Assembly: GCA_964612055.1 (NCBI GenBank)
Contig: CAZTBI010000001.1
Coordinates: 420,824-484,823, forward strand
Length of the DNA stretch: 64,000 nt
Reading direction: 5' to 3'
Origin: an uncultured Bdellovibrionales bacterium
GTDB taxonomy: Bacteria; Patescibacteriota; Minisyncoccia; Moranbacterales; UBA1568
Part shown: one piece after another, positions 1 through 64,000 of the stretch
How positions within the stretch are numbered: position 1 is the first letter of the stretch
Layout of the letters: every line of letters begins with the position of its first letter
Program-made: the position numbers and the translations under genes
The notes under the pieces: model-generated
Told to the model about the DNA's origin: nothing
The model's database searches: none
What the model saw: only the letters and a program-made list of their open reading frames with translations

Positions 1-1575
1 GACGGATACCAGTCCCAATTTTTTCAAACGTGAACGAATGGCGCCGGGTTTGCGACCAAGTTTTTCTGAAATTTCTTTCATCTGCTTACCGCGCTCAAAC
101 ATCTTTTTCAAATCTTTCTCTTCACTCTCGGTCCAAGAGCGATACGCCTGCGGATGTTTTTCTCTGATCGTATCAAAACTATGCCCTTCTTTCTCTGATT
201 TCTTCTTCTCTTTTTTCACCTTCTTTTCACGCTTCTGCTTGCCACCACAAACGGTAATGAAATTGCGCTCCAGTTCGCGGGCTCGCTCCGCTGTCAGCTT
301 GGCGTAGTCATTCTCTGCTCGCTCTGATGCTTCCCGGAAACGCACATCTTGCTCCAAGACTACTGGATGCACCTGAAAGGCGCGCGGATTGACTCCGAGG
401 AGATGGACACCTGAAAGTGTCCGTACCCGAGAGAGTGCCACGTAACCCTGGCCATATTCAAAAACCCGAGAAAGATCCATGACCGCAGCATCGAGACTCA
501 CCCCCTGGCTCTTGTGAATAGTCATCGCCCACGCGAGACGGAGCGGCAACTGAGTAATCTTGGCAAAGACTTCATCTCCTTCGGCAATCGTCCACTCCAT
601 CGGTTCGGCCGTGATTTTCATGCCATCTTTTGTTTCAATCACCGGGTATTTTTTGTCCGAAGTGAAACCCGTCACCGTTCCGAGCGTACCGTTCACAAAA
701 CCCGCACTAGGATTGTTCTTGGTAAACATGACGGCCGCACCGACTTTCAGCTCCAGACGTTCGGGTGAAAGACAGCCCCGCATAAGAGCGCTCGTCAGTG
801 CCTCCGGACCACGAAGCGCCATAGCATAGGCGTGGGTTTTCCCAGGGAGACGTTTCAGTTCGTTGGCATTTAGCGTATCGACATTGGTATTGTGTGAATA
901 GAGACGCGTCAAATCATCTGGCAGTTCCGCCACCGTAATCATGCGCTCGCTGAGACTTTCGAAATGCCCCTCATCGAATTCATTGCGCCTGATAGCTCCG
1001 AGAATGCGAAGAAAGGTACTGTCTTCTTGGCGATGCTGTTCGGAAAGATAACAAACGGTCGGCGAGAGTGCCTGCCAAACCTCGGAATCAAAAGCGAATT
1101 CAATCGGCTGTTCTTTTCCATCGCGCTCTTTCTTTCCCGAAACCGGTGGCAACTGAAAAAAATCCCCTACCACCACTACCTGTAATCCACCAAAAGGGAG
1201 CCCCAGTTTGCGCACCGCGCGACACACCCGCTCCACTAAAGTCAGCACGCGACCATCGAGCATAGAAATCTCGTCGATGATGAGCACCTTGGCCTGCTTG
1301 ATACGCTTGCTAATGTAGCGATTCTCAGCAATATGACGGAGGGCGTCATCATCGAGTTCTGACTGGATACCAATACCACTCCACGAATGAAGCGTCATGC
1401 CATGAATATGCGTGGCCGCGATACCGGTTGATGCGGTCACGGCAAAATCAATATCATGCTCGCGCAGATATTCGGTGTACTGATTGATGATATGGGTCTT
1501 CCCTGAGCCGGCCTCACCCGTCAAAAACACATGGGCGCCGGTCTTCAGGATAGAGAGTGCTTGATCTTGAGTCAT
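1..1575 (-). CDS. RecD/PIF1-like ATP-dependent DNA helicase (AAA_30 fold). The C-terminus runs past the window start. The N-terminus reads MTQDQALSILKTGAHVFLTGEAGSGKTH (Walker A), and a K/E-rich HTH-like tail lies at low coordinates.
   Basis: Minus-strand translation from the ATG at 1573-1575 has a Walker A motif (GEAGSGKT) and helicase-like motifs. There is no in-frame stop before position 1, so the ORF track does not list it. Confidence 0.75.
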   Translation of the reverse strand, partial: MTQDQALSILKTGAHVFLTGEAGSGKTHIINQYTEYLREHDIDFAVTASTGIAATHIHGMTLHSWSGIGIQSELDDDALRHIAENRYISKRIKQAKVLIIDEISMLDGRVLTLVERVCRAVRKLGLPFGGLQVVVVGDFFQLPPVSGKKERDGKEQPIEFAFDSEVWQALSPTVCYLSEQHRQEDSTFLRILGAIRRNEFDEGHFESLSERMITVAELPDDLTRLYSHNTNVDTLNANELKRLPGKTHAYAMALRGPEALTSALMRGCLSPERLELKVGAAVMFTKNNPSAGFVNGTLGTVTGFTSDKKYPVIETKDGMKITAEPMEWTIAEGDEVFAKITQLPLRLAWAMTIHKSQGVSLDAAVMDLSRVFEYGQGYVALSRVRTLSGVHLLGVNPRAFQVHPVVLEQDVRFREASERAENDYAKLTAERARELERNFITVCGGKQKREKKVKKEKKKSEKEGHSFDTIREKHPQAYRSWTESEEKDLKKMFERGKQMKEISEKLGRKPGAIRSRLKKLGLVSV

Positions 1576-1941
1576 ACTCCCTATCCTACCATCCCAAGAA
1601 GAGAGTATCAAAAGTCCTATGGTAAAGAGAAAGGGTCGCCAGCATTGCCAGCGACCCCACAGATTGTTACGTACAGATGCCACTGTGACACCTTCGTCAG
1701 CGACAGGATGGTATTTCAACGTTGGTTCCAGCCTACCCGGAAGTGGCCTTCAAAACCTCCCACCTATGCTACGCAGCGCCCAAGTACTCGACCGATCAGG
1801 AAAACAAGGACATACCCTTATCTTAACTTCCGACCGTTTTTTCCAATCTGCACAAGCAACCCTATCAAGCAGTTGGCTCAATGTCAAATTGGAAAAGAAA
1901 AAAGCGAGGGATCAGTGATCTTACCCGCTTCTACAGAATCT

Positions 1942-2406
1942 CTAAGCCGCTCTTCGCTCCGCAGCTCGACGCTCTGCATCCTCTCGTTCCCATTGCCGAC
2001 GCATTTCTTCCTCCATGTCACGTTCTTGATCAGGGCACATGGGGTAATGATGCTTTTCCACCCAGAAACGTCGCAGTTTCCCGCAAATCATTCTAGGAGG
2101 ATCCGCAACCCAAACATACGCCTGATACATATTTCCAGGATTGATCAAACTACGACAGTGACTGCAGTCATGATAATCCCAGGCCATTCTCCAATAAGAC
2201 CTCAAGATACGCTCATAGCGCCTGTAGGTATCGTCGTTGTCTGAATATAGCCGTGCATCCTCTCCATCGAGGAGGAGTTCGACGGCCTCCGCGATAGGGG
2301 TTTTCATGAGGAACTCCAAGGAACTAAGTACAAAAAATGGTAGCAAATTATAAATAAACTGTCTATCGGCGGTGGCAAAATGTTTACATTCCTCACATAT
2401 TGCCAC
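1942..2406 (-). CDS. Hypothetical Cys/His-rich protein (154 aa)
   Basis: ORF in the six-frame track with protein-like composition (CxxC-type cysteines and an acidic/Arg-rich tail). No recognisable family. Confidence 0.4.
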   Translation of the reverse strand: MAICEECKHFATADRQFIYNLLPFFVLSSLEFLMKTPIAEAVELLLDGEDARLYSDNDDTYRRYERILRSYWRMAWDYHDCSHCRSLINPGNMYQAYVWVADPPRMICGKLRRFWVEKHHYPMCPDQERDMEEEMRRQWEREDAERRAAERRAA

Positions 2407-2480
2407 TCTAGCACTTTACAAAAAGAAAATCCTGCCATGGCTGATGGCAAGATCTTTACTTTACCCTAAAAAACCATCAA

Positions 2481-3383
2481 TTACTTCTTCTTGGCGCCGG
2501 TCGCGACAAAAGACGCGCCGATCTTCCAGCGGCCGCGTTCACGAAAAGCAGGAATAGTCTGCTTGCGAGCCGCATTGATGAGACCACTTAGGACAAGCTG
2601 GTGCTTCTTGGCATACTCTGACAACGTCACGATCTCCTCTCCTTTCAGGTAGGTGATACGCTTATGGAGAGACTCCATAAGAGCGAAGGCCACAATTTTT
2701 TCCATACGCTGCACCTGTTTGGTCGCATCGTACTCGCGAAAAGACTGATAATAGATACCTTTTTCCTTATCACGGATGATAACCACTGGGAAACCAAGTC
2801 GGAAAAGCTGGTAGTTCATGAGCGCCCGACCGATCCGACCATTGCCGTCACAGAACGGGTGAACACGCTCGAACTCGAGATGGAAACGGGCGATGACGTC
2901 AGTCACATAGCTCTCGTGATCACTTCCGTACTGTTCGATAGCGCGCTCCATCAAGGAAGCGACTTGCTCCGGTGCCGGTGCGATATGCTGCCCGACCCGG
3001 ACGAACTCACCCGGTGCTCGAAAACGTCCGGCAATCTTGTCATCGATATTACCGATCAACATCCTATGAAGAAGCAATACAAATTCTTCGGAGAGATCCG
3101 TGTTTCGCGCCTTAACCTTGATGTACTCCATCACTCGAGCCAGATTCTTGGCTTCGAAAACTTCTCGCAACTCAACCGTGCGCGATACCTCCATCTCAAA
3201 CAGGATCTTCTCCGTTTCTTTCAGCGTCAGAGTGGAGTTCTCAATGGCATTCGAGTTATAGACCCCTTCTGGAATTTCTACCTCATCGAGCACGTTCAAA
3301 AGCGCCTCTTTCCCCTTCTTGAGAGAGTCGAACTCCTTCTTGAGAGCCCTGATACGCTTTTTGTACACCGCGTTCAATGCCAT
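2481..3383 (-). CDS. fic: Fic family protein (Fido domain, AMPylation-type)
   Basis: Canonical Fic motif HPFCDGNGRIGR (HPFx[D/E]GNGRxxR) is present in the 300-aa ORF. Confidence 0.9.
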   Translation of the reverse strand: MALNAVYKKRIRALKKEFDSLKKGKEALLNVLDEVEIPEGVYNSNAIENSTLTLKETEKILFEMEVSRTVELREVFEAKNLARVMEYIKVKARNTDLSEEFVLLLHRMLIGNIDDKIAGRFRAPGEFVRVGQHIAPAPEQVASLMERAIEQYGSDHESYVTDVIARFHLEFERVHPFCDGNGRIGRALMNYQLFRLGFPVVIIRDKEKGIYYQSFREYDATKQVQRMEKIVAFALMESLHKRITYLKGEEIVTLSEYAKKHQLVLSGLINAARKQTIPAFRERGRWKIGASFVATGAKKK

Positions 3384-3388
3384 AGGAA

Positions 3389-3453
3389 AGATGGTTAATT
3401 TATACTCCTATTATACAAAATTAACCATCTTTTGTCAATAGATGGTTAATTTT
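3389..3453 (-). promoter_or_regulatory. Consensus sigma-70 promoter with three copies of a 13-14 nt operator motif upstream of fic. On the minus strand it reads TTGACA, a 17-nt spacer, then TATAAT. The motif is AGATGGTTAATTT.
   Basis: A perfect 14-bp inverted repeat AAAATTAACCATCT/AGATGGTTAATTTT lies at 3417-3430 and 3440-3453. Its 9-nt spacer contains the -35 box TTGACA (revcomp of 3433-3438). The -10 box TATAAT is the revcomp of 3410-3415, giving a 17-nt spacer. A third direct copy of AGATGGTTAATTT lies at 3389-3401, abutting the fic start. Confidence 0.6.
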
Positions 3454-3482
3454 ATGATAAACTGTACTATATTAACCTTATT

Positions 3483-3797
3483 TTAGGGGTTTTCACCACT
3501 TTTGCGAGTGAAGTACCAAAGGACATTGGCCAGAGCCAAAAAAATCATAATGAAAGCGCCGAAAGGAAAGGTAATCAATCCAAACCAACCAGAGACAAAG
3601 AGAACGTAGATAACACTCCCGCCAGGACAATCAGGCACGGAACTTTCGCCGAGTGCACCGCAACCAAGCGCATGCCCCAGAAGGGACCCGAAAATTACCA
3701 GAATGAGCGGCGCAGCCGAGATGATGGCTACGATGGCATAAGCCAAGACCCAATGTCTCCAGGTAAAAAAATGTGAGTAGCTAAAATATTTCATCAT
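3483..3797 (-). CDS. Small integral membrane protein (104 aa, 3 predicted TM helices)
   Basis: Hydrophobic ORF in the track; no family recognised. Confidence 0.5.
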   Translation of the reverse strand: MMKYFSYSHFFTWRHWVLAYAIVAIISAAPLILVIFGSLLGHALGCGALGESSVPDCPGGSVIYVLFVSGWFGLITFPFGAFIMIFLALANVLWYFTRKSGENP

Positions 3798-3806
3798 ACT
3801 GTGAGT

Positions 3807-4244
3807 TTATAATGAGAGATGCTTGGTTGGCTTGAGAACAGCAGTCGGATCAGTCTTCCATTCATCTGAAACATCAGCATAAAGCTCGAGCTCGTTACCA
3901 TCGGGATCGAGGACATAGAGACTGTGCGTCACATGATGATCAGCGGAACCAACGATGGTGACATCTTTTGCTTTCAATTCTTCGTACACGGCACGGAGCA
4001 CTTCCGGACCATCCCCTATCTTGAACCCAATATGGTACAAGCCTGGCTCTGGCATGTGTCGTTCTTTTGGCACACCGCCGATTTCGAGAAGAAGCATCTC
4101 ATGATGTGTCCGGCCAGAAGAAAAGATAGCCATGCCGGGAGCACGTTTGATCTCATGAAACCCGAGCGTATCACGATAGAAATTGGCCATCTTTTCAATA
4201 CTGGTGACGTAGAGAACGATATGTCCGAGTTCTTTGATTTCCAT
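3807..4244 (-). CDS. VOC family protein (glyoxalase/bleomycin-resistance/dioxygenase fold)
   Basis: Start reads MEIKELGHIVLYVTSIEKMANFYRDTLGF, typical of the glyoxalase/VOC N-terminus. The ORF is 145 aa. Confidence 0.75.
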   Translation of the reverse strand: MEIKELGHIVLYVTSIEKMANFYRDTLGFHEIKRAPGMAIFSSGRTHHEMLLLEIGGVPKERHMPEPGLYHIGFKIGDGPEVLRAVYEELKAKDVTIVGSADHHVTHSLYVLDPDGNELELYADVSDEWKTDPTAVLKPTKHLSL

Positions 4245-4256
4245 ATCTCTTTTGAT

Positions 4257-4856
4257 TTAGAATTTTCGACTATCGTAAGCCCAGTGCAAAAGCGCCTGAC
4301 GCTGACGTGGTCGACAACTGAGATCGCCTCGTCGACAATGGTGCGCTATCTGAGCGATGTGACGACTGATTACTTTCCAACGTTTGATCTGTCGCTCGTC
4401 CTCTCCTTTCAGGCGTCGTCCCATGTAGTAACGACAGTACCATTGAAACCAGCCACGCGGATCATCTGGAGAGATCCACTCTTTTTCCCGCCAGACAGCA
4501 AGTGATTGCGAAGCCCTGACATGAAAAAAATTTAAACTGGCATCGTAGTGTTCCGGTGAGAGCTTCGCATAAACAAACCAAGCTTTCGGAAATTCATCAC
4601 GACAATCAGTCATGTATTTCCCACCAAAGACTCCGAGTGCCAACATCTCTTGTGGCGTCAGATCCGGCTTGAATTCTGAATGGAAATTTTTTCCGACTGG
4701 CTCGGTACACGTATACACGTAGCCTGATTGCATTTTATCATGTACTACGATTTTCGACTGCATAGCAGAAATTCTTTCAAGAAATGGGAACGGGTCTGAA
4801 GCGACATGCGCGACAGACCCGATCATACAAACAATGCCACGACCATCAATCAGCAT
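4257..4856 (-). CDS. Hypothetical protein (199 aa)
   Basis: ORF with protein-like composition. It overlaps the upstream ORF by 11 nt, which suggests translational coupling. Confidence 0.5.
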   Translation of the reverse strand: MLIDGRGIVCMIGSVAHVASDPFPFLERISAMQSKIVVHDKMQSGYVYTCTEPVGKNFHSEFKPDLTPQEMLALGVFGGKYMTDCRDEFPKAWFVYAKLSPEHYDASLNFFHVRASQSLAVWREKEWISPDDPRGWFQWYCRYYMGRRLKGEDERQIKRWKVISRHIAQIAHHCRRGDLSCRPRQRQALLHWAYDSRKF

Positions 4857-5283
4857 AGTGGCGCCTCCTAATCGTGTAGAGCTTGCCAGTCAATCCACCG
4901 GTCAAGCTGATATCGGTCCGTAGGAAACGAAAGGTCTGCCGCCATCTGCCGGACGACGCACCAATCCGGTACTCCATACGAACCACGTACTCACCGGCAT
5001 CTGGACGACGCTCACGACTCACAGAGAAGCCAAGAATCTGCACATCTTGGTAGAGTGCGGCACTCTTCTCCGCCGTCATCTCCAGCGCACCGTGATGATG
5101 ATCCAGGATGATCTGCGTGATCCTCTCCCGAAGCTTCGCACGATACAGAGGATAGGAAAACCTGAACCTCCGGCCAGGCCCTCGATGAGCGCCTTCACGA
5201 ATGACGAAGAAGGACTCTACTTCCTTCGAAGTGAAAGAGATTTGGACGCCGACAGCGCCCCGTGGGATGGTGTTGGTCAGCAC
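4846..5283 (-). CDS. Hypothetical protein (145 aa), translationally coupled to the downstream 199-aa ORF
   Basis: ORF in the track; overlaps the next ORF by 11 nt. Confidence 0.45.
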   Translation of the reverse strand: MLTNTIPRGAVGVQISFTSKEVESFFVIREGAHRGPGRRFRFSYPLYRAKLRERITQIILDHHHGALEMTAEKSAALYQDVQILGFSVSRERRPDAGEYVVRMEYRIGASSGRWRQTFRFLRTDISLTGGLTGKLYTIRRRHYAD

Positions 5284-5362
5284 GGTGACCTCCTTTCAGG
5301 GTCGATGTTGAGGAACCATCTCAAGTCTAGGTTGTTACCCTAATGGTGTCAAACTTGATTTT

Positions 5363-7942
<2,580 letters not shown>

Positions 7943-7960
7943 AACGGTAGTACGGAAAAT

Positions 7961-8659
7961 TTAGAAATACTCTAGCATGGCACGATAGTCTTCTTCACGT
8001 TCGAGATGTACCACCAATTCAATCGTTCCAAGTGGCAACTGCTGACTGAAGGTGCCAAAATCAGAAATCCAATCCAAGCTGACCAAATAGTCCGAAGTTT
8101 CAAATGGCGCTTCTTTGTAGAGCTGATACGTGCGTTTCCAAAAGAGATCGAGCATCTTACCAATCAAGTTGAAATCAAGTGGCAGGATCATCCCCTTTTT
8201 ACTAAACCGGACGTACTGAGATTTATACTCTCGGGCCAGTTTGATAAAAATGCGTGAAAAGGCTGGAAAAAAATGGAGGTGCTCGTGGGAATTGAGTCCG
8301 TCTGGTAAACGACCAAAGAGCTCTTCGAAACGCATGATTTGATCACGCCATTCAGCCTCTACTTTCTTCGCTGTGAGTAATCCTGTGCAGTACCGCATAA
8401 AAAAGTTGATCCCTCGCAAGAGGGCACTCTCCTTCACTTTCGATCCGCTCTTCAAAAGTCCGATAAGCTCGAGGTGGAGATCGATCTTCACCCCTGAAGC
8501 TAGAAGGGCTTGAGCCTGGTCAAGAGAGACGTAATGAATGAGTACTGCCACTCGATCAACCCTGCCTTCATGCACTAAACGCAAAATCGGCTCCGCTGTC
8601 TGTCGGATGCCGTAGTCATCAGCTGTCACGATAAAATTTCTGCGAATACCCTCAGTCAT
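7961..8659 (-). CDS. YdjC/ChbG-like carbohydrate deacetylase family protein
   Basis: N-terminal ...IVTADDYGI... resembles the YdjC family signature (ADDFG). 232 aa. Confidence 0.6.
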
Positions 8660-8725
8660 TGAGACAAACAGTAAAAGAGAAGATACGCTCCATTGTGGCA
8701 GAAAAACGCACTCGGAGCAAGTCTC

Positions 8726-9034
8726 TTAAGCACCGAGTAGACTCACCACTCGGCCATTTTTTATTACCACTCCCTCTTCAGTCAAAAGCTCTTTTTTCTT
8801 CTTGACGCCACGATTGTACTGTCCCAGCTGTCCATCAGAACGAACCACTCGGTGACAGGGAATAGCCGGATCGTAATTGTGCTTCATGAGCGTCCCGACA
8901 GCTCGAGCTGCTTTTGGAAAACCAGCCTTGGCCGCGACAGCAGCGTAACTCATGACTTGGCCCTTGCGAATCCCCCGTACTACCTTGTGTACGGCGGAAG
9001 CAAAAGAAATGGGCGCTTTTTTCTTTGATACCAT
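8726..9034 (-). CDS. MGMT-family protein (methylated-DNA-protein-cysteine methyltransferase DNA-binding/active-site domain)
   Basis: PCHRVV active-site motif within a 102-aa ORF, as in the Ogt C-terminal domain. Confidence 0.75.
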   Translation of the reverse strand: MVSKKKAPISFASAVHKVVRGIRKGQVMSYAAVAAKAGFPKAARAVGTLMKHNYDPAIPCHRVVRSDGQLGQYNRGVKKKKELLTEEGVVIKNGRVVSLLGA

Positions 9035-9039
9035 ACCGC

Positions 9040-9882
9040 CTAATCCTTGGTATCACTCATAACTTCTTTCAATTTCTCGGCTGCAGCTTCCACGGTCGCC
9101 TTAAAATCGCTCATCGCCTTCTCGATAGCAACCTGACGAGTGTCAGCCAATGCCTGAATTTCTTTGCGGATCTTTTCAGATTCAGTTCTATCTGCTTGAA
9201 GGGCTTTGTGCGCCGCTACCAGCGCCGCCTGAAAGTTGGATCGAACAGTTGCTGGAGCAGTACCAGCCTCACAATCAGACTTTGCTTTATCAAGCGCAGA
9301 TTTCATGGCAGCTGCGAATGCATCGGCAGCGCTCTGCATATCATCCTTACGCGAAGCAAGAGCAGCATCGACGCCGGTACGGAAAGTTTCAATGGCAGCA
9401 TTCACTGCATCACGACGATCATCCACTGCCTCTTCAACCGTCTTTTTGAAGTCATCTACCGCCTCTTCCTCGGCATCAGTATTAGCCTTGGCATCAAGTT
9501 TGGCGTACATTTCACTACGCTTGGAGTCAGCATCGGAGCGACTATCTTCGAGCTTGGAGTCACGACTATCCCGACCCTCGTCCATCTGTCCGACACGTTC
9601 ACCAACTCGTCCCTCAAAATTCTGACGAGCCGAAGCCATGCCAGAACCGATAGTGCTCGCTGTTTCTGTAAAACGATTACAGAAAACTTCCTGCATACGA
9701 TCTCGTGCCGCCTCCATCCTCTCAGAGCGTTCTTCTTGAAGGGTGCTGGCTCGCTCCTCGCGATTCTGTAATCCAGCAGCCGATGGAAGAGCAGCTGAGA
9801 CAGACAGTGGCGCCACTAACGACACGGCGCCAAGAAAAGCTACCGCCTTACGCTGAAATTTCTTAAAAGCTATTTTCATCAT
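9040..9882 (-). CDS. Secreted coiled-coil protein (signal peptide; Ala/Glu/Asp/Arg-rich)
   Basis: N-terminal signal-like hydrophobic segment followed by low-complexity helical sequence. Confidence 0.55.
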   Translation of the reverse strand: MMKIAFKKFQRKAVAFLGAVSLVAPLSVSAALPSAAGLQNREERASTLQEERSERMEAARDRMQEVFCNRFTETASTIGSGMASARQNFEGRVGERVGQMDEGRDSRDSKLEDSRSDADSKRSEMYAKLDAKANTDAEEEAVDDFKKTVEEAVDDRRDAVNAAIETFRTGVDAALASRKDDMQSAADAFAAAMKSALDKAKSDCEAGTAPATVRSNFQAALVAAHKALQADRTESEKIRKEIQALADTRQVAIEKAMSDFKATVEAAAEKLKEVMSDTKD

Positions 9883-10189
9883 AAGATGTTCCTAAGTTAT
9901 TTACACTTTCACTATCCTGGTCGAATTCTTCGAGAGCCCCCATCTCTTCTTCATCCAAGGCTGTAGCGTCAGCATGAGATTCCGAAACAATACTGGCACT
10001 GATATCATCAACACTCTCCGGTACTGGTGCGCTGTCCTGCAGAGGAGGAGACTGCTGCCTCGTCGTACCATTTGAAGTCATCAATGGTTGTGATAGAGAG
10101 TTAGAGGCAAACTGGCCATAAACAAAGAAACATACTAGCAGCAGAACCACTCCTCCGACTATGATTCCCACGATTTGTTTTTGTGTCAT
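9863..10189 (-). CDS. Membrane-anchored hypothetical protein. Start likely at the internal Met (MTQKQIVGIIVGGVVLLLV); the track ORF extends to 10270.
   Basis: Single TM helix after MTQKQ, followed by a Ser/Asp/Glu-rich tail. Confidence 0.45.
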   Translation of the reverse strand: MTQKQIVGIIVGGVVLLLVCFFVYGQFASNSLSQPLMTSNGTTRQQSPPLQDSAPVPESVDDISASIVSESHADATALDEEEMGALEEFDQDSESVNNLGTSYDENSF

Positions 10190-10264
10190 ACGCTTTATTG
10201 AAAGGTGATTATCCGTCTCTAGTATACTCTCGGACGCCACGATTGACAACGAAAGGACTTCCTC

Positions 10265-10837
10265 TTGCAAGAAGACCTCCCCGGTGCTACGTTTGAGGCA
10301 AGTTCCTCAACAACTTGGGAGACAGCTATGCGAAAAGAAGCTCTGGCTCGCCAACAGGATGAGCGGTTAATTGCCTTTGTTGTACAAATCACCACACCAC
10401 CTTCGCCGGAAACAGGCGGGGCGGTCCTCATCACTTGCCTGGCGCATGACCTTGGAAAGCTTAGATATTCCTGGCGCATCCCAAACAAAGCGCTGTTCGT
10501 TGATATCTACCGCAGCAATCTCACCAGGTTCCCGGTGGGCGCTAAGTTCCAGGCACGAGACTCCGCTGCAAAGATGTTCTGGGAAGTGAATCTCATGAAC
10601 CACTATTGGGAAAGGGGCCTCCCATTCAGCTCGACAGCAAGAGATGTCATCGCAACACAAGCAGAACAAATCGTGCGATCCTTTCCACGAAACTTTGGGT
10701 TGCCGGATGGGTTCCTTATCGATCTCGAGCTTCTTTCTCCAGACAACACTCGCTCCTGCGATTGGTGGGGAACTCGTGAACGAATCATGAACCACAGACC
10801 CGCCGATGGACAGAACGGTCCAAAGACCAAAGAGTAA
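10265..10837 (+). CDS. Hypothetical protein (190 aa; alternative start near 10328)
   Basis: Protein-like ORF. It ends 4 nt before a hairpin plus T-run terminator shared with uvrB. The overlapping minus-strand ORF 10367..10795 is Cys/Trp-rich and less protein-like. Confidence 0.4.
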   Translation: MQEDLPGATFEASSSTTWETAMRKEALARQQDERLIAFVVQITTPPSPETGGAVLITCLAHDLGKLRYSWRIPNKALFVDIYRSNLTRFPVGAKFQARDSAAKMFWEVNLMNHYWERGLPFSSTARDVIATQAEQIVRSFPRNFGLPDGFLIDLELLSPDNTRSCDWWGTRERIMNHRPADGQNGPKTKE

Positions 10838-10840
10838 CCA

Positions 10841-10870
10841 AGCAGATGCAAGGCATCTGCTTTTTCTTTT
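10841..10870. terminator. Bidirectional rho-independent terminator (AGCAGATGC-aagg-GCATCTGCT followed by a T-run)
   Basis: 9-bp perfect stem with a 4-nt loop, then TTTTTCTTTT. It sits between convergent genes (the plus ORF ends 10837; uvrB ends 10870). Confidence 0.7.
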
Positions 10871-12930
10871 TAGAACAAACGTGAACGGACTTGTTTTTTC
10901 TTTTTCTTCCCGCCCAATGATTCTTCGAGTGATTGAATTTCATCACGGAGGATGGCAGCTGTTTCGAAATCAAGCACCTTCACTGCGGCCTGCATTTCTT
11001 TTTCCTTCAGACGAATGAGTTTTTCCGGATCCTTGGCAAAAATTTCCTGATCCAGGGCAACGTTCGCCAATACCGCCTTATCATGCTCACTCTCCATGGC
11101 TTCGGTGATATCGTGAATATTCTTTTTGATAGTCTGCGGCGTCATACCATGCTCGGTGTTGTACGCAATCTGGAGTTTGCGCCGACGGTTTGTCTCGTCG
11201 ATCGAACGACGCATCGAGTCAGTCATCGACTCAGCATAGAGAATCACTCGGCCAGAAGCGTTGCGGGCCGCGCGACCAATAATTTGGATGAGTGACGTCT
11301 CTGAGCGCAGGAACCCTTCCTTGTCAGCATCGAGGACACCGATAAAAGACACTTCCGGCAAATCCAACCCTTCACGCAAAAGATTAACTCCGACAATACA
11401 ATCAAACTCTCCTCTGCGGAAAGCCGTCAAAATCTTGATCCGATCAATCGTCTTGATATCGCTGTGCAGGTATTCTGCTTTCACCTTTTTCTCTTTCAGA
11501 TAGACAGAGAGGTCTTCGGCCATCTTTTTGGTCAGGGTCGTAGCAATCACTCGACCACCTTTTTTGATCTCTTTCAGTGTTTCTTCGATAAAGTGCCCGA
11601 TCTGTCCAGGATACGCGTCTTCACCCTTTTTCTCATAGATCGGGAGGACAGACACCTCTGGGTCAAGTAAGCCAGTCGGACGAATAACCTGCTCAGCAAT
11701 CTGCTCACTGATCTCGCGCTCATACTGGGCCGGTGTTGCCGAAGTAAAGATGACCGGACCAACATGCTCCAAAAATTCTTCGTAGCGAAGCGGTCGGTTG
11801 TCGAGTGCCGAGGGAAGACGGAAACCATATTCTACGAGCGTCTTTTTGCGCGACTGGTCGCCAGCATACATGCCACGGAGTTGCGGCAACGTCACATGTG
11901 ATTCATCAATCACCGTGAGGAAGTCCGGCTTGCCATCTTTCGTATGCGGGAAGTAGGAAAGCAACGTTTCTGGTGGTTCGCCTGGTTGCTTTCCCGACAG
12001 GTGCCTCGAATAGTTTTCGATACCGTTGCAGTAACCGATTTCCTCAACCATCGCGAGGTCATAACTCGTCCGCCGTTTCAGACGTTCTACTTCCAAAAGT
12101 TTCCCCTCTTGTTCTAATTCCTTGAGACGCAGATCAAGTTCTTCGCGGATTGACTTGATGGCGATATCTTTTTGATCTTTATCCGTAATGAAGTGCTTGG
12201 CCGGAAAAAGAAAAATGTTTTCCAGTGTTCCCAATATCCTCTGTGAAACAGGATCAATTTTTGTGATACTCCCGACCTTACCAGCGACAATCTCGATCAG
12301 ATAGATAAATTTCTCTGACACCGGCATGATTTCGATGCGGTTACCGAGACTGCGGAACTGCCCCGGAGCAATATCAGCATTGGTACGTTCAAAGAAAATA
12401 GCTACCAACTGATGCAGAAACTCTGTCCGAGAAAGCGCTTGGCCAACTTCGAGCCGCACATTTTCTTTTTCATATTCTTCCGGACTGCCTAAGCCATAGA
12501 TACACGACACCGACGCCACAATAATGACATCGCTCCGGGTGAGGAGCGCCTGAGTCGAAGCGTGACGCAAACGATCGATCTCAGCGTTGATCTGAGCATC
12601 TTTCTCGATATAGGTATCCGAGGCCGGCATGTAGGCTTCTGGCTGGTAATAATCGTAGTACGAGACGAAATAGTGTACCGCATGGTCAGGAAAAAACTGC
12701 TGATACTCCTGAGCGAGCTGCGCAGCGAGTGTTTTGTTGTGAGCAATCACCAGTGTCGGCTTGCCGAGATTCTTAATGACATTGGCCATGGTAAAAGTCT
12801 TCCCGGAGCCAGTCACCCCGAGGAGTGTCTGAAAGCGCTTGCCGTCGGAAAGTCCCTGCGACAACGCCGTGATCGCTTTGGGCTGATCACCAGCCGGTGG
12901 CCATGATGATTTGAGGTGAAAAGGAGACAT
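10870..12930 (-). CDS. uvrB: Excinuclease ABC subunit B (UvrB)
   Basis: Walker A motif GVTGSGKTFT and helicase motifs. The C-terminal UVR domain reads ...LRDEIQSLEE.... 686 aa. Confidence 0.95.
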   Translation of the reverse strand: MSPFHLKSSWPPAGDQPKAITALSQGLSDGKRFQTLLGVTGSGKTFTMANVIKNLGKPTLVIAHNKTLAAQLAQEYQQFFPDHAVHYFVSYYDYYQPEAYMPASDTYIEKDAQINAEIDRLRHASTQALLTRSDVIIVASVSCIYGLGSPEEYEKENVRLEVGQALSRTEFLHQLVAIFFERTNADIAPGQFRSLGNRIEIMPVSEKFIYLIEIVAGKVGSITKIDPVSQRILGTLENIFLFPAKHFITDKDQKDIAIKSIREELDLRLKELEQEGKLLEVERLKRRTSYDLAMVEEIGYCNGIENYSRHLSGKQPGEPPETLLSYFPHTKDGKPDFLTVIDESHVTLPQLRGMYAGDQSRKKTLVEYGFRLPSALDNRPLRYEEFLEHVGPVIFTSATPAQYEREISEQIAEQVIRPTGLLDPEVSVLPIYEKKGEDAYPGQIGHFIEETLKEIKKGGRVIATTLTKKMAEDLSVYLKEKKVKAEYLHSDIKTIDRIKILTAFRRGEFDCIVGVNLLREGLDLPEVSFIGVLDADKEGFLRSETSLIQIIGRAARNASGRVILYAESMTDSMRRSIDETNRRRKLQIAYNTEHGMTPQTIKKNIHDITEAMESEHDKAVLANVALDQEIFAKDPEKLIRLKEKEMQAAVKVLDFETAAILRDEIQSLEESLGGKKKKKQVRSRLF

Positions 12931-12944
12931 AGAAATACGCGCTT

Positions 12945-13634
12945 TTACTTTTTAAACCAAGCGGCCACTTTTGCGCAGAACTCATGGTAGAGCACTTTGC
13001 CCCGACCACGCTCGGTATAGAGCACGAAGAGGAGCGCCAAAATGGCAATAACGACAGCGATATCCACGATCACCTTCACGTCGTCGATACGACGCCAGAG
13101 CGTATGAAGCTTGGCAATACCAGCGTAGCCGATATAGAGATAGAGGAGATCTTTGAAAAAATTCCCAGCGTAGGTTGCCAGAAGAAAAACGCGGATATCC
13201 ATCTTAATCATACCAGCCGTAATCGAGACTGGCGTGGTAGGAAACGGCGGCAAAACACGAAGGAGGAAAAGTACGCCGCCATCTTTCCAGTGATGTCCGA
13301 CGAAACGCTTGCCGATATTTTCCAGATCTTCATGCCTGATACCAAACCACTTCGTCGCTTTTGGAATGATCAGGTCTTCCAGTTTATCACCCACAAAATA
13401 GTACACCCAGGCGCCAAGGGTCTTGCCGATGTTCCCAACCGCCGCAAGAAGCAAGAGATACCACAGAGTCTCGTCGCGCATCAGCGCTACCGAACCAGCC
13501 ACTCCCATAATAAGCGCTGAGGGAATGGGACTGATCACTTCCTCCAAAAATGATCCGATAAAGACGAATCCTTCAAGCGGAAGATGGAGTGCCGCATATC
13601 GAACGAAATGTTCCAAATTGGAAAAAAAATTCAT
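12945..13634 (-). CDS. DedA/VTT-domain (SNARE-associated) membrane protein
   Basis: Multi-TM 229-aa ORF with a DedA-like layout (G-rich re-entrant loop regions). Confidence 0.75.
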   Translation of the reverse strand: MNFFSNLEHFVRYAALHLPLEGFVFIGSFLEEVISPIPSALIMGVAGSVALMRDETLWYLLLLAAVGNIGKTLGAWVYYFVGDKLEDLIIPKATKWFGIRHEDLENIGKRFVGHHWKDGGVLFLLRVLPPFPTTPVSITAGMIKMDIRVFLLATYAGNFFKDLLYLYIGYAGIAKLHTLWRRIDDVKVIVDIAVVIAILALLFVLYTERGRGKVLYHEFCAKVAAWFKK

Positions 13635-13640
13635 GGCTCT

Positions 13641-15596
13641 TTATCGTAATATTTGAGAAAGCATTTTCCGAGCGGCCTCGAGAATACCAATCTCGTCGTA
13701 GCCACACTCAGCATACTGCTCTTTTGGCTCACCGTGTTCTATAATCCGGTCCGGTATACCAAGACGGCGCACTTCGGCCTGGTATCCATGATCAGCCATC
13801 CACTCGAGAACGGCACTGCCCATGCCACCAGCGATACAGCCATCTTCTACGGTAATAATTTTCTTATACTGTGTACAAACTTCGTGCAGCAGCTTTTCAT
13901 CGAGTGGCTTCACAAAACGCAGATCGTAATGAGCTGCCAGCACCCCCTCTTTTTCCAGTTTTTCACAAACCTTTGTGACGACGTTGCCAACATGACCGAT
14001 GGAGAGAAAAGCCAACTCTTTTCCGTCACGCAGTTTTCTTCCCGTTCCAATCGGAATCAAAGAAAACGGCTTCTGCCATTCCAGCATAACACCTTGTCCC
14101 CGAGGATAGCGAATAGCCATCGGACCCGTGACACTCTCTCCTTGCGCGGTATACATGAGATTGCGCAGTTCCTCTTCATTCATCGGAGCACTCACAATGA
14201 TATTGGGGATGGAACGCAGATACGCCATATCGTAGGCTCCCTGGTGTGTCGCCCCGTCCGGGCCTACCAATCCGGCCCGATCGAGACAAAAGATAACCTT
14301 TAAGTTTTGTATCGCGACATCATGAATCACCTGGTCGTAGGCACGCTGCATGAAGGTCGAATAGATATTACAAAATGGCACCATCCCCTGAGTCGCCAGT
14401 CCCGCTGAAAACGTCACCGCATGCTGCTCCGCAATACCGACATCAAAAACACGACTTGGCAGAGCTTCCTGCATAATCTTCATAGAAGAGCCCGAGAGCA
14501 TCGCCGGCGTGACTCCAATAATCTTGAAATTCTTTTGGGCCAGTTCGAGTAGTGTCTTTCCAAAAACATCCTGATACTTTGGTGGTTCCGGAGTATCGGA
14601 AGATCCCTTGATACGCTCCCCCGTTTCACTGTTGAAAAGTCCGGGAGCATGCCAAATCGTCTGATCACCGTTTTCTGAAAACTTGTAACCTTTCCCCTTG
14701 CGTGTCAGACAATGCAAAATTTTTGGACCAGGAATATTTTTTAAATCACGGAGAATCTTTTCGAGATGCACGACATCGTGACCATCGACTGGACCGAAAT
14801 AACGAAAATTGAGACTCTCAAATAAGTTACTCTGCCGCGAAACGACACCTTTGATAGCAAGCTCAATCTTGGAAGCGAGTTCTCGGAGGTCTGGACCATA
14901 GGTCGAAACCTTTTCCAGAGAATCGCGAAGCCGATCACGTACGACATTGAACGTTGGTGAAGCTGTCACGGTTGCCAAATACTCTTTGAGAGCACCGACA
15001 TTCGGGTCGATACTCATGCAATTATCATTGATGATGACCAAAAGGTTAGCATTGGAACTCCCAGCATGATTGAGTCCCTCAAAAGCCATACCGCCAGTAA
15101 GCGCCCCATCGCCGATGACTGCGATCACATGACGCTCGCTTCCTTCTTGTTTGAGCGCCATACTCATTCCGAGAGCGGCCGAAATAGACGTGGAGGAATG
15201 CCCTACGCCAAAAGTATCATACGGACTCTCTGCTCTCTTTGGGAAACCACTGAGCCCTTTGGAAAGACGATTGGTATGAAATATTTTTCTCCGGCCAGTG
15301 AGAATCTTGTGGGCATACGCCTGGTGTCCCACATCCCAGACAAGAAGATCATCCGGTGTATCGAAGACATAGTGAAGCGCCGTGGTCAGCTCTATCACAC
15401 CGAGACTGGCCCCAAAATGACCTCCTTTTTTCGAAACAGTATCAATGATAAACTGGCGCAATTCCTGACACACTTCAGAGAGTTTTTCCACGGGAAGTTT
15501 CCGGAGGTCAATCGGATATTCAATTTTTTCCAACAGAGGCCCTGTCTGAAATTCCATAGTAAAGAGATCGGTCAAAGTCTTCCCATTATACTCCAC
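13641..15596 (-). CDS. dxs: 1-deoxy-D-xylulose-5-phosphate synthase
   Basis: TPP-binding GDG...N motif (GDGALTGGMAFEGLNHA) and a Dxs-like N-terminus. 651 aa. Confidence 0.9.
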   Translation of the reverse strand: MEYNGKTLTDLFTMEFQTGPLLEKIEYPIDLRKLPVEKLSEVCQELRQFIIDTVSKKGGHFGASLGVIELTTALHYVFDTPDDLLVWDVGHQAYAHKILTGRRKIFHTNRLSKGLSGFPKRAESPYDTFGVGHSSTSISAALGMSMALKQEGSERHVIAVIGDGALTGGMAFEGLNHAGSSNANLLVIINDNCMSIDPNVGALKEYLATVTASPTFNVVRDRLRDSLEKVSTYGPDLRELASKIELAIKGVVSRQSNLFESLNFRYFGPVDGHDVVHLEKILRDLKNIPGPKILHCLTRKGKGYKFSENGDQTIWHAPGLFNSETGERIKGSSDTPEPPKYQDVFGKTLLELAQKNFKIIGVTPAMLSGSSMKIMQEALPSRVFDVGIAEQHAVTFSAGLATQGMVPFCNIYSTFMQRAYDQVIHDVAIQNLKVIFCLDRAGLVGPDGATHQGAYDMAYLRSIPNIIVSAPMNEEELRNLMYTAQGESVTGPMAIRYPRGQGVMLEWQKPFSLIPIGTGRKLRDGKELAFLSIGHVGNVVTKVCEKLEKEGVLAAHYDLRFVKPLDEKLLHEVCTQYKKIITVEDGCIAGGMGSAVLEWMADHGYQAEVRRLGIPDRIIEHGEPKEQYAECGYDEIGILEAARKMLSQILR

Positions 15597-15610
15597 CCGA
15601 ATCGGGAAAG

Positions 15611-15647
15611 AAAACCCCGCAGGCTTTATGCCTGCGGGGCCAAAAAC
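15611..15647 (-). terminator. Rho-independent terminator after the DEAD-box helicase gene (CCCCGCAGGC-TTTAT-GCCTGCGGGG plus T-run on the minus strand)
   Basis: 10-bp perfect stem followed on the minus strand by TTTTCTTTCCC. Confidence 0.65.
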
Positions 15648-15663
15648 TCTTCAAAAAAGTTCT

Positions 15664-16869
15664 TTAGTTGATGAAGGTCAGGGCGTTTCCCTTTTTATCT
15701 CCACGACCGGTACGACCGATGCGGTGGATATAGTCTTCATAATTTTCTGGAAGCTCGTAGTTGATAACGTGGGTGACATCTGGGATATCGAGTCCTCGAG
15801 CCGCAACGTCCGTTGCCACCAAGATCGAAATCTCGTCCTTGCTGAAGCGACGGAGCGCCCTTTGACGCTGTGACTGTGACTTATCACCATGGATAGAGTC
15901 GGATTTGAAACCACGCTCTTCCAAACGATGAGCCAGCTTGTCGACGCCATGCTTCGTCCGTCCGAAAATAAGCACCTTCTGAAACTCGGGTTTCAAAAGA
16001 AGATTGTGGAGCACTTCAATTTTCTCTTCTTTTGGTGCCACTTCGATAACGTCTTGATCGACATTCTCTGAAGTCGCTCGTGACTTGATAGCGATCGTCA
16101 CTGGATCGTTCAAGAATTTCTTGGCGAGCTCTGCGATCTCACGCGGCATAGTCGCCGAGAAAAACAGTGACTGGCGTGGCGACTGCATAAGTGCCACGAG
16201 AAATTTAATATCATTGATAAAGCCCATATCAAGCATGCGATCAACTTCGTCGAGCACAATATTGTTGAACTCTCCTAAGTTGAGCCGCTTGCGCTCGATC
16301 AAATCCTTGAGTCGTCCTGGCGTACCAATGACGAAACTCGGACCACGGGAAAGGCTGCGCAACTGCTCAGCAATGTTCGCACCACCGATACACAAAGCTG
16401 AGTTGAGACCGGAACCATGAGAAAAACCTCGTAGCTCGTCTTCAATCTGCAGTGCCAATTCACGAGTCGGGACAATAATCAATACTTTTTCTGTCTTGTG
16501 CTTAAACGTCTTGTGAATAAGCGGGAGGAGAAAAGCGGCAGTCTTACCGGTACCGGTATTGGCAATACCAATCACATCACGACCAAGCAGGATGTGAGGA
16601 ATAGCTCCATCTTGAATTGGTGTTGGATGGACATAGCCCTTGGCAGCGACATTCGCCTTGAGCTTGCTGTGCATCTCAAAATCAGCAAAGCGGTGCTTTG
16701 GATTATAGACCTCTGTCTCAGTGATCTGGATCGCCTTTTTCACAAACTGTGTGAAATCAAGCTCTCGTTCTGCGGGACGCTTTTTTCGGCTCCGTGTGGT
16801 CGGGCGACCAAAACGGTTGACCGAGGTACGTGAAGAGGAGCGCCCTCCTCGTGGGTTTCTGCTAAACAT
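15664..16869 (-). CDS. DEAD-box ATP-dependent RNA helicase with an N-terminal Arg/Gly-rich extension
   Basis: Q-motif, Walker A (ANTGTGKTAAF), DEVD (VLDEVDRM), SAT and HRIGRTGR motifs. The basic N-terminal tail reads RGGRSSSRTSVNRFGRPTTRSRKKR. Confidence 0.9.
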   Translation of the reverse strand: MFSRNPRGGRSSSRTSVNRFGRPTTRSRKKRPAERELDFTQFVKKAIQITETEVYNPKHRFADFEMHSKLKANVAAKGYVHPTPIQDGAIPHILLGRDVIGIANTGTGKTAAFLLPLIHKTFKHKTEKVLIIVPTRELALQIEDELRGFSHGSGLNSALCIGGANIAEQLRSLSRGPSFVIGTPGRLKDLIERKRLNLGEFNNIVLDEVDRMLDMGFINDIKFLVALMQSPRQSLFFSATMPREIAELAKKFLNDPVTIAIKSRATSENVDQDVIEVAPKEEKIEVLHNLLLKPEFQKVLIFGRTKHGVDKLAHRLEERGFKSDSIHGDKSQSQRQRALRRFSKDEISILVATDVAARGLDIPDVTHVINYELPENYEDYIHRIGRTGRGDKKGNALTFIN

Positions 16870-17009
16870 TCTTTTGAATGTTATAAAATTAGAGTCTTAT
16901 CTCTTCCCCTCGAAGAGATAAGACTCCCAAAGGAATGTAGAGCTAAAATATCAAGCTCTAGAGTAAGAACTTCATTAAAGCAGGAAAATGATACACTGTC
17001 AAGACTCCA

Positions 17010-17585
17010 TTAAGTTGGTCGAGAAAAGGCTTGAAGCTCATGTTTTTTCACTCGATAGTCAGGTACTGTCTGCGCCACCAGTGCCCAGAATTTCCGAGAG
17101 TGATTCAGTTCTCGGAGATGGCACAGTTCGTGCACAATGACATAATCTCTCAAGTGTTCGGGTAGAAAAATCAGCCGATAATTGAAAGAGAGGTGTCCTC
17201 GTGAGGAGCAGCTTCCAAAACGGGTTTTCTGATTGCGAATAGAGAGTTTTTGGTAGGTAACGGCGTAGATATTCTGAAAATACCTCACTCGCTCTGTAAT
17301 CAAACGCCGTGCTGCTTCTTTGTTTTTCTCATACTCCTTTACCCCTCCTTGCATGAGAAGCTTCACCGGTTCTCGCAGCATCCGCTCTCTGGCGGCCAGA
17401 ATCCAGTCACGCTTATTTACAAGCAAACTTTTCGCAACTTCTAAAGAGGCTCGGTGTGGCAACGTAAGCACGACACTCCCATCACTCTTCACCGCCAAAC
17501 GAATCCGACGAGTGCGTCGATTCCGTTTTATAGCACAAGATACTTGAGGCGAAACAGCGAGTATTTCTAGAGGAGCTCGAGACAT
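17010..17585 (-). CDS. YgjP-like M48/SprT-type metal-dependent hydrolase (DUF45)
   Basis: HELCHLRELNHSRKFW matches the HExxH...NHSxxFW signature of the DUF45/YgjP family. Confidence 0.8.
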   Translation of the reverse strand: MSRAPLEILAVSPQVSCAIKRNRRTRRIRLAVKSDGSVVLTLPHRASLEVAKSLLVNKRDWILAARERMLREPVKLLMQGGVKEYEKNKEAARRLITERVRYFQNIYAVTYQKLSIRNQKTRFGSCSSRGHLSFNYRLIFLPEHLRDYVIVHELCHLRELNHSRKFWALVAQTVPDYRVKKHELQAFSRPT

Positions 17586-17587
17586 TT

Positions 17588-17869
17588 CTAGAGGTGATGC
17601 TTCAAGACTTCGTCAACGGCGTCAATCTGATGGTCAGAAAGACTATGGGCATCACGGTTATCACGGAGTACCTGCACTGTCTGATCGACCTCGTGTCGAT
17701 CGAGCCCTCGGTGTGAACCAGTTTCATCGAGGCCGAGACGTGCTACTTGGGTTACATGATCGACATCGCGCTCTGACAACCCTTTGTCACGCAAAGCACC
17801 ACGCACCTTATCATGAAACTCTGTCGGCGAAACACTCTTCGGCGCGGAAAAGGTTGAAAAAAGACCCAT
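17588..17869 (-). CDS. Hypothetical protein (93 aa), 2 nt upstream of the ygjP-like gene
   Basis: ORF in the track; operon-like spacing. Confidence 0.4.
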   Translation of the reverse strand: MGLFSTFSAPKSVSPTEFHDKVRGALRDKGLSERDVDHVTQVARLGLDETGSHRGLDRHEVDQTVQVLRDNRDAHSLSDHQIDAVDEVLKHHL

Positions 17870-17924
17870 ACGTTTGAAAACAATATTTATGTCACCAGTA
17901 TACTCCCGTCTCGTGTTTTTGGGA

Positions 17925-17962
17925 AAAGAAAAAGGGACGACTGCCGAAGCAAATCGTCCCTG
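17925..17962 (-). terminator. Rho-independent terminator (GGGACGA...TCGTCCC plus T-run on the minus strand) downstream of the GC-rich two-gene operon
   Basis: 7-bp stem, then TTTTTCTTTTCCC on the minus strand. Confidence 0.55.
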
Positions 17963-17981
17963 ATGACAAACGTGTTGTCGA

Positions 17982-18263
17982 TTACCAGCTGTTGCGCGTG
18001 GTTCGCAGGACCGCTTTCACGATGCGCTTCATCGGTCGTCCGGGCCGAATGGTGCCGGACGAGGGCTCGATCACTGGCGAAACACCCACCTTCTCTTTCG
18101 GCCCACGGACAGATCCCGCGAGCGTTTGCAGATGCTCACCCGTATCCGGCGTGGCGAAAGCCGAGACCGAGAGACGAGCGCCGCCGTTGATGACGGTCGC
18201 ACCCTGCACGTTGAGAGTCAGGTCCGGCACACGGATCGTCCGAGCAGTTGGAAGCTTGCTCAT
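17982..18263 (-). CDS. Hypothetical protein (93 aa) in a GC-rich island; second gene of a coupled pair
   Basis: ATGA start/stop overlap with the upstream ORF. Local GC is well above the surrounding sequence. Confidence 0.45.
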   Translation of the reverse strand: MSKLPTARTIRVPDLTLNVQGATVINGGARLSVSAFATPDTGEHLQTLAGSVRGPKEKVGVSPVIEPSSGTIRPGRPMKRIVKAVLRTTRNSW

Positions 18264-18571
18264 GCGGCCTCCGAGGCGTGGACCGGTTGCGGATCGAGCT
18301 TGGCCAGTTCCTTGGCCAATTTCTCGGTCAAGGCGGCGTGACGGGCCTGCTTGCCGGAATCGGCACCAGGCACCTGAATGAAGCCAGTCTGGGTATGACG
18401 CTGCCTGGCGCCCCGATCACGACCACGGAACGTGACGGAAACGCTGGCAGAGTTGGTTCCTGACATAGGATCTCCTACAATGTTGCTGTTGCACTCGTAT
18501 CCACCACCATGATGAACCGAGCCGCTCTCAAAGAAAACAAAAAAGTCTTCCGTAGGAAAGGCTCGATTCAT
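18260..18571 (-). CDS. Hypothetical protein (about 103 aa from the Met at 18571; the track ORF extends to 18640)
   Basis: Translationally coupled (ATGA) to the downstream ORF; GC-rich. Confidence 0.4.
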   Translation of the reverse strand: MNRAFPTEDFFVFFESGSVHHGGGYECNSNIVGDPMSGTNSASVSVTFRGRDRGARQRHTQTGFIQVPGADSGKQARHAALTEKLAKELAKLDPQPVHASEAA

Positions 18572-18623
18572 GCTTTTTACTGTTAAGTTACGTTTTTTTA
18601 TTATACACTTTTTCGACGAAAAG

Positions 18624-19418
18624 TCAAGGAAGAGCCGCATCTTCCCCGACCGTCAGCATGACTTTGTCACTACTCGTTACCGGCAAATGCTTCCCTGTTG
18701 GGTAGTCGAGAATAGCCTCATAGAGGACATCTTGTGAATACCGGTAGCCTTCCCCTTTCCGCGTCCCCGGGTCATTGGTAATAAATTCTCGAGTCGTATC
18801 GTCATACCCAACAATCACCAGCATATGACGCGGCGGTCCAGGCTGAGTAAAGTTTGGATTCTTCAGCTTCTGGCCATCAGTCGGCACAATGACCAGTCTG
18901 TTTTCTGAGAGCGCCTTCTTGATATCCTCTTTTTCGATACTCGTACGGACTGTACCAAACACATGAAAATATTCATTGAGGAGCCAAGCAGTATCCTGTA
19001 TCGATGTATCGACTGCATGGCCAAATTTCTTTTTTTGAAAAGTAGCGAGTGCCTGGATTTTTGCTTTGGCAGATTCTTTGGTCAGTGTCTCTCCAGTAGC
19101 CCAGGCTTCAGCCATGATCATCGATGCTTCCTCACAAGCATCTTGAAATACCGGATCACCCCACTCACCAAATGGTGCTTGTACGGTAAACGGTACGGGA
19201 GAGATGAGCCAAGATACTGGGAGTGGCTTCGGCTCCGGTAGCAACTCTTCTTTCTTGAGAATAGGCTCACGACTTTCTACCACTACCGGTTCTTGTTTTT
19301 CCGAAACAACAGTTGGTTCCTGAGGAACAAACCTATTGCTCTGCCACAACCAAAACAAGCCACCACTCAAGGCGACCATACCTAAGAGTAAGAATCCTTT
19401 AGTCGTCGTTCTTGTCAT
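18624..19418 (-). CDS. Membrane-anchored papain-like (C39-like) cysteine peptidase domain protein. Start likely at MTRTTTKGFLLLG; the K/R-rich N-terminal extension in the track is the antisense of the upstream acidic tail.
   Basis: TM helix, then Q...C (FQDACEEAS) and a His/Asn(Asp) dyad (HMLVIVGYDD...NDPG), consistent with the C39/BtrH-like fold. Confidence 0.5.
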   Translation of the reverse strand: MTRTTTKGFLLLGMVALSGGLFWLWQSNRFVPQEPTVVSEKQEPVVVESREPILKKEELLPEPKPLPVSWLISPVPFTVQAPFGEWGDPVFQDACEEASMIMAEAWATGETLTKESAKAKIQALATFQKKKFGHAVDTSIQDTAWLLNEYFHVFGTVRTSIEKEDIKKALSENRLVIVPTDGQKLKNPNFTQPGPPRHMLVIVGYDDTTREFITNDPGTRKGEGYRYSQDVLYEAILDYPTGKHLPVTSSDKVMLTVGEDAALP

Positions 19419-20307
19419 CCTCTTCGTCTTTATCTTGATCCTCATTTTCTTCAGTCTCCTTTTCCTCTTCCTCTTCCTCGTCTTCTTCTTGTTCAACCTT
19501 CTCACTCTCGTCATCTGCCTCTTCTCTCTCCTGTTGAGACACCTCTTCTTCCTCATCGTCTTCCTCTTGTCTTACCGCATCGTCCTCTCTCTTCCTTGAA
19601 GAATCTGCATTTTTCCACTCCCTAATTTCCGTCGCCTTAAACGAATACTCCCCTTCCTGATCGCCGATGATTTTCACATCTTCATACGGCTCGAGACCGA
19701 CTGCCTCGCTAATAGTAGCGTCAGCATAATTTACGGTCCAAAGGTTCTCGGACGAATCAAGAAGCTGCAAATCAGTTGCATTTGAAGAAAGTACGGCACC
19801 ACCCAATAATCCACGCTCCGGCTGAGACCACTGACGCTCTGCAGAAGGAAGCAGACTCGCCTGAATTTTTTCGGCGTGAGGCACGGCAAAAAGAAAGAAT
19901 TTCTCTGCTGGCTCGTCGAGAGGTGATCCTTCAATAAAATATCCAAACACACTACTGGTAACAAGGAAGACTCCGGTAAGCATCAAAACAGGATATCGAT
20001 ATCCACGACGAGTCTGATGAAGAAACGCTATACTCCCAAGCAGAAAGAGAGCAAGCAATGCGGCAGAAAAAAGAGGCACTCCCGAAAGCAGGATCTGGAG
20101 AAAAGAAAAGTCGGCCTTGGCGTATGCATCCCAATCGATTTCAAAAAGCGCGTGAAAAGAGAGCGCGGCGGCCAACGCTGAAAACGCTACTAGAAGAATC
20201 GTGCCGAACCAGTAGGCGATATTTCTCCCTTGCGACTTCCAAAGAGGGATCGGTTGGATCTGTTCTTTGGCGATGATCGCCAGTGTTTTTTCGGTCAAGG
20301 AGGACAT
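19399..20307 (-). CDS. Putative anti-sigma factor/membrane protein with a poly-acidic (E/D-rich) C-terminal tail, immediately downstream of the ECF sigma factor
   Basis: Multi-TM N-terminal half and a gene-neighbourhood with the ECF sigma factor (6-nt spacer). The tail reads EEDDEEEEV...EEDEEEEEEKETEENED. Confidence 0.5.
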   Translation of the reverse strand: MSSLTEKTLAIIAKEQIQPIPLWKSQGRNIAYWFGTILLVAFSALAAALSFHALFEIDWDAYAKADFSFLQILLSGVPLFSAALLALFLLGSIAFLHQTRRGYRYPVLMLTGVFLVTSSVFGYFIEGSPLDEPAEKFFLFAVPHAEKIQASLLPSAERQWSQPERGLLGGAVLSSNATDLQLLDSSENLWTVNYADATISEAVGLEPYEDVKIIGDQEGEYSFKATEIREWKNADSSRKREDDAVRQEEDDEEEEVSQQEREEADDESEKVEQEEDEEEEEEKETEENEDQDKDEEDDKNDD

Positions 20308-20312
20308 AGAGA

Positions 20313-20906
20313 TTAATCAGTGTGATTTAGCTGTTCCAGAAGCAAGACGCGGCCACGCCTTATCAAGGTAGCGATCGTGCCCTTTGGTTTTTTCAAAATA
20401 TCAACCATCTCTTCGTAAGTGCGTTCTTCCAGAAATCGTAAAATCAACACTTCTCGATAGATAAGAGGAAGGTCCAGTATAGCGCGTCGGACTTTTTTCA
20501 GATCGTCTCGCCGGAGGAACTCTGCCTCCAAATTCGTTGTCCCAGGAACATACTGAGCCACCTCTTCCAAAGAAGCGTCAGAAACGACAGTCTGCCGATT
20601 TTTACTCCGGAGAGTGTCTATGGCCTGATTATGAGTAATACGATACAACCAAGTAGAAAATTTCAAATCTTCATCATACTCATTCAAATGACGGTAAGCT
20701 TTGATAAAGGATTCTTGCAGTATGTCACTCACCTCTTCCTCTCCCCAGCCCGTCAAGCGCACCAGATAACGACGGAGTGGTTGCTCGTACCGTTCCATGA
20801 GCACCCCGAAGACTTCAGGGTCTTTTTTGGCACGCCTGAGCAGCTCCCCGTCATCAACTGACGCGGGATCTACCGATTCCTCATGGACAGAAGACGAGAA
20901 AGGCAT
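20313..20906 (-). CDS. ECF-type sigma-70 family RNA polymerase sigma factor
   Basis: Region 2 (...FIKAYRHLNEYDE..FSTWLYRITHN...) and a region-4 HTH (...TYEEMVDILKKPKGTIATLIRRGR...). Confidence 0.85.
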   Translation of the reverse strand: MPFSSSVHEESVDPASVDDGELLRRAKKDPEVFGVLMERYEQPLRRYLVRLTGWGEEEVSDILQESFIKAYRHLNEYDEDLKFSTWLYRITHNQAIDTLRSKNRQTVVSDASLEEVAQYVPGTTNLEAEFLRRDDLKKVRRAILDLPLIYREVLILRFLEERTYEEMVDILKKPKGTIATLIRRGRVLLLEQLNHTD

Positions 20907-20981
20907 AGGAAGCTCTGATGAAAACTTTCTGATTCAAAAAACGTTTTACTCTGTGCTGGGAAGTATTAAACATAGTACCAT

Positions 20982-21374
20982 ATGAATACCCTCAAAACGA
21001 GATTTTTTCTGTTCCTCTTCGTAGTAGCAGCCTTTACTGCTCCGCTCACAGCCGTCATGGCCGTAGAAAAAGCGAAGCGTGCCGAAAGCCTCGCTACCAA
21101 GGAAGAGGAGGTTGCTCTCGCCCAAAAGGACATCGCTTTTGCCCGCTATCAGTACTACCTAGACATCAGCGACCAAAAGAATAATCTGAAGCAAGCCATG
21201 GAAGATGCCAAGGCACAGTACGAACAGCTTCTGAAAGAACAGCCTGACCTCGTCAAAGCGAAACAAACAACGGTCAATCAGACGACTATCCAGCCAGTCG
21301 TTACCCAAAAACTAGTAGATCAACAGGTAACCTCTTCCAAGCCCAAGACTTCTACAAAAACGAAAACTTCTTAA
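20982..21374 (+). CDS. Secreted hypothetical protein (signal peptide, coiled-coil, Thr/Lys-rich tail)
   Basis: N-terminal hydrophobic signal-like segment. Confidence 0.45.
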   Translation: MNTLKTRFFLFLFVVAAFTAPLTAVMAVEKAKRAESLATKEEEVALAQKDIAFARYQYYLDISDQKNNLKQAMEDAKAQYEQLLKEQPDLVKAKQTTVNQTTIQPVVTQKLVDQQVTSSKPKTSTKTKTS

Positions 21375-21385
21375 ACCTACAGGCT

Positions 21386-21880
21386 ATGCGTTTTTTCAAG
21401 TTATTTGGCTTTACCACCCTGACGCTTTTTGTTGCCTCAATCGCGTGGCACGTCACACTACGCACGTCTGAAGTAACCGATCTGGGACGTTTCACTCTCA
21501 TGACGGCTTTGGCGGAAGATGATGATGACGAAGAAGAGGAAGACGAGGATGAAAGAGAAGACGAAAGAAGTAACGATGAAGAAAATCAAACCTCAAAACC
21601 AAAAACGGTCAAGGTGCTAAAAGAATTCATCGAGTACCAACCAGTGACCAAAACCATTGTCGTCACTGAGGAAGCCTACAGTAAAGATACCGATGGCGAC
21701 ATCCTGGTGGATGCTATCGACCCGGATCCGCTCGTCCCACAAAATGAGTACTTTACCGACATTGATGGAGATGGTATTCCGAATGCTCTTGATCGCCACC
21801 ACGATGAGGATGACTTCACCTACTTCGAAGTAGAAACTGATACTAACAACAACGGCCTTCTCGACTCCTATGAACAATAA
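21386..21880 (+). CDS. Secreted acidic protein with thrombospondin-type-3-like Ca-binding motifs (DTDGDILVDAIDPD, DIDGDGIPNALD)
   Basis: Signal/TM segment, a poly-D/E run and DxDxDG repeats. Confidence 0.5.
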   Translation: MRFFKLFGFTTLTLFVASIAWHVTLRTSEVTDLGRFTLMTALAEDDDDEEEEDEDEREDERSNDEENQTSKPKTVKVLKEFIEYQPVTKTIVVTEEAYSKDTDGDILVDAIDPDPLVPQNEYFTDIDGDGIPNALDRHHDEDDFTYFEVETDTNNNGLLDSYEQ

Positions 21881-22799
21881 GATCTGGTACAGTGTTCGCA
21901 AAGAGGTGAAGCAGAAAATCATGAACACCGACATCCTGTGCGAGATCATCTTTTCTGACGGCCAAGAAGAAAAAGCTGTAGTAGCATTGGAAACAGTCTT
22001 CGATATGATGCGTGATTTCGAAAAACGTTTCAGCCGCTTCAGAAAGGACAACGAACTCTTTGCACTCAACCAGAGTACCCAACTGAAAGTTTCAGAGGAT
22101 CTCTTCGCGATGCTCACGCTCGCCAAACGCTTTCACGAATCAACCCAGGGACTCTTTGATCCGAGCATCCTTCCTCTTCTCGAAAAAGAAGGTTACCAGG
22201 GGACACTCCCCCAGACCGCCTGGAAAGAAAAGGGTGACTTCTCAAAACTTCATCTCGATCCCACTACGCGTACCGTCACCAAACCAGCAGATCTCTTTAT
22301 CGATTTGGGTGGTATCGGCAAGGGATACATCGTCGATCAGGTAGCGCTCTTTCTCAAACAACATTTCGATAACTTTCTCATTGATGCCGGAGGAGATATC
22401 TTTGCCCAGGGAGTGAACCAAAAGGAAGACTATCCCTATTGGGCTGTTGAAGTTGAACACCCTCTTGAAAGCAAACTTCCTCCTGCTATTCTCCTTCTGA
22501 AAGGCATGGCCGTCGCTACTTCGGGGAGAAATCGTCGCCACTGGGTGAAGGAAGGAAAAGAAAAACATCATCTCATCAATCCCCTCCTCGGAGAAAGTGC
22601 TGCCGAAGATTTTTTGACCGTCACTGTTCTTGCTCCAAATACTACCGCTGCTGATATTCTCGCCAAATCACTTTTTATCGCCGGGAAAAAGCATGGTCCA
22701 GAACTTGCCAAAGCCTGGAGCGTCCCTGCAATCTTCATCGAAGCCTCAGGGAATGTCATTCTTAATCAGTATGTCCAGAAGTATGTTTGGAAAGCCTAA
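21870..22799 (+). CDS. apbE: FAD:protein FMN transferase (ApbE family)
   Basis: ApbE-like motifs (DLGGIGKGY, IDAGGD). The start may be the internal Met at 21918. Confidence 0.8.
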   Translation: MNNKIWYSVRKEVKQKIMNTDILCEIIFSDGQEEKAVVALETVFDMMRDFEKRFSRFRKDNELFALNQSTQLKVSEDLFAMLTLAKRFHESTQGLFDPSILPLLEKEGYQGTLPQTAWKEKGDFSKLHLDPTTRTVTKPADLFIDLGGIGKGYIVDQVALFLKQHFDNFLIDAGGDIFAQGVNQKEDYPYWAVEVEHPLESKLPPAILLLKGMAVATSGRNRRHWVKEGKEKHHLINPLLGESAAEDFLTVTVLAPNTTAADILAKSLFIAGKKHGPELAKAWSVPAIFIEASGNVILNQYVQKYVWKA

Positions 22800-23238
22800 A
22801 AAAGTTTTTATTCTTTTTGTTCTCCTCGGTAGCTTCGTGCTCCCAGGAGACTGTGCGCGTGCGGCAGTACAAGATAGTGATGCTGATGGACTGACCGATC
22901 AGGCAGAACGCGATATCTATCTCACTGATCCCCAAAACCCTGATACTGACAATGACGATATTGGGGACGGCGAGGAAATCATAGGTGGTACCAGCCCAAA
23001 ACAAAAGGACATCTCTTCTCTCGAAATGATACGGCAGGCGACGGAAGGCGCCAACCGCAATTGGTACAACAAGTTTTTCTTCGATGCAGAACCAGGAACA
23101 CTCTGGCTCTATAGCTTCTCATCCGTTCTTGTTCTTGTCCTCACCAGCTTCCAAATTCGTGCCGCCCTACGAAAAAGAGACAACGCGAGCGCTGTCCCTG
23201 TCCAAAATATTTCCCCTGAAAAAGATGTTCGAACCTAG
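22783..23238 (+). CDS. Membrane-anchored hypothetical protein with Asp-rich Ca-binding-like repeats. The start at 22783 overlaps the apbE stop; the track ORF starts at 22630.
   Basis: Signal-like N-terminus, DSDADGLTDQAERD / DPQNPDTDNDDIGDGEE repeats and a C-terminal TM helix. Confidence 0.45.
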   Translation: MFGKPKKVFILFVLLGSFVLPGDCARAAVQDSDADGLTDQAERDIYLTDPQNPDTDNDDIGDGEEIIGGTSPKQKDISSLEMIRQATEGANRNWYNKFFFDAEPGTLWLYSFSSVLVLVLTSFQIRAALRKRDNASAVPVQNISPEKDVRT

Positions 23239-23246
23239 GGCGTTCT

Positions 23247-23639
23247 TTAATCTTTTTTTCTGGCTGCCTCCTCATGTAATAGATGAAATCGATCATGGAT
23301 GAGTTCCATCTCGGCATCAGAAAGGTCTTCCAGATCAATCAGCTGATTACTTGATGTTTTTCCTGCGCGAATCAGTTCATCAAGTTTGAGTTGCATCGCC
23401 CGAGCATCACGATTTTGGGTATTCTGAACTAAAAAGACCATAAGGAATGTCAGGATGGTCGTACCAGTGTTGATAACGAGCTGCCACGTATCAGAAAAGC
23501 CATAGTAGGGTCCAGTACAGGCCCACACCACGACAACGAGCAAGGCGAGAACGAAAGCCTTTGACGACCCCATCATGCGCGAAGCCTTGACTGCAATTTT
23601 TCGAAAAATCTCATTCATGCTTTTCATTTTACTCTCCAA
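23247..23639 (-). CDS. Low-affinity iron permease family small membrane protein
   Basis: The segment WQLVINTGTTILTFLMVFLVQNTQNRD matches my recollection of the conserved core of this family (PF04120-like). Confidence 0.5.
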   Translation of the reverse strand: MESKMKSMNEIFRKIAVKASRMMGSSKAFVLALLVVVVWACTGPYYGFSDTWQLVINTGTTILTFLMVFLVQNTQNRDARAMQLKLDELIRAGKTSSNQLIDLEDLSDAEMELIHDRFHLLHEEAARKKD

Positions 23640-23681
23640 AAAGAAAAAAGAAAAGAAGCATTCTCATTCCTTACGTCTGGC

Positions 23682-25370
23682 CTAATGATTCTGAGTAACT
23701 TCTTTCATCAGAAGCTCTTTCTTCTCTTTCGCTTGAGTAAAGTTCGGGTTGAGTTCAAGCGATTTATCAAGAGCTTCTAAAGCGTTCGCAGAATCATTTT
23801 GTTTTATATACACATTCGCCAGATTGTAATACAGAGAGAAGAGTGTAGGACTCAGTTCGATAGCCAGTTGGTACTCACGTTCTGCGGCAGTGAAATCCCC
23901 AGAAGACACATAGAGTGAACCAAGGTTATTATGAGTCTTGTAATTCGTGGGATCTAACTCTAGTACTTTTTGGTAGTTTTTTATGGCATTCGCAGTATCG
24001 CTTACTTCAGCGTATGACAGGGCTAAGTTGTAATAGAGATCCACTTCGTTTGGCGAAAGAGCGATAGATGCGTTATAGAGTGAGATGTTGTCTTTGAAAT
24101 CTTTGTTTCGATTGGTATCTATCTTCCAGGCAATACCAAGATAAAGAATGACGACTACGAACAGAACTACTTTCACGGAGAGGCGACCGAAAAATGCTTT
24201 ATATCGTTCCGTCAGGTGTTCCACACCATAAATCAGCGCAAGAATAAGGCCAGCGAGCGGTATAAAAATATATCGTTCATAGAGTACATTATTTCCCAGG
24301 CTACCAATAAAGATGATCGGTGGCGCAATAAGAAAAAGCCACCAGAGCAAGCCAACAAAAGGAGCAGCTTGTTTTTTACGAAAGAACACGAAGAGCATGA
24401 TAAAAAACATCAGAAGCACCAGTCCTGAGAGAATAATCTGAAAGGCTGGCAACTGATTGACATCAATAGAATGGAACAAGTTAAGCGGAAGCGGGAAAAG
24501 GAGCTTAAAGAGGTAAGCCCCGAAAAGCCACAAAGAAGTAAGGGTGTGAGTTGAAGCTGATAGATCTTCAGTAGTTCTGGCATAATCATTCGCAAAAAAT
24601 GTTCCGAGAACAGCATACCGAAAAGAGAAGTACACAAAAATTGGTACGGTGTAAAAAAGGACGAGTCGGTAATTCTTCACCAGAGACATAAAGACTACTT
24701 TCGGAAATCTTTTTTGGAAGAGTTCACAGCCAATAAAGATTGCTCCGAAAAAAACAGCTGTCTCCTTGGAAAACATCGCGAGCAACCAAAACAGTCCTGC
24801 TTTTATCAAAGCATTCTCTTTTTCTTCTTCGGAGTACCGGATATACCATTTGAGAGAAAGCAAAAGAAAGATCGCTACGAGTATATCCTGCACGGCTGCG
24901 ATCCAGTTAATGACTTCGGTATTAATTGGATGCGTCAGAAAAAAGAGTACTCCCAAAAAAGCGAGGATCCTGTTTTTAAGGAAGAATGTATAAAAACGAA
25001 GGAGAATCAAACAAAGGATGGAGATATAGGCAAGATTCAAGAAGTGAAAGATCCATGGTGAGGAAGATATCCGATATGCCACGAAATCCGAGAGAAGCTT
25101 CATCGGCCGGTAGTAGAAACCCTTTCCTTCACAACCGCCAAGCTGATACTCCCCCATACAGCCCGTAAATGTCTTGTACCAGTACTGTCCGCTGTGCACG
25201 TATTCATTCGTTACGATGGCCGCCCGGTCATCATGAACAAAACCATTCGCAAGAGTGCTTCCGAAGAATACTAAAAGCACTACCATCAGTATGATCTGCT
25301 GATTGAGTTCTACAGAGAAGAACTTTTCTAGTTTAGAGAAAAATGTCTTGAGATTTTCCATTCCTTTCAA
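23682..25370 (-). CDS. Multi-pass membrane protein with C-terminal TPR repeats (TMTC/PMT-like, DUF1736-type glycosyltransferase family 39-like)
   Basis: About 11 TM helices, then TPR repeats in the C-terminus (YYNLALSYAEVSDTANAIKNYQKVLELDPTN...). Architecture typical of TMTC-like proteins. Confidence 0.7.
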   Translation of the reverse strand: MKGMENLKTFFSKLEKFFSVELNQQIILMVVLLVFFGSTLANGFVHDDRAAIVTNEYVHSGQYWYKTFTGCMGEYQLGGCEGKGFYYRPMKLLSDFVAYRISSSPWIFHFLNLAYISILCLILLRFYTFFLKNRILAFLGVLFFLTHPINTEVINWIAAVQDILVAIFLLLSLKWYIRYSEEEKENALIKAGLFWLLAMFSKETAVFFGAIFIGCELFQKRFPKVVFMSLVKNYRLVLFYTVPIFVYFSFRYAVLGTFFANDYARTTEDLSASTHTLTSLWLFGAYLFKLLFPLPLNLFHSIDVNQLPAFQIILSGLVLLMFFIMLFVFFRKKQAAPFVGLLWWLFLIAPPIIFIGSLGNNVLYERYIFIPLAGLILALIYGVEHLTERYKAFFGRLSVKVVLFVVVILYLGIAWKIDTNRNKDFKDNISLYNASIALSPNEVDLYYNLALSYAEVSDTANAIKNYQKVLELDPTNYKTHNNLGSLYVSSGDFTAAEREYQLAIELSPTLFSLYYNLANVYIKQNDSANALEALDKSLELNPNFTQAKEKKELLMKEVTQNH

Positions 25371-25503
25371 AAACAGTGAACTTTAACTTACTTACAGCCA
25401 GAATAGCAGTTTCAGGAAATTTCATGAAATCCTGAACTTTTTCTTGTTCAGGTCCATTCACAACTCAAACAAAAAAGCATCTTTGATGGATACTTTTTTC
25501 TTA

Positions 25504-25520
25504 GCGGGGACGACCGGACT
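25504..25520 (-). repeat. Orphan direct copy of the 3' end of tRNA-Asp (GCGGGGACGACCGGACT), identical to 25601-25617
   Basis: 17/17 nt identity with the tRNA-Asp 3' terminus, located 80 nt downstream. Confidence 0.9.
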
Positions 25521-25600
25521 TACCCCTTCGGGGCATAAACTTCTCATCCGGACATTCCAGAAAACCAAAACCCGACCACAAGGGCCGGGTTCTTGATTTT
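25521..25600 (-). repeat. Conserved 80-nt tRNA-downstream element. Minus-strand order is terminator hairpin plus T-run, a variable segment, then GAGAAGTTTATGCCCCGAAGGGGTA. It is homologous to 26401-26478.
   Basis: Aligns with the element downstream of tRNA-Ala. Shared blocks include AACCCGGC..GGGTTTTG and GAGAAGTTTATGCCCCGRAGGGGTA. Confidence 0.8.
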
Positions 25601-25675
25601 GCGGGGACGACCGGACTCGAACCGGCGACCTACTGCGTGACAGGCAGTCGCTCTAACCAGCTGAGCTACGCCCCC
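25600..25675 (-). tRNA. tRNA-Asp (anticodon GTC)
   Basis: Revcomp folds as a cloverleaf GGGGGCG-TA-GCTC..GAGC-...CTGTCAC...-CCGGTTCGAGTCCGG-CGTCCCC-G, with anticodon loop CUGUCAC. CCA is not fully encoded. Confidence 0.9.
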
Positions 25676-25688
25676 ATTTTTTCTTTTG

Positions 25689-25762
25689 TAGCAGGGGCGA
25701 GACTCGAACTCGCGACCTCAGCGTTATGAGTGCTGCGTTCTAGCCAGCTGAACTACCCTGCC
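25689..25762 (-). tRNA. tRNA-Met (anticodon CAT), elongator-like
   Basis: Revcomp is GGCAGGGTAGTTCAGCTGGCTAGAACGCAGCACTCATAACGCTGAGGTCGCGAGTTCGAGTCTCGCCCCTGCTA, with anticodon loop CTCATAA. Confidence 0.85.
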
Positions 25763-25787
25763 ATATTTTCCGATTTGTTCTGCTTGT

Positions 25788-25859
25788 TGCGGGGGGTGGA
25801 TTCGAACCACCGACCTCTTGGTTATGAGCCAAGCGAGCTGCCAGACTGCTCTACCCCGC
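25788..25859 (-). tRNA. tRNA with CAT anticodon (Met or Ile2/lysidine type)
   Basis: Revcomp is GCGGGGTAGAGCAGTCTGGCAGCTCGCTTGGCTCATAACCAAGAGGTCGGTGGTTCGAATCCACCCCCCGCA, with anticodon stem CTTGG/CCAAG and loop CTCATAA. Confidence 0.85.
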
Positions 25860-26088
25860 TATAATTCTTCAATCGCTCTCTCCCTTGTCCAGATTTCCAA
25901 AATTTTTCTCTTTCTCTGGCATGAAGACTATCAGAACACTCCTCAAGTTTCAACACCTGCACTATCTTTTTTCCTTTTGTGGAAAATGTTTTTCCCTTCC
26001 TATGTTCATAGACTCTCTGTCGCAAGTCATGCGTCATACCGACATAGTATCGGCCGTTTTCAAATCGCAATGCATACACCGTATACAT
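25822..26088 (-). CDS. GIY-YIG nuclease family protein (YhbQ-like, 88 aa)
   Basis: MYTVYALRFENGRYYVGMTHDLRQRVYEHRKG matches the GIY...YIG...R..E pattern of the YhbQ/UPF0213 family (compare E. coli YhbQ [30 protein letters not shown]). Confidence 0.8.
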   Translation of the reverse strand: MYTVYALRFENGRYYVGMTHDLRQRVYEHRKGKTFSTKGKKIVQVLKLEECSDSLHAREREKFWKSGQGRERLKNYSGVEQSGSSLGS

Positions 26089-26094
26089 ATACTT

Positions 26095-26176
26095 TCTTGG
26101 TTATGAGCCAAGCGAGCCCTCCTACGGCGGGTAAACTGCCAGCTTGTCCGCCTGCGGCGGAACTGCTCTACCCCGC
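26095..26176 (-). other. Partial copy of the 5' portion of the CAT-anticodon tRNA (positions 1 to about 44, through the anticodon arm). Two roughly 20-nt insertions in the D-loop region include a conserved hairpin TCCGCCGCAGGCGGAC. It lies immediately upstream of the GIY-YIG gene.
   Basis: Revcomp is GCGGGGTAGAGCAGT[TCCGCCGCAGGCGGACAAGC]TGGCAG[TTTACCCGCCGTAGGAGGG]CTCGCTTGGCTCATAACCAAGA. Outside the brackets it is identical to the tRNA at 25788-25859. Confidence 0.8.
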
Positions 26177-26217
26177 TGTATGATGATTGTATCCCTTTTC
26201 TCTTGACACGCCAACTG

Positions 26218-26291
26218 TGGGTGATCCAAGATTCGAACTTGGGACCTCGACATTATCAGTGTCGCGCTCTAACCAACTGAGCTAATCACCC
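26218..26291 (-). tRNA. tRNA-Ile (anticodon GAT)
   Basis: Revcomp is GGGTGATTAGCTCAGTTGGTTAGAGCGCGACACTGATAATGTCGAGGTCCCAAGTTCGAATCTTGGATCACCCA, with anticodon loop CTGATAA. Confidence 0.9.
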
Positions 26292-26348
26292 GAATTTCTG
26301 ATAGCCAAAGAAAAAGCTTCGAAAAGACCTATTTTTCGAGCCTCGGCA

Positions 26349-26376
26349 GTATAGCTGAACTAAGAAAAAATTTCAA
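26349..26376 (-). promoter_or_regulatory. Sigma-70-like promoter for tRNA-Ile (minus strand: TTGAAA, 16-nt spacer, TATACT)
   Basis: -35 TTGAAA (revcomp of 26371-26376) and -10 TATACT (revcomp of 26349-26354), about 55 nt upstream of the tRNA-Ile 5' end. Confidence 0.5.
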
Positions 26377-26384
26377 GTCGGATG

Positions 26385-26400
26385 TGGACCGTACAGGACT
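26385..26400 (-). repeat. Orphan direct copy (third copy) of the tRNA-Ala 3' end (GTGGACCGTACAGGAC)
   Basis: 16-nt identity with 26661-26676 (tRNA-Ala 3' end) and 26481-26495. Confidence 0.9.
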
Positions 26401-26478
26401 TACCCCTCCGGGGCATAAACTTCTCGCCCAGTCGATCCAAAAATCAAAACCCCGCAACCAGTGCCGGGTTTTAACTTT
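26401..26478 (-). repeat. Conserved ~80-nt tRNA-downstream element (second copy; homolog of 25521-25600)
   Basis: Shared blocks TTACCCCTYCGGGGCATAAACTTCTC and CAAAACCC...GCCGGGTT with the Asp-locus element. Confidence 0.8.
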
Positions 26479-26495
26479 GGTGGACCGTACAGGAC
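26479..26495 (-). repeat. Orphan copy (second copy) of the tRNA-Ala 3' end, here carrying a full templated CCA (revcomp GTCCTGTACGGTCCACCA)
   Basis: The sequence ggtggaccgtacaggac includes CCA, whereas the resident tRNA-Ala gene encodes only ..CCACA. Confidence 0.85.
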
Positions 26496-26610
26496 GCGAA
26501 TACTCGACCTCCGGCCTGCGTTCTATGAGGCTTCCGCCCTCTAGCCCCGCAAGCGGGTCACCCCAAACGGGAAACTCCCGTTTCCCGACCCCTTCCCGTT
26601 CAAGCCCTGT
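26496..26610 (-). ncRNA. Structured G-rich segment (about 115 nt) ending in a tRNA-Ala-like 3' terminus. Candidate small RNA or element remnant with several hairpins, including AAACGGGAGUUUCCCGUUU and a GGAA-tetraloop stem.
   Basis: Multiple perfect hairpins. It is bounded upstream by the tRNA-Ala terminator and downstream by a CCA-bearing tRNA 3'-end copy. No family assigned. Confidence 0.3.
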
Positions 26611-26656
26611 ACAATAAAATATAAAATGCCCGTATCATACGACACGGGCATTTTAT
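26611..26656. terminator. Rho-independent terminator after tRNA-Ala (ATGCCCGT-loop-ACGGGCAT with flanking T/A runs; bidirectional)
   Basis: 8-bp perfect stem with T-runs on both strands. Confidence 0.7.
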
Positions 26657-26659
26657 AAT

Positions 26660-26734
26660 CTGTGGACCGTACAGGACTCGAACCTGCCACCCCCGCATTG
26701 CAAATGCGGTGCTCTACCAGATGAGCTAACGGCC
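26660..26734 (-). tRNA. tRNA-Ala (anticodon TGC)
   Basis: Revcomp is GGGCCGTTAGCTCATCTGGTAGAGCACCGCATTTGCAATGCGGGGGTGGCAGGTTCGAGTCCTGTACGGTCCA, with anticodon loop TTTGCAA. Confidence 0.9.
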
Positions 26735-26741
26735 CAATTTA

Positions 26742-26984
26742 CTACTTCGTTATTGTATCAAGAAGCTTTCTCCCTTGTCCTGACTTGAGAAACCTCTCTC
26801 TTTTCATAGCTTCCGTCTTTTCTTCGTACTGCTCAGTATAGAGTAGCACAAAGGGCTTATTTTGTTTTGTATATGTGTTCGATCCGGTATTATGTTCCCT
26901 TAGTCTAACAGCGGCATCTTTCCCGCTGTAGCCCACATAACGCTTACCATTTTTTTCACTTTTTAGTACATACACTGTGAACAT
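26742..26984 (-). CDS. GIY-YIG nuclease family protein (YhbQ-like, 80 aa)
   Basis: MFTVYVLKSEKNGKRYVGYSGKDAAVRLREHNTG carries GIY-YIG motifs. It ends 8 nt before the tRNA-Ala 5' end. Confidence 0.8.
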   Translation of the reverse strand: MFTVYVLKSEKNGKRYVGYSGKDAAVRLREHNTGSNTYTKQNKPFVLLYTEQYEEKTEAMKRERFLKSGQGRKLLDTITK

Positions 26985-26997
26985 AGTATATACGTTT

Positions 26998-27047
26998 TGA
27001 TGATGAGCTCCAGCCGGAGGCTGGTCCGCCTCTGGCGGAAACGGCCC
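26998..27047 (-). other. Partial copy of the tRNA-Ala 5' end (positions 1-16) split by a 30-nt insert containing the conserved hairpin TCCGCCAGAGGCGGAC, immediately upstream of the GIY-YIG gene
   Basis: Revcomp is GGGCCGTT[TCCGCCAGAGGCGGACCAGCCTCCGGCTGG]AGCTCATC. Outside the brackets it matches GGGCCGTTAGCTCATC of tRNA-Ala. Confidence 0.8.
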
Positions 27048-27112
27048 AAAATTGTTTCTTTCAAATGTGATAATTCTAGCCGAAAAAAGAAATTTTGTCT
27101 ACTATATGAGAT

Positions 27113-28216
27113 ATGTCAGAAAACAATCATAAATACGCTCACGCCTTTCTTGCCATTCCGAATATCGGAAGTGGCACATTACGAACCTTGGCGGCTCACT
27201 TCGGAAGCATGGAGAAAGCCTGGTTTGCTTCTCCAGAAGAGATCGCTGGCGTTCCAAAGATGCGCCCAGAAAAGAAAGAAGCGCTCATCATTGGACGGAA
27301 GAGCATCAACCCAGAGGAAACGTGGGAGAAATTTCTCACACAAGAAATCAAGCTCTTCCTTCCAGAAGATCCAGAATTTCCAGACCTCCTTCGAGAAATT
27401 CCCGATCCCCCCTACACGCTCTATATAGAAGGGAATTTTGATTGGGCGAAGCAGACGCCCATGGTCGCTATCGTTGGTTCGCGAAAATTTACCGCCTATG
27501 GAGAGCAGGTAGCGGCACGCCTAAGCGAAGATCTGACCCGTGCCGGAATAGTGGTCGTTTCAGGACTGGCTTTTGGAATTGATTCCGTTGCCCATGAGGC
27601 AGCGCTCGAAGCAAACGGCGAGACCATCGCCGTTCTCGGAAGCGGTATCCAAAGCATCTCTCCATCCAGTCACATCCCACTCGCCAAGAAAATTATGGGA
27701 CACGGCGCGGTGATCAGTGAGTATCCGCCGACTCTGGGAGGAGGGAAATGGACCTTTGCAGAACGCAATCGCATCATCGCTGGGATGACCCTTGGGACCA
27801 TCGTCATCGAAGCTGCCGAGAAAAGCGGTAGCCTCATCACAGCTCAGTGTGCCCTCGAATACAACCGCGAGGTTTTTGCTGTCCCTGGATCAGTCTTTTC
27901 TCCCTACTCCATCGGTACCAACAACTTGATCAAGCGAGGCGCTAAAGTCGTCACTGGGTTACAGGATATCTTAGAAGAACTCAGCCAAGAAAACCTTTTC
28001 TCCAGTCAAGAAAAAGGCCAGAAGAAAAAAGAGGTTACCGGCCTTTCACCTGAAGAACAAAAGGTTCTCTCTTTGCTTTCTCACGAACCACTTCACATTG
28101 ACAAGATCATCAAAGCGACTACACTGCAAACAGCCGCCGCCAGTTCTCTCTTGGCATTACTCGAAATCAAAGGCCTTGCCAAGAATGTCGGTGGCATGCA
28201 CTATGTAAGAACGTAG
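27113..28216 (+). CDS. dprA: DNA-processing protein A (DprA/Smf)
   Basis: DprA Rossmann-like domain motifs (IVGSRKFTAYGEQ..., GLAFGIDSVAHEAAL) and a C-terminal winged-helix-like tail. Confidence 0.9.
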   Translation: MSENNHKYAHAFLAIPNIGSGTLRTLAAHFGSMEKAWFASPEEIAGVPKMRPEKKEALIIGRKSINPEETWEKFLTQEIKLFLPEDPEFPDLLREIPDPPYTLYIEGNFDWAKQTPMVAIVGSRKFTAYGEQVAARLSEDLTRAGIVVVSGLAFGIDSVAHEAALEANGETIAVLGSGIQSISPSSHIPLAKKIMGHGAVISEYPPTLGGGKWTFAERNRIIAGMTLGTIVIEAAEKSGSLITAQCALEYNREVFAVPGSVFSPYSIGTNNLIKRGAKVVTGLQDILEELSQENLFSSQEKGQKKKEVTGLSPEEQKVLSLLSHEPLHIDKIIKATTLQTAAASSLLALLEIKGLAKNVGGMHYVRT

Positions 28217-28238
28217 TAGCATAAACTTTTTTCAAAAT

Positions 28239-30449
28239 ATGAAACTCCTCATCGTCGAATCACCATCAAAAGCCAAGACCATAGAAAAATATCTTGACGG
28301 CGAATACCGTGTCGTCGCCTCTGTTGGTCATGTGCGTGATCTGCCCAAGAGCAATAAAAAGGCTATCGATATCCCTGGTGGCTTCATCCCGCACTACGAA
28401 ATCTCTCCCGGTAAAGAGAAGATTGTCAGCGAACTGAAATCACTCGCCAAGAAATCAAGCGAAGTCTTACTCGCCACCGACCCCGACCGTGAGGGAGAAG
28501 CGATTGCTTGGCATGTCGCCGAGACCTGCGGACTAAAGAGGCCGCAGCGCGTTCTCTTTTACGAAATCACTCCTGATGCCGTCAAAGAAGCTATCAAACA
28601 TCCTCGCGCCCTCGATGAGAATCTGCGCCGCGCTCAAGAAGCACGCCGTGTTCTCGATCGCTTGGTAGGCTATGACCTCTCCGGACTGATCTGGAAAAAA
28701 GTTCGCTATGGCTTATCTGCTGGTCGCGTCCAATCCCCCGCCCTTCATATCTTGGTCGTGCGCGAAAAAGAAATCCGCGCCTTTGTTCCTGATCTCTACT
28801 TCCTCTTCACAGGACAATTCCTCTCGGCTGCCAAAAAGCCGCTCACTCTCACCTATACCAGCGAACCCCGTCCAAAAAGTGAGGAAGATGCTGTACGAAA
28901 AACGGCCGACGATATTGTACGCTTGGGAGAAAAGAGTCAGTGGACCATTCTCGATGTCAAAGAAACCCCGGCTCAAAAAAATCCCTACCCACCGTTTACG
29001 ACTTCCACCCTGCAACAAGCAGCCAGTTCCCGTCTCGGACTTTCGCCGAGCATGACTATGCGCCTGGCTCAGAAACTCTATGAGGCTGGCCATATCTCCT
29101 ACATGCGTACCGACAGCGTCAATTTGAACGAAGACGTGATTAAAAAAATCAGTGGGCTCGTGAAAAAAGAATATGGCGCTGAATATGCCGAAGAACGGCG
29201 TTACAAAACCAAGAGTAAGAATGCTCAAGAAGCTCATGAAGCAATCCGTCCGACACATCCGGAGATGAAGAATGCCGGCACGGGCGATGGGGAACGCAAA
29301 CTCTACAATCTGATTCGTACCCGCACCATCGCTTCCCAGATGGCTGCCGCCAAGATCCTCCGCACTAAGGTCATCGCCGAAGCCAGCGAAAAGGAAGTAC
29401 CAAATTTCTCAGCCACTGGTTCTGTCGTACTCTTCCCGGGATGGTATGCTTGTGACCAAGCTGCCCGCGGTGAAGACAGCGAATTTCCGAAAATTGCTGT
29501 CGGCGAAAAACTGAATCTCGAGACTCTGGTTTCGGAAGAGAAATGGACGACTCCGCCTAACCGCTATTCTGAGGCCGGACTCGTCAAGGAACTCGAAAAA
29601 CGCGGCATCGGTCGCCCGAGTACCTATGCGTCCATTATCAAAACCATTATCGATCGTGGCTATGTGATCAAAGATGGCAAAGCCCTCATGCCAACCGAAA
29701 CCGGTGAAGTGGTCGATGATTTTTTGGCCAAACATTTTTCTGAAATTGTTTCTGACGTCTTCACGGCCGAAATGGAAGGCAAGCTCGATGATATCGCAGA
29801 AGGAACACGCGAGTACGAAAAAACACTGAAAGAATTTTACACTCCGTTTACCAAAGAAGTGAAAAGTAAAGACAAGCTCGAAAAGATGACCAACCTCGGT
29901 GACGCCCCAGCCGACATTCTTTGTCCCAAGTGCCAGAGCGCCATGATTGTGAAGCTCGCCAAAAACGGCAAATTCCTCTCCTGCTCTCGTTTTCCAGAAT
30001 GCGATGGTGCCCGCACTATCGACGGCATAGAACTCGAAGGACCGAAAGAAACCGGTGAAGCCTGTCCCGAATGCAAAGACGGGAAACTGGTGGAACGCGA
30101 TGGTCGCTTCGGACGCTTCATTGCTTGCTCCAACTACCCGAAGTGTAAGCACATCAAAAACGATCCGACCCTCAACCCGACAACTGGCGTCAAATGTCCC
30201 CTCTGTAACGCTGGTGAGATGACGGAGCGTCGTGGCCGCTTTGGCATCTTCTACAGTTGCACCAACTACCCAAAGTGTAGAAATGCCATCAAAGCCAAAC
30301 CGACTGGCAATATCTGCCACTTTATCCGTGAGGATAAAGATGGAAAAGAATGTGGCGCCCTCATGATGGAGGGAACAAAAACTATTCCAGAACGCTGCTC
30401 GGACAAAACCTGTCCTAATCACAATCCTCACAAGCTTGAGAAGAAGTAA
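28239..30449 (+). CDS. topA: DNA topoisomerase I with C-terminal zinc-ribbon repeats
   Basis: TOPRIM N-terminus MKLLIVESPSKAKTIEKYL..., a catalytic Tyr region, and four C4 zinc fingers (CPKC...C..C motifs). Confidence 0.95.
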   Translation: MKLLIVESPSKAKTIEKYLDGEYRVVASVGHVRDLPKSNKKAIDIPGGFIPHYEISPGKEKIVSELKSLAKKSSEVLLATDPDREGEAIAWHVAETCGLKRPQRVLFYEITPDAVKEAIKHPRALDENLRRAQEARRVLDRLVGYDLSGLIWKKVRYGLSAGRVQSPALHILVVREKEIRAFVPDLYFLFTGQFLSAAKKPLTLTYTSEPRPKSEEDAVRKTADDIVRLGEKSQWTILDVKETPAQKNPYPPFTTSTLQQAASSRLGLSPSMTMRLAQKLYEAGHISYMRTDSVNLNEDVIKKISGLVKKEYGAEYAEERRYKTKSKNAQEAHEAIRPTHPEMKNAGTGDGERKLYNLIRTRTIASQMAAAKILRTKVIAEASEKEVPNFSATGSVVLFPGWYACDQAARGEDSEFPKIAVGEKLNLETLVSEEKWTTPPNRYSEAGLVKELEKRGIGRPSTYASIIKTIIDRGYVIKDGKALMPTETGEVVDDFLAKHFSEIVSDVFTAEMEGKLDDIAEGTREYEKTLKEFYTPFTKEVKSKDKLEKMTNLGDAPADILCPKCQSAMIVKLAKNGKFLSCSRFPECDGARTIDGIELEGPKETGEACPECKDGKLVERDGRFGRFIACSNYPKCKHIKNDPTLNPTTGVKCPLCNAGEMTERRGRFGIFYSCTNYPKCRNAIKAKPTGNICHFIREDKDGKECGALMMEGTKTIPERCSDKTCPNHNPHKLEKK

Positions 30450-30465
30450 TTCTTTGTAAAAGAAA

Positions 30466-30508
30466 AAAGGCGGTCGCGCGTTACGCAGATCGCCTTTTGA
30501 TTTTGACT
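30466..30508 (+). terminator. Rho-independent terminator after topA (GGCGGTC...GATCGCC stem, then TTTTGATTTTG)
   Basis: Imperfect 7-bp stem followed by a T-run, 17 nt after the topA stop. Confidence 0.55.
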
Positions 30509-30519
30509 TCCGTCCGTCT

Positions 30520-31008
30520 CTAGTCCTGCAGAGCCTGTATTGACTCAAAGTACGCAGACAGAACATCTATGTCTTGCGGGAAGCGCCCGGCAAGCGTGAT
30601 CTGATCACTGAGATTGATGACGAAGCCCTGCATCCGCTCGTCCTGTACCCGGAACTCCAAGGAAATTCCGGGCTCGCTCCGCAGATACCTGAGAATGAAT
30701 TCGAGGAAACTTTGCTCAAACTTTCCCTGAGCTGAAAGCCCTCTCCACTTCTTATGAAGCTCCGCATAGCCAGAAACGCCCTCCAACGTAAAGCCATTGG
30801 TGTCGGCCTGCACAGGGTTGCCGTTGCCGGCGAGGGTGATGACGGCGTAAATTGTTGAGCTGAGCGAGGGAGGACGCTCAATACTCCGTAACTCCAGCCA
30901 AAGGCTCACGAAATCAAACAGGCGAAACCCTCCCGGAGTGACGATGACTTCATTGGCACTTAAGAGCATGCGACCTCCACACATTCTGAGATTGGGGAAA
31001 CTTATCAA
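30520..31008 (-). CDS. Hypothetical protein (162 aa)
   Basis: ORF in the track; no family recognised. Confidence 0.4.
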   Translation of the reverse strand: MISFPNLRMCGGRMLLSANEVIVTPGGFRLFDFVSLWLELRSIERPPSLSSTIYAVITLAGNGNPVQADTNGFTLEGVSGYAELHKKWRGLSAQGKFEQSFLEFILRYLRSEPGISLEFRVQDERMQGFVINLSDQITLAGRFPQDIDVLSAYFESIQALQD

Positions 31009-31082
31009 AGGCTCATCTAAGCCTCAGATAGCACAATAATAGCATGCACACCGAAAGCGTCAAGCAACGCCCAAAAAGGAGT

Positions 31083-31889
31083 TTACGCTCGAAAATACTG
31101 AACAAAATATGAAATAAGGAAAGCAATGAGGGTGCAGAGAGCAATAGCTGCTCCACTCGGGATGCCCCATACAAAAGCCAGTGTAAATCCAGAGATCACG
31201 GTGAGCTCCGAAAGAGCAAGACTGAGAAGCAGCGTTTTCTTGAACCCGAGTCGCCACTGAAGCGCTGCCATCACCGGCAAAACAATGAGAGAGCTGACGA
31301 GTAGTACTCCAACTATTTTGATCGAAACCGCTACTACCATCGACGCAAAAAGCATGAAGATCAGGTTGAGCCGTCGCACCGGAACGCCATTCACTTTCGC
31401 GAGATCTTCATCTAAGGTCGCCAAAAAAAGCTGACGATAGAAAGCCAGAAAGAAGGCAATGAGAACGCTGGCGATACCAAGGAGGAGAAAAAAGTCATGA
31501 CCGATAACGAGTGTCAGATCTCCAAAAAGGTAGGCCTCAATTTCTTCGGCATCTATGCCCTTCAGAGCGAAGAGGAGAACAGCGAGAGACAGGCTGCCCG
31601 AGAGAAACAAAGCAAGCGTCGCCTCAGACAAAACGCGACGCGACTGTCGAAACAACTCAATCGCTACACCGCCGAATACTGCTCCGAGAAACGCTCCGAC
31701 GGTCATCGGAAATCCAAACCAAGAACTGAGCGCCACGCCGAAAAGCGAAACGTGGGAAAGGGTATCAGCTAAGAGCGAGAAGCGGCGCATCACCAAAAAA
31801 ATTCCTACCAAAGGCGCAAGTATCCCAAGGAGGAGCGCCACGCCGAGAGCCGAGAACAATGAGTAATCTTGAAGAAACGTAGTATCCAT
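31083..31889 (-). CDS. znuB: Metal (Zn/Mn) ABC transporter permease
   Basis: 8-TM ABC-3 family permease pattern, adjacent to the ATPase and a Fur-family regulator. Confidence 0.8.
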   Translation of the reverse strand: MDTTFLQDYSLFSALGVALLLGILAPLVGIFLVMRRFSLLADTLSHVSLFGVALSSWFGFPMTVGAFLGAVFGGVAIELFRQSRRVLSEATLALFLSGSLSLAVLLFALKGIDAEEIEAYLFGDLTLVIGHDFFLLLGIASVLIAFFLAFYRQLFLATLDEDLAKVNGVPVRRLNLIFMLFASMVVAVSIKIVGVLLVSSLIVLPVMAALQWRLGFKKTLLLSLALSELTVISGFTLAFVWGIPSGAAIALCTLIAFLISYFVQYFRA

Positions 31890-31901
31890 AGAAAGAAAAA
31901 A

Positions 31902-32666
31902 TTATTGATGCGAATGCCACGTCTGAGAACCAAAGACTGCTTCGATCACCTTTGACTCATGCAGACCCTCAGCTGGTCCATGATAGACGAGCTTGCGGTT
32001 GAGGCACAGAGCTGACTTGGCATGATGCGCCAAGGCCTCAAGATCATGTGACACCAAAAGAATGGTTTTTCCGTGCTCTTCGTTCAGTTTTTTGAGGAGT
32101 GAATAAAACGACTCCTCCGTCGCCAAGTCGATTCCCGCTGTCGGTTCATCAAGCACCAAGAGGACCGGGTCCGAAAGAAGCGCCTGAGCAATAAACGCTC
32201 GCTGCTCTTCGCCACCAGAGAGTTCTCCGATACGTCGTTTCAACAAATGACGGATGCCAACAATATCAGTTATGGTATCGATTTTTTCACGGAGTTTTTT
32301 GCGCTCTTCCTTACTTGGGAAAAATGATTTGAAAGGATAGCCAGCCGCAATCACTTCTTCTACGGTTGCCGGAAAGTTCGCCTCTCCTTCAAAACCCTTC
32401 TGCGGCACATACCCAATTTTTGCCCACTCCCGAAAATGTTCAATTGGTTTCCCGAAAAGTTCAATACCACCTGTTTGAAGTGGCAACAAACCAAGAAGTA
32501 ATTTCAAAAACGTACTTTTCCCAGAGCCATTCGGACCAATGATCCCGACATATTCTCCAACGTTTATAGAAAAAGAAAGATTCTCAAAAATTTGACGGTC
32601 CGCTCGATACCGAAAAGAGAGGTCAGAAACTTTGATGAGAGGCTGCGGCGTATTACTTGGATTCAT
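31902..32666 (-). CDS. znuC: Metal ABC transporter ATP-binding protein
   Basis: Walker A GPNGSGKST, signature LSGGEEQR and Walker B LLVLDEP. Confidence 0.85.
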   Translation of the reverse strand: MNPSNTPQPLIKVSDLSFRYRADRQIFENLSFSINVGEYVGIIGPNGSGKSTFLKLLLGLLPLQTGGIELFGKPIEHFREWAKIGYVPQKGFEGEANFPATVEEVIAAGYPFKSFFPSKEERKKLREKIDTITDIVGIRHLLKRRIGELSGGEEQRAFIAQALLSDPVLLVLDEPTAGIDLATEESFYSLLKKLNEEHGKTILLVSHDLEALAHHAKSALCLNRKLVYHGPAEGLHESKVIEAVFGSQTWHSHQ

Positions 32667-32675
32667 AGGAGAAGA

Positions 32676-33110
32676 TTAACATGTAGATTGAGCGAGACAC
32701 GAACGACACTTACCATAAAATTCGATGGCATGAGTAGCGATGAGAAAATTCACTTTCTTACTGAGCACTTCTGCTTGTTTCAAAAGTGACGCGTCTTGAA
32801 AAGCAATATCCAATACCTGGTCACATTCGAGGCAAACGAGGTGATGATGGTGTCCGCGACTCACCAATTCAAAATACTGCTTCCGATCTTGCAACCGAAT
32901 ACTATGGAGTATTCCAACTTTTTCTAAGCGCTCGAGTTCTCGGTACACTGTCGTCTTGTTTACATCGTGACCTCGCTTCTTGAGTGCCTGTTTCAAAATG
33001 AGAGCAGAAAGTGGCTGATGATTTTCAAGAAAAAGATCGAGCAGAATACTCCTGGTCCGAGTCAGGCGCATTCCTTGCTTTCTCAAAATGGAGAGGATTT
33101 CTTGTTTCAT
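32676..33110 (-). CDS. zur: Fur family transcriptional regulator (Zur-like)
   Basis: N-terminal winged helix, HHHLVCLECD and CxxC metal sites, and operon context with znuCB. Confidence 0.8.
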   Translation of the reverse strand: MKQEILSILRKQGMRLTRTRSILLDLFLENHQPLSALILKQALKKRGHDVNKTTVYRELERLEKVGILHSIRLQDRKQYFELVSRGHHHHLVCLECDQVLDIAFQDASLLKQAEVLSKKVNFLIATHAIEFYGKCRSCLAQSTC

Positions 33111-33239
33111 ACTTCTTCCGTGTATTACGGTATTTTTATACTAACGCAACTGAGTTGCATTTGTCAAGCCCGAAGAAAAAATTTGCTCTTCCATAGGTAT
33201 TTCGCCTATACTAATGACACTAAAGGAGGTGTACGTTTT

Positions 33240-34739
33240 ATGGGTCCCATATCTCTCAAAGATGTCTTGACGTCAGCTCCCCGCCCCTTTCAAAGTGAGG
33301 CGGAGAAGTTCATTGTGGAGGCCTATCAGTTCGCCGAAACTGCTCATCGTGGACAAAAACGAAAATCGGGTGAAGATTACATCGTCCATTCACTCCATGT
33401 GGCCAAAAATCTATCCGAAATCGGCATGGATGAAAAGACCATTGCCGCCGGACTCCTTCATGACGTTCCCGAAGATACTGAGGTGACACTGGCTCAGGTG
33501 GAGGAGAAATTCGGAAGCGACGTCGCTCTCTTGGTTGATGGCATCACCAAGCTTGGAAAAATCAAACTTCGTGGTTCCAAGGAGGAATACTATCTCGAAA
33601 ACCTACGCAAGATGTTCCTCGCCATGGCGCAGGATATCCGCGTCGTGATTGTGAAACTGGCCGATCGTCTTCATAACATGCGCACCCTCGAGTATCTCCC
33701 TCCAGAAAAACAGGAGCGCATTGCTCGTGAGACGCTCGAAATCTACGCCCCTATCGCCAATCGTCTCGGTATCGGTGAAATCAAAGGTGAGTTGGAAGAC
33801 CTGTGCTTCATGTATCTTGATCCCACGCACTACCAAGAGACCAAGAAAATCGAAGAGACCTACCTTCATGAAGGCAAGGCCTATTTGGAGCGGACCGTGA
33901 AGTTCTTTCGTGATTTTCTGACAAAAGAAAAAATTCGCGTGACCGATATGAGTGGTCGCACGAAACACCTGTACCGTCTCTATCAGAAACTGAAGCGCCA
34001 TGACATGGATATCACCCGTATCTATGACTTGGTCGCTATCCGTATCATTGTTCCAGAAGTGGCTGACTGCTACGAAGCTCTGGGTATCATCCACCGTGAA
34101 TACCGACCAATGGTAGGACGAATCAAAGACTACATCTCCCTTCCAAAACCAAACGGCTACCAGTCACTGCACACCACCATCTTCGGCCCTGATGGACGCA
34201 TTCTCGAAATTCAGATTCGCACCCAAAAGATGCACGATGAAGCCGAATACGGTATCGCCGCCCACTGGCTCTATACCGAGAAAACACGTTCTATCTGGCG
34301 CAATATTTTTACCCGCCGCAAAGATCCTGCTACTGCCCCAAGAGAGCTCCTCTGGGTCAATCAACTGAAAGAGTGGCAAAAAGAAATCGGTCGCGACGAC
34401 AAGGAATTTATTGAGGGACTCAAAATAGAATTCTTCAAAAACCACATCTTCGCCTTTACTCCGAAGGGTGATATCATCGAGCTTCCCGAAGAAGCGACAC
34501 CGATCGACTTTGCCTACGCTATTCACAGTGAAATTGGCCACCGCGCTGTCGGCGCCAAAGCAGATGGCCGGATGGTACCGCTTGATTCTTTCATAGAGAA
34601 CGCTCAGGTTATCGAAATCCTCACGGTCAAAGAAAAGAAAAAGCCCAGCCGTGATTGGCTCGACTTCGTCAAAACTTCTACTGCCAAATCTCACATTCGG
34701 CACGCCCTGCGTCACAGTGAATTCAAAAAAGAAGAGTAA
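33240..34739 (+). CDS. (p)ppGpp synthetase/hydrolase, RelA/SpoT homolog (HD, synthetase and TGS domains). The start at 33240 has a strong SD AAAGGAGGTG; the track ORF begins at 32967.
   Basis: HD motif (HSLHVA...LLHDVPED) and a synthetase motif (DLVAIRIIV...YQSLHTT). Confidence 0.9.
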   Translation: MGPISLKDVLTSAPRPFQSEAEKFIVEAYQFAETAHRGQKRKSGEDYIVHSLHVAKNLSEIGMDEKTIAAGLLHDVPEDTEVTLAQVEEKFGSDVALLVDGITKLGKIKLRGSKEEYYLENLRKMFLAMAQDIRVVIVKLADRLHNMRTLEYLPPEKQERIARETLEIYAPIANRLGIGEIKGELEDLCFMYLDPTHYQETKKIEETYLHEGKAYLERTVKFFRDFLTKEKIRVTDMSGRTKHLYRLYQKLKRHDMDITRIYDLVAIRIIVPEVADCYEALGIIHREYRPMVGRIKDYISLPKPNGYQSLHTTIFGPDGRILEIQIRTQKMHDEAEYGIAAHWLYTEKTRSIWRNIFTRRKDPATAPRELLWVNQLKEWQKEIGRDDKEFIEGLKIEFFKNHIFAFTPKGDIIELPEEATPIDFAYAIHSEIGHRAVGAKADGRMVPLDSFIENAQVIEILTVKEKKKPSRDWLDFVKTSTAKSHIRHALRHSEFKKEE

Positions 34740-34748
34740 GCATCGTTA

Positions 34749-36494
34749 CTACTCTTTCGTCGCCCGCATCACTTCTTCAAGCGAGGTCACTCCCTGAACA
34801 ATTTTCAGGAAGCCGTCTTCGACCATCGTTGCCATACCGGCCTTCTTGGCAGCTGTTTCAATCTCTTCCGTGGTAGCTTCTTGTGTCACCATTTTACGAA
34901 TCTCTGTATCCATAGCCAACACTTCGTAGATACCATTTCGGCCACGATACCCTTCGCCACCACACTGATCACAACCAACTGCCTTGTAGAAAGTCACTTC
35001 TTCCCACGTCTTGGCACTTTCCACAAATTTTTTACTCCCAGGTTCTTTTTTCAGGTACTCCAACACTGCCGCAATATCATACAACTTCCCGAGCGACTCC
35101 ACCTCTTTCTTCTCAAGGGTGTACGGTTTACGACATTCTGGACAGAGGCGCCGCACCAGACGCTGAGCCACGATCACATTGACGGTTGAAGCAATAAGAA
35201 AAGGCTCGGCCCCCATATCAAGCATACGCGGCAACGTAGCAGCGGCGCTGTTGGTGTGAAGGGTCGAAAGTACCAAGTGACCCGTCATAGCGGCATGCAT
35301 AGCAATTTCGAGCGTCTCCTGATCACGAATTTCCCCCACCATGATGATATCCGGATCCTGACGCAGAAGCGCTCGGAGGGCGGCGGCAAATGTCATACCT
35401 ACCTTGGAGCTAATCTGTGTCTGATTGACACGGGGCATGCGATACTCCACTGGATCTTCTACCGTGGAAACATTGACCTCTGGCGTATTCAAAATATCCA
35501 TGACGGTATACAGAGTCGTCGTCTTTCCAGAACCCGTCGGTCCAGTGACCAAAATCATACCGTTTGGTTTGTTGATTTCCCGATGCACCGCTTCAAGCGC
35601 CGGACCGTTCAAGCCCATTTTCTCAAGCGTCAGTCCCTTAGAGGATTCATCAAGCAAACGCATGACGATCTTTTCCCCATCAAACACCGGCAAGATACTA
35701 ACACGAAAAGAAATCTTGTAGTCATCTTTTTCAATTTTGAAACGACCGTCCTGTGGCAAACGGTGTTCATCTAGTTTGAGATTAGAAAGCACTTTGATAC
35801 GCGCCACAATACCGGAAGCAATATCTCGAGGCAAGGTCATAGCATCATGGAGTACGCCATCAATACGATAACGCACATGCACCTCTTTCTCTTCTGGCTC
35901 GATATGGATATCGCTCGCTGACTGCAAGATAGCGTGCTTCAGAAGCGTATCCACCACACGAATAACCGGCAGTCCGGCTGCGACTTGTTCCAAATTCTTA
36001 TCATCTTCATCCGACTCGGTCTTCACATCGGCGGTCAAGATATCACCGAACTCTGCCTCCAAACTCCTCCCATACTGCCGCAGCACGCTCTGGATACTTT
36101 CCCGACTCGTCAGACACGGAATAATTTTCAGACCAGTCTTCTTTTTGATGAAATCAATAGTCTGCAAATCCTCAGGATTCAACATGGCCACCTTCAGATT
36201 GGTACCACTCTTCTCGAAGGAAACGATGTTGTATTTCTTGGCGATGAGTTCCGGAACCACCTGCAAAATCTCGATCGGTACCGCTTCTTTAGAAAGATCC
36301 ACAAAAGGAAAGCCTAGGATATAGGCGTACGTTTTCTGCAGATCCACTTCGTTAATCAGTTTTTTCTCTAAAAGCAAAACGCCGAGATCCTTTTGATCTT
36401 TCTTGGCTTCTATCAAAACTTCCTCCAATTTGTCTTTGGGTACCAAGTTTGAGTCAGAAAGAAACTGCTCCAGTTGTTTGGCATCAATACGCAT
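34749..36494 (-). CDS. pilB: Type IV pilus assembly/type II secretion ATPase (PilB/GspE family)
   Basis: Walker A GPTGSGKTTT, tetracysteine zinc motif CPECRK...CDQCGGEGY, and an N-terminal GSPII domain. Confidence 0.9.
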   Translation of the reverse strand: MRIDAKQLEQFLSDSNLVPKDKLEEVLIEAKKDQKDLGVLLLEKKLINEVDLQKTYAYILGFPFVDLSKEAVPIEILQVVPELIAKKYNIVSFEKSGTNLKVAMLNPEDLQTIDFIKKKTGLKIIPCLTSRESIQSVLRQYGRSLEAEFGDILTADVKTESDEDDKNLEQVAAGLPVIRVVDTLLKHAILQSASDIHIEPEEKEVHVRYRIDGVLHDAMTLPRDIASGIVARIKVLSNLKLDEHRLPQDGRFKIEKDDYKISFRVSILPVFDGEKIVMRLLDESSKGLTLEKMGLNGPALEAVHREINKPNGMILVTGPTGSGKTTTLYTVMDILNTPEVNVSTVEDPVEYRMPRVNQTQISSKVGMTFAAALRALLRQDPDIIMVGEIRDQETLEIAMHAAMTGHLVLSTLHTNSAAATLPRMLDMGAEPFLIASTVNVIVAQRLVRRLCPECRKPYTLEKKEVESLGKLYDIAAVLEYLKKEPGSKKFVESAKTWEEVTFYKAVGCDQCGGEGYRGRNGIYEVLAMDTEIRKMVTQEATTEEIETAAKKAGMATMVEDGFLKIVQGVTSLEEVMRATKE

Positions 36495-36618
36495 ATTTTT
36501 GTCTCTATTTTCCTCAAGTATACCACAAAAAAATCCTCTGAAAAAAGAAAAACTCCCTAATCCAGGTTCGGACGGGAGTCGAGTAAAAAAACAAACACTT
36601 TCACGCCTAGTCGCCCAT

Positions 36619-37236
36619 TCAGGTGAACGTCAACAGCACCAGATCTTTGGGGCACTCGCTGGAATCATTCTCCTTCTGAGGCAGGCCCATGGTCCAGATC
36701 GCTTGGCCAATCATGGAGAAGTGACTGATCTGCACCAACCACCTTTTCGTTCCCTTGGTGGTGGCACCACTTGGATCGGTCTTGGTGACGCCAGCATCGC
36801 CAAGGTACAGCACTGCGCCACGGTCATTTTTTGGGACAACCGGCGCAGAAAAACGATGCCCTCCGAAAACCAGGCTCTGAAGACGAATCCATGGGGCAAC
36901 TTGATGCTTGCTTGCCGCGACACCATGCTGCGGGAAGTCCGTATAGAGAGTGCTCCAGGGAACAGGCTTCGGAGCCCGCCAGCAGTACACCGTTTGCTGC
37001 TCTGGAAGATCCGAAACGACGACCGGTTCGAAGGTGCTCATCACCTTGTTCCGAAAGTCTGGACTTATATACAGCCGACGATCTGGATCGGATTCCTTTT
37101 CCCAATCGGCAAAGTACCTGCCGTGAAAGAGTTTCACGATATGCCCGAAACCGACTGGCACCCGAACCGTAGGGAAATGGAAGGCCTGAAAGCATTCGAA
37201 ATAGGCCGTACTCGGAGGCAAAACGATTGAGCTCAT
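36619..37236 (-). CDS. Hypothetical protein (206 aa) in a GC-rich segment. Start at 37236 with SD AAGGAG; the track ORF extends to 37308.
   Basis: Protein-like ORF; the overlapping plus-strand ORF 36403..37230 looks like an antisense artefact. Confidence 0.45.
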   Translation of the reverse strand: MSSIVLPPSTAYFECFQAFHFPTVRVPVGFGHIVKLFHGRYFADWEKESDPDRRLYISPDFRNKVMSTFEPVVVSDLPEQQTVYCWRAPKPVPWSTLYTDFPQHGVAASKHQVAPWIRLQSLVFGGHRFSAPVVPKNDRGAVLYLGDAGVTKTDPSGATTKGTKRWLVQISHFSMIGQAIWTMGLPQKENDSSECPKDLVLLTFT

Positions 37237-37368
37237 GGTTTTCTCCTTGGACGTTGTACAACGAACTCTGAAGCACTCGAGTCGAGCGGTATTGAGAGGA
37301 TGCCTCAAAACAGTTCCACTATAGTACTCTTTCTTATTTTTGCCAAATTTAAGGAAAGCTTCTCGGAG

Positions 37369-37548
37369 GCTATATCTTAAACACGATCACATCGCCATCT
37401 TGGACGATGTAGTCTTTGCCCTCGAGACGGAGTGTCCCCTGGTCACGGGCAGCGCTCCAAGAGCCAGCTTCAAGCAGTTTGGTCCAGTGAATTATTTCCG
37501 CTCGAATAAATTTTTCCTCGAAGTCACCATGAATAGCCGCTCCCGTAT
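37369..37548 (-). pseudogene. Duplicated 3' fragment of ychF. It encodes only the C-terminal 58 aa (...GAAIHGDFEEKFIRAEIIHWTKLLEAGSWSAARDQGTLRLEGKDYIVQDGDVIVFKI*) and has no start.
   Basis: About 174 nt at roughly 85% nucleotide identity to 48629-48800, the 3' end of ychF. The peptide is identical to YchF except for 3 conservative changes. An in-frame stop lies immediately upstream. Confidence 0.75.
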
Positions 37549-37695
37549 CTTATAAAGAACCTTCCCAACGCGGGAATATACAACCTGGCGGATATTTCAC
37601 TGTCAGACACCATCATCTCACCACAAGCTCCTGCTTTTGTACAGTTTTTGTCAACCACCCTCGGTACATAACCGACGTGGTGCCGCGCCTTCGGC

Positions 37696-39114
37696 TCAGT
37701 CCTTTACGACCGGAAACTCTGTACCGATAAAGTTCATCACCCGCTTCTTGTTATCGAGCACCGGCGTGACACGGAGATGGGCCTGGTAAGTAGTGCCGTC
37801 TTTGCGCTTGTTGGTCACCGTACCCTCGAAGACCAGCTTCTGTCGACGGATCGTGTCCCAAAACTCACTATAGAAGGCGCGTGACATCTGACCGCCCCAG
37901 AGCGCTGGGGTCTTGCCCTGCATCTCAGTCCTGGAAAAGCCAGTCATCTTTTCAGCTGCTGGGTTGGCATAGATAATCTTACCTTCGACATCAGTAATGA
38001 CCGTATGATCAGAACTCTGATCAAGTGCCAACCGGAATTTGGTAAGCTCTCTCCAAGTAACGTCCGTCAGACTATCAGATTGCTCCACTTTTTCGATGGC
38101 TCCCTGCATAACTTTCGCCAGGTAAGAGAAGTCGTCAAGGTCGCTCTTCGGCTTGCCTCTCAAGTGCAGTTCATTCACCTTGCTCACCACCCGTTCGATG
38201 CTTTCCACTTTTCTGATAGTAAAGAACTCGACACAGATAAGCAACACGCCGAGATAGGCGAGCATCCAGAAGAAAAGTATCTGCGCAAGATTCCAAAAAG
38301 ACTGCTCCCCGGCTTCAAGAATATCTGCCGGATACTCTATACTGAGCATCACCGAAGGATTTCCGAAAATATTATCGAGCACCGACCAACCGAGCACCTT
38401 CCCCTCGCGAATATCTACCAAAGAAGAGCTACTGCCACTCAAATCAGGAACATCCTGTACATTCCCCGACATAGCGAAGCCATAGGAAGTAATGTCACCT
38501 TTGACCCCTGCGAGCCGACTGAGCGTAGAAACAAACTCTTCATCAATATACCGACCGAAAAACAGGACCCCGCGCTTCGCTCCGTTACCATCGCTCGTCG
38601 TAATCGGCCGTGCTGCCACAAGCAGCATGGCATCCGGTGTCACCAAAATCCCCTGCTTAGCCGCATCTACGCTCTCGAACTCAAGAAGCGAGCTCTGTCC
38701 GATAAATGACTTCAGAAAGGCCTCCGGAATGATGCTCTCTCCAGGGAGCGCCGAGTAGACTTGTTTTCCATAAACCAGTTCGCCCGCATTGTTAACGAAG
38801 GCCATAACATTGACCCCGATCGACAAAAAAGACTCGTCATTCATGTTCGATATGATATATGCATCGTTGCGATCGCTGACGAATTCATAGGTATCGTCCC
38901 AGCGGGCCCAGTCAGATTGCTTGACCGCCAAGTGGTTTGTTTCATTCTCAAGCATCCGCTCCATGGAGGAAAGCTCTCCGTTCGCGTGCGTAATCTGCAA
39001 CTGATGAAAGCTCTTCTCCGTGAAGTACCACAAAAAAGAATAGAGGATCAGAAAAGCCAGACCCGTAGTAGCGATAATGGAAAGATGGGCTTTGTTCCGA
39101 AATGAGAGTTTCAT
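37696..39114 (-). CDS. Membrane sensor protein with a periplasmic Cache/CHASE-like domain and a C-terminal PAS domain. No output domain is present in this ORF.
   Basis: Two TM helices flank a roughly 250-aa extracytoplasmic region. The PAS fold reads VITDVEGKIIYANPAAEKMTGFSRTEMQGK...DGTTYQAHLRVTPV. Confidence 0.65.
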   Translation of the reverse strand: MKLSFRNKAHLSIIATTGLAFLILYSFLWYFTEKSFHQLQITHANGELSSMERMLENETNHLAVKQSDWARWDDTYEFVSDRNDAYIISNMNDESFLSIGVNVMAFVNNAGELVYGKQVYSALPGESIIPEAFLKSFIGQSSLLEFESVDAAKQGILVTPDAMLLVAARPITTSDGNGAKRGVLFFGRYIDEEFVSTLSRLAGVKGDITSYGFAMSGNVQDVPDLSGSSSSLVDIREGKVLGWSVLDNIFGNPSVMLSIEYPADILEAGEQSFWNLAQILFFWMLAYLGVLLICVEFFTIRKVESIERVVSKVNELHLRGKPKSDLDDFSYLAKVMQGAIEKVEQSDSLTDVTWRELTKFRLALDQSSDHTVITDVEGKIIYANPAAEKMTGFSRTEMQGKTPALWGGQMSRAFYSEFWDTIRRQKLVFEGTVTNKRKDGTTYQAHLRVTPVLDNKKRVMNFIGTEFPVVKD

Positions 39115-39125
39115 GATAATGGCGG

Positions 39126-39578
39126 TTACTGCTTACATTGTGAAAGAAGCGACTTCAAAATATCGTGCGCCGTGACGATACCAACCAGTGTTTTCGACTC
39201 ATCCACCACCGGCAGGGTATTGAAGCTTTTCTCAACGCACAGGCAGCCAGCCTCCTCGGCCGTCATCGTAGGACTGACAAAGAGACACGGAGTGGTCATG
39301 AGCTCTCCCGCCGTAATCTCTGATAAGGACTTAGTCTCATCTATCTTGCCCTTCTTACTGCTCAAACGATTCATCAGATAGGAGGTCATGGAAACCGGTC
39401 CGGTATGCCCGTAAAAAAAATCTCCCTCGGCTATGATACCTTGCAGCTCAAAGAGCTCGTTCACGATCGGAACCGCATGGATCTGGTGCTGGGTAATGAG
39501 GTCCGCTACCGCTTGAGCCGAGCTCTCCGCCTTTACGGAAATGATATTGCTCGACATAATCTCCTGTACCGTTGCCAT
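39126..39578 (-). CDS. CBS domain pair protein
   Basis: Two CBS motifs (…AVPIVNE…, …TLPVVDES…GIVTAHDIL). Confidence 0.8.
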   Translation of the reverse strand: MATVQEIMSSNIISVKAESSAQAVADLITQHQIHAVPIVNELFELQGIIAEGDFFYGHTGPVSMTSYLMNRLSSKKGKIDETKSLSEITAGELMTTPCLFVSPTMTAEEAGCLCVEKSFNTLPVVDESKTLVGIVTAHDILKSLLSQCKQ

Positions 39579-39613
39579 ATTTTTGCATTTACTAATTATT
39601 GCGTTACGCTCCC

Positions 39614-41740
39614 CTACTCATACCGGAGCGCGTTGAGCGCCGAAATATTCGTCGCCCGCCGAGCCGGATAGATACCGGTCACAATACCAACAATAAGCGA
39701 GAAGATAAGAATCGCCACAATAAAAGAGGGTGGAATATAGGAAACATCGATAGCGCCCGCCCCCTTGAAAATAGCGAGGAGGGACAGTCCTGCCCCCAAT
39801 GCCTTCCCCCCAATCAATCCCACGAAGAGCCCGAGGATGCCTCCGAAAAAAGCCAATACCATCGACTCTGTCAGAAACAGCTCCTGCACTTCAACCGACT
39901 TCATGCCGATCGCTTTCATGAGACCGACTTCCCGAGTGCGCTCCAAAAGAGAGACTGTTAGGGTATTGAACATACCGAGCGCCGCGACCCCGAGCGCGAC
40001 CATGCCAAGCAACCCCAAGATAATGCGGGCGCTCGCAAAGAAAGAATTGATCTGAGTAACAGTATCAGCCACCGAATTCGTCACAAATCCCATGCCCTCC
40101 ACCTGCTTACGCACATCGGAAAGTACGCTCTGGTTGGCTGCCGTGACCTTGACCTGAGAGTAATACCCTATGCCCAGACCGCGCAGGTCAATGAAGGGCA
40201 CATAGAAAATCGGGCTTTTATCTTCGGGAATGACGCCTACGATCGTGTAGTCTTCTGAGACCGATTCAACCTTTTTCTGGGCATCCGCAAGCAGGCTCCC
40301 TGTAATCACAAAACTCGTATTAAAAGTCTGACCGATGGCCGTGCCCTCTTCAATCGAGAGTACCCGAAGCATGGCCCGACTGACTACCGCTTCTTTCTTG
40401 GCACTAGACGAGAGAGGCACCCGCTCCACATCAGTGGCCGCGCCCTCTTCCCCCTCTCCCTCCACCTCCACCCAACCATCACCAGATTCCTTGATACTCA
40501 GCACTGGAAGCGCACTGCCACCCTGGGCCAGATCTGTCTTTTCTTTGGCGGTCAGCTCTCTCAACGTAAGCCAATCATCCGTGACAGCGAAGTACCCCTG
40601 CTTGGTAACGAGCTCCTCACTCTCGTCTCGAAGAAGCAGGTATTTTCCTCCGACACAATCCGTTTCCGCAGCGGAACAGTCCGTCTCTTCAAAGAGCGAG
40701 AAGCTGGCTCGAATCCATTTTCCCAAACTCTTGCCATCAGCATCTGTGGCCGCATTACCAAACTCGTCTTCGGCTGTATAGCTCCCTCCCCACACCATGG
40801 CCCCAAACTGCTCTATTCCCTCAATCTTGGCAAACCCGAGAATCGCCGACTGAGAATCAGGACTTTCCCGCAAACGCACCCAGTGCTGCCCTGCCCCAGA
40901 AAAAGCGACATCTTCGATGGTGTCACCTGATTTTTTCGGAACCGTCCGAGATTCGCTCGTCATTTGATCAATCGCAGGCAGCGTCAAATCATTGCTTTCA
41001 AAGAATCCTCCTTGAATTGGACGAATGGCTGATTGTTCCAGGTACTGCGTCGTCACTCCATACACCGCCATATCGGAGACAGAGTTCTGATAGTTGACTC
41101 GTCCCACGACTGCAATGACGGGCTCTGCGGAATCCACATTCGGGATCTGGTTGAAATCATTGATAGTAGTGTCGCTAATTTTGATCTTTCCGCCCGGTTG
41201 CAAAGAAACATCCGCCTGCTGCATCTCTTCCAGTTTCGCCACCTGAGAGATTACTAGACGCTGGAGACCATACCCGATAGACACCAAGAAGACAATAGAC
41301 CCGATACCGATGGCCATGCCGCCAATAGTGACAGCCGTTCGGGTCTTCTTTCCCTTCATATTCCGGATGGCGATCTCGATCAGACTCACCTTGTCGATAC
41401 TCTCGCCGTTGGCCGTACGGAAAAAACGAAAGAGTCGTTCCGCATAACGGGAGAAGAGAATTTCCGAGGGCGTATTCATAGTCAGCGCCTCCGGAGAAGA
41501 ATGCTTCTCCCTCCAAAGAACCCTCCAGTACCAGATACGAAAAGTGATTTTCGCTAATATGTAGATCAGGATAAGCAAAATAAACATGACAATCCGGATG
41601 AAGCTGTGCCGAAAAAAGTTACCGGTTGCCCGCAGAAAACCCATCACTCCCCAACTCTTCGGAACTGAGGCCGTCACTTCAGCGGGTGCCGAGACTGCTT
41701 CTGCGTTCTCTTTTTCTGTTTGTTTTGGTTTCCACCACAT
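39614..41740 (-). CDS. MacB/FtsX-family ABC transporter permease with a large periplasmic domain (708 aa) and an N-terminal extension carrying an extra TM segment
   Basis: MacB-like N-terminal TM1 (TAVTIGGMAIGIGSIVFLVSIGYG), a roughly 400-aa periplasmic domain, and a C-terminal FtsX 3-TM bundle. Immediately downstream of the ATPase with a 3-nt gap. Confidence 0.8.
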   Translation of the reverse strand: MWWKPKQTEKENAEAVSAPAEVTASVPKSWGVMGFLRATGNFFRHSFIRIVMFILLILIYILAKITFRIWYWRVLWREKHSSPEALTMNTPSEILFSRYAERLFRFFRTANGESIDKVSLIEIAIRNMKGKKTRTAVTIGGMAIGIGSIVFLVSIGYGLQRLVISQVAKLEEMQQADVSLQPGGKIKISDTTINDFNQIPNVDSAEPVIAVVGRVNYQNSVSDMAVYGVTTQYLEQSAIRPIQGGFFESNDLTLPAIDQMTSESRTVPKKSGDTIEDVAFSGAGQHWVRLRESPDSQSAILGFAKIEGIEQFGAMVWGGSYTAEDEFGNAATDADGKSLGKWIRASFSLFEETDCSAAETDCVGGKYLLLRDESEELVTKQGYFAVTDDWLTLRELTAKEKTDLAQGGSALPVLSIKESGDGWVEVEGEGEEGAATDVERVPLSSSAKKEAVVSRAMLRVLSIEEGTAIGQTFNTSFVITGSLLADAQKKVESVSEDYTIVGVIPEDKSPIFYVPFIDLRGLGIGYYSQVKVTAANQSVLSDVRKQVEGMGFVTNSVADTVTQINSFFASARIILGLLGMVALGVAALGMFNTLTVSLLERTREVGLMKAIGMKSVEVQELFLTESMVLAFFGGILGLFVGLIGGKALGAGLSLLAIFKGAGAIDVSYIPPSFIVAILIFSLIVGIVTGIYPARRATNISALNALRYE

Positions 41741-41743
41741 AGG

Positions 41744-42673
41744 CTATTGCTTATTGAGACTGCCAAAGTCGGCCTTCTTATAGGTCAGCTTGGCCTCGAG
41801 CGCTGCTTTGTCCGCATCACGGTATACGCCCTCAATGCGTCCGTCTCGCATATTGAGCGCTGTCTTTGAATAGCGGATGTACTCAAGATCATGCGTCACC
41901 ATAATGATGGTCTTCCCCATGTTATTGAGATCATTCAACAGGTACATAAGATTCTGACCTGCCTCGTAGTCGAGGTTACCAGTCGGCTCATCTGCCACCA
42001 GCACTTCCGGGTCGGTGATAATGGCCCGCGCCACCGATACGCGCTGCTGCTGCCCTCCCGAAAGCTCCATAGGATGGTAGTGTGCCCAGTCTTCCATTTT
42101 CATAAGTTTCAGCGTCTCATAGGCTTTTTCCAAACAGCTAGTCTTATCCTTTCCCAAAAGCATGAGCGGAAATGCCACGTTTTCCAAGACAGTGAGTGAT
42201 TTCACCCAATTCGACTGCTGATACACCATCCCGATATGGTGCTTGCGGAACTGTGCCCGATCATCCTCGTTCCGACCAGCGTACATGTCCTCTCCCAAAA
42301 ATGTGATAGTGCCCTTTGTTGGCGGTTCCAGTCCGAGCAGAATATGAAGGAGTGTGGACTTGCCGCATCCGGACGATCCGAAGAGCACCACAAAGTCCCC
42401 GCGCGTGACGCTAAAAGAGACCCCTTTCAAGACCAGTGCCATCTGAGTCCCGATATCGAACGCCTTAACGACGCCCTCTGCCCGGATAATTTCTTCACCG
42501 CTCCCTGCCGGAGCAGCGGCTACCTGCGGAGGAGGTCCCTCTGGCACGGGCGGTGCCGGATCGACCACCACGGGTGCCTCCTCAGGGACAGTGACAGTCT
42601 TCGGTAAAGGTACCGGAGGGGCTGACGCAACCTTTTTTCGAGTGCGAGTTTTGCGACCAAGAAGAACAGGCAT
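41744..42673 (-). CDS. ABC transporter ATP-binding protein (MacB/LolD-type) with a Pro-rich N-terminal extension
   Basis: Walker [12 protein letters not shown], signature [14 protein letters not shown] and Walker [12 protein letters not shown]. Confidence 0.9.
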
Positions 42674-42684
42674 AACGTTTATAT

Positions 42685-45600
42685 TTATTGACCAAAAATC
42701 GATCGGAGGCTCGTAACCACCAGATCAAGCGCGTTGGCTGTCGCCTTCGGAGTGATGGCAACCGTATCGATCGAATTCCCCACATTTCCAGCCTTGTCGC
42801 GAGAAATAATGCGCAAGTGATACACCTTTGATGGCGTCAGCCCGGAAATGATTACTGTATGATTCGTCACCAAATTGGTGTCCTCCTGCGTTTTCTGAGC
42901 GTAGGTTGCTCCGGTACCCTCTCCGTATTCTACCTGAGAGGTTGATTGTTCGTCAGTAGTCCACGAAACCACGAGCTGCGCTTCGGCTTCTGCCTCACTG
43001 TTTTTCCCTCCCCGAGTGGCTACCGTTCCCTCGACGTTCACCTCTGATATCTGAGGTGGGCGAGTGTCAGTCGCCGTGGTAAAGTGCTGCGGGTCGGATT
43101 TCGCCTCATTCCCCGCCTTATCACGGCCCTTCACGATCAGGGTATAGGGCATCTGCGGCAGCAGGTTCCGGATCATCATCTTGTGCTCTCCCTTCAGAAG
43201 CTTCACATTCACCTCATCGCGAAGTTCCTCCGGACGACCATCCGGGTAGTAACTCACGATAGAAGAGGTGTCCGTATTGGTTGACCAGCTGATCAGCATG
43301 ACAGTCTGAGCCGAGCCACGCACCTGCTGGATACGCGCGTTCGATATCTTCGGTCGAGGCAGCGTCTCAAATGAAAGTGTGCTGCCATCGTACTCCTCCT
43401 CCTCACTATCCAACGTATTGACCTTGTAGTAGTATTTCGTTCCGTCTTGCAGTTCGTCCAGAGTCACATTGTAGGCCGTTTTGGTCGTCGAGGTGGCAAT
43501 CTCCTTGACGCTCCCGAATGAAGATGTCGTGCCGTAGTAGATCTTTACAGTGTTCGCATTCTCCACCGTAAACTCCAAGACAACATCAGACAGCCCGATA
43601 GTCTTGGCTGTCGGATCCGTTACAGTCGGGGCCGGCGTCGTTTCAAAGCTGTCCTCCGTCGATACCCCCGTATTGCCATCCTCGTCGGTCCACTTGGCCT
43701 TGAAATAGTAACGTGTTCCTGGCGATAGGTTTGTCAGATGGATCTCATGATCGGTAAGCTGATCCGAATTGCTAGGCTCTTCGCTATAGTACGAACGAGC
43801 ACTCTTGCCATACTGGATCTTACTGTCCGAAGCCCGATCAGTGCTCCATGCGATGGTCGCGGCCCGCGTTGTGATAGCCGACACCTTCGGTTCGGCAGAA
43901 AGTTCCGCCGCCGAAGTAAAGCGTCCCGATGGCAGCAATTCCACAGACGTACTGTACGAACCGCAATTCTGTACATTGTCGCAGGCCCGGACCTTGTAGT
44001 AATACGTTGTCTGACTCAGTCCGGTATCGACAAAAGCAATACCGGTGGTGGCCGCCGAATAGCTATAGGTCGTACCATCGGTCGAACGGTAAATCTGATA
44101 CTCATCAACGGTTCCGCTCGACGGCGCCTCCCAGGAAAGGGCGATCTTCCATGAGCTAGTGCTTTTGACTGAAACATCCGCAATTTCTATGCTGAGCGGT
44201 ATTCCCGGAGCGCTCGTATTGGCAGTAAATTCAATGCTGTCATAAGCCCCATAATTAATCGCGCCTCCGACATCATCGTGGTTCTTAGCCACGACATAAA
44301 ACGTATTGGTTCCGACTTGTGTTGCAAAAGCAGAGGCCGACAGGGAAGTAGCTCCAGCCGAAGTAAAGCTGCAGGTAATTTCTGAAGGAAGGGTGTTGAC
44401 CGTGTAGCAATAGGTGAGATCCTCTTCATCGCCTGAGTAACTCGACGGCGGATCCCAAGAAAAAGCAAAGGAATTAACCGTATTGGTAGCCGGTGTTGCA
44501 TCGAGATTTTGCGGAGCCGTTGGGCCGCTCCCAGCATAGTAAAACGCTACCTGAACCGTAGTACTCGACACATTCCCGGCATTATCGAGCGTCCGCAGAT
44601 AGAAATAATTCGCACCCGTCTGATACGCAGCTCCCGGGAGATTAACGCTCGTTGAGGCGGTAGTCGACGACCAGTCATCAGCATCTACTGATTCGTTCAC
44701 CTGATACTGATAGCCAGCGACGCCAGACGAAGCATCACTCGAAGTAGCCGTCCAGAAAAAGGTGAAGTCATTGGTGGAAGAATACCCCGTGGGAGCCACG
44801 GTCACTCCCGATGGATTCTGTGGGCCAACGGTATCAAGCTTATAAACAAACGCTGCATAAACCGAACTAACGTTCTGGGCATTATCCCGAGCCCGGATGC
44901 GAAGGTAGTAGGTCTGTCCACTGGTCAGACTAGAGGCTGTATAGGTACTCCCCACCTGAAAGGCCCCTGCCGTCTGCGGGTCCGCCGTATTGTCTGTCCC
45001 AAAATAAACGTAATATCCTCCGACTCCTGATCCTCCTGTGTCGCTCGCGCCGCTCCAACTGAAATAGGGCGCCGCATAAGTATACCAAGTGTCCGTCGTC
45101 AAAGACGTCAGTCCACCGCTTTCATTGAGGGCGGTAAGCGAACTTGGCGCTACTGGTGCCACGACATCGGCAGTCGATTCCATGATCACTTCATTCAGCG
45201 TGACAAGTTGATTGCCATCACCATCAAGCACCGCTTGCCACAAAAACCCGTCATCCGTGACCGGAAAAGTAGGGATATTCGTATTAATGACTGCCGCACT
45301 ATTTGATTCCGAGAGACTCGATGAAGTAGCCCAGGCTGCGCCGCTCCAGTACTTCCAGGTCGTTCCACCATCATCAGACAGCCGGTAGGTAATCGTACCT
45401 CCGTTGGCTGCTTCATCCGTCGTAAAGGTGTCCCATGATTTTACACCCGACAAGCGTATCGCACTGGTAGGCCTCACCCCTACCGGACTACTGGTATACG
45501 GCGTCGTATTGAAAGAAGAACGATCAATGTTACTGATACGGACCTCATCGATTGAACCGTCAAAATACCCCTGGGCAATACCACTTTCTCTTCCCCCTCC

Positions 45601-48540
45601 TGTTGTTCCAATATAGAGACTACTTGATCCATCTGCCATGGAAAGCGATTGCGAGACAGAGTTATCCAAAACCCCATCAATGTAGAGCTTCATGGTCGCC
45701 CCATCATAGGTAGCCGCTATGTGGTGCCAATTAGTATCTTGTCCTACGGTCGTCGACTGTAAGACGCCGTTTTGTCCATACGACCATACTCCTGCATCAG
45801 CATTAGCCGTGTTACCTGTCCCCGCAAAGAGTTTTCCAGAATAGACACTGAAGCTCGTGACCAATTCTATAGTGTTGGCCCAGCTGGAATTTAATGTGTT
45901 TCCAGCAATCTTGATCCATGTCCCACCCGAGTACTCCCATACTTCTCCGTCACCAGCCGTATTCCCTAGACCAGCTATGAGTTTGCCATTATAAACGGTC
46001 ATTGTTTTGACCTGTTCGTAAGTCCCAGCCGTCCAGCTCCCATTCAGATCATCTCCACCTACCTGTGTCCAAGCAGAGCCATTCCAACTCCATACATCTG
46101 CATCTCCAGCAGTCACACCGAGACCAGCATACAGACTGCCATTGTAAACAATCATGTAATCTACATCTTCGATAGTATTATCCCAACCAGAGTTTATGCC
46201 GTCCCCACCTACCTTCCCCCATACAGTCCCATTCCAACGCCAGACTTCGCTATCCCCAGCCGTCACGCCAAGACCAGCGTAAAGGTAATCTTCATAAACT
46301 GCCATCGAGAGAACACTCTCGTAGTTGGTGGTCCAGCCTGAGTTCGTACTATCACCACCAATTTTGGTCCAGGCAGAGCCATTCCAACGCCATACTTCAG
46401 CATCATTGGCACTCACCCCTAATCCAACATGAAGGTCTCCCTGATACACAGCCATAGAAAGAACACTCTCGTAGTTGGTGGTCCAGCCTGAGTTCAGACT
46501 ATCGCCACCAATTTTGGTCCAGGCAGAGCCATTCCAACGCCACACTTCAGCATCATTGGCAGTGGTACCGAGACCGACATAGAGATTGCCACCATCACTG
46601 ATCATGGAAGTGACCGACTCAAAAGTCTTCCCTGCCCAGCTTGAGTTAACACCCTGGCCACCAATGAGGGTCCAAGTACTCCCGTCAAATTCCCATACCA
46701 GAGCATTCCCAGCAACCGTTAACCCCGTTCCTGCGTAGAGTTTATCCGAATACGTCGTCATACTTTCCACGCTCTGAAGATTGAAAAAACCCCAGCTATG
46801 GTTATAGTAGTTACCTCCGACCTGAGTCCAAACACCACCACTATAGGCCCACACCTCCGAGCTTACCGATCCAGTCAGTCCGGCATAAAGAGTCGTTCCT
46901 ACATAACTCAGAGTTGATACAATCGTATGAGTATTAGTGAACCCAGAGTTGATAGCATCACCACCAATCTTGGTCCAAGCTGAACCATTCCAACTCCACA
47001 CTTCATTATCACCTGCAGTAGCACCGAGACCAGCATAGACGTTGGTGCCATCACCTCGAAGTGAATAGACAGCCTCATACGTACTTCCTGCCCAACCGGA
47101 ATTGAGAGCATCACCACCAATCTGTGTCCAGGTGCCAGAGGTGTAACTCCAGAGATCAGCATCACCCGCCGTTGTTCCGAGTCCTACATACAAAGTTGAC
47201 CCTTGATACAGCATGCTCGTTACCGTCTCAAAAGTAGAGTTTGCCCAACTCGAATTTACTGCATCCCCACCAATCCTCGTCCAAGCTGAACCATTCCAAC
47301 TCCACACTTCAGCATCACCTGCCGTCAACCCCAACCCGACATACAAGTTCGTCCCGTCATTGACCATCTGGTACACGTACTCGAAGTTCGTCGTCCAGCC
47401 TGAGTTCAGGCTGTCCCCTCCAATCTTGGTCCAAGCTGAACCGTTCCAACTCCACACTTCAGCATCATTAGCAGTCGAACCCAACCCAGCATACAGCGTA
47501 TCATCAAAGTAGCTCATGCTATACACTACTTCAAAGGTACTGACGGCCCAGCTGGAATTAATAGCATCACCACCAATTCTGGACCAGGTAGAACCGTTCC
47601 AACGCCACACTTCAGCATCTCCAGCGGTCGCACCCAGACCCGCGTAGATATTGGTACCATCCGTAGTCAACGAATAAACTCCCTCAAAAGTTTGATCAGC
47701 CCAACTCGAGTTGAGCCCATCACCACCAATCTGGGTCCATATCGTTCCATCCCAACTCCAGACCTCAGCATCACCGATAGCATTCCCTAATCCGACATAG
47801 AGTGTATCGTCGATGACGGTCTGAGATTCGATTGAAATCTTGCCGTTCAGGTCCCAGCTATCATTAATGTCATTCCCTGCTTGTTGGGTCCAGGTGGTTT
47901 CTGAACCATCGGCCAATTCGTACTGGATTTTTCCCGTATTGTAGTTATAAAACAAGCGGTAGTCCCCTTTATCGATTACTCCCTGATTATTGTCATGACT
48001 CCCGGCTGAAAACGTAGTATCAAACTTCGTCCAGGCTTCGAGCGTATTGTCCTGAGAAAGCGATAGGCTCGCGGAGTCAGGGACCGAAACAAAGTCGGAA
48101 TTGCCATCAAAGGTCAACGCATTGTTCAAATTCCCTGCCCCGAAGGTGGCACCCGTCACTGCCCCATCATTAGCATTACTCGAGGCATCATCGGCTGTGG
48201 AGCCGCTCGATTCATCCAAATGAAAGAGTGCCACCGTATCAGCGTCGCTCGTATAATTCTGTACTTTGAGTCGGGCGGTTGATGAAGCCACCTCGACTAG
48301 CGCGGCGTCCGAGGGCGTATAATCATCAGAAACCGAGAAGTTCCATGTATCGGCAGTATCAGCAGCAAAGATCTTGGGAATAACACCAGAGAGCGTGAGG
48401 TAGAATCCGAAAACGGCTCCGGAAAAGAGAAAAAAGAGACTGACTACGTTAAATTGCCAACGAAAAACCAACACTTTTCTTGCGAAAAAGCGCCGAAAAA
48501 ATCCGGATGTCTGTTTCTTTTTTTTTGTTTCTCGGGGCAT
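42685..48540 (-). CDS. Giant cell-surface protein (1951 aa). Architecture: N-terminal TM anchor, LamG/concanavalin-like domain, about 13 tandem ~52-aa repeats (GLG.TAGDAEVW.WNGS.WT.IGGD.LNS.W, beta-propeller-like), a jelly-roll region, then multiple fibronectin-III-like domains.
   Basis: Single uninterrupted ORF with periodic repeats at both the protein and DNA level. LamG motif around ...NALTFDGNSDFVSVPDSASLSL.... Fn3/PKD-like segments lie in the C-terminal third. Confidence 0.85.
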   Translation of the reverse strand: MPRETKKKKQTSGFFRRFFARKVLVFRWQFNVVSLFFLFSGAVFGFYLTLSGVIPKIFAADTADTWNFSVSDDYTPSDAALVEVASSTARLKVQNYTSDADTVALFHLDESSGSTADDASSNANDGAVTGATFGAGNLNNALTFDGNSDFVSVPDSASLSLSQDNTLEAWTKFDTTFSAGSHDNNQGVIDKGDYRLFYNYNTGKIQYELADGSETTWTQQAGNDINDSWDLNGKISIESQTVIDDTLYVGLGNAIGDAEVWSWDGTIWTQIGGDGLNSSWADQTFEGVYSLTTDGTNIYAGLGATAGDAEVWRWNGSTWSRIGGDAINSSWAVSTFEVVYSMSYFDDTLYAGLGSTANDAEVWSWNGSAWTKIGGDSLNSGWTTNFEYVYQMVNDGTNLYVGLGLTAGDAEVWSWNGSAWTRIGGDAVNSSWANSTFETVTSMLYQGSTLYVGLGTTAGDADLWSYTSGTWTQIGGDALNSGWAGSTYEAVYSLRGDGTNVYAGLGATAGDNEVWSWNGSAWTKIGGDAINSGFTNTHTIVSTLSYVGTTLYAGLTGSVSSEVWAYSGGVWTQVGGNYYNHSWGFFNLQSVESMTTYSDKLYAGTGLTVAGNALVWEFDGSTWTLIGGQGVNSSWAGKTFESVTSMISDGGNLYVGLGTTANDAEVWRWNGSAWTKIGGDSLNSGWTTNYESVLSMAVYQGDLHVGLGVSANDAEVWRWNGSAWTKIGGDSTNSGWTTNYESVLSMAVYEDYLYAGLGVTAGDSEVWRWNGTVWGKVGGDGINSGWDNTIEDVDYMIVYNGSLYAGLGVTAGDADVWSWNGSAWTQVGGDDLNGSWTAGTYEQVKTMTVYNGKLIAGLGNTAGDGEVWEYSGGTWIKIAGNTLNSSWANTIELVTSFSVYSGKLFAGTGNTANADAGVWSYGQNGVLQSTTVGQDTNWHHIAATYDGATMKLYIDGVLDNSVSQSLSMADGSSSLYIGTTGGGRESGIAQGYFDGSIDEVRISNIDRSSFNTTPYTSSPVGVRPTSAIRLSGVKSWDTFTTDEAANGGTITYRLSDDGGTTWKYWSGAAWATSSSLSESNSAAVINTNIPTFPVTDDGFLWQAVLDGDGNQLVTLNEVIMESTADVVAPVAPSSLTALNESGGLTSLTTDTWYTYAAPYFSWSGASDTGGSGVGGYYVYFGTDNTADPQTAGAFQVGSTYTASSLTSGQTYYLRIRARDNAQNVSSVYAAFVYKLDTVGPQNPSGVTVAPTGYSSTNDFTFFWTATSSDASSGVAGYQYQVNESVDADDWSSTTASTSVNLPGAAYQTGANYFYLRTLDNAGNVSSTTVQVAFYYAGSGPTAPQNLDATPATNTVNSFAFSWDPPSSYSGDEEDLTYCYTVNTLPSEITCSFTSAGATSLSASAFATQVGTNTFYVVAKNHDDVGGAINYGAYDSIEFTANTSAPGIPLSIEIADVSVKSTSSWKIALSWEAPSSGTVDEYQIYRSTDGTTYSYSAATTGIAFVDTGLSQTTYYYKVRACDNVQNCGSYSTSVELLPSGRFTSAAELSAEPKVSAITTRAATIAWSTDRASDSKIQYGKSARSYYSEEPSNSDQLTDHEIHLTNLSPGTRYYFKAKWTDEDGNTGVSTEDSFETTPAPTVTDPTAKTIGLSDVVLEFTVENANTVKIYYGTTSSFGSVKEIATSTTKTAYNVTLDELQDGTKYYYKVNTLDSEEEEYDGSTLSFETLPRPKISNARIQQVRGSAQTVMLISWSTNTDTSSIVSYYPDGRPEELRDEVNVKLLKGEHKMMIRNLLPQMPYTLIVKGRDKAGNEAKSDPQHFTTATDTRPPQISEVNVEGTVATRGGKNSEAEAEAQLVVSWTTDEQSTSQVEYGEGTGATYAQKTQEDTNLVTNHTVIISGLTPSKVYHLRIISRDKAGNVGNSIDTVAITPKATANALDLVVTSLRSIFGQ
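45700..47800 (-). repeat. Intragenic tandem repeats (about 156-nt units, some pairs nearly identical) encoding the propeller-like repeats of the giant protein
   Basis: For example, 46320-46420 and 46455-46555 match at roughly 95% nucleotide identity. A repeated motif ccattccaac(t/g)ccacacttcagcatc recurs throughout. Confidence 0.8.
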
Positions 48541-48628
48541 TATGTTTCCCAGAAAATCCCATTATGTATACCAAAAAACCCGCCATTGAGACGAGTTTAT
48601 TGTACCATAAAAAAGACCTGTCCTCCTA

Positions 48629-49678
48629 TCAGATTTTGAACACTATGACATCGCCATCCTGCACCACGTAGTCCTTGCCCTCGAGACGAAGCGTCCCGTT
48701 GTCTCTGGCAGCACTCCAAGATCCCGCTTCAACAAGCTTCGTCCAGTGAATTATTTCCGCTCGGATAAATTTTTCTTCAAAGTCGCCATGGATAGCAGCT
48801 CCCGCTTGCGGCGCTGTCGAGCCCTGGTGGATAGTCCAGGCGCGCGTCTCCACCTCGCCGGTCGTAAAATAGGTCATTAGTCCCAGAAGCGCATACGCCT
48901 TCTTGGCCAGATCTCCGAGATGGGACACCAGTTCCATTTCCGTTATTTCCTCCTGAGTCATTTCAATCAACTCCTCTTCGATCTTGATATCGAGCTTCAC
49001 ATGTGGTCGCGCCTCAAGCTCTGGTGCCAGTGTTACCGCGACATCAGAAACATTGTACACATAGAGAAACGGCTTCGTGGTAAGAAGCTGCAACTCCTTC
49101 ACAATCTTTTTTTCTTCATCAGAAAGCGTCTCAATCATGGCGTGCGGCAAACGGGCAGCTTGAAATTCTGTTTCCAACTTCTCAAGCACTCCCATCTCCG
49201 CCAGGGCTTCTTTCTTCCCGGCCCGCGCCTCTTTCACAGTTTTCAATTTCCGCTTCGTCACTGTCTCAAGATCAGCCAAGATGAGCTCAGTATTGATAAC
49301 TTCGATATCCTCTTTCGGTTCGACGCGGTTGTGGACATGGATAATATCAGGGTTTTCAAATACCCGCACCACTTCAACAATAGCATCCACCTCGCGGATA
49401 TTCTGCAAAAATTTATTGCCCAGCCCCTCCCCTTCGCTTGCCCCTTTCACCAAGCCAGCAATATCCACGAATTCGATCACTGCCGGAATGATCTTCTTGG
49501 TATTGGACATGACGGCCAATTTCCCCAAACGCTCATCAGGTACTTCGACGATCCCGACATTCGGCTCGATGGTACAGAAAGGATAGTTATTGATATCCAC
49601 CTGCTTCCGTGTCAGCGCCTTGAACAGTGTGGATTTCCCCACGTTTGGCAGCCCAACAATGCCCACTTTCAAACTCAT
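48629..49678 (-). CDS. ychF: Redox-regulated ATPase YchF (Obg-family GTPase with TGS domain)
   Basis: MSLKVGIVGLPNVGKSTLFKALT G1 motif and a C-terminal TGS (...GKDYVVQDGDVIVFKI). Confidence 0.95.
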   Translation of the reverse strand: MSLKVGIVGLPNVGKSTLFKALTRKQVDINNYPFCTIEPNVGIVEVPDERLGKLAVMSNTKKIIPAVIEFVDIAGLVKGASEGEGLGNKFLQNIREVDAIVEVVRVFENPDIIHVHNRVEPKEDIEVINTELILADLETVTKRKLKTVKEARAGKKEALAEMGVLEKLETEFQAARLPHAMIETLSDEEKKIVKELQLLTTKPFLYVYNVSDVAVTLAPELEARPHVKLDIKIEEELIEMTQEEITEMELVSHLGDLAKKAYALLGLMTYFTTGEVETRAWTIHQGSTAPQAGAAIHGDFEEKFIRAEIIHWTKLVEAGSWSAARDNGTLRLEGKDYVVQDGDVIVFKI

Positions 49679-49740
49679 AGTATATTCATTAGTTCATCTC
49701 ATTCTTCCAGAAAAACAGGCTTTGGTCAATAATCATGCAT

Positions 49741-49864
49741 CTTCCAAAAGTTCTCTTGGGCACACCTGGAGCCGAAAGCCAGTCTTTTCCGTTTTGGAAA
49801 AGTTTCGGCGAAGAGTAGAGAGAATCCGCTGGGATTCTCTCGGCACAAGAGAATTATTTGGAAG
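49741..49864. ncRNA. Structured repeat element, copy 1 (about 120 nt), with nested helices and candidate sRNA/riboswitch-like or MITE-like character. The core TTCTCTTGGGCAC...GGCACAAGAGA is bracketed by an outer helix CTTCCAAA/TTTGGAAG.
   Basis: Near-identical core to 53829-53923. Internal perfect hairpins (CTTTCCG/CGGAAAG, CCGAAA/TTTCGG, GAGAATCC/GGGATTCTC). Confidence 0.45.
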
Positions 49865-49883
49865 GTAAATGATTAAGGTTCAG

Positions 49884-49926
49884 TAAAAGAAAAAACGCCT
49901 CGCTCGTTGTGAAACGAGAGAGGCGC
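49884..49926 (-). terminator. Rho-independent terminator downstream of lipoprotein gene 1. It is near-identical to the terminator of lipoprotein gene 2.
   Basis: Minus strand reads GCGCCTCTCTCGTTTCACAACGAGCGAGGCG followed by TTTTTTCTTTTACTG. It shares about 45 nt with 50886-50930. Confidence 0.7.
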
Positions 49927-49947
49927 ATAGAGCACGTTGGCCGAAAA

Positions 49948-50775
49948 TCAGAGGAGCGTGATGCCGCCGGTTTCCTTCAGATCCCAGCGTGGGCTCTTAG
50001 GATTGAGCGGCACCTTGGTACCGTCCTTCAGGATCACCACGATGTAGCCCTGGTCGTTGTTCGGCATGCCCAGGATATCGACGTAGTAGTCGCCATTCCC
50101 GGTCAAGGCCAAAGTGCCTCGTGCCGTGCTGTCATACCAATACGTCAACTCCGATATCCACTGGACGTAGGCCACGGCCAATGGGTCGACCCGGTACGCC
50201 AGACCGCCCAAGACGTTGGCACCAAAGTCGATGTGGAGCTTGTCCGGTGAAACGAACGTGATGCTCCCCAGATGGTAGTCACCGTACTGGAGAGCTCCAT
50301 CACTGGTGATCACGATCTTCGCGCCGGTCACATCCCAGCGGCTGTCCTTCTCACTGATGGCAAACGCCACGGGCTCGCCGGTCTTCAGGATGATTCGGAA
50401 GTAGCCCTCGTCGGCATGAGCCGTGTTTGGCAGAACCGTCGTCCCGCTCGGATCGAATGGTGCCCGAGCCAGGGAGTCCTCCCAGCCGACCAAACCCGAA
50501 ATGAACTCTACTTCCCCCACTTCTTCGGGCTTAATGATCCTCGTGGGATCATCCTTCCCTGTGGTCGGGTTCTTCGTTGCCATCCCCAGGAGATGTTCCT
50601 GGGACAGATCGAACTTCACCGTGATGACATCCGACCCGATACCAATCTTCCCGCCTTTTTGCCAGGCAGGAAATGCCCGATCAGGACCGGTATCACCACC
50701 GCCACCACCGCAAGCTGCAAGCAGCACGGACAGCGACAGAGCAAGCAAGAAAGAAAGTACGCTGTGCCTCTTCAT
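49948..50775 (-). CDS. Lipoprotein (signal peptide plus lipobox LLAAC, Gly-rich linker) in a GC-rich island
   Basis: MKRHSVLSFLLALSLSVLLAACGGGGG and a strong SD GGAGG upstream. Confidence 0.6.
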   Translation of the reverse strand: MKRHSVLSFLLALSLSVLLAACGGGGGDTGPDRAFPAWQKGGKIGIGSDVITVKFDLSQEHLLGMATKNPTTGKDDPTRIIKPEEVGEVEFISGLVGWEDSLARAPFDPSGTTVLPNTAHADEGYFRIILKTGEPVAFAISEKDSRWDVTGAKIVITSDGALQYGDYHLGSITFVSPDKLHIDFGANVLGGLAYRVDPLAVAYVQWISELTYWYDSTARGTLALTGNGDYYVDILGMPNNDQGYIVVILKDGTKVPLNPKSPRWDLKETGGITLL

Positions 50776-50885
50776 GGCAACCTCCGTGTTGAGTGAAAGA
50801 ACAGGCCATCCTCCTCAAGAAATCTGTTTTTGAAGTGGACTGAGTATCATACCTCAAAACCACTCTTCTGTAAAGAATCAGTAAA

Positions 50886-50930
50886 AGAAAAAACGCCTCG
50901 CCCGTTATGAAACGAGAGAGGCGTGGTGAT
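50886..50930 (-). terminator. Rho-independent terminator downstream of lipoprotein gene 2 (paralogous to 49884-49926)
   Basis: Shared sequence CAGTAAAAGAAAAAACGCCTCGCYCGTTRTGAAACGAGAGAGGCG. Confidence 0.7.
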
Positions 50931-50940
50931 CGCTTTCCGA

Positions 50941-52062
50941 TCAGTTGCAGCTGTACTTCAGCTTGTAGTCCGTGGTGTCGAAGGTCGCCGTGACGCTCGG
51001 GTCCGACAAGAGTGTCCAAATCGGCGGGCCAGCGAACCAGCCGAAACCGAAGGGGCCGACCTCGTCCTGTTCCGGATCGTAGGTCACGGTGCCGTCGTCA
51101 TGCTTCGTTCCCTGAAGCCCTGTGACATTGCCGTTGCCTTGGCACGGCAGGTTCGGGAATTCGAAGTAGAAGTTCCCGGTACCTTCGTCAAAGAGGATGG
51201 GTACCAAGTGAGCTGAGGGCGCCACGGCGTTGCCATCCTTGTCCGTCCAGGGAATGTAGCCCCAGCCGTCCTTGCCATCGGCACCGGCCGTATCAGCATT
51301 CCAGTTGAACGCAAGTGGGTGGTTCTCCAGGTCGAAGGTGTCGATATCGACCAAGTGGTCGTTCTTCCCGAAGCCGCCGGCGCAGTTCGATCCGAAATCG
51401 AATCGGAACTTCGCCGTGCCATCGGCATTCTTCATGCCTTTGAACGTGGCACCCTGGTAGTCACCCCAGTTGATCTGGCCGCCGTTGTCGAGCACCACGC
51501 CCGGCAGACCAGCTGGATCGATCGTGAACTTACGTTCCGATGTCAGATCCATCCAAAGCGGCACGTCGCCCGTCGACTTGAGGTAGGCCGTGTAGAACAC
51601 GACGTCCCGGTTGCAGGTGCCAGGCAAAGCGACCGTATTGGTCTCCAGGTCCGGTGCCGCACAGGCCCGCGACACATTGCCGTTGATCGAGAGCCCCACC
51701 TGGAACGAGTTGGCGCAGATCTTGTCGAGATCCGCCGGATCGATCAGGTAGGTACCTGCTTCATCCGACCAGCCGTAGTAGAAAAGGCCGTCTTCCGTAC
51801 GGTTCAGACCGATGAACTGGCTGACCGGTGTCGCCAAGATGGATCCTGCCGACGTGACCGGCAGGGTATCACCTTCTGCCGCGACCTTGTTCTGGGCGAG
51901 GATATGAGCCTGCCCGAACTGGCTCTTGATGGTGACATCCACTGCCTTGGGCGGCGGATCTCCTTGGACAGGTGGTTCCGTGCTGGCACCACCGCCACCA
52001 CCGCAGGCCGTGAGAGCTGCCAGGATACCTGGCAGAATGAAGTAAGTTGTGAACGAACGCAT
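50941..52062 (-). CDS. Lipoprotein (signal peptide plus lipobox ALTAC, Gly-rich linker) in a GC-rich island. Start at 52062 with SD GGAGGAAATC; the track ORF extends to 52140.
   Basis: MRSFTTYFILPGILAALTACGGGGG. The N-terminal architecture parallels the neighbouring lipoprotein. Confidence 0.6.
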   Translation of the reverse strand: MRSFTTYFILPGILAALTACGGGGGASTEPPVQGDPPPKAVDVTIKSQFGQAHILAQNKVAAEGDTLPVTSAGSILATPVSQFIGLNRTEDGLFYYGWSDEAGTYLIDPADLDKICANSFQVGLSINGNVSRACAAPDLETNTVALPGTCNRDVVFYTAYLKSTGDVPLWMDLTSERKFTIDPAGLPGVVLDNGGQINWGDYQGATFKGMKNADGTAKFRFDFGSNCAGGFGKNDHLVDIDTFDLENHPLAFNWNADTAGADGKDGWGYIPWTDKDGNAVAPSAHLVPILFDEGTGNFYFEFPNLPCQGNGNVTGLQGTKHDDGTVTYDPEQDEVGPFGFGWFAGPPIWTLLSDPSVTATFDTTDYKLKYSCN

Positions 52063-52231
52063 GATTTCCTCCGAATGAGGGTTGAGGGGACTCGCGTCCC
52101 CTTCAGGTATACGCTTTGCTTTCGCCGCGTAACCCCTCATGAGGACCCTTCAGCGTACAAGGAAACCGATGTTTTGTCAATAGGGACAGCAGAATGCTAT
52201 ACTAGTGGCATAAACTTTCAGAATTTCCTCT

Positions 52232-53566
52232 ATGAAACCAGAAATCTTCAAAGCCTACGATATCCGGGGCATCTACCCGACCGAGATCAACGAAGATGAT
52301 GCTTACCATATCGGCCGAGCTGTGGTGGAACATTTACAACCGAAAGTGCTCGGTGTTGGTCGTGATATAAGGGAGTCTTCTCCGCGTCTGTTCGAAAGCT
52401 TTGCGAAAGGTGTCATGGATGGTGGCGCTAACGTTATCGACCTCGGTATCATCACCACGCCGATGGTGTACTTCGCGGCAGGACGACTCGATATCGACGC
52501 CGCTGTTTCACTGACTGCCTCACATAATCCTCCAGAATACAACGGCTTGAAAATTGCTCTCCGTGGCGCTGTCCCAGTCGGAGAAACCACCGGTCTGCGA
52601 GAAATTCGTGACCTCGCGCTCAAACAAGAATGGCCAACCATCACCGAACGAGGAACCATGACCAGCGAAGATGTGAAACACGCCTACTATGGCTACTTCG
52701 CTTCCTTTGCCGACTTCAAAGGCAAACACTTCACTCTCGCTATTGATACCGCCAACTCCATGGGAGTCTTTGAGCTTCCTATCTATGAGCAGTTCGCTGA
52801 AAACCTCTCTGTCGTCAATCTCTACAACGATCTCGATCACCCTTTCGAATGTCACGAGGCCAATCCGCTCAAGACCGAGACACTTGATGAACTGCGCGCT
52901 AAAGTAACTGAGATCCACGCTGATCTTGGTATCGCCTACGATGGCGATGCGGATCGCGTCGGATTTGTTGATGAAACTGGAACCGTCATTCCTATGGATC
53001 TGACCACCGGACTCATTGCCAAGACCATCCTGAAACACAATCCTGGCCGCACCGTCCTCTATGATTTGCGCTCTTCCAAGGCCGTCAAAGAAATTATCGA
53101 AGAAAATGGAGGTGTCGCCAAAGAATGCCGCGTCGGGCACGCCTATATCAAACGCCAAATGACCGAGGAAGGAGCTGTGTTTGCCGGCGAACTTTCTGGC
53201 CACTACTACTTCCAAGAAAATTCCAACGCCGAAGCCAGTACCTTGGCCGCCCTCCTTCTTCTCAATCTCATGGCTGAAACCGGCAAACCAATCTCTGAGC
53301 TCGTTTCAGAACTCCGTCGCTACAGTCATTCCGGGGAGATCAATAGTGAGGTCGCTGACAAAAATGCTGTGCTTACTACCCTGAAAACTAAATATGCCGA
53401 TGGTAAACAACATGAACTCGATGGCTTGAAAGTGGAATATGAAGACTGGTGGTTTAATGTTCGTCCGTCCAACACCGAGCCCCTGCTCCGTCTCAATCTC
53501 GAGGCCAACACGCCGGAACTGATGGAAGAAAAGAAAACCGAACTTTTGGCACTCATCCGAGGATAA
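52232..53566 (+). CDS. Phosphoglucomutase/phosphomannomutase family protein
   Basis: Active-site TASHNPPEYNGLK (phosphoserine loop), a metal-binding DGDADR motif and an N-terminus typical of PMM/PGM. Confidence 0.9.
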   Translation: MKPEIFKAYDIRGIYPTEINEDDAYHIGRAVVEHLQPKVLGVGRDIRESSPRLFESFAKGVMDGGANVIDLGIITTPMVYFAAGRLDIDAAVSLTASHNPPEYNGLKIALRGAVPVGETTGLREIRDLALKQEWPTITERGTMTSEDVKHAYYGYFASFADFKGKHFTLAIDTANSMGVFELPIYEQFAENLSVVNLYNDLDHPFECHEANPLKTETLDELRAKVTEIHADLGIAYDGDADRVGFVDETGTVIPMDLTTGLIAKTILKHNPGRTVLYDLRSSKAVKEIIEENGGVAKECRVGHAYIKRQMTEEGAVFAGELSGHYYFQENSNAEASTLAALLLLNLMAETGKPISELVSELRRYSHSGEINSEVADKNAVLTTLKTKYADGKQHELDGLKVEYEDWWFNVRPSNTEPLLRLNLEANTPELMEEKKTELLALIRG

Positions 53567-53815
53567 AGAAACAAAGCGCCCGCTCCCTTTCTCGGGCGAT
53601 GAGTTTCCCAAAAATACCCTCCCTTTTCTTCCCCCATTGTTTCCGCCGAACATCCCTGACTCACTTCGTCGAACAGGGAGCTGTCGAGTCGAGACCATCC
53701 TGCCTACGCTCGACTGTTACCGGCGCGCTCATCACGGATGTGACCGTCGGAAACGGGAGAAAGAAAATGAAAGTATTTTTGGAAACTCTCTCAATACATC
53801 GTTTTCCACTCCCAA

Positions 53816-53937
53816 GAATTCTCTTGGGCACGCCTGGAGCCGAAAGCATGGTCTTTCCGTTCTTACGGAAAGTTTCGGCGAAGAGTAGCGAAAACCCGCT
53901 GGGGTTTTCGTGGCACAAGAGAGTTGCTTGGGAGTGG
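53816..53937. ncRNA. Structured repeat element, copy 2. The core is identical to copy 1, and the outer helix is CCACTCCCAAG/CTTGGGAGTGG (compensatory relative to copy 1).
   Basis: Core at 53829-53923 matches 49751-49853. The outer flanks differ between copies yet remain complementary within each copy. Confidence 0.45.
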
Positions 53938-54035
53938 AAGGAACAAAAAAACTTGCATAGTTTTTCGAGAAAGAGTAAAATAGTCACTAATGAACCATCT
54001 CATCCCCAAAGAAACCGCCTTTCGTAAAGCGTCGT

Positions 54036-54062
54036 AAGACCGCCACTGAGGCGGTTTTTTTC
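54036..54062 (+). terminator. Rho-independent terminator (GACCGCCACTGAGGCGGTC-like stem plus TTTTTTTCTG)
   Basis: CCGCC/GGCGG stem followed by a T7 run on the plus strand, downstream of repeat copy 2. Confidence 0.55.
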
Positions 54063-54101
54063 TGATTCAAAACTGTTCCTTTCCAAATTAGAGGAGAAGC
54101 T

Positions 54102-54404
54102 ATGACAAAGAATCCTACTCATCTCACTCTCTGGCTCACCGAAATCGACAAACTTAGGGAGAGGGGTGTCGTCATCTGTCCGCTCATGGGCCCAGACTAT
54201 CCAGCAGAGATCTGTGCCTGTGACATTCCAGAAACACGAGCTCATTTCTTCGCAGAGCAACCGGATGAACTCCTCTGTTGTGTCGGAAAATCCTGTCTTC
54301 CGACGTTGATTCACACTGATCTCGCCGGTGAAGAACGTAGCCCCAAGCCACCGCCCCGACTCAAACGACCACGAGGTTCATGGATCGCAGCGCTTCGCAA
54401 ATAG
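54102..54404 (+). CDS. Hypothetical Cys-rich small protein (100 aa)
   Basis: SD GAGGAGAAG about 8 nt upstream of the ATG; seven Cys residues. Confidence 0.4.
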   Translation: MTKNPTHLTLWLTEIDKLRERGVVICPLMGPDYPAEICACDIPETRAHFFAEQPDELLCCVGKSCLPTLIHTDLAGEERSPKPPPRLKRPRGSWIAALRK

Positions 54405-54451
54405 CCAAAACCCGCCCCAGAAACTGGGAGCGGGATTTTTTTCTATAATTC

Positions 54452-55465
54452 CTAGTACGAGATCAGGCCAACTTTATCAAATACTTGGCGCATTTTCTCA
54501 CGAGCCATTGGCTTCACTTTTTCAGCTCCCGTTTTCAGAATTTCCAACACTTCGTCATCAGAGATGGCGGCCAGTCGTTCTTGAAACGGCGTCAAGAAAT
54601 TTACGACTACTTCCGCCAGATCGGTCTTGAAATCACCGTACCCTTTCCCGACATACATCGCCTCAATTTCTTTCGGAGTTTTCCCTGAAAGTAGAGAATA
54701 GATATTGATCAGGTTCCTGAGAGCTGGTTTCCCTGCCTCGGCGCTAGACGGGTCATCGCTATAAACAATTTCCGATCCACTATCAGTAACTGCCTTTTTA
54801 ATCTTACGCCGCACGGTATCAGCATTATCGGTCAGAGCAATATAATTATATTCACTGGTAGCCGACTTCGACATTTTCTTTGAGGGATCATCAAGCCCCA
54901 TAATAAGCTGTCCTTCCTTTGAAAGTTTCCCTTCTGGAATCACAAATGTTTCTCCAAAGCGCTTATTAAAACGCTCTGCCAAATCACGTGCCAGTTCGAT
55001 ATGCTGCATCTGGTCCTTTCCCACTGGTACGACATTTGTATCATAGAGCAAAATATCCGCCGCCATGAGTACCGGGTAAGTAAAGAGTCCAACGCCCGAC
55101 TCACTGGCTCCGCCCTTCTGGGCCTTGTCCTTGAACTGCGTCATACGCTCAAGCTCCGCCATGCGGGCGATAGTGTTCAAAATCCAGGCCAGCTGTGTAT
55201 GACCAGAAATATGCGACTGGATGAAGAGGGTTGATTTCTTCGGATCGATACCGGAAGCCAAATAGATCTTGGCAATTTCTAACGTCTTTTTACGAAGCTC
55301 CACGGGATCCTGGGGCACCGTGATGGCATGGAGATCAACAATACAGAAAATAGCTTCATTGTCCTCCTGAAGCTCGACCCACTGTTTGATGGCGCCTAAG
55401 TAATTCCCTAAATGGAGATTGCCTGATGGCTGAATTCCTGAAAAAAGCCTCTTTCCCATAGTCAA
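54452..55465 (-). CDS. trpS: Tryptophan--tRNA ligase
   Basis: Class I HIGH-like (QPSGNLHLGNYLG) and KMSKS motifs. Confidence 0.95.
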   Translation of the reverse strand: MTMGKRLFSGIQPSGNLHLGNYLGAIKQWVELQEDNEAIFCIVDLHAITVPQDPVELRKKTLEIAKIYLASGIDPKKSTLFIQSHISGHTQLAWILNTIARMAELERMTQFKDKAQKGGASESGVGLFTYPVLMAADILLYDTNVVPVGKDQMQHIELARDLAERFNKRFGETFVIPEGKLSKEGQLIMGLDDPSKKMSKSATSEYNYIALTDNADTVRRKIKKAVTDSGSEIVYSDDPSSAEAGKPALRNLINIYSLLSGKTPKEIEAMYVGKGYGDFKTDLAEVVVNFLTPFQERLAAISDDEVLEILKTGAEKVKPMAREKMRQVFDKVGLISY

Positions 55466-55495
55466 AATATCGTTTCGGTTAGTATAGCCATTGTA

Positions 55496-56512
55496 TCACA
55501 CCCGGGAAGCAGCTTTCGTAAGAGCAAGGTCAATAATCCGATCAAGAAGAAGCGGCATACTGATACCTGCAGCCTGCGCTTCTTTCGGGCAAAGACTCCC
55601 CTCTGTCAGGCCTGGTGAGGTATTGGTCTCAAGAAAATAGAGCTGCCCCGTCCCGTCCATACGAAAGTCAGAACGTGACAGACCGTCACAACCAAGCGTC
55701 CGATGCGCCAAAAGCGCTTCCTCTTGTATCCTCTGTGTCGTAAATTTATCAACTGGCGCGGGACACAGTTCCTGAGTCTCCTTGGAGAAGTACTTATCAT
55801 TAAAATCAAAAACCTTATTCTTGATGATGATCTCCACTGGAGGTAAGAGTATCAAATCGCGATCTGCCGTGTTGCCCAAAATACCACAGGTAAATTCACG
55901 GCCAAAAATGTAGCGCTGAACAATAACTTCCTTTGAGATCTGACGCGCCTTTTCCAAGGCCTCTCCAATTTCTCCTGGATTTTGAATCAATGTCAGACCG
56001 AGTGTCGAGCCGCTGTCATTGGGCTTAATAATGACTGGGTATCCAAATTCAGAGGCAATCCTCTCAGTAACAGCCACTTCTTCATCGTCATAGACACAGA
56101 AAAATTTCGGAACGACGACCTTGGCCTTGGTGACATGTTCCATTGTTTTCACCTTATCAATCGCCAACTGGCTAGCAGCCGCTCCGGAGCCGGTGTATGG
56201 AAGATCCAACTGATCGAGAAACTCCTGGAGCTGCCCATCCTCGCCATACTGACCGTGCAAAGCGTTAAAGAAAAGCTTAAAAGTTTTCAGAAAAGCTAAA
56301 TCCTCATCCTTTTTGAGATCGAGTACCCGTTTCGTGCCATCAGAAGCGTGTAAGCGCCATTCACTCTCGCTCACCACATCAATGAGGCTCGTCTCGTACT
56401 TCCCGTCATCGAGATACTTCATGACATTCTCTCCGGAAGCAAGTGAAATCTGCCGCTCGCCAGAGAAGCCGCCACACAGCACTGCTATCTTTAATTTTTC
56501 TCTTTCAGTCAT
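55496..56512 (-). CDS. ddl: D-alanine--D-alanine ligase (ATP-grasp). The start is likely MTEREKLKIAVLCGG; the track ORF extends to 56545.
   Basis: Ddl N-terminus (IAVLCGGFSGERQISLASG) and ATP-grasp motifs. Confidence 0.9.
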   Translation of the reverse strand: MTEREKLKIAVLCGGFSGERQISLASGENVMKYLDDGKYETSLIDVVSESEWRLHASDGTKRVLDLKKDEDLAFLKTFKLFFNALHGQYGEDGQLQEFLDQLDLPYTGSGAAASQLAIDKVKTMEHVTKAKVVVPKFFCVYDDEEVAVTERIASEFGYPVIIKPNDSGSTLGLTLIQNPGEIGEALEKARQISKEVIVQRYIFGREFTCGILGNTADRDLILLPPVEIIIKNKVFDFNDKYFSKETQELCPAPVDKFTTQRIQEEALLAHRTLGCDGLSRSDFRMDGTGQLYFLETNTSPGLTEGSLCPKEAQAAGISMPLLLDRIIDLALTKAASRV

Positions 56513-56591
56513 AGAAATACTAGAAGTACCCCTATTGTAGCACAAAAAAAACAGCCCTTACGGACTGTTTTTTTCTCTATTCCACCGAAGG

Positions 56592-58727
56592 TTAGACCTC
56601 GATGACTACTGGTAGAATCATTGGTCGACGCTCCGTCTTGGTGAAGAGGAACTGCCCCGTCACTTCACGGATTTCGTTTCGGACCATGTCCCAATCAATG
56701 GAGGTTTCCTTGGAAGTCGTGTCTTTCACCACTTTCTGGACTTTGCGCTTCACTTCGTTCACCAGGTCAAAATTCTCTTTGACATGGATGAAGCCACGCG
56801 AAGTCACCTGGATGTTACCGATAACATTCTTGGTCTTGGCATCGATAATGACGGTGATAACCACCATGCCCTCGGTCGCGAGCATCTGACGATCACGGAG
56901 CACCACGTGTCCGATGTCACCAATCCCGAGACCGTCGATGAAGACGTAGCTCGAGTCAGCTTTTTCGGCGATAAGGTGCGGGAAGCCATTACTTTGCTCT
57001 GGGACTTCCAGTACATGCCCGTTGTCCATGACAAAGACGTTCTTGTCCGGATAACCCAGACGGTAAGCGATCTTGGCTGCTTCTTTGATGAAGTAGTGGT
57101 TGGCGTAGACTGGGAGGATATACGTCGCTTTCACCTGACGGATGATTTCCTCAATCTCCCAAATCGTCCCATGGCCACCGACATGGATCTCCATGATATC
57201 ACTGTGGATCACGTTATCACACTTGCGATACAGGTTGTCCTTGAGGCGCTGGATACTCCGTTCATTTCCTGGGATCACCGAACTCGAGAAAACGATGGTG
57301 TCATTCTTTTGTAATTTGATGAAACGGTGATTGTCGGTCACGATACGTGAAAGAGCTGCATTCTGCTCGCCCTGAGCACCAGTACAGATAACAACAATCT
57401 GATTATCCGGATATTTGTGGATATCGTTTACGGTGATAAGCGTTTCTTTCTTCACCTTAATATAGCCAAGCTCCTTGGCCACTTCGATGTTCATCTTCAT
57501 ACTGTAACCCTCAAGCGCGACACGCTTGCCTTGCTTCTCGGCGTATTCAATCAGGTAAGCAATACGACGTACTTGCGACGCAAAGGTTCCGATGATAATA
57601 CGGCCAGGCGCGGTCCGGATGAGGTTCTGGAGATTAGTGTGGACTTCGGTTTCTGACGGCGGGAGACCCTTCTTGGTCGCTCCGAGACTTTCCAACATAA
57701 GGAAGGTCGGCTTCGGCAAAGATTCCAAGTGATTGTAAGAAACATCGGTTGGATCTACTGGTTCGTTACTGATCATCCAGTCACCCAAGTGAATGATAGA
57801 GCCATTCGGGGTCACCAAAGCGATACCCATAGCATCCATGATCGAGTGCTCGACTTCAAAGAAACGGACTTCGAAAACACCGAGCTTGATCCGATCATCC
57901 AAGGACTTCACGCGCACCATCTTGAGACGGGAGGCTGCGCCCTTTTCTTGATCTTCTACCTTGTGTTTGATAAGGGCCAAGGTGAAATCACGACCGACAA
58001 TGGTCGGATAATTCAACTGCTTGAGTAAAATCGGAGCCGCCCCGATATGATCGAGGTGACCATGAGTAAAGAGGACTCCACGGATGTTTTTTTCCTTCCC
58101 CTTCAGATAACTGACGTTTGGTACGATATAGTCGATACCCGGCATGTCTTCCTCTGGAAATTGGACGCCCATGTCGATGATGACGATATCATTACCATAT
58201 TCGAAAACGGTCATATTGCGACCGACTTCTTCCTGTCCGCCAAGCGGAATAATACGCAAAGTTTTTTCTGGAATAGTTGGCACTGCGGCACCCATTTTTT
58301 TCGGCTCCAAACGGTTTGGCATCGTCTGTTGGAAACGACGATTACCCCGACGGTTGCCACCGGCACCACCACTTCGTGATGGCCGAGAATTCTTCCCTGG
58401 CGCAGCCTTTTGCTGTCCCTGAGGTTTCGTCCCTGACTCAGTCTTCTTCACGAGTGGACGTGGGGCAGGTCGCTCTCCTTGAGCCTTGGCTGGGGCGCTT
58501 TGTACAGAATGAGCACTCCGAAGCTCTCTCCCTTTCGGGGCCTGCTGTCTCGCTACGATACCTTCAAAAGCTCCAATACCAGCGTTTTGCGGAAGAGTGC
58601 TTTTTTGATTATTTTTGCCATGATCAGCGGATGCTGCACGGCCAAGGCCATCAACCGGTCGAGTCGACCGATCTTTGCCTTGAAATGAATTATGCTGCTG
58701 CATACTGCGTTTTGGATTGCTTCCCAC
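56592..58727 (-). CDS. rnj: Ribonuclease J (metallo-beta-lactamase/beta-CASP) with a roughly 160-aa basic, disordered N-terminal extension
   Basis: HGHLDHIGA motif, beta-CASP and a C-terminal domain. The N-terminal extension is rich in R/G/Q/P/K (…[17 protein letters not shown]…). Confidence 0.9.
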
Positions 58728-58829
58728 GCCCGAATTCAGAAAGAACTCAAGGGCTCAAGATATATCCATACCTAAAAATGATTTACACGAAAGAATCCTC
58801 TCTTTACACAAGAGAAAGCGTTTACGTTG

Positions 58830-58913
<84 letters not shown>

Positions 58914-58956
58914 CCGAAAATTTAAAACACGAAAGAACCCTCACCTAAAGAAGTGA

Positions 58957-59979
58957 CTAGAGCATCTTCTTCAAGTCTTCTACCATCGCGACCGGAGTCG
59001 GATCCTGGCCATATTCGAGAGCCAGGTAGTAAGAAGTGAAATCGCCTAAAGCGATATTCGTGAATACTCTACTATACACGCTTCCACCTTCCATGTCAAG
59101 TACCTCAACTTCTACCCCTTGTTTGCGCAATAATTCAGCCGTAATATCAATCCGTTTCAGGTTCTGCGGATGAGTCCCGGCATCCTTCAGCATAAGGACA
59201 AAAAACTTGCCTTGCGGTAGCGTCCAACCGACCATCTCATTGTGATTGAGTTCTGGAAAAAAATTCCAAAAAGCCGGCGTCTTGGCATTCTCATTGAATT
59301 TGATTTTCCACACCATGGCCACCGACTTGTATTTGGCTGTAGTGTAAATAACCGGTGTTTTTCCCACCAATTTCTTGGCAAGTTCCTTCCCCTGTTCCTC
59401 GAGAGCAGCCATACGCTCCCTAAGAGCCTTCGCCTCTTCGAGCAATGTCGCTGTCGTATCAGGTACCAGGCCTTGATTGACTAGGATTTGGAACATGACA
59501 CCAAAGAAATAACCGGTTCCGACACGTGGCTGAAAATTCTCATAGGGAATAGGTAGTTTCACGTGCGGAACGCCATGAGCTTTGGCCATCTCTTCAATCT
59601 TGCCACCGGCCGAAAGCGCGATACAGGGAAGATTACTCTTGAGCGCTTCTTCGAAAGAAGCGATGGTTTCTTCCGTATTGCCAGAGTAAGAACAGATGAA
59701 ATTCAAACATTCGTGAAAGCTTTCTGGCGGAAGACTATAAGAACGATTCTGATAAATAGCCAGAGGCTGATCATGCGGCCGCTCCATCCGGAACAAATCA
59801 TTCAAATAAATACGGAAGAGATTTCCTGGCAGCGCTGACCCGCCCATACCAGAAATCATGATGGACCGAAATTTCCCCGGGACACTCACACCCTGAGCCA
59901 AAGCGAAACCCTCCTGTAACTGCGCCCCACTCTCTATAATCATCTGACGGAGATCCGACTTGTCCAATTCGTTTTTCAT
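58957..59979 (-). CDS. Bifunctional phosphoglucose/phosphomannose isomerase (SIS-domain, archaeal-type PGI/PMI)
   Basis: SIS-domain motifs (ISGMGGSALPG, SYSGNTEET) and length. Confidence 0.7.
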   Translation of the reverse strand: MKNELDKSDLRQMIIESGAQLQEGFALAQGVSVPGKFRSIMISGMGGSALPGNLFRIYLNDLFRMERPHDQPLAIYQNRSYSLPPESFHECLNFICSYSGNTEETIASFEEALKSNLPCIALSAGGKIEEMAKAHGVPHVKLPIPYENFQPRVGTGYFFGVMFQILVNQGLVPDTTATLLEEAKALRERMAALEEQGKELAKKLVGKTPVIYTTAKYKSVAMVWKIKFNENAKTPAFWNFFPELNHNEMVGWTLPQGKFFVLMLKDAGTHPQNLKRIDITAELLRKQGVEVEVLDMEGGSVYSRVFTNIALGDFTSYYLALEYGQDPTPVAMVEDLKKML

Positions 59980-59988
59980 ACGTTCAAT

Positions 59989-61716
59989 CTATTTTTTTAC
60001 CCGCTTTGTTTTGATATACCAATCCTCTATACCGCTAAATCGATGAGCTGGAGCGTTGACACTTTTCACATCGATACCCTTAAGCGTGGTACTGGTTACC
60101 GAAAGATACGTTGGGGTATACAAAAACACTGCTGGATTCTCTCGTGCTAAAATTTCCTGAAACTTCTTGTAGAGTTCTTGACGCTTCTCCTGATTCAACT
60201 CCTCACGCAAAGAAAGCAAGACTTCATCAGCATCCTTGTTATCGAAAAGTGCCAAATTGAGTCCCGGATCATGCTTCTGACTGGAATGCCAGAAAGAGTA
60301 CGGGTCGGAGTGTAGCATAGCCGCCTCACCAAAGAGAAGGGCCTGATATTCACGTGGACGCACTGCATTTTGCTGAAGATCAGCAGCGCTCAAAACACTC
60401 ACCGTCACACGGGCACCAACCTTTCCCCACTGATCACGAAGCATTTCCGCCGTCTTCACGAGCTCTGGCCAGTCTGGTACCAAGAGTTCGAATTCAAATA
60501 CTGTTCCCTGCTTAGAACGAATACTGTCTTCTCCTCGCTGCCAACCATTCTCGTCCAAAAGCGCATTGGCCCGCCCCTCGTCAAAGCGAGGGAAAGCGAC
60601 ATCAGCAGCATAGCCCTCCATGAATGGAAGTACCGCTGTTTCAGCGGACTGCCCCTTCCCCAGAAGCACTTCTTTGATGATAGCGTCGCGATCGGTCGCA
60701 AAAGCAAGCGCGCTCCGAATCTCATCATGGGCTAAAGCAGCGTTTTTTGTCACATTGAAGAAAACGGCAAAAATGCGAGGAATGGCGATCTCATAGACAC
60801 GCGTGCTCTTGCGCTCTCCTAGCTCGGCAAGAGTACTTGGCATGACAGAGTTGATACCAAGCACTTCCTTGCGACTGTAAGCATCGAGTAGTGACTGCTC
60901 GTCAGGGTAGAAGTGAAAGGTGATCTTCTGGATATACGGAGCGCCATCAAAGTAGTCTCCGAACGTCCGCAGTTCATAGGACAACATATTGCCATTTGAA
61001 TCTTTCCCAGAATCATAGAAACGATACGGACCAGAACCAATAGGCGCCAAGTTGTAGTCAGCCAGCAAGAAATTTTCTGGAGCGATATTTTCCCAAATAT
61101 GCTTCGGGAGGATGCCCACTGTCAGACTTTCCAAAAATCCGAAGTAGGCTTTTTTCAAAGTAAACGTGAGGGTGTAGCGATCTACCGTGGCTGCATCTAC
61201 CGAAAGCCAATTGGCACGAAGCGGACTCTTGTATGCTGGATCCTGAATAGCTTTGATCGTAAAGAGCACGTCATCAGCCGTTAATTCTTCACCGTCGTGC
61301 CACTTTACTCCTTGACGCAGAGTGACGGTATAGGTCTTGTTATCCTCAGAGACAGTGAAGTTTTCTGCAAGCGATGGCTTCAGTTCGCCATTCACATTGT
61401 AAGTGAAAAGTCCGCTATACACGAGTTCAGAGATATCAGCATCAGCCTCACTGGTTTGAGAAAGTATGGGATTGATGTAACGAGGCTGCGAAACCAACCC
61501 TTCGGTATATTCACCACCGTATTCTGGCACCACCTGAGTCGAGGCAACATACAGTGCCCCTAACCAAAAAAGAAGTGCGCCTAGACCAACCGTGGCAAAG
61601 AACAACACCAAGATACGGTCACGCATCCCAAGAGCCCGGAAAAGGATGAGCCACTGTCGCCTCCGAAGAACAGAAATAATACGGGAAAAGCTACGAATAA
61701 AACTTGAATTTATCAA
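59989..61716 (-). CDS. ABC transporter substrate-binding protein, family 5 (peptide/nickel type)
   Basis: N-terminal TM/signal anchor and SBP_bac_5 motifs (…TVTLRQGVKWHDGEELTADDVLFTI…). Confidence 0.8.
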   Translation of the reverse strand: MINSSFIRSFSRIISVLRRRQWLILFRALGMRDRILVLFFATVGLGALLFWLGALYVASTQVVPEYGGEYTEGLVSQPRYINPILSQTSEADADISELVYSGLFTYNVNGELKPSLAENFTVSEDNKTYTVTLRQGVKWHDGEELTADDVLFTIKAIQDPAYKSPLRANWLSVDAATVDRYTLTFTLKKAYFGFLESLTVGILPKHIWENIAPENFLLADYNLAPIGSGPYRFYDSGKDSNGNMLSYELRTFGDYFDGAPYIQKITFHFYPDEQSLLDAYSRKEVLGINSVMPSTLAELGERKSTRVYEIAIPRIFAVFFNVTKNAALAHDEIRSALAFATDRDAIIKEVLLGKGQSAETAVLPFMEGYAADVAFPRFDEGRANALLDENGWQRGEDSIRSKQGTVFEFELLVPDWPELVKTAEMLRDQWGKVGARVTVSVLSAADLQQNAVRPREYQALLFGEAAMLHSDPYSFWHSSQKHDPGLNLALFDNKDADEVLLSLREELNQEKRQELYKKFQEILARENPAVFLYTPTYLSVTSTTLKGIDVKSVNAPAHRFSGIEDWYIKTKRVKK

Positions 61717-61741
61717 TTACCACCTCTTCTTCGTCAAAAGA

Positions 61742-61978
61742 TCATCCAGCCACTGAGAAATGAACATTGACTACGCCAAGTACAAAAAAGGCGAGAGCGA
61801 GAAGAACTGTTGCGTAGATAAAGAATTTTTCCAATCCACGCTTGGTGTAGTATCCGCCGAAATCACTGCCGAATGCCGATCCCAGACCAGAGCCACGGTT
61901 TTGGAACAAAATAGAGAGGACAAGAAAAACAGCTACCACTCCCTGAGCTATCAAAAGTGCGCGCATAAAAGAAGTCAA
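61742..61978 (-). CDS. secG: Preprotein translocase subunit SecG
   Basis: Two TM helices flanking a Gly-rich loop (NRGSGLGSAFGSDFGG). Confidence 0.8.
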   Translation of the reverse strand: MTSFMRALLIAQGVVAVFLVLSILFQNRGSGLGSAFGSDFGGYYTKRGLEKFFIYATVLLALAFFVLGVVNVHFSVAG

Positions 61979-62077
61979 AAGATGAAAAGAAATCCAGCTG
62001 CCAATAGGCAGAAATCCCTTTTTTAAGCCTTTTTAGTGTAGCAAAAAAAGGGGGATTCGTCAATAAGGAGCAGGCTC

Positions 62078-63214
62078 CTAAACTCCCAATTTCTCGTCAT
62101 CAAGAAAGCTTCTTTCCAATGAAAGACGCATATCTCCACCGTCCCTTTTCCTCTGATAAATACTAAGGAGTAATCCAAGGGAAAAACATACCGAAAGGAA
62201 TGAGCTTCCCCCGTAAGAAAGGAGTGGTGCCGGAATACCAGTCACTGGTAAAAGACCGATATTCATACCAATATTGACCATAACCTGAACGAAAATCATG
62301 ATCATAATGCCCAAGGAGAGTAGGTATCCAAAATTATCAGTCGCCAAACTCCCGATACGCCTGATACGGTACAATAGTACCCCATAAAGACCGATGACAA
62401 AGAGCGCTCCTACTAGGCCCAGTTCCTCAGCTACAACCGCAAAAATGAAGTCGGTATGCTTTTCCGGTAAAAATGAAAGCTGTGACTGCGATCCGTATCC
62501 CAGACCCTTACCAGATACCCCTCCTGAACCCACTGCCACCATGGCCTGTAAAACATTGTAACCCGTTCCTTGGGGGTCATTTTCTGGATGAAGAAACGTG
62601 TCAATACGAGCTTTTTGGTAGTCAGCCAAGGCAAACCAACTTGCAAAAACCAAAGTTGCTCCGAACAAACCCAGGACCACCAGGTGCTTGAAGCGCAGCC
62701 CCGACGCCAAAATCATCCCAATCCAAATAGCCGCGAGCACCAGAGCCGAACCGAGGTCCGGTTGTCGTAAGACCAGAAAAATGAGTACTGCTGTCAAAAT
62801 AAGTGAAGCAATCACGCGGGCCCACTCTCCGAGTTCCGACTTTTTTTTCGAAATAAAACTGGCAAGAAAAATAATGAGTGTTACCTTGGCGACCTCCACT
62901 GGCTGTACCTGAAAAATACCGAAGGAAAGCCAGCCAGCCGTACCATTGACCGTGGTACCGAAGAGGAGTACCAAGGCAAGAACCGAAGCTGTGCCAAAAT
63001 ACAAAGTCGTACTATATCTTTGAAGTAATCGGTAATCAGTTGATGCAGCGAAGAATACTGCCCCAAAACCGAGGAACGCAAAGATGAGTTGCTTCAAAAA
63101 ATAGTTCACCCCTCCCGAAGAAGAAAGACTATACAGCGAAAGGAGTCCGACAGAAATAAGAAGTATCGCTACCGCAATAATAACCCAGTCGAGCTTGAGA
63201 AATGTCCGTATCAT
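62078..63214 (-). CDS. SEDS family peptidoglycan glycosyltransferase (FtsW/RodA)
   Basis: 10-TM topology and conserved SEDS motifs (…TDFIFAV..EELG…). Confidence 0.9.
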   Translation of the reverse strand: MIRTFLKLDWVIIAVAILLISVGLLSLYSLSSSGGVNYFLKQLIFAFLGFGAVFFAASTDYRLLQRYSTTLYFGTASVLALVLLFGTTVNGTAGWLSFGIFQVQPVEVAKVTLIIFLASFISKKKSELGEWARVIASLILTAVLIFLVLRQPDLGSALVLAAIWIGMILASGLRFKHLVVLGLFGATLVFASWFALADYQKARIDTFLHPENDPQGTGYNVLQAMVAVGSGGVSGKGLGYGSQSQLSFLPEKHTDFIFAVVAEELGLVGALFVIGLYGVLLYRIRRIGSLATDNFGYLLSLGIMIMIFVQVMVNIGMNIGLLPVTGIPAPLLSYGGSSFLSVCFSLGLLLSIYQRKRDGGDMRLSLERSFLDDEKLGV

Positions 63215-63250
63215 GAAAGTAATCTTTACAAACTCTACGTGGCAGAGACA

Positions 63251-64000
63251 TCATCTGGCACTTCCACCTGGAAAGTATTGCTTGGAGAAATTTTCAGAAT
63301 GATAGACATCGGCATCCACCTCCATATCGACCTGCTCCACAACGCCCGGAAAAGGAAGTGGCCACACGAGATCAAAGTCACGAGATTCACCAGCTTTGAT
63401 ATTGTTCTGTCTCGTCTTGTTCAATGCCAAAAGCCTCCCTGAAGCATCACGGAGAATGACTCCGACATCGATCGAACGAAAATCATACGGACTTTCATTG
63501 GAAAGGAGTCCGGAAGCTTTACTGAAGCCAAAACCAGATGTCATTGAACTATAACGCTTTTGGTAAATATTGACCGCTGGTTTCTCTCTGTATCCTGAGG
63601 CCTTTTCCCATACTACGTCATTCACGGTAAGCGTCGCCTTCACGGGCATACCACCCGTTTCTATGTTGAGTTCAATAATATCCTTGGTCTCTTGCGGCAA
63701 AGCATAGTTCTTACCAGAACGCGTTGCCAAAACCTGATTGTTCGCATCGTGCAATTCAAACGTATACTGGAATTCAGAAGCACCTACAGCACTGTTCGGA
63801 TTGAAAAAACGCCCTAAAATATCATACGTATTCGCTCCGCCCAATACAAAAGTCACTTCTTGAATTTGAAGATCTTTCCCTACCACTTCCTCAATACAAG
63901 CAGCCGTACATATACCGCCACAGTCTATCCCCTCTTCATTCTGATTTTGCTTGGCATCGCTACAGGTTTCTGGAGCTTTGATAAAAGCAACGTAGACTCC
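63251..64000 (-). CDS. Hypothetical protein. The N-terminus is truncated by the window end; the reading frame is open to position 64000.
   Basis: No in-frame stop between 63887 and 64000. The upstream segment contains CGGICTAAC. Confidence 0.45.
   Translation of the reverse strand, partial: GVYVAFIKAPETCSDAKQNQNEEGIDCGGICTAACIEEVVGKDLQIQEVTFVLGGANTYDILGRFFNPNSAVGASEFQYTFELHDANNQVLATRSGKNYALPQETKDIIELNIETGGMPVKATLTVNDVVWEKASGYREKPAVNIYQKRYSSMTSGFGFSKASGLLSNESPYDFRSIDVGVILRDASGRLLALNKTRQNNIKAGESRDFDLVWPLPFPGVVEQVDMEVDADVYHSENFSKQYFPGGSAR

Follow-up and report, generated by a model that had tools for sequence, protein, structure and literature searches.

The described system closest to the elements reported here is the RtT repeat of E. 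coli (RF00391). RtT repeats have been known since the late 1970s; at tyrT/tyrV they are 178 bp long, and the copy number per E. coli genome ranges from 1 to 10. Their plan is R(ATCCTTCCCCCACCACCA) - spacer - GGGGAAGGAU - GAGAAGCUU...CCCGAAGGG...GAGUA - R, where R is the copy of the tRNA 3' end. To our knowledge, RtT occurs only at tRNA-Tyr of enterobacteria, and we know of no explanation for how the repeat acquires the tRNA's own 3' end. The literature we searched yielded no RtT mechanism and no account of the miniature element described below. Other systems share some of its features. REP- and MITE-like repeats are likewise short, GC-rich, non-coding hairpins with a conserved single-stranded lead-in, depend on functions in trans, and have occasional copies in other hairpin loops. 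They are, however, dispersed and carry terminal inverted repeats and a short target duplication, whereas the miniature unit has neither feature, is present in only two copies in the 64 kb, both in tRNA tails, and has a core sequence conserved across phyla, unlike the species-specific REPs. The tRNA minihelix mimics (tRNA-like 3' ends of tmRNA and of viral and plasmid RNAs) also present a coaxial acceptor-like and T-arm-like stem, a 3' strand that is a genuine tRNA 3' end and a retained UNNGA. In contrast, the 5' arm of the miniature unit pairs through the discriminator in several loci, and its pairing lacks an RNA-type wobble bias. Finally, the tRNA att sites of islands and prophages are direct repeats of the 3' portion of a tRNA starting in a loop. 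As with the miniature units, the gene is made whole by the proximal copy, the distal one is left as a relic, and successive insertions stack behind the tRNA. The stretch from the T loop to the 3' end is the classic sublocation for tRNA-targeting integrases (Williams 2002, in a passage of PMC9897764 that cites it).

The window is the whole stretch of DNA analyzed, 64,000 nt in length, and all coordinates refer to it. All tRNAs and elements of the locus lie on the minus strand. ARAGORN placed tRNA-Asp(GTC) at 25601-25675 (70.1 bits with the Rfam tRNA model), two tRNA-Met genes at 25688-25762 and 25786-25860, tRNA-Ile at 26217-26291, and tRNA-Ala(TGC), also recognized by Rfam, at 26662-26735. An earlier note on this DNA had pointed out that the 3' end of tRNA-Asp recurs downstream, and this proved exact: the last 17 nt, AGTCCGGTCGTCCCCGC (R1 of the Asp unit, 25601-25617), have a second copy, R2, at 25504-25520 (repeat family D11). 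R2 runs from the T-loop A58 to the base after the discriminator. Between R1 and R2 lie a spacer S (25561-25600) with an intrinsic-terminator-like hairpin (25567-25593) and a T-run, an arm M (25546-25559, ..GGAATGTCCGGAT) that is complementary to the start of R2 according to the minimum free energy fold, the pairing register and covariation over 60 loci, and a conserved 25-nt core, GAG + I (25521-25545, AAGTTTATGCCCCGAAGGGGTA), with the hairpin UGCCCC-GAA-GGGGUA.

The arrangement behind tRNA-Ala is longer. The repeated 3' end (26661-26678; repeat family D7) recurs as an exact 18-nt copy, R3, which like R2 begins at the T-loop A58, at 26383-26400 and with 16 of 18 positions at 26479-26496. An intrinsic-terminator-like hairpin (26620-26657, inverted repeat I2) with a T-run directly follows the gene. 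It is followed by a unit that we call X2 (26479-26613) and then by an I-type unit with spacer S (26440-26478, with a terminator-like hairpin), arm M (26426-26439, ..TGGATCGACTGGGC, paired with R3 by fold, register and covariation), the 25-nt core (26401-26425, AAGTTTATGCCCCGGAGGGGTA) and R3. Three tandem copies are therefore present at tRNA-Ala, as claimed, but they are not of one kind, since copies 1 and 2 are separated by a different insert of about 110 nt (26497-26605).

The Asp and Ala units of about 80 nt are homologous to each other, as had been proposed. The 25-mer GAGAAGTTTATGCCCCGRAGGGGTA occurs exactly twice in the 64 kb, at the two cores, both on the minus strand and each time preceding a repeat copy; the number of matches expected in shuffles was 0.00. 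Homology extends beyond the 25-mer (family D5, 62 nt, 81% identity). The spacers share 37 of 51 positions, reached by none of 1000 shuffles; the Asp spacer matches its orthologue in L015 at 27 of 51 positions and that of L044 at 36 of 59 (61%). The spacers are thus paralogous, while M and R are specific to each locus. A covariance model, R1, built from 60 units, found only 25506-25559 (68.1 bits) and 26386-26439 (60.7 bits) in the window. The units are non-coding and contain neither cargo nor recombinase. Coding from the ATG in GGATGAG (compare the E. coli 'tpr' ORF) and from ATGCCCC (MPRRGK...) was rejected: Clostridial copies lack the first ATG, and the frames that follow consist of tRNA sequence. 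The locally matching repeats that begin in the T loop and the small conserved element that they bracket at different tRNAs were correctly recognized at the outset. Arm M, through which each copy becomes a hairpin, was overlooked, as was the likeness to the RtT of E. coli.

The helix between M and R is real. Across 60 loci, compensatory change was found in 9 of 10 pairs, and the cells changed on both sides numbered 130 as compared with 58 in shuffles, with 0 of 500 shuffles reaching the observed value. Pairing amounted to 85.6%, falling to 33-52% when the partners were slid. In several loci M continues beyond the T stem and complements the 3' strand of the acceptor as well, at the tRNA-Tyr loci L002, L009 and L014, for example, even with the discriminator included; it is therefore more than a copy of the 5' strands of the tRNA. 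G.U (40) and A.C (40) are equally frequent in the helix. The insert I is 22 nt long with a single 6-bp hairpin, closed by a conserved G.U on the tRNA-sense strand. The single-stranded GAGAAGTTTAT remains constant even where the hairpin changes with compensation (CCC/GGG in L027; also L072 and L069), and the pseudo T loop retains U54/A58-like positions (UGAGA / UUCGA). Hammerhead, hairpin-ribozyme and K-turn assignments were rejected by eye, as nucleotides of the core are absent, from the TTCG variant too, and Rfam gives no match. An antisense CRISPR-repeat-like reading was set aside in view of the single copies and the better hairpin on the sense strand.

A census of 185,579 species genomes, in which every match was selected for exact I, returned the 22-nt core at 76 loci; 2 viral contigs carry it as well. 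About 70 loci follow one architecture, namely a tRNA, a short spacer that often holds a terminator, arm M, hairpin I and R, the copy of the local tRNA 3' end. Linkage of the core to a tRNA is nearly universal. A tRNA lies within 260 nt upstream of 55 occurrences, and in 49 of these 55 at least 13 nt after I are an exact copy of the upstream tRNA from its T loop. Nine tRNA specificities are represented (Ser 19, Tyr 12, Lys 6, Asn 4, Ala 3, Asp 3, Arg 3, Pro 3, Gln 2). The distance from the tRNA end to I is 14-75 nt at most loci, the units measure about 55-110 nt, and the flanking tRNA-end copies measure 17-56 nt, commonly including, outside the window, the non-CCA gene trailer or the whole terminator. 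The carriers belong mainly to Patescibacteria and Oscillospiraceae (gut Clostridia) and span at least two phyla; most are metagenome-assembled genomes, and a closed chromosome (OZ245922.1) is among them.

The loci also record amplification, exchange and decay. Tandem arrays with units of 55-104 nt are found in L040, L056, L072, L027 and L010, and where an R decays it is the most distal one (L056, L077/L078, L042). The near-identical loci L077 and L078 differ solely in a swapped terminator cassette. The block duplicated in L009 and L014 (51-56 nt) comprises R and the entire terminator; another reading of it is that M and I went in after the terminator and produced a long target duplication. Three Moraniibacteriota genomes have orthologous Asp units, with I and R2 unchanged although the flanking genes are only 66-81% identical, bearing in mind that all matches had been selected for exact I. 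Such constancy amid diverged flanks is more easily reconciled with host-level selection or gene conversion than with transposition in recent times. No empty/filled pair was found for the miniature unit, and no enzyme or excised form of it is known. GIY-YIG mini-ORFs were considered as a source of a partner enzyme and rejected, since among the fetched loci they occur only in the Moraniibacteriota relatives. A resemblance to Xer/dif sites (TTATG..TAAAT) was judged coincidental.

The likeness to RtT is one of plan. Both kinds of unit lie directly behind a tRNA gene, are non-coding, form tandem arrays of varying copy number, and end in a copy of the tRNA 3' end from the T loop (ATCC...). In both, the structure is closed by an upstream arm that pairs with this copy; next to the arm comes GGAUGAGAAG, and the 3' junction reads UA|AUCC. 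The motif GGAUGAGAA stands immediately 3' of the arm in the window units as in RtT, its place being taken by GGA(T/G)TCGAAG in Clostridial copies. A common motif, GGATGAGAAG(C/T)TT, agrees at 12 of 13 positions and occupies the same structural place, a score reached by 3-5 of 500 shuffles. The two differ in other respects: the miniature insert is 22 nt with one hairpin, whereas that of RtT is about 95 nt with several helices; the window units, unlike RtT, carry their own intrinsic terminator; and the miniature form accompanies nine types of tRNA, in Patescibacteria and Clostridia. The Rfam RtT model gave no match in 24500-28000 of the window at E<=5, nor in 7 related loci at E<=1; its gathering threshold is 45 bits, and E. 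coli units score 133-137 bits. Conversely, the covariance model R1 found no match in the E. coli RtT locus. As neither model crosses over, homology to RtT rests on the architecture and the 13-nt motif. Rfam scans of the window region and 12 related loci assigned no family to I or X2, and the only curated Rfam models to reach a gathering score were those of tRNA and, at another place in L062, of one RNase P RNA.

Our preferred explanation, to which we would give about an even chance, is that the elements are miniature, non-autonomous representatives of a class of repeat units that are linked to tRNAs and resemble RtT. It builds on what the comparisons demonstrate directly: an architecture with arms specific to the tRNA, units amplified in tandem, paralogous spacers at different tRNAs, a distal R that decays, the lack of cargo and the likeness to RtT. 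A unit would consist of four pieces: R, the copy of the tRNA 3' end from A58; S, the spacer, with its own intrinsic terminator in the window copies; M, an arm of 5-13 nt complementary to R; and GAG + I, the conserved 25 nt GAGAAGUUUAUG-CCCC-GNA-GGGG-UA. Its place would effectively be inside the tRNA gene (T-loop position 57/58) and not after it, so that the unit's own R would complete the tRNA and the former 3' end would be displaced downstream. The displaced M-I-R would then form an imperfect inverted repeat, resembling an acceptor/T-arm minihelix whose T loop is expanded by a hairpin. Encoding nothing, the units would be multiplied and exchanged as DNA with functions supplied in trans, through recombination between R copies and T-loop boxes. 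Any read-through RNA may be trimmed at R in the manner of a tRNA 3' end, by analogy with the E. coli rtT RNA, which was reportedly found by Bosl and Kersten in 1991 to be trimmed in this way. The terminators between the tRNA and M-I-R argue against strong co-transcription in the window. The comparisons show the RtT design reduced to a 25-nt core, used with nine kinds of tRNA and fitted with arms that in every case match the local tRNA. The minimal core, the natural arrays, the cassette swaps and the contrast with a conventional integrating island at the same tRNA together make the RtT question tractable. There is a consequence for annotation as well: it is easy to take such a copy for a tRNA fragment or for the att site of an island now gone.

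A broader and speculative extension, which we regard as rather improbable, would unite RtT and the miniature units in one unrecognized superfamily of ultra-small (about 40-180 nt) non-autonomous elements that home to T-loop position 57/58. M would act as a base-pairing guide to the 3' strand of the target tRNA, so that target choice would be nucleic-acid-programmed; the element would rebuild the 3' end and terminator of the gene and move between tRNAs and phyla by means of a conserved host or trans-acting enzyme.

A rather improbable alternative, though not exclusive of the RtT-like explanation, is that the unit is a structured RNA useful to the host rather than selfish or mobile DNA. It would be an RtT-like trailer with an M-I-R stem that imitates the tRNA acceptor/T-arm; through this likeness, enzymes acting on tRNA 3' ends would set and stabilize the 3' end of the RNA, and the single-stranded AUGAGAAGUUUAU would be a putative binding surface. 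In E. coli, rtT RNA arises by processing from a single repeat unit (as cited in a passage of PMC3318445). In line with such a role are the constant single-stranded segment beside a compensating hairpin, the closing G.U on the tRNA-sense strand, the U54/A58-like positions of the pseudo T loop, and retention both in Moraniibacteriota, where it is orthologous, and in Oscillospiraceae, as read from a common tRNA-Thr/tRNA-Tyr context. However, the equal numbers of G.U and A.C in the M/R helix lack the wobble bias expected of a selected RNA helix, intrinsic terminators precede M-I-R in the window, any function would have to hold whichever of the nine tRNAs stands in front, and the tandem arrays and cassette swaps look like the dynamics of DNA.

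It is also conceivable, but distinctly doubtful, that I is one of a set of small GC hairpin cassettes (AAGTTTA + hairpin) that land in the single-stranded loops of DNA or RNA resembling a tRNA and persist only where independent partial tandem duplication has left tRNA fragments without function. At 5 loci (L008, L036, L062, L063, L070) I does lie within hairpin loops unrelated to tRNAs, and I-like hairpins are found at D-loop positions of pseudo-tRNA 5' fragments (26118-26140 of the window, L015, where it is tandemly doubled, and L052). L044 holds a near-complete pseudo-tRNA-Met with hairpins in place of its anticodon and T loops, the insert in the latter starting with GAGAA, and pseudo T-arms without an insert exist (L002). 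In about 70 loci, nevertheless, the cassette occupies exactly the same T-loop position. The sequence upstream of the T-stem strand is not that of a tRNA but merely complements the 3' strand of the acceptor; spacer, M and I travel together between tRNAs; and neither of the two copies in the 64 kb lies outside a tRNA tail.

The model of the earlier note, that the repeats are attL/attR scars or extreme deletion derivatives of integrase-bearing elements in the T loop of a tRNA, fares less well still, and we consider it very unlikely. The repeats do occupy the classic sublocation, the unit does bring a new 3' end, sometimes with CCA, together with a terminator, as integrative elements do, and islands with serine recombinases adjoin M-I-R in L038/L037 and L054. 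The copy in L037 is preceded by a degenerate R, so a miniature unit could under this model arise by internal deletion. Against it, the arms of integrase att sites are specific to one integrase and one tRNA, whereas a single 25-nt sequence adjoins the repeat at all nine specificities, in units that carry no recombinase. A circle of 55-110 bp would also probably be too small for double-strand site-specific recombination. Recombinase genes lie beside only 2 loci, as judged by tblastn with three serine-recombinase queries at all loci and by Pfam on the neighbours of a subset; one of the 2 has a tyrosine integrase, the search of all loci being for serine recombinases only. A strain variant of the window locus (L084/L090) carries a serine-recombinase island in the same tRNA-Asp, upstream of an intact miniature unit, and the island has the junction GTTCGAAGCTACGTACCG|TCGTCCCCGC, a 10-nt repeat in the acceptor strand, without I. 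A serine recombinase was rejected as partner enzyme, being present at only 2 I-bearing loci with island ends that lack I. Units without cargo or recombinase, and a different junction at a true island with the miniature unit left intact, mean that the conventional reading as att scars fails. The CCA of the middle Ala copy, taken earlier as the sign of a mature-tRNA intermediate or of a donor genome, is weak evidence, as it comes down to a one-base difference (ACC vs ACA). CCA follows R1 but not R2 at 9 loci, with the reverse at 1 locus, and encoded CCA mostly tracks the genome rather than the element.

Chance similarity or a collapsed-repeat assembly artefact, a worry raised at the outset and one that the many metagenome-assembled carriers might feed, is negligible given the shuffle expectation for the core, the recurrence of the Ala and Asp arrangements in independent assemblies (L080/L084, L086, L090), the spread over about 70 unrelated genomes including the closed chromosome, and the E. 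coli analogue known from isolates.

The X2 unit behind tRNA-Ala has the same M-X-R order as the I-type unit with a different insert: an arm GTACAGG (26606-26613), the GC-rich, multi-hairpin insert of about 110 nt that separates copies 1 and 2, and the tRNA-Ala 3'-end copy at 26479-26496, ending ..CCACC. The insert showed no significant similarity to RtT. Homologues of X2 stand behind tRNA-Ser in L004 and behind tRNA-Asp in L015, and another is found in L006.

Between 25601 and 26735 the minus strand of the window encodes five tRNAs: Asp, two Met, Ile and Ala. Read on the tRNA strand (minus), tRNA-Asp is followed by a hairpin that resembles a terminator and has a T-run (25567-25593), then by GGAATGTCCGGAT, by the 25-mer GAGAAGTTTATGCCCCGAAGGGGTA (25521-25545) and by an exact 17-nt copy of the tRNA-Asp 3' end (25504-25520). 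Behind tRNA-Ala, the terminator of the tRNA itself (26620-26657, minus) is followed by two units. The first is a GC-rich insert of ~110 nt, closed by a copy of the tRNA-Ala 3' end at 26479-26496, and the second consists of a terminator-like hairpin, TGGATCGACTGGGC, the 25-mer, altered once in its loop (26401-26425), and another, exact 18-nt copy of the tRNA-Ala 3' end (26383-26400). The 25-mer occurs at 2 sites in the 64 kb versus 0.00 expected, and the homology between the ~80-nt Asp and Ala units extends through their spacers. The earlier note was therefore correct about tRNA 3'-end repeats and a conserved ~80-nt element at these two tRNAs, while its interpretation is only partly supported. 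Its description missed that in both copies the 25-mer is preceded by an arm complementary to the downstream repeat, hence each is predicted to fold into a hairpin in which the 25-mer forms an asymmetric internal loop and a terminal 6-bp hairpin. A downstream repeat was also looked for at tRNA-Leu (58829-58913), and none was found there. The window is syntenic with Candidatus Moraniibacteriota MAGs. Below, R denotes a copy of the tRNA 3' end (R1 the tRNA's own, R2 and R3 displaced), M the complementary arm and I the 22-nt hairpin core, which with a leading GAG makes up the 25-mer; spacer, M, I and R form a mini unit, and L-numbers denote loci from other genomes.

An exact-pattern scan with AAGTTTATGCCCCNNAGGGGTA covered 185,579 species, each represented by a single genome, and returned 76 loci; a separate scan of viral contigs returned 2. 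About 70 loci aligned on the motif have a common architecture of tRNA, spacer, M, GAG or TCG, I and tRNA 3'-end copy. The spacer between the tRNA and M is roughly 15-75 nt long in these loci and often a terminator; M terminates in GGAT or GGA, GAG (TCG in Clostridia) and I come next, and 3' of I AATCC... reads on as the 3'-terminal sequence of the tRNA directly upstream. For 55 occurrences a tRNA lies no more than 260 nt upstream; in 49 of them I is followed by an exact copy (at least 13 nt) of that tRNA, and the copy starts at T-loop position 56-59, or its equivalent in long-arm tRNAs. Nine tRNA specificities are represented (Ser 19, Tyr 12, Lys 6, Asn 4, Ala 3, Asp 3, Arg 3, Pro 3 and Gln 2). 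Carriers belong to many lineages of Patescibacteria, to Oscillospiraceae and to related Clostridia. MAGs labelled Bdellovibrionales or Gammaproteobacteria (L006, L012, L021, L057, L065, L071 and similar) are 66-89% identical to Patescibacteria loci, over 0.6-2 kb in some; we therefore counted no extra phyla, and by sequence likeness these labels look wrong. All loci were retrieved via exact I, a caveat on its apparent constancy; variants found via R or a covariance model keep GAGAAGTTTAT and have the hairpin altered with compensation (L027, L069, L072, L041). At five loci (L008, L036, L062, L063, L070) I has no upstream tRNA and also stands between short inverted repeats. The 22-mer is intergenic there, within nested inverted repeats; L070 (6251-6299) is from Thiohalophilus thiocyanatoxydans DSM 16326, and in L062 (3111-3157) it follows RNase P RNA at a distance of ~140 nt.

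Our preferred reading, to which we give about an even chance, is that the window elements are a miniature, non-autonomous tRNA-linked repeat unit of the type of the E. coli tRNA-Tyr repeats (RtT), situated at T-loop position 57/58. The unit would be inserted at 57/58, its own R would complete the tRNA, and the former tRNA 3' end would stay behind under the M-I hairpin cap. The mini units would then be a minimal, widespread version of a long-known and unexplained repeat and would offer a concrete way into the question of how repeats come to carry the 3' end of a host tRNA.

The pairing of M with R was analyzed in an ungapped alignment of 60 distinct units, with the ten core-adjacent M positions set against the first ten paired R positions. 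Compensatory changes were present at nine of the ten pairs. Both-side changes filled 130 cells versus 58 in shuffles, the observed value being reached by none of 500 shuffles, and pairing was 85.6% versus 33-52% with the partners slid. In, for example, L039, L048 and L065, M and R are perfectly reverse-complementary over 9-10 nt, with an A-U pair at the site of the G.U in the real T stem, and at several loci (e.g. L002, L009, L014) M runs on as the complement of the acceptor 3' strand and even of the discriminator; M is therefore not copied from tRNA 5' strands. G.U and A.C oppositions number 40 each. The helix thus shows none of the wobble preference that typifies RNA helices kept by selection, which argues against the view that the element is a trailer RNA under selection whose 3' end is tRNA-like; we regard this view as unlikely. 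Judged from sequence, the match appears to be Watson-Crick complementarity established in the DNA itself, possibly by templated quasi-palindrome correction, guide-like target choice or selection on a DNA hairpin.

Tandem arrays with a unit length of 55-104 nt occur at five loci (L040, L072, L056, L027, L010). The duplicated block in L009 and L014 is R plus the whole terminator (51-56 nt), and L058 has a truncated distal terminator copy. Wherever copies differ, the decayed one is the most distal R (L056, L042, L077/L078). The near-identical L077 and L078 differ solely by another terminator cassette between R1 and M. The window Asp spacer is identical to the Ala spacer of the same genome at 37 of 51 positions, to the orthologous Asp spacer of L015 at 27 of 51 and to that of L044 at 36 of 59; M and R are locus-specific. 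From the arrays, the distal decay, the cassette swap and the spacer kinship, spacer, M and I appear to behave as one unit that spreads among tRNA loci by copying or conversion and multiplies in situ; the moving unit would bring or regenerate a locally matching R and M. In three Moraniibacteriota genomes the genes flanking the Asp unit are 66-81% identical, whereas I and R2 are unchanged; with retrieval via exact I as a caveat, the Asp unit is thus either selected or homogenised.

In E. coli tyrT-tyrV (L079), each tRNA-Tyr is followed by a spacer and GGGGAAGGAU, the complement of AUCCUUCCCC; the unit continues as GAGAAGCUUCG...CCCGAAGGG...GAGUA and AUCCUUCCCCCACCACCA, which is the tRNA 3' end beginning in the T loop, and is repeated 3-4 times. 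These units are RtT (Rfam RF00391, 133-137 bits; annotated rttR/tpr). RtT and the mini units have in common the overall plan, the closing helix, the UA/AUCC junction and, at the same place, the 13-mer GGATGAGAAG(C/T)TT (12/13 identical, a likeness score matched by 3-5 of 500 shuffles). Yet the Rfam RtT model did not score the mini units, and the covariance model of 60 mini units did not score RtT. The window elements were therefore filed as RtT-like: they are RtT-like in design and possibly homologous to RtT, and they lie outside RF00391. Among 4,738 E. coli genomes the RtT copy number ranges from 1 to 10; for Salmonella, RtT is catalogued as a VNTR of 175 bp (PMC2658671). The rttR RNA is described as the product of one repeat unit (PMC3318445), and exonuclease-resistant coverage is reported to be raised at tyrT-rttR (preprint 10.1101/2024.07.17.603846).

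Pseudo-tRNA fragments with I-like hairpins at their D-loop positions (window, L015, L052) and a pseudo-tRNA-Met with hairpins in two loops (L044) speak for a loop-seeking hairpin cassette that landed in pre-existing pseudo-tRNA fragments, which we consider rather improbable. The L044 pseudo-tRNA-Met (2470-2590, minus) is near-complete and lies directly 3' of tRNA-Met; its anticodon loop and T loop are GC hairpins, the T-loop insert starting with GAGAA. In L052 (~4170-4270) a pseudo-tRNA-Ser between tRNA-Ser and the mini unit has the hairpin AAGTTTACCTGCCGTAGGTAGGC at the D-loop position.

The earlier note had proposed, as one possibility, that the repeats are att scars of miniature integrative elements, a reading that is not supported. 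The mini units contain no ORFs. A tblastn search with three large serine recombinases, together with Pfam on the neighbours at loci without an upstream tRNA, recovered recombinases next to no more than two loci with I (L038/L037 and L054). There, genes for large serine recombinases end within ~100-170 nt of M-I-R (L038 2585-4171; L037 7655-8000; L054, neighbours included, 3459-6456 and 1422-2714), and L054 also has a MobA relaxase and, on the opposite side, a tyrosine integrase; the pattern suggests mobile elements that have stacked up at tRNA tails. In GCA_020049755.1, a strain variant of the organism from which the window comes, the same tRNA-Asp harbours a serine-recombinase island, spanning L084 4340-13238 and L090 1-1330 (matching window ~25500-25600), with genes for a large serine recombinase, an HTH protein, an N6/N4 methylase and a ResIII helicase. 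Its left junction is ...GTCGTCCCCGC joined to CAATTGG.., then a terminator and the recombinase gene. The right junction (L090) reads ..GTTCGAAGCTACGTACCG, TCGTCCCCGC, AAAATCAAGAACCC.. directly into an intact window-type spacer-M-I-R2. The island repeat is the 10-nt TCGTCCCCGC in the acceptor strand. A conventional element here therefore makes a 10-nt repeat and junctions unrelated to I and pushes the mini unit downstream, and the island is a decisive natural control for the att-scar idea. With such junctions and the mini unit intact behind the island, strongly reduced integrative elements are very unlikely. The window represents the island-free state of tRNA-Asp, and the island illustrates successive insertions stacking behind a functional tRNA. 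The templated CCA, proposed as a signature of origin, is a weak argument because the middle Ala copy is one base off, repeats often take in the gene trailer, and carrier tRNAs mostly lack CCA where the genome does not encode it (three exceptions: L015, L072, L004). CCA is encoded in none of six window tRNA genes, tRNA-Leu included.

The first unit behind tRNA-Ala belongs to a second insert family, X2 (~110 nt, GGGGTCGGGAAA...GGGGTGACCCGC...ACTAGAGGGCGGAAGCC), with the plan of arm, insert and tRNA end as in the mini unit. Copies lie at window 26479-26613 (minus), L004 ~770-925, L015 ~1895-2040 and L006 3182-3307, behind tRNA-Ala, tRNA-Ser and tRNA-Asp. X2 had no Rfam match and no detectable similarity to RtT. 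Two minus-strand ORFs for GIY-YIG nucleases (PF01541, 76-80 aa) lie directly upstream of tRNA-Ala (26742-26984) and tRNA-Met (25861-26088). Ahead of each lies a duplicated 5' portion of the same tRNA, split by GC hairpins (26990-27050 for Ala, 26095-26180 for Met), and TCCGCCNNNGGCGGA occurs in the 64 kb only in these two copies. The 5' copies mirror the 3' elements as their counterpart. In relatives the arrangement is found at other tRNAs (Met in L015, Asp in L044) and is absent in L074; homologues of the GIY-YIG ORFs are common in Patescibacteria.

What the first reader, a model, noticed from the sequence alone, without database searches (positions are those of the whole stretch)
25822..27047. 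GIY-YIG (YhbQ-like) cassettes sit immediately upstream of tRNA-Met and tRNA-Ala, each preceded by a partial copy of that tRNA's 5' end with a conserved hairpin insert
Two small GIY-YIG nuclease genes (25822-26088 and 26742-26984) each end about 10 nt before a complete tRNA gene on the same strand. On the far side of each ORF lies a fragment reproducing the 5' part of the very tRNA that follows. At Met it is GCGGGGTAGAGCAGT[TCCGCCGCAGGCGGACAAGC]TGGCAG[...]CTCGCTTGGCTCATAACCAAGA, which is tRNA positions 1 to about 44. At Ala it is GGGCCGTT[TCCGCCAGAGGCGGACCAGCC...]AGCTCATC, which is tRNA positions 1-16. Both fragments are interrupted at the D-arm by a near-identical hairpin, TCCGCC-NNN-GGCGGAC-(A/C)AGC. 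Both ORFs are preceded by ...GTATAT(ACT)ATG. The same modular layout at two different tRNAs argues for a mobile or selfish unit that targets the 5' region of tRNA genes and duplicates the target. It is not a group I intron, because the downstream tRNAs are intact. I am not aware of a described element with this architecture.
Basis: seen in the sequence. Interest (0 to 1): 0.8.

Follow-up and report, generated by a model that had tools for sequence, protein, structure and literature searches.

The report
tRNA-lodged GIY-YIG nuclease cassettes
Two tiny nuclease genes sit between tRNA promoters and their tRNA genes, each leaving a broken, hairpin-riddled copy of the tRNA's front end upstream; the layout recurs across ultra-small (CPR) bacteria and looks like a selfish gene that copies part of its target where an intron would splice itself out.

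Summary
It runs 39 nt into it and stops at the anticodon-loop TAA.

The layout is general. In 80 related loci (CPR, Omnitrophota, WOR-3, Elusimicrobiota) an 80-aa UPF0213/YhbQ-type GIY-YIG gene is almost always followed within about 0-30 nt by a same-strand tRNA of ten different amino-acid types. In 43 of 56 analysed cassettes the upstream region copies that tRNA from position 1.

The hairpin is not part of the cassette. It is a precise 30-nt palindrome of two 15-nt hairpins with no target duplication. It is dispersed in metagenomes, and 46 of 80 sampled copies lie in frame inside long ORFs, including housekeeping genes. It is still about 300-fold enriched next to these nuclease genes.

Best reading (about 0.5): a free-standing, homing-endonuclease-like gene that inserts into tRNA genes and restores them by duplicating the 5' part, transcribed from the tRNA promoter. 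For tRNA-Asn the junction is position 35/36, the known group I intron site.

The cassettes are old (syntenic with dprA, dN/dS about 0.1), show empty sites, and in one pair are 99% identical in unrelated flanks. Nuclease activity and target are untested. I found no prior description.

The parts
27073..27101 (-). sigma-70-like promoter (TAGACA-17-TAGAAT) upstream of the Ala pseudo-copy; probably the original tRNA-Ala promoter, now driving pseudo-copy + ORF + tRNA-Ala
   Evidence: 10 of 12 matches; hexamers conserved in orthologous loci L010-L012
27002..27047 (-). 5' pseudo-copy of tRNA-Ala: positions 1-8 (27040-27047), 30-nt palindromic unit (27010-27039), positions 9-16 (27002-27009)
   Evidence: unit folds as two 6-bp hairpins, -12.2 kcal/mol, z -3.9
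26742..26984 (-). 80-aa minimal GIY-YIG nuclease gene (UPF0213/YhbQ type), Ala cassette
   Evidence: Pfam E 1e-14; PDB relatives 1zg2 and 1ywl, E about 1e-9; dN/dS 0.08-0.11 against orthologs
26662..26735 (-). intact tRNA-Ala(UGC), starting 6 nt after the ORF stop codon
   Evidence: Rfam 64 bits
26620..26657 (-). intrinsic-terminator-like hairpin plus T-run closing the Ala transcription unit
26186..26214 (-). sigma-70-like promoter (TTGGCG-17-TACAAT) upstream of the Met pseudo-copy
   Evidence: 9 of 12 matches
26095..26177 (-). 5' pseudo-copy of tRNA-Met, positions 1-45, interrupted by two inserts of about 19-20 nt, each holding one hairpin (TCCGCC-GCA-GGCGGA at 26147-26161; decayed CCCGCC-GTA-GGAGGG further on)
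   Evidence: the second hairpin is perfect in orthologs L216 and L217
25822..26088 (-). 88-aa GIY-YIG nuclease gene, Met cassette; the last 39 nt overlap tRNA-Met and the stop is the TAA of the anticodon loop
   Evidence: 43% identical to the Ala-side protein; overlap conserved in L214-L217
25786..25860 (-). intact tRNA-Met(CAU) downstream of the Met cassette; the same gene has no cassette in L012 and L016

Best explanation
Each cassette is a free-standing, homing-endonuclease-like selfish gene lodged inside a tRNA transcription unit. A minimal GIY-YIG nuclease gene has been inserted into a tRNA gene. A self-splicing intron would remove itself from the RNA; this insertion carries or creates a second copy of the tRNA's 5' part instead. 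The result is: promoter, displaced 5' part (dead), ORF, complete tRNA (functional). The tRNA promoter transcribes the whole unit. RNase P cutting at the tRNA 5' end would separate the mRNA from the tRNA. Because both flanks of the ORF are tRNA sequence, the cassette would carry its own homology arms and could enter the same tRNA gene in another genome by break repair. Repeated cutting and repair would also give serial or tandem copies, as shown experimentally for phage SegB. The dead 5' copy is then colonised by a separate 30-nt palindromic mini-element that is mobile in these genomes; the live tRNA cannot tolerate such inserts. Shown here: the architecture and its generality, precise 30-nt inserts, empty and filled sites, long retention under purifying selection, and the promoter and terminator layout. 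Inferred: that the protein cuts tRNA-gene DNA, where it cuts, that break repair made the duplication, and RNase P processing.
For: Generality: 54 of 80 loci have a called same-strand tRNA within 250 nt of the ORF end. Most of the rest have a tRNA cut by the contig end or an intron-containing tRNA-Asn. Ten tRNA types are involved. Upstream copies start at tRNA position 1-3 in 43 of 56 cassettes (chance about 0.05 per locus), and no unit lies in any of the 56 intact tRNAs. For tRNA-Asn, about 20 of roughly 35 pseudo-copies diverge right after ...CTGT (position 35; my reading). That is the published group I intron site 35/36 (PMC13011429). Twelve cassettes precede a tRNA-Asn interrupted there, with the intron confirmed by Rfam in 4 of 6 tested. 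This is the arrangement called collaborative homing (PMC3984707). Mobility: empty tRNA-Met sites in L012 and L016; tRNA types interleaved in the protein tree; L055 and L059 share a 334-nt block at 99.1% identity, from the pseudo-copy through the ORF to tRNA position 35, with unrelated 2.9-kb upstream flanks. Serial cassettes occur in L027, L040, L056 and L081, and L055 has a decayed ORF tail. Old pieces with acceptor stems unlike the intact tRNA (L018, L019) fit co-conversion. Precedent: SegB, a GIY-YIG homing endonuclease in a tRNA cluster, recognises a conserved tRNA motif (PMC2330249). It also drives tandem [tRNA + truncated segB] repeats via microhomology between the tRNA 5' end and the segB 3' end (PMC13096335); compare the Met ORF fused into tRNA-Met. 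Catalytic residues Y5, Y16, G18, R27, H31 and E63 are invariant. Promoters lie just upstream of both pseudo-copies, and terminator-like hairpins follow tRNA-Ala and tRNA-Asp, the ends of the two units.
Against: No nuclease activity or target is known for this subfamily. At 80 aa the protein has no DNA-binding domain, unlike I-TevI or the Seg proteins, so site specificity is unexplained. The intact tRNA next to the gene should remain a target; this self-cleavage problem is solved only in the intron-containing Asn loci. The Ala cassette has stayed next to dprA across lineages with 48-63% DprA identity, with dN/dS about 0.1, and the nuclease is better conserved than DprA. That looks more like a retained, useful gene than a cycling homing gene. 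Junction positions are not fixed (about 16, 25, 35 or 45). Pieces broken by 30-nt units make poor homology arms. Evidence for recent transfer rests on one pair of co-assembled MAG contigs, which could be chimeric at a repeat. The cassette is nearly absent from viral contigs (4 loci), so no vector is evident.
Confidence: 0.5

Rival explanations
1. A REPIN/RAYT-like partnership. The minimal, Slx1-like, structure-specific GIY-YIG nuclease is the mostly vertically inherited enzyme that mobilises the 30-nt palindromes. The pseudo-tRNA next to the gene is simply where its products pile up in cis. tRNA adjacency serves expression.
For: 88 of 91 units in about 400 kb of GIY-YIG-selected loci lie within about 300 nt of the gene. 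That is roughly 300-fold enrichment, also relative to other intergenic DNA. RAYT genes are likewise flanked by their REPs (PMC3116915, PMC3337134). The units are mobile: L059 against L055, nested units, different sites in orthologous cassettes (L016 against the window). They insert precisely with no target duplication, after a T, in a fixed orientation, as hairpin-guided single-strand transposition does. Long vertical retention with dN/dS about 0.1 matches RAYT behaviour. Standalone prokaryotic GIY-YIG domains group with Slx1 structure-specific nucleases (PMC1564403).
Against: GIY-YIG enzymes are hydrolytic nucleases with no known strand-transfer chemistry. In the DNA-pattern sample only 4 of 80 units lie within about 150 nt of a family member; trans action would allow this, but it gives no support. 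This reading does not explain the tRNA 5' duplication, the 35/36 junction, or the tRNA-specific pieces. Genome-level co-occurrence could not be tested.
Confidence: 0.2
2. A domesticated host nuclease (DNA repair or RNA processing) that happens to be co-transcribed with tRNAs. The duplicated pieces are scars of a few ancient insertions inherited vertically, and nothing is mobile today.
For: Synteny with dprA across deep divergence and strong purifying selection. Large family: 4,110 clusters at 50% identity with E<=1e-10. Chromosomal, not viral. A GIY-YIG/TrmH fusion has been read as a hint of RNA metabolism for Slx1-like prokaryotic proteins (PMC1564403).
Against: Ten different tRNA types each carry their own matching 5' copy. 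tRNA types are interleaved in the tree. Empty sites exist, as do serial cassettes and a 99%-identical cassette in different flanks. The window holds two copies only 43% identical. A housekeeping gene would not repeatedly recreate target duplications.
Confidence: 0.15
3. A mobile [nuclease + complete tRNA] cargo module that lands inside the resident tRNA gene and replaces it. The upstream 5' piece and downstream 3' piece are the two halves of the destroyed resident gene.
For: About 17 loci have the hairpin-bearing 3' remainder downstream of the intact tRNA, for example L034, L036, L052, L082. Acceptor stems of old pieces differ from the intact tRNA in L018, L019, L075 and L084.
Against: Most loci, including the window's Met cassette, have no 3' piece. 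Up and down pieces often overlap (L028, L052), so this is not a simple split. The L055/L059 identity block ends at tRNA position 35, not at the tRNA 3' end. This largely merges with the best explanation if co-conversion is allowed.
Confidence: 0.1
4. Remnant of a group I intron with an intron-encoded endonuclease whose ribozyme has decayed.
For: Asn pseudo-copies end at the 35/36 intron site. Weak similarity to the group I intron endonuclease model TIGR01453 (E 0.007-0.011, far below cut-off).
Against: No ribozyme between the pieces: the ORF fills the interval and Rfam finds nothing in window 24000-29000. The downstream tRNA is complete. Non-Asn junctions are not at known intron sites. The published Patescibacteria tRNA-Asn intron endonucleases are HNH, not GIY-YIG (PMC13011429).
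Confidence: 0.04

Closest known systems
Phage T4/T6 SegB: free-standing GIY-YIG homing endonuclease in a tRNA gene cluster (PMC2330249, PMC13096335)
   Same: A GIY-YIG gene embedded among tRNA genes. Its target includes a conserved tRNA-gene motif. It spreads with neighbouring tRNA genes. It generates tandem [tRNA + nuclease gene] repeats whose junction fuses the nuclease 3' end to the tRNA 5' end.
   Different: SegB is phage-borne and has a DNA-binding region of its own, unlike the 80-aa chromosomal CPR proteins. No standing 5' pseudo-copy with palindromic inserts is described for SegB. SegB activity is demonstrated; here it is inferred.
[quoted passage not shown] F-CphI/psbA (PMC3984707, PMC6083498)
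   Same: [quoted passage not shown]
   Different: Most cassettes, including both in the window, have no intron. The gene is restored by duplication, not splicing.
tRNA-targeting integrative islands (recombinase-mediated, duplicating the tRNA 3' end)
   Same: The inserted element restores the tRNA by supplying a copy of the displaced part, and a partial tRNA copy marks the far end. The window and sister contigs L009 and L215 show such 3' events at tRNA-Asp.
   Different: Mirror image (5' part duplicated), about 300 nt instead of kilobases, no recombinase, variable junction.
REPIN/RAYT systems and Rickettsia palindromic elements (for the 30-nt unit)
   Same: Short palindromic doublets, dispersed and mobile, enriched around one associated gene (REPIN/RAYT). 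In-frame insertion into protein genes (RPE).
   Different: Only 30 nt long. The partner gene, if any, is GIY-YIG and not an HUH tyrosine transposase. Most sampled copies are intragenic, not extragenic.
UPF0213 proteins BH0048 (1zg2), EF2693 (1ywl) and E. coli YhbQ; prokaryotic Slx1-like standalone GIY-YIG domains
   Same: Same domain, size and motifs (E about 1e-9).
   Different: I found no tRNA linkage or function reported for those proteins in the searchable literature. The CPR clade has a distinctive FLKSGQGRK C-terminal motif.

Membership tests
GIY-YIG nuclease superfamily (PF01541) | Sequence match to the domain model above the curated cut-off | tested here: met
   45.5 and 54.6 bits against a cut-off of 22.6
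GIY-YIG nuclease superfamily (PF01541) | Catalytic residues: two motif Tyr, Arg, His, metal-binding Glu | tested here: met
   Y5, Y16, G18, R27, H31 and E63 are invariant in 38 sequences, including both window proteins
GIY-YIG nuclease superfamily (PF01541) | Nuclease activity | not testable with these tools
   needs biochemistry
UPF0213 / YhbQ-like standalone (Slx1-like) GIY-YIG | Single-domain protein of about 80-100 aa most similar to BH0048/EF2693 | tested here: met
   profile against PDB: 1zg2 E 1.4e-9, 1ywl E 2.3e-9; Slx1 and I-TevI only E 0.03-0.06
Free-standing homing endonuclease gene (intronless homing, SegB-like) | Gene lies next to or within its conserved target gene | tested here: met
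   a tRNA lies immediately downstream in about 75 of 80 loci
Free-standing homing endonuclease gene (intronless homing, SegB-like) | Presence/absence polymorphism at the same site in related genomes | tested here: met
   the tRNA-Met site is filled in the window, L009 and L214-L217, and empty in L012 and L016
Free-standing homing endonuclease gene (intronless homing, SegB-like) | Separate DNA-binding domain giving a long recognition site | tested here: not met
   80-88 aa, catalytic domain only
Free-standing homing endonuclease gene (intronless homing, SegB-like) | Cleaves the gene-less allele; own allele resistant | not testable with these tools
   only the intron-containing Asn loci offer an obvious resistance mechanism
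Free-standing homing endonuclease gene (intronless homing, SegB-like) | Transfer with co-conversion of flanks | tested here: inconclusive
   one 99.1% block bounded by tRNA sequence in unrelated flanks; old pieces with different acceptor stems
Group I intron with encoded endonuclease | Ribozyme core between the exon pieces; gene restored by splicing | tested here: not met
   no RF00028 hit in window 24000-29000 at E<=1; the downstream tRNAs are complete
REPIN/RAYT system | Dispersed palindromic doublets with copies flanking the associated gene | tested here: met
REPIN/RAYT system | Associated gene is an HUH (Y1) tyrosine transposase; repeats are extragenic | tested here: not met
   the gene is GIY-YIG; 46 of 80 sampled units lie in ORFs of at least 150 aa
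tRNA-targeting integrative island | Recombinase gene plus duplicated tRNA 3' end at the island border | tested here: not met
   no recombinase in the cassettes, and the 5' part is what is duplicated. The separate 3' duplications at Asp and Ala are not part of the cassette; a serine-recombinase island follows tRNA-Asp in L009 and L215

The most novel reading that the evidence does not exclude
The minimal GIY-YIG protein is the enzyme that moves the 30-nt palindromes. That would be a REPIN/RAYT-like system run by a GIY-YIG nuclease, whose 10-codon palindromes insert without target duplication into pseudo-tRNAs and, in frame, into essential genes such as gyrB, dnaE, uvrC and lysS of CPR bacteria. 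The tRNA-flanked gene would be the persistent source locus.
Probability: 0.17. Interest if true: 0.9.

Novelty: new variant of a known kind. Interest (0 to 1): 0.72.

Why it matters
If the main reading holds, it shows a third way for a selfish nuclease gene to live inside an essential gene. The known ways are to splice out as an intron or intein, or to sit beside the target. This one rebuilds the target by duplicating part of it, so that the target's own conserved sequence serves as portable homology arms.

It would also explain a very common gene in CPR genomes that is annotated only as 'GIY-YIG nuclease family protein'. It would account for tRNA pseudo-fragments and tRNA-locus assembly breaks in those genomes. 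It ties in with the recently reported 35/36 tRNA introns.

The 30-nt palindrome is a practical annotation issue, because gene callers read through it and produce false N-terminal extensions. It may also be a new class of very small mobile DNA that adds 10-residue linkers to essential proteins in the smallest bacterial genomes.

Tried and rejected
1. Group I intron or other known RNA in the window: Rfam at E<=1 finds only the five tRNAs and noise.
2. tmRNA or two-piece tmRNA for the Ala-like fragments: ARAGORN finds none.
3. Split, permuted or intron-like tRNA genes with the hairpin as a removable insert: excising every 30-nt unit in silico from the 80 genome loci and the window restores no additional tRNA, and an intact tRNA is always adjacent.
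4. Hairpin as a cassette-specific signal: rejected by the DNA-pattern scan.
5. Phage carriage: only 4 viral loci, 2 of them convincing.
6. Covariation statistics on the 91 units: not used as evidence, because my unit finder required perfect stems and so the result is circular. Only the orthologous L012-versus-window compensatory change is cited.
7. All-against-all search for further near-identical cassettes in different flanks: only L055/L059 found.
8. Proving the in-frame units are insertions relative to solved homologs: GyrB places the unit in an unaligned variable linker, and LysRS shows only a partial gap. This is suggestive but not strict proof.
9. A general GTATAT leader motif: does not recur in other loci.
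10. Structure prediction was not run, because sequence evidence for the fold was sufficient.
Full report
WHAT IS IN THE WINDOW

All features are on the minus strand. Reading 5' to 3' on that strand:
- a sigma-70-like promoter (27101-27073);
- a 46-nt copy of tRNA-Ala positions 1-16, split after position 8 by a 30-nt insert (27047-27002);
- an 80-aa GIY-YIG ORF (26984-26742);
- intact tRNA-Ala, starting 6 nt later (26735-26662);
- a terminator-like hairpin (26657-26620);
- two partial copies of the tRNA-Ala 3' end;
- tRNA-Ile;
- a second promoter-like site (26214-26186);
- an 83-nt copy of tRNA-Met positions 1-45 with two hairpin-bearing inserts (26177-26095);
- an 88-aa GIY-YIG ORF (26088-25822);
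- tRNA-Met (25860-25786), a second tRNA-Met, and tRNA-Asp;
- an ~80-nt element and a 17-nt copy of the tRNA-Asp 3' end.

Both ORFs pass the Pfam GIY-YIG cut-off and are 43% identical to each other. The exact hairpin occurs only twice in the 64 kb, both times in these fragments.

The Met ORF does not stop before the tRNA. It reads 39 nt into it and ends at the TAA of the anticodon loop. This is conserved in four other members of its subfamily.

IS IT GENERAL?

Homologs are standalone 80-90 aa proteins, mainly from Patescibacteria. The family has 4,110 clusters at 50% identity with E<=1e-10. Its closest solved relatives are the UPF0213 proteins BH0048 and EF2693.

I fetched 80 genome loci.
- In 54, ARAGORN calls a same-strand tRNA within 250 nt of the ORF end, usually within 0-30 nt and sometimes overlapping the stop codon. 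Ten tRNA types appear: Asn (the most common), Ala, Ile, Met, Phe, Thr, Val, Pro, Lys and Arg.
- Most of the other 26 also have a tRNA there. It is either cut by the contig end or is a tRNA-Asn interrupted after ...CTGT. Rfam confirms a group I intron in 4 of 6 such loci tested.
- In 43 of 56 cassettes (54 loci plus the window's two) the upstream region reproduces the downstream tRNA from position 1-3. No hairpin unit ever lies inside the intact tRNA.

THE HAIRPIN IS A SEPARATE ELEMENT

I aligned each pseudo-copy to its tRNA. The inserts are overwhelmingly exact 30-mers made of two 15-nt hairpins, placed with no gain or loss of tRNA bases. They sit after position 8, 12, 17, 28 or 31, almost always after a T. 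Some are nested one inside another.

The first loop is purine-rich and the second is its complement, so the 30-mer is a palindrome of palindromes. Its orientation relative to the tRNA strand is fixed in 90 of 91 copies. It folds as two hairpins (-12.2 kcal/mol, z -3.9). Removing the units in silico restores no tRNA, so these are not intron-like inserts in working genes.

Of the 80 loci returned:
- only 4 have a family member within about 150 nt, and few have any tRNA nearby;
- 46 units lie inside stop-free frames of at least 150 aa, most often read as SAKGGSASGG;
- the ORFs I extracted look, from their sequences, like DNA polymerase III alpha, UvrC, RNase R and other housekeeping enzymes. Only GyrB and LysRS were checked by search.

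Even so, in the GIY-YIG-selected loci 88 of 91 units lie within about 300 nt of the nuclease gene, roughly 300-fold enrichment. The units are demonstrably mobile:
- L059 has two extra inserts relative to the otherwise 99%-identical L055;
- orthologous Ala cassettes carry the unit at 8/9 (window, L010-L012) or at 17/18 (L016);
- L012 shows a compensatory stem change at the same site.

WHAT THE CASSETTE IS

Three observations bear on origin.

1. The junction. For tRNA-Asn, about 20 of roughly 35 pseudo-copies diverge immediately after CTGT, position 35 (my reading). This is the group I intron site reported for Patescibacteria tRNA-Asn (PMC13011429). Twelve cassettes sit beside a tRNA-Asn interrupted at that site. 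That is the published 'collaborative homing' arrangement (PMC3984707). In other tRNAs the junction is near position 16 or 25 (Ala) or at 45 (the window's Met).

2. Old pieces on both sides. About 17 loci carry the unit-bearing 3' remainder of the same tRNA downstream of the intact one, sometimes overlapping the upstream piece. Serial arrangements also occur: piece-ORF-piece-ORF-tRNA or piece-ORF-piece-tRNA. L055 has a decayed ORF tail in front of its piece. In L018, L019, L075 and L084 the old piece differs from the intact tRNA in its acceptor stem or anticodon, as expected if the nuclease gene arrives together with a foreign tRNA allele.

3. Dynamics. The tRNA-Met site is empty in L012 and L016. 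tRNA types are interleaved in the protein tree. L055 and L059 share a 334-nt block at 99.1% identity, running from the piece through the ORF to tRNA position 35, while their 2.9-kb upstream flanks are unrelated. This is a single pair from co-assembled MAGs, and no other such pair was found. Against this, the Ala cassette has remained beside dprA in five lineages with 48-63% DprA identity, and the nuclease itself is 68-80% identical with dN/dS of 0.08-0.11.

MECHANISM I COMMIT TO (ABOUT 0.5)

This is a free-standing, homing-endonuclease-like gene that occupies tRNA genes and compensates by duplicating the 5' part of its target rather than by splicing. The tRNA promoter drives the pseudo-copy, ORF and tRNA as one unit, and RNase P would release the tRNA.

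tRNA sequence on both sides would give the cassette portable homology arms. Repeated cutting and repair would explain the serial copies and the tight, sometimes fused, ORF-tRNA junction.

The experimental precedent is SegB. It is a GIY-YIG homing endonuclease in a phage tRNA cluster and recognises a conserved tRNA motif (PMC2330249). It drives tandem [tRNA + truncated segB] amplification through microhomology between the tRNA 5' end and the segB 3' end (PMC13096335).

The dead 5' copy is then colonised by the 30-nt palindromes, while the live tRNA is protected by selection.

Shown: anatomy, generality, precise inserts, polymorphism, purifying selection. Inferred: the cleavage target, the repair pathway, RNA processing.

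MAIN DIFFICULTIES

- The protein is only a catalytic domain, so the source of site specificity is unknown.
- The adjacent intact tRNA should remain cleavable.
- Long vertical retention with strong constraint is unlike a typical homing gene that decays after fixation.

These points keep three rivals alive:
- a REPIN/RAYT-like role, in which the Slx1-like nuclease mobilises the palindromes (0.2);
- a domesticated nuclease with old scars (0.15);
- a [nuclease + tRNA] cargo module (0.1), which merges with the main model if co-conversion occurs.

A decayed group I intron is essentially excluded for the window.

NOVELTY

Eight full-text searches found:
- SegB;
- collaborative homing;
- the Patescibacteria tRNA intron paper, which mentions neither GIY-YIG nor hairpins;
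- the 2006 GIY-YIG phylogenomics paper, which places standalone prokaryotic domains with Slx1.

None describes this cassette or the 30-nt element. The library lacks most subscription journals, so absence is not proof. I rate the finding a new variant of a known kind, namely free-standing homing endonuclease genes. There is a minority chance that the nuclease-palindrome link is something categorically new.

Noticed in passing
metagenome loci L094-L173 (e.g. L141 12026-12055, L094 1381-1410, L107 3490-3519): The 30-nt double-hairpin palindrome is a dispersed mini-element. 46 of 80 sampled copies lie in frame inside long ORFs, adding about 10 residues (SAKGGSASGG-like in either orientation). GyrB and LysRS were confirmed by search; others look like Pol III alpha, UvrC, RNase R, CCA-adding enzyme, MiaB and PGI from their sequences. 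Flanks are typically ...TT^unit^AA/GA.
   Followed up: partly
window 25504-25600 and 26384-26479 (minus strand): A conserved ~80-nt element follows tRNA-Asp and, further downstream, tRNA-Ala: a terminator-like hairpin plus GAGAAGTTTATGCCCCGRAGGGGTAA. Each is followed by a 17-nt copy of that tRNA's own 3' end. In the predicted folds, a variable 5' arm pairs with the copied tRNA 3' end in both versions, giving an acceptor/T-arm-like minihelix (z about -3.5). The conserved core was found only in the window and its sister contig.
   Followed up: partly
window 26480-26615 (minus strand); L011 3470-3646: A ~135-nt segment downstream of tRNA-Ala ends in a 21-nt copy of the tRNA-Ala T-loop and 3' end. 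Its ends pair (GTACAGG...CCTGTAC), it is about 90% conserved in L011, and it has no Rfam match.
   Followed up: no
L009 4340-5899; L215 2076-3312: A large serine recombinase gene lies downstream of tRNA-Asp in sister contig L009 and in L215. L009 is colinear with the window at 98.6% identity and diverges exactly at the tRNA-Asp 3' end. This looks like an integrative island at tRNA-Asp that the window lacks.
   Followed up: partly
L028, L039, L045, L052, L070, L082 (around 3230-3360 in each): The intact tRNA downstream of the ORF is bracketed by 7-12 nt of leader/trailer complementarity that would extend the acceptor stem, e.g. CTCCAGAgc-tRNA-TCTGGAG in L082.
   Followed up: no
window 26752-26781 and 25864-25891 (minus strand): Promoter-like hexamers lie inside the 3' ends of both GIY-YIG ORFs just upstream of the tRNAs. 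The -35-like element overlaps the codons of the conserved KSGQGR motif. This may be chance.
   Followed up: no
L075 ~2925, L059 ~2900, L049, L037; window 26118-26161: A second kind of insert occurs in pseudo-tRNAs: single hairpins of about 19-20 nt (e.g. CCTGCC-N8-GGCAGG). The window's Met copy has two single-hairpin inserts, not one 30-nt unit.
   Followed up: no
proteins P0085, P0102, P0087 and many entries: Database proteins of this family often carry 20-45 extra residues (e.g. ...FPPEADQPLAG...). These are translations of the palindromic unit and pseudo-tRNA, so they are likely gene-calling artefacts.
   Followed up: partly
L091 2930-3400: In a distant family member on a putative viral contig, the ORF is flanked by duplicated 3' parts of a tRNA, with a single hairpin in the downstream copy. 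This mirrors the usual layout.
   Followed up: no

Follow-up and report, generated by a model that had tools for sequence, protein, structure and literature searches.

The closest described counterparts of the element reported here are structured repeats found between bacterial genes. The element bcr1 is a cruciform-like sequence of ~155 bp with two independent stem-loops, compensatory changes and a non-conserved distribution (PMC3184786). Compensatory changes are also common in the hairpins of REPINs (PMC3116915), and REPs display G.T pairing and GTAG/CGTC tags (PMC3733652). The Correia/nemis elements of Neisseria, the enterobacterial ERIC and the YPAL of Yersinia are intergenic imperfect palindromes of 100-170 nt that form long RNA hairpins; they occur in both orientations, and their presence at orthologous sites varies (PMC3184786).

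Two copies of an element with many of these traits, called here the T-element, occur in the window, i.e., the whole 64-kb stretch of DNA analysed. They are read, with a probability of about 0.55, as a low-copy, lineage-restricted and non-autonomous structured repeat of the REP/REPIN or bcr1 kind. The T-element resembles bcr1 in size (~145 nt), in its predicted outer stem and two stem-loops, in compensatory changes that keep the fold, in its intergenic location and in a distribution that is not conserved among close relatives (PMC3184786). However, the two have no sequence similarity, the T-element occurs in Patescibacteria in fewer copies, no counterpart was found of the 5-bp direct repeats that flank bcr1, and variable outermost arms combined with an invariant internal bulged-G segment are peculiar to the T-element. 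Moreover, bcr1 is known to be transcribed. With the REP, REPIN and BIME sequences mobilised by RAYT (TnpA-REP), it shares the nature of a non-coding extragenic palindrome, compensatory changes in hairpins, G.T pairs suggesting a single-stranded active form, and a mostly vertical inheritance with occasional duplication (PMC3116915, PMC3733652). REPs and REPINs also form mosaic clusters with other palindromes in either orientation, comparable to the X+T composite and to the A and B copies placed head to head described below. Nevertheless, a REP measures 20-40 bp and a REPIN consists of two inverted REPs forming one hairpin, whereas the long outer stem of the T-element encloses two unrelated tandem hairpins; a genome usually has tens to hundreds of REPs, as against a few T-elements, and no RAYT was found for the latter in a weak test with approximate queries. 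The traits listed above for Correia/nemis, ERIC and YPAL are likewise shared, but these families have conserved terminal inverted repeats and a single hairpin, whereas T-element termini differ between copies and its fold is branched; the TA duplication of Correia was not found either.

Both window copies lie on the + strand, at the sites (49751-49853 and 53829-53923) and in the common orientation originally predicted, the ~115 nt then proposed being too short for the full palindromes (Table 1). Their alignable core spans 49741-49864 in copy 1 and 53809-53934 in copy 2; aligned together with their flanks, the copies have a mean column identity of 86%. All helices named in the original prediction were recovered, i.e., the shared CCGAAA/TTTCGG, an inner helix that reads CTTTTCC/GGAAAAG in one copy and CTTTCCG/CGGAAAG in the other, the pair GAGAATCC/GGATTCTC versus GAAAACCC/GGGTTTTC, and the self-complementary, copy-specific outer stems CTTCCAAA/TTTGGAAG versus CCACTCCCAAG/CTTGGGAGTGG. 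Minimum free energies (MFE) reach -57.3 and -71.6 kcal/mol for copies 1 and 2 (z = -7.1 and -7.8), and none of 200 shuffles folds as well. When strands are compared, the forward one folds better in copy 1 (-67.2 versus -59.0 kcal/mol) and in copy 2 (-76.3 versus -69.3 kcal/mol). Covariance model (CM) scores are 158.9 bits (model R1) and 139.6 bits (R2) for copy 1, and 151.7 and 150.5 bits, respectively, for copy 2. A two-anchor junction pattern matches these two copies only, with 0.00 matches expected in shuffles, and pattern and CM searches of the 64-kb window found no further copy.

Table 1. Positions in the window of the two T-element copies and of the features beside them
Feature	Position	Strand	Remark
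ychF promoter-like site TTGACC-17-AAGAAT	49701..49729	-	abuts 5' end of copy 1; outside the element
T-element copy 1	49730..49875	+	subfamily A, type-i junction
Copy 1 arms	5' 49730-49758, 3' 49846-49875	+	fold
Copy 1 P2	49771-49777/49803-49809	+	nested hairpin 49784-49802
Copy 1 P3	49818-49827/49832-49841	+	loop GCTG 49828-49831
Intrinsic terminator of upstream lipoprotein gene	49898..49919	-	repeat and terminator calls; context only
Element X	53601..53789	+	long imperfect palindrome (~190 nt) directly 5' of copy 2; unrelated to T
T-element copy 2	53798..53945	+	subfamily A, type-i junction
Copy 2 arms	5' 53802-53826, 3' 53916-53941	+	fold
Copy 2 P2	53839-53845/53873-53879	+	nested hairpin 53853-53872
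Copy 2 P3	53888-53897/53902-53911	+	loop GCTG
Conserved downstream unit	53955..54062	+	outside the T-element; ahead of small ORF 54102-54404

On sequence evidence, the T-element is an undescribed non-coding family restricted to Candidatus Moraniibacteriota. A search of relatives combined with covariance modelling collected 14 distinct copies, of ~145 nt and up to ~205 nt, built on a 25-30-bp outer stem whose ends covary freely and on two inner hairpins. The loops of these hairpins, GCAUGGU and CGCUGG, are conserved family-wide, as is the invariant mid-stem segment CAAGAAU/GUUGCUUG, including a bulged G and a U.G wobble that is kept in 13 of the 14 copies. In the 14-copy alignment, 93.5% of cells pair and compensatory changes are seen in 27 of the 38 consensus pairs, values reached by none of 500 shuffles; the 11-copy alignment gives 28 of 38 pairs. 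Similarly, in an 8-copy MAFFT alignment 94.5% of cells pair, and double changes occur at 22 pairs (11 ± 2 in shuffles, 5-8 in slid controls). The MFE of the forward strand is the lower one in all 11 copies compared, by 5-19 kcal/mol, and G.U cells outnumber A.C cells (44 versus 9 over 14 copies), which shows that folding concerns one particular strand. A sequence resembling the unpaired REP tag, GTAG in type i or CGTC in type ii, immediately precedes the P3 hairpin in most copies, but it is missing from the B and D variants and base-paired in type ii. The original prediction of a structured, covarying element is borne out, and the element has a preferred strand. Rfam 15 yields no match at gathering thresholds and noise only at E<=10; no riboswitch class had been recognised earlier and this database likewise holds no family for the T-element. 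The accompanying argument, by which covariation would not be expected of a dispersed repeat, fails, because compensatory changes have been documented in bcr1 and in REPINs, both of them dispersed (PMC3184786, PMC3116915).

Copy 1 had been placed between ychF and the lipoprotein genes and indeed has the terminator of the latter on one side and the ychF promoter on the other, being antisense to the genes on either side. The -35-box region (GGTCAA/AGTCAA, strand as read) stands beside ychF in all relatives read, and TTGACC-17-AAGAAT is complete in L005. The promoter scan detected no promoter-like site on the + strand ahead of either window copy, and neither copy is followed by a terminator of its own on that strand. 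The plus-strand terminator reported ~100 nt after copy 2 does exist (54036-54058) but belongs to a separate unit, which displays a promoter-like TTGCAT-17-TAAAAT (hexamers read by eye, not flagged by the scan) and the leader cTAATGAACC.... This unit is conserved in L005, L012, L015 and L018; its terminator is not that of the T-element, since it persists with the promoter-like site in L009, where both T and X are missing. Element X (MFE -68.2 kcal/mol, z = -4.9; inverted repeat I1) has homologs in L005, L018, L015, L095 and L096, and the X+T composite recurs in other genomes and at another locus. The X of L018 is 80% like that of the window, but the adjoining B-type T is only 48% identical to copy 2.

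Copies are dispersed over at least five kinds of gene context (ychF, pmm, tRNA-Gly/FNR, ABC ATPase and NUDIX), and orthologous sites display presence or absence, subfamily replacement and inversion. Upstream of ychF, the window, L010 and L017 carry subfamily A, and L034 and L036 a larger variant; L005, L011, L018 and L019 have the unrelated palindrome S there, L015 has X, and the site is empty in L012 and L009. Downstream of pmm, the window has X+A, L015 A alone, L012 a type-ii variant and L018 X+B; the same X+B block is inverted in L005, and L009 is empty. At the tRNA-Gly site, A and B stand head to head in L004, X+T occurs in L095 and L096, and L097 and L098 are empty. The ends of contigs L010 and L011 fall within T or where X starts; L010 (YchF identity 99%) carries the ortholog of copy 1 in the same place, its contig ending inside the element. 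The positional ortholog of copy 2 (L015:4986-5135) is 82% identical, several positional orthologs are 82-84% identical against about 75% for the pmm coding sequence, and the same-genome paralogs L002 and L003, at unrelated loci, are 88% identical. As in a MITE, which had been named as the contrary case, the copies are dispersed, polymorphic and found in both orientations, but they have no MITE-type terminal inverted repeats or target-site duplications and their copy number is low.

Several observations weigh against a dispersed repeat. Besides the two copies in 64 kb, no others were found in the 10 kb on either side of about 90 loci, the MAG JBAQNF01 contains only 2 exact-pattern matches, and copies are concentrated at three intergenic sites instead of being widely spread. 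Retention of a copy beside the ychF promoter, in the same orientation, down to 69-74% YchF identity (L034, L036) and ortholog conservation above that of pmm fit a vertically inherited functional gene equally well, and loops and a wobble conserved family-wide are more typical of protein-binding RNA than of selfish DNA. GC skew places the forward strand off the lagging-strand template, a position that does not fit an IS200/IS605-type ssDNA mechanism. The six copies read with their flanks show neither target-site duplication nor conserved true termini, and about 1 Mb of sampled sequence yielded no transposase, a weak test as the queries were approximate. Because of these three negative results, a family of independent genes for a protein-binding small RNA, expressed from the forward strand in one to few paralogous copies, is a tentative alternative; where X occurs, the product is possibly a ~350-nt X+T RNA, with the bulged-G/U.G helix and the two loops as binding surface. 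Strong covariation, strand asymmetry and low copy number agree with it, as do ortholog conservation above that of the neighbouring coding sequence, the same absolute orientation of 9 of the 10 syntenic ychF/pmm copies, with retention down to 69% YchF identity, and the constant order and orientation of X and T in the inverted block or at the other locus. Yet such genes would have neither promoter-like site nor terminator in the window, copy 1 has its start right at the -35 box of the divergent ychF promoter, and the L012 element begins about 25 nt past the pmm stop codon. Furthermore, L009 does without the element at both sites, the CM search gave no match in several relatives with 75-86% YchF identity, unrelated palindromes S and X fill the same slot elsewhere, and in type-ii copies (L017, L012) a plain regular helix stands in place of the junction.

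A non-mobile boundary element selected by the host, acting as a 3'-end stabiliser, exonuclease block or insulator and occasionally duplicated by ordinary recombination, seems rather unlikely. Every copy does have a gene end or terminator on one side and the next promoter on the other, 11 of 15 are co-oriented with an adjacent gene (contexts read by eye), in L012 and L015 the element comes straight after the pmm stop codon with no terminator between, and REPs are thought to act so (PMC3733652). Nonetheless, copy 1, L017, L004A and L005B keep the forward-strand G.U pattern while antisense to flanking genes, a simple stabiliser needs no conserved loops or bulged helix, and related genomes do without the element at the same sites. 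An improbable reading is that of a site-specific recombination substrate, which might be a folded site like attC, a site of the Xer/IMEX type or one edge of an invertible segment. It would explain why the ~350-bp X+T block is inverted between L018 or the window and L005, and why the window copies are direct repeats around lipoprotein genes that vary among relatives. Integron attC sites are imperfect palindromes of ~60-140 nt, more conserved in structure than in sequence and strand-specific, with an extrahelical base, and the T-element is similar in these respects, its strand-specific fold and extrahelical base recalling attC bottom strands. However, CAAGAAT/GTTGCTTG misfits RYYYAAC/GTTRRRY, R''/R' boxes and an R/L box consensus are lacking, there is no cassette array or element-cargo link, and no integrase or other recombinase gene stands beside any copy in the contexts read. 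In addition, L012 and L009 have the lipoprotein genes without the ychF-side element, and no shared inverted repeats were identified at the inversion breakpoints. The leading idea of the original prediction, a riboswitch or cis-regulatory leader of the downstream gene, is the most doubtful. The three-way junction of type-i copies, with its conserved nucleotides, and the terminator after copy 2 would suit it, but it is contradicted by gene context: copies show no consistent downstream gene or orientation, copy 1 lies antisense and upstream of the ychF promoter, and the terminator serves a unit with its own promoter-like site, conserved where the T-element is absent. The regular helix of type-ii copies and the lack of an Rfam match also argue against such a leader.

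If the T-element is a dispersed structured repeat, new copies would arise through a single-stranded folded intermediate, either ssDNA or a transcript, and the conserved helix and loops would be the recognition site of a trans-acting protein. Copies would persist only in the dispensable DNA extending from a terminator to the next promoter. A co-transcribed copy, such as the one after pmm, may incidentally serve as a 3' stabiliser, and the T-element would not be a regulator of its neighbouring genes.

Positions 49600-54200, read directly and covered by a repeat scan (families D5 and D8), hold two structured copies on the same strand, as the original prediction described. These copies of the T element, a T-shaped intergenic repeat of about 145 nt, share a mean column identity of 86% when aligned with their flanks (copy 1, w1; copy 2, w2). 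Each folds into a long outer stem closing a three-way junction that gives rise to two inner hairpins, hairpin 1 (P2) and hairpin 2 (P3). The minimum free energies (MFE) are -57.3 (w1) and -71.6 kcal/mol (w2), with z scores of -7.1 and -7.8; none of 200 shuffles is as stable. A two-anchor pattern drawn from the junction strands matches only w1 and w2 in the window (shuffle expectation 0.00), and looser single-anchor scans of the window yield nothing extra above chance. The list of inverted repeats leaves w1, w2 and a second palindrome, element X, as the long intergenic palindromes of the window; another long inverted pair, at 12362-12539, was checked and falls within an ORF, and the remaining pairs are short or have overlapping arms. 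A coding origin was considered for the ORFs that overlap the copies (49590-49868 and 53599-54027), but indels separating the copies have lengths not divisible by three, and the substitutions track base pairs.

The suspicion that no known RNA class is represented holds against Rfam 15, whose families include hammerhead, twister, pistol, hatchet, Y RNA, 6S, SRP and riboswitches: only six tRNAs pass the gathering threshold in the window. Matches at E<=10 near both copies are noise, with best local scores of 11-20 bits against thresholds of 40-100, and the surroundings of a copy in a relative (L096) likewise match no family. Literature searches returned no paper describing the T element, or repeat elements or lineage-specific structured RNAs in Patescibacteria/CPR.

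The YchF protein encoded next to copy 1 has hundreds of close homologs, the named ones belonging to Candidatus Moraniibacteriota/Moranbacteria. A scan with the junction pattern across genomes of 185,579 species found three true copies (L002, L003 and L004), the first two being the 2 exact-pattern matches of a single Moraniibacteriota MAG (JBAQNF01); a fourth match, in Marinobacterium, falls within a coding sequence and is due to chance. Neither the pattern in viral contigs and JGI metagenome contigs nor blastn against phage and plasmid collections gave matches. Syntenic loci obtained via YchF and FNR homologs were then searched with two covariance models, R1 (5 copies) and R2 (11 copies), which brought the family to 14 distinct full T copies, plus L010, truncated by its contig end, and L036/L037. 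The contigs come from groundwater, lake and sediment samples. Copy number is low: two copies in the 64-kb window, and no additional ones in the +/-10-kb flanks surrounding about 90 loci. Within the window and flanks searched, no copy lies outside three sites; L002 and L003, from the pattern scan, stand at unrelated loci. The L004 contig (CAYYET010000021.1) was deposited as an 'uncultured Bdellovibrionales' MAG, and homologs of its FNR-like gene include ones from Moranbacteria at 56-72% identity as well as closer unnamed ones. Judged by its sequence, the contig is probably mis-binned Moraniibacteria, and a cross-phylum transfer of T to Bdellovibrionales was rejected.

Coordinates and occupancy of the T element, companion elements and neighbouring features (window positions unless a locus of a relative, L002-L098, is named; a final A or B in a locus name gives the T subfamily)
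Feature	Location	Strand	Remark
T copy 1, full palindrome with arms	49730-49875	+	
T copy 2, full palindrome with arms	53798-53945	+	
T subfamily A			type-i junction GGGCACRCCUGGAG ... GGCGAAGAGUAG
T type-ii variant	L017, L012		junction strands GACYUUGUA ... UACAACGUC, regular helix
T subfamily B	L004B, L005, L018		very divergent
T variant D	L034, L036/L037		larger, 185-205 nt
Element X	window 53601-53789; L005:5849-6025; L018:1888-2013; L015:9726-9876; L095:~6075-6265; L096:~2835-3040		
S element	L005:9885-9952; L011:~2990-3050; L018:4996-5055; L019:2113-2222		
GC-rich hairpin insertions	L096:2943-2962, 3084-3108, 3163-3185; L034:~9690-9715		
Lipoprotein-gene terminator	49898-49919	minus	beside copy 1
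ychF promoter-like site TTGACC-17-AAGAAT	49729-49701	minus	abuts copy 1
Site 1, upstream of ychF promoter	window, L010 (99% YchF), L017		subfamily A
Site 1	L034, L036 (69-74% YchF)		variant D; ychF and pmm adjacent, divergent
Site 1	L005/7/8, L011, L018, L019		unrelated 68-nt T-shaped palindrome S
Site 1	L015		element X
Site 1	L012, L009		empty; upstream terminator directly after -35 box
Site 2, downstream of pmm	window		X then A
Site 2	L015		A alone
Site 2	L012		type-ii alone, start ~25 nt past stop codon
Site 2	L018		X then B
Site 2	L005/L006		X+B block inverted relative to both flanks
Site 2	L009		empty
Site 3, downstream of FNR and tRNA-Gly	L004		A and B head to head
Site 3	L095, L096		X then T
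Site 3	L097, L098		empty
Unit downstream of copy 2	53955-54062		terminator 54036-54058
Small ORF after this unit	54102-54404		
Repeated tRNA-Gly(UCC) 3' end	L095:5995-6012; L096:2765-2782		
Direct repeat, 172 nt	37374-37545 and 48633-48804		second copy in ychF 3' end
Giant ORF, 1951 aa	42685-48540	minus	
Lipoprotein-like genes	49948-50775, 50941-52140		
Their terminator regions	49875-49925 and 50873-50923		92% identical
tRNA cluster (Asp, Met, Met, Ile, Ala)	25513-26803		

Covariation runs through the whole structure. Aligning 8 copies with MAFFT leaves 94.5% of the cells paired; both partners have changed in 22 pairs, compared with 11 +/- 2 for shuffles and 5-8 for controls in which the partners are slid by 1-3 columns. 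Compensatory changes affect 28 of the 38 consensus pairs with 11 copies, and 27 of the 38 in a model-based alignment of 14 copies (93.5% of cells paired), values reached by 0 of 500 shuffles. All helices are concerned, including P1, which is invariant inside subfamily A. Four features are conserved family-wide. One is the central part of the outer stem (5'-CAAGAAU / 5'-GUUGCUUG), whose bulged G is accompanied by a U.G wobble retained by 13 of 14 copies; the others are the internal loop GCAUGGU of hairpin 1, the loop CGCUGG of hairpin 2, and GGYAC ahead of the 3' strand of P1. The forward strand has the lower MFE in 11/11 copies, by 5-19 kcal/mol, and G.U cells number 44 vs 9 for A.C. The T fold is a property of one strand, although forward-strand models guided the choice of orientation and alignment. 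A hammerhead or other ribozyme was rejected: the junction strands misfit the hammerhead core, type ii has no unpaired junction and Rfam is silent. A kink-turn at the base of P2 (C-stem, GAA loop, tandem G.A) can be read in type-i copies only, being lost in type ii, B and D, and is therefore not family-defining.

Occupancy of the three sites varies among relatives, and assemblies break there: the L010 contig ends within the T element, and that of L011 where X starts at site 2. The X+T composite of about 350 nt is found at sites 2 and 3, and is therefore recurrent at two unrelated loci; shared inverted repeats could not be defined at the breakpoints of its inversion. At site 1, three unrelated palindrome families abut the ychF -35 box, at the sole dispensable DNA of that spacer, and no shared target sequence was found beyond GTCAA of this box. 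Positional orthologs (w2/L015, L095/L096, L005B/L018B) are 82-84% identical and the paralogs L002 and L003 of one genome 88%; A and B copies reach only 44-53% identity, despite about 90% YchF identity of their hosts. The X of L018 is 80% like that of the window and adjoins a B-type T. Such identities mix vertical and paralogous signals. Presence and absence, replacement, inversion, composites, paralogs at unrelated loci and assembly breaks together argue for a dispersed non-autonomous repeat rather than a gene-specific regulator.

The companion palindromes have features of their own. Element X is a conserved non-coding imperfect palindrome of about 190 nt (z = -4.9) with no Rfam match and with the invariant stretches CGAACATCCCTGACTC..CGAACAGGGAG and CTCGACTGTTACCGG; it is itself dispersed and often lies immediately 5' of T. 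The S element, a 68-nt T-shaped palindrome of the form TTTACCCTGTGTAAT[hairpin][hairpin]ATTACACAGGGTAAA, occupies the slot upstream of ychF in relatives; comparison of L005 with L011 shows its inner hairpins covarying, and its sequence is unrelated to T. Small GC-rich hairpin insertions (CCTGCCCGCC..GGAGGG/GGCAGG) interrupt X and both T hairpins in L096, and T in L034, and look like a still smaller inserted palindrome.

Several other repeats occur in the window and in relatives. In L095 and L096, a second stretch matching the 3' end of tRNA-Gly(UCC), ccggtcgcccgctca, lies about 170 nt past the intact tRNA, preceded in L096 by an anticodon-arm-like piece; it may represent either an att site left by an integrated element or a second tRNA that was disrupted. 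The two copies of the direct repeat that reaches into ychF are 84% identical, and a partial ychF duplicate or paralog may lie 11 kb away. The giant ORF carries tandem repeats of about 150 nt (families D1 and D2), with Laminin_G_3 and fn3-like domains in its homologs from relatives. The lipoprotein-like genes have no Pfam match; their slot varies in gene number and size among relatives and is empty in L034 and L036. In the tRNA cluster, repeated spacers (families D4, D6 and D9; 62 nt at 81% identity) suggest local duplication.

The cis-regulatory role proposed for the two copies is not borne out: contexts and orientations vary, copy 1 is antisense, and the terminator near copy 2 is independent. 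Copy 1 lies between the lipoprotein terminator and the ychF promoter-like site, antisense to both genes, with no promoter preceding it on the + strand in a promoter scan. Copy 2 comes after pmm and element X, and the terminator noted downstream of it is part of another unit, which carries promoter-like hexamers itself. Conservation of this unit extends to L005, L012, L015 and L018; the element-free L009 likewise has the terminator, together with a promoter-like site. Lying ahead of a small ORF, the unit comprises a promoter-like TTGCAT-17-TAAAAT, a leader cTAATGAACC.. and a final T-run, with two AACCGCC/ACCGCC copies that could each pair with the terminator GGCGGT; it resembles an attenuator or a small RNA. 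No constant partner emerges among the genes beside T, which include those for an ABC ATPase, a NUDIX protein, FNR/tRNA-Gly and hypothetical proteins.

Several known classes of repeats bear comparison with T. REP/REPIN elements are recognized by a palindromic unit of 20-40 bp, an unpaired GTAG or CGTC tag at one of its ends, tens to hundreds of copies per genome and a cognate RAYT gene (Y1 HUH transposase), which often has the repeats on either side. A GTAG stands directly 5' of the P3 hairpin (9-10-bp stem, 4-6-nt loop) in w1, w2, L002, L003, L004A and L015, and before P3 with a 4-nt spacer in L018B; CGTC precedes P3 in L017 and L012, where it pairs with the GAC in the 5' junction. REP superfamilies are defined by these two tetranucleotide tags (PMC3733652). 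The tag beside hairpin 2 is suggestive and is treated only as a lead, because it is absent in B and D variants (L005B, L004B, L034/L036) and base-paired in type ii; the look-elsewhere effect is large. REP/REPIN hairpins also show frequent compensatory changes, G.T pairs, mosaic clusters and largely vertical inheritance (PMC3116915, PMC3733652). However, a REPIN forms one hairpin from two inverted REPs, whereas T consists of tandem, unrelated, self-folding hairpins with an outer stem of other sequence, so that architecture differs; copy number appears to differ too, in the window, the locus flanks and the pattern scan. A tblastn search for RAYT and IS608/IS200 TnpA over about 1 Mb of sampled loci found no match, a weak test. 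Judged by GC skew, the lagging-strand template does not carry the T forward strand, and an IS200/IS605-like route is therefore not favoured.

The original prediction had held that MITE features would speak against a functional RNA. T copies are indeed dispersed and polymorphic, but they have no shared terminal inverted repeats and no target-site duplication. Whereas a classical MITE has conserved termini, the outermost 8-17 bp of the T arms vary among copies, and the arm segment they have in common is the internal CAAGAAT/GTTGCTTG only, asymmetric by one extra G. The flanks of w1, w2, L002, L003, L004A and L015 contain no shared or copy-specific direct repeat; they are inverted complements. 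The bcr1 element of the Bacillus cereus group is closer: it is a cruciform-like unit of about 155 bp with two independent stem-loops, compensatory changes and a non-conserved distribution, and it is transcribed (PMC3184786). T shares with this description (PMC3184786) a cruciform-like unit of about 150 nt, two stem-loops, compensatory changes and a non-conserved distribution; it differs in that bcr1 has 5-bp direct repeats at the insertion site, of which none was found for T. Overall, bcr1 and REP/REPIN are the closest described analogues. A retron msr/msd or other RT-associated ncRNA was discarded, with no RT adjoining any copy.

The reading we prefer, at a probability of roughly 55%, is that T is a structured non-autonomous repeat propagated via a folded single-stranded form recognised by a trans-acting protein; both the single-stranded intermediate and the protein are steps that we infer. 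A bolder reading, which we regard as improbable, makes T or the X+T composite the single-stranded substrate of some CPR protein. The substrate would belong either to a small RNP of a new sort, for which the invariant bulged-G/U.G helix and both GC(N)UGG loops would be the foundation, or to a structure-guided mobilisation of ssDNA of a new kind without terminal repeats or target duplication, which, if true, would account for the origin of the copy-specific complementary arms. Comparably improbable is a family of small protein-binding RNA genes, with which several traits agree equally well: low copy number, concentration at three sites, a place next to ychF that is kept, with absolute orientation unchanged, in genomes whose YchF identity falls to 69%, positional orthologs better conserved than the pmm coding sequence (~75%), and loops and a wobble conserved family-wide. 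However, T has no promoter or terminator signals, several copies leave no room for a promoter, some close relatives lack T, and unrelated palindromes take the same slots.

The remaining readings are weaker. A non-mobile boundary or 3'-stabiliser element is quite unlikely. For a recombination site the odds are very small. Integron attC sites are marked by R''/R' (RYYYAAC/GTTRRRY) and L boxes, cassette arrays and a nearby IntI; in our own reading, the T arm motifs CAAGAAT and GTTGCTTG misfit these boxes, and the neighbours of T are syntenic housekeeping genes with no integrase. A riboswitch, which would stand in sense at a constant place in the 5' UTR, before genes of related function, and have an expression platform, is hardly credible. 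The 'junction' of type-ii copies forms a plain helix, which disfavours a ligand pocket or a ribozyme core.

T is best filed under small structured intergenic repeats; it is a genuine and well-supported element, new for CPR bacteria, and is probably not a new regulatory principle. Its unusual traits, as they appear in the copies compared, are the T shape, an invariant bulged helix flanked by complementary ends that vary, and a low copy number. The covariation once put forward as the mark of a functional RNA fails, alone, to separate regulatory RNAs from structured repeats, and metagenome motif-discovery pipelines should allow for covarying repeats of this kind. The genomes of CPR bacteria measure about 1 Mb and leave hardly any DNA to spare. 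For these bacteria, T is usable as a marker of strain-level dynamics, as a reason for assembly breaks in MAGs and as a handle on the protein that would recognise it.
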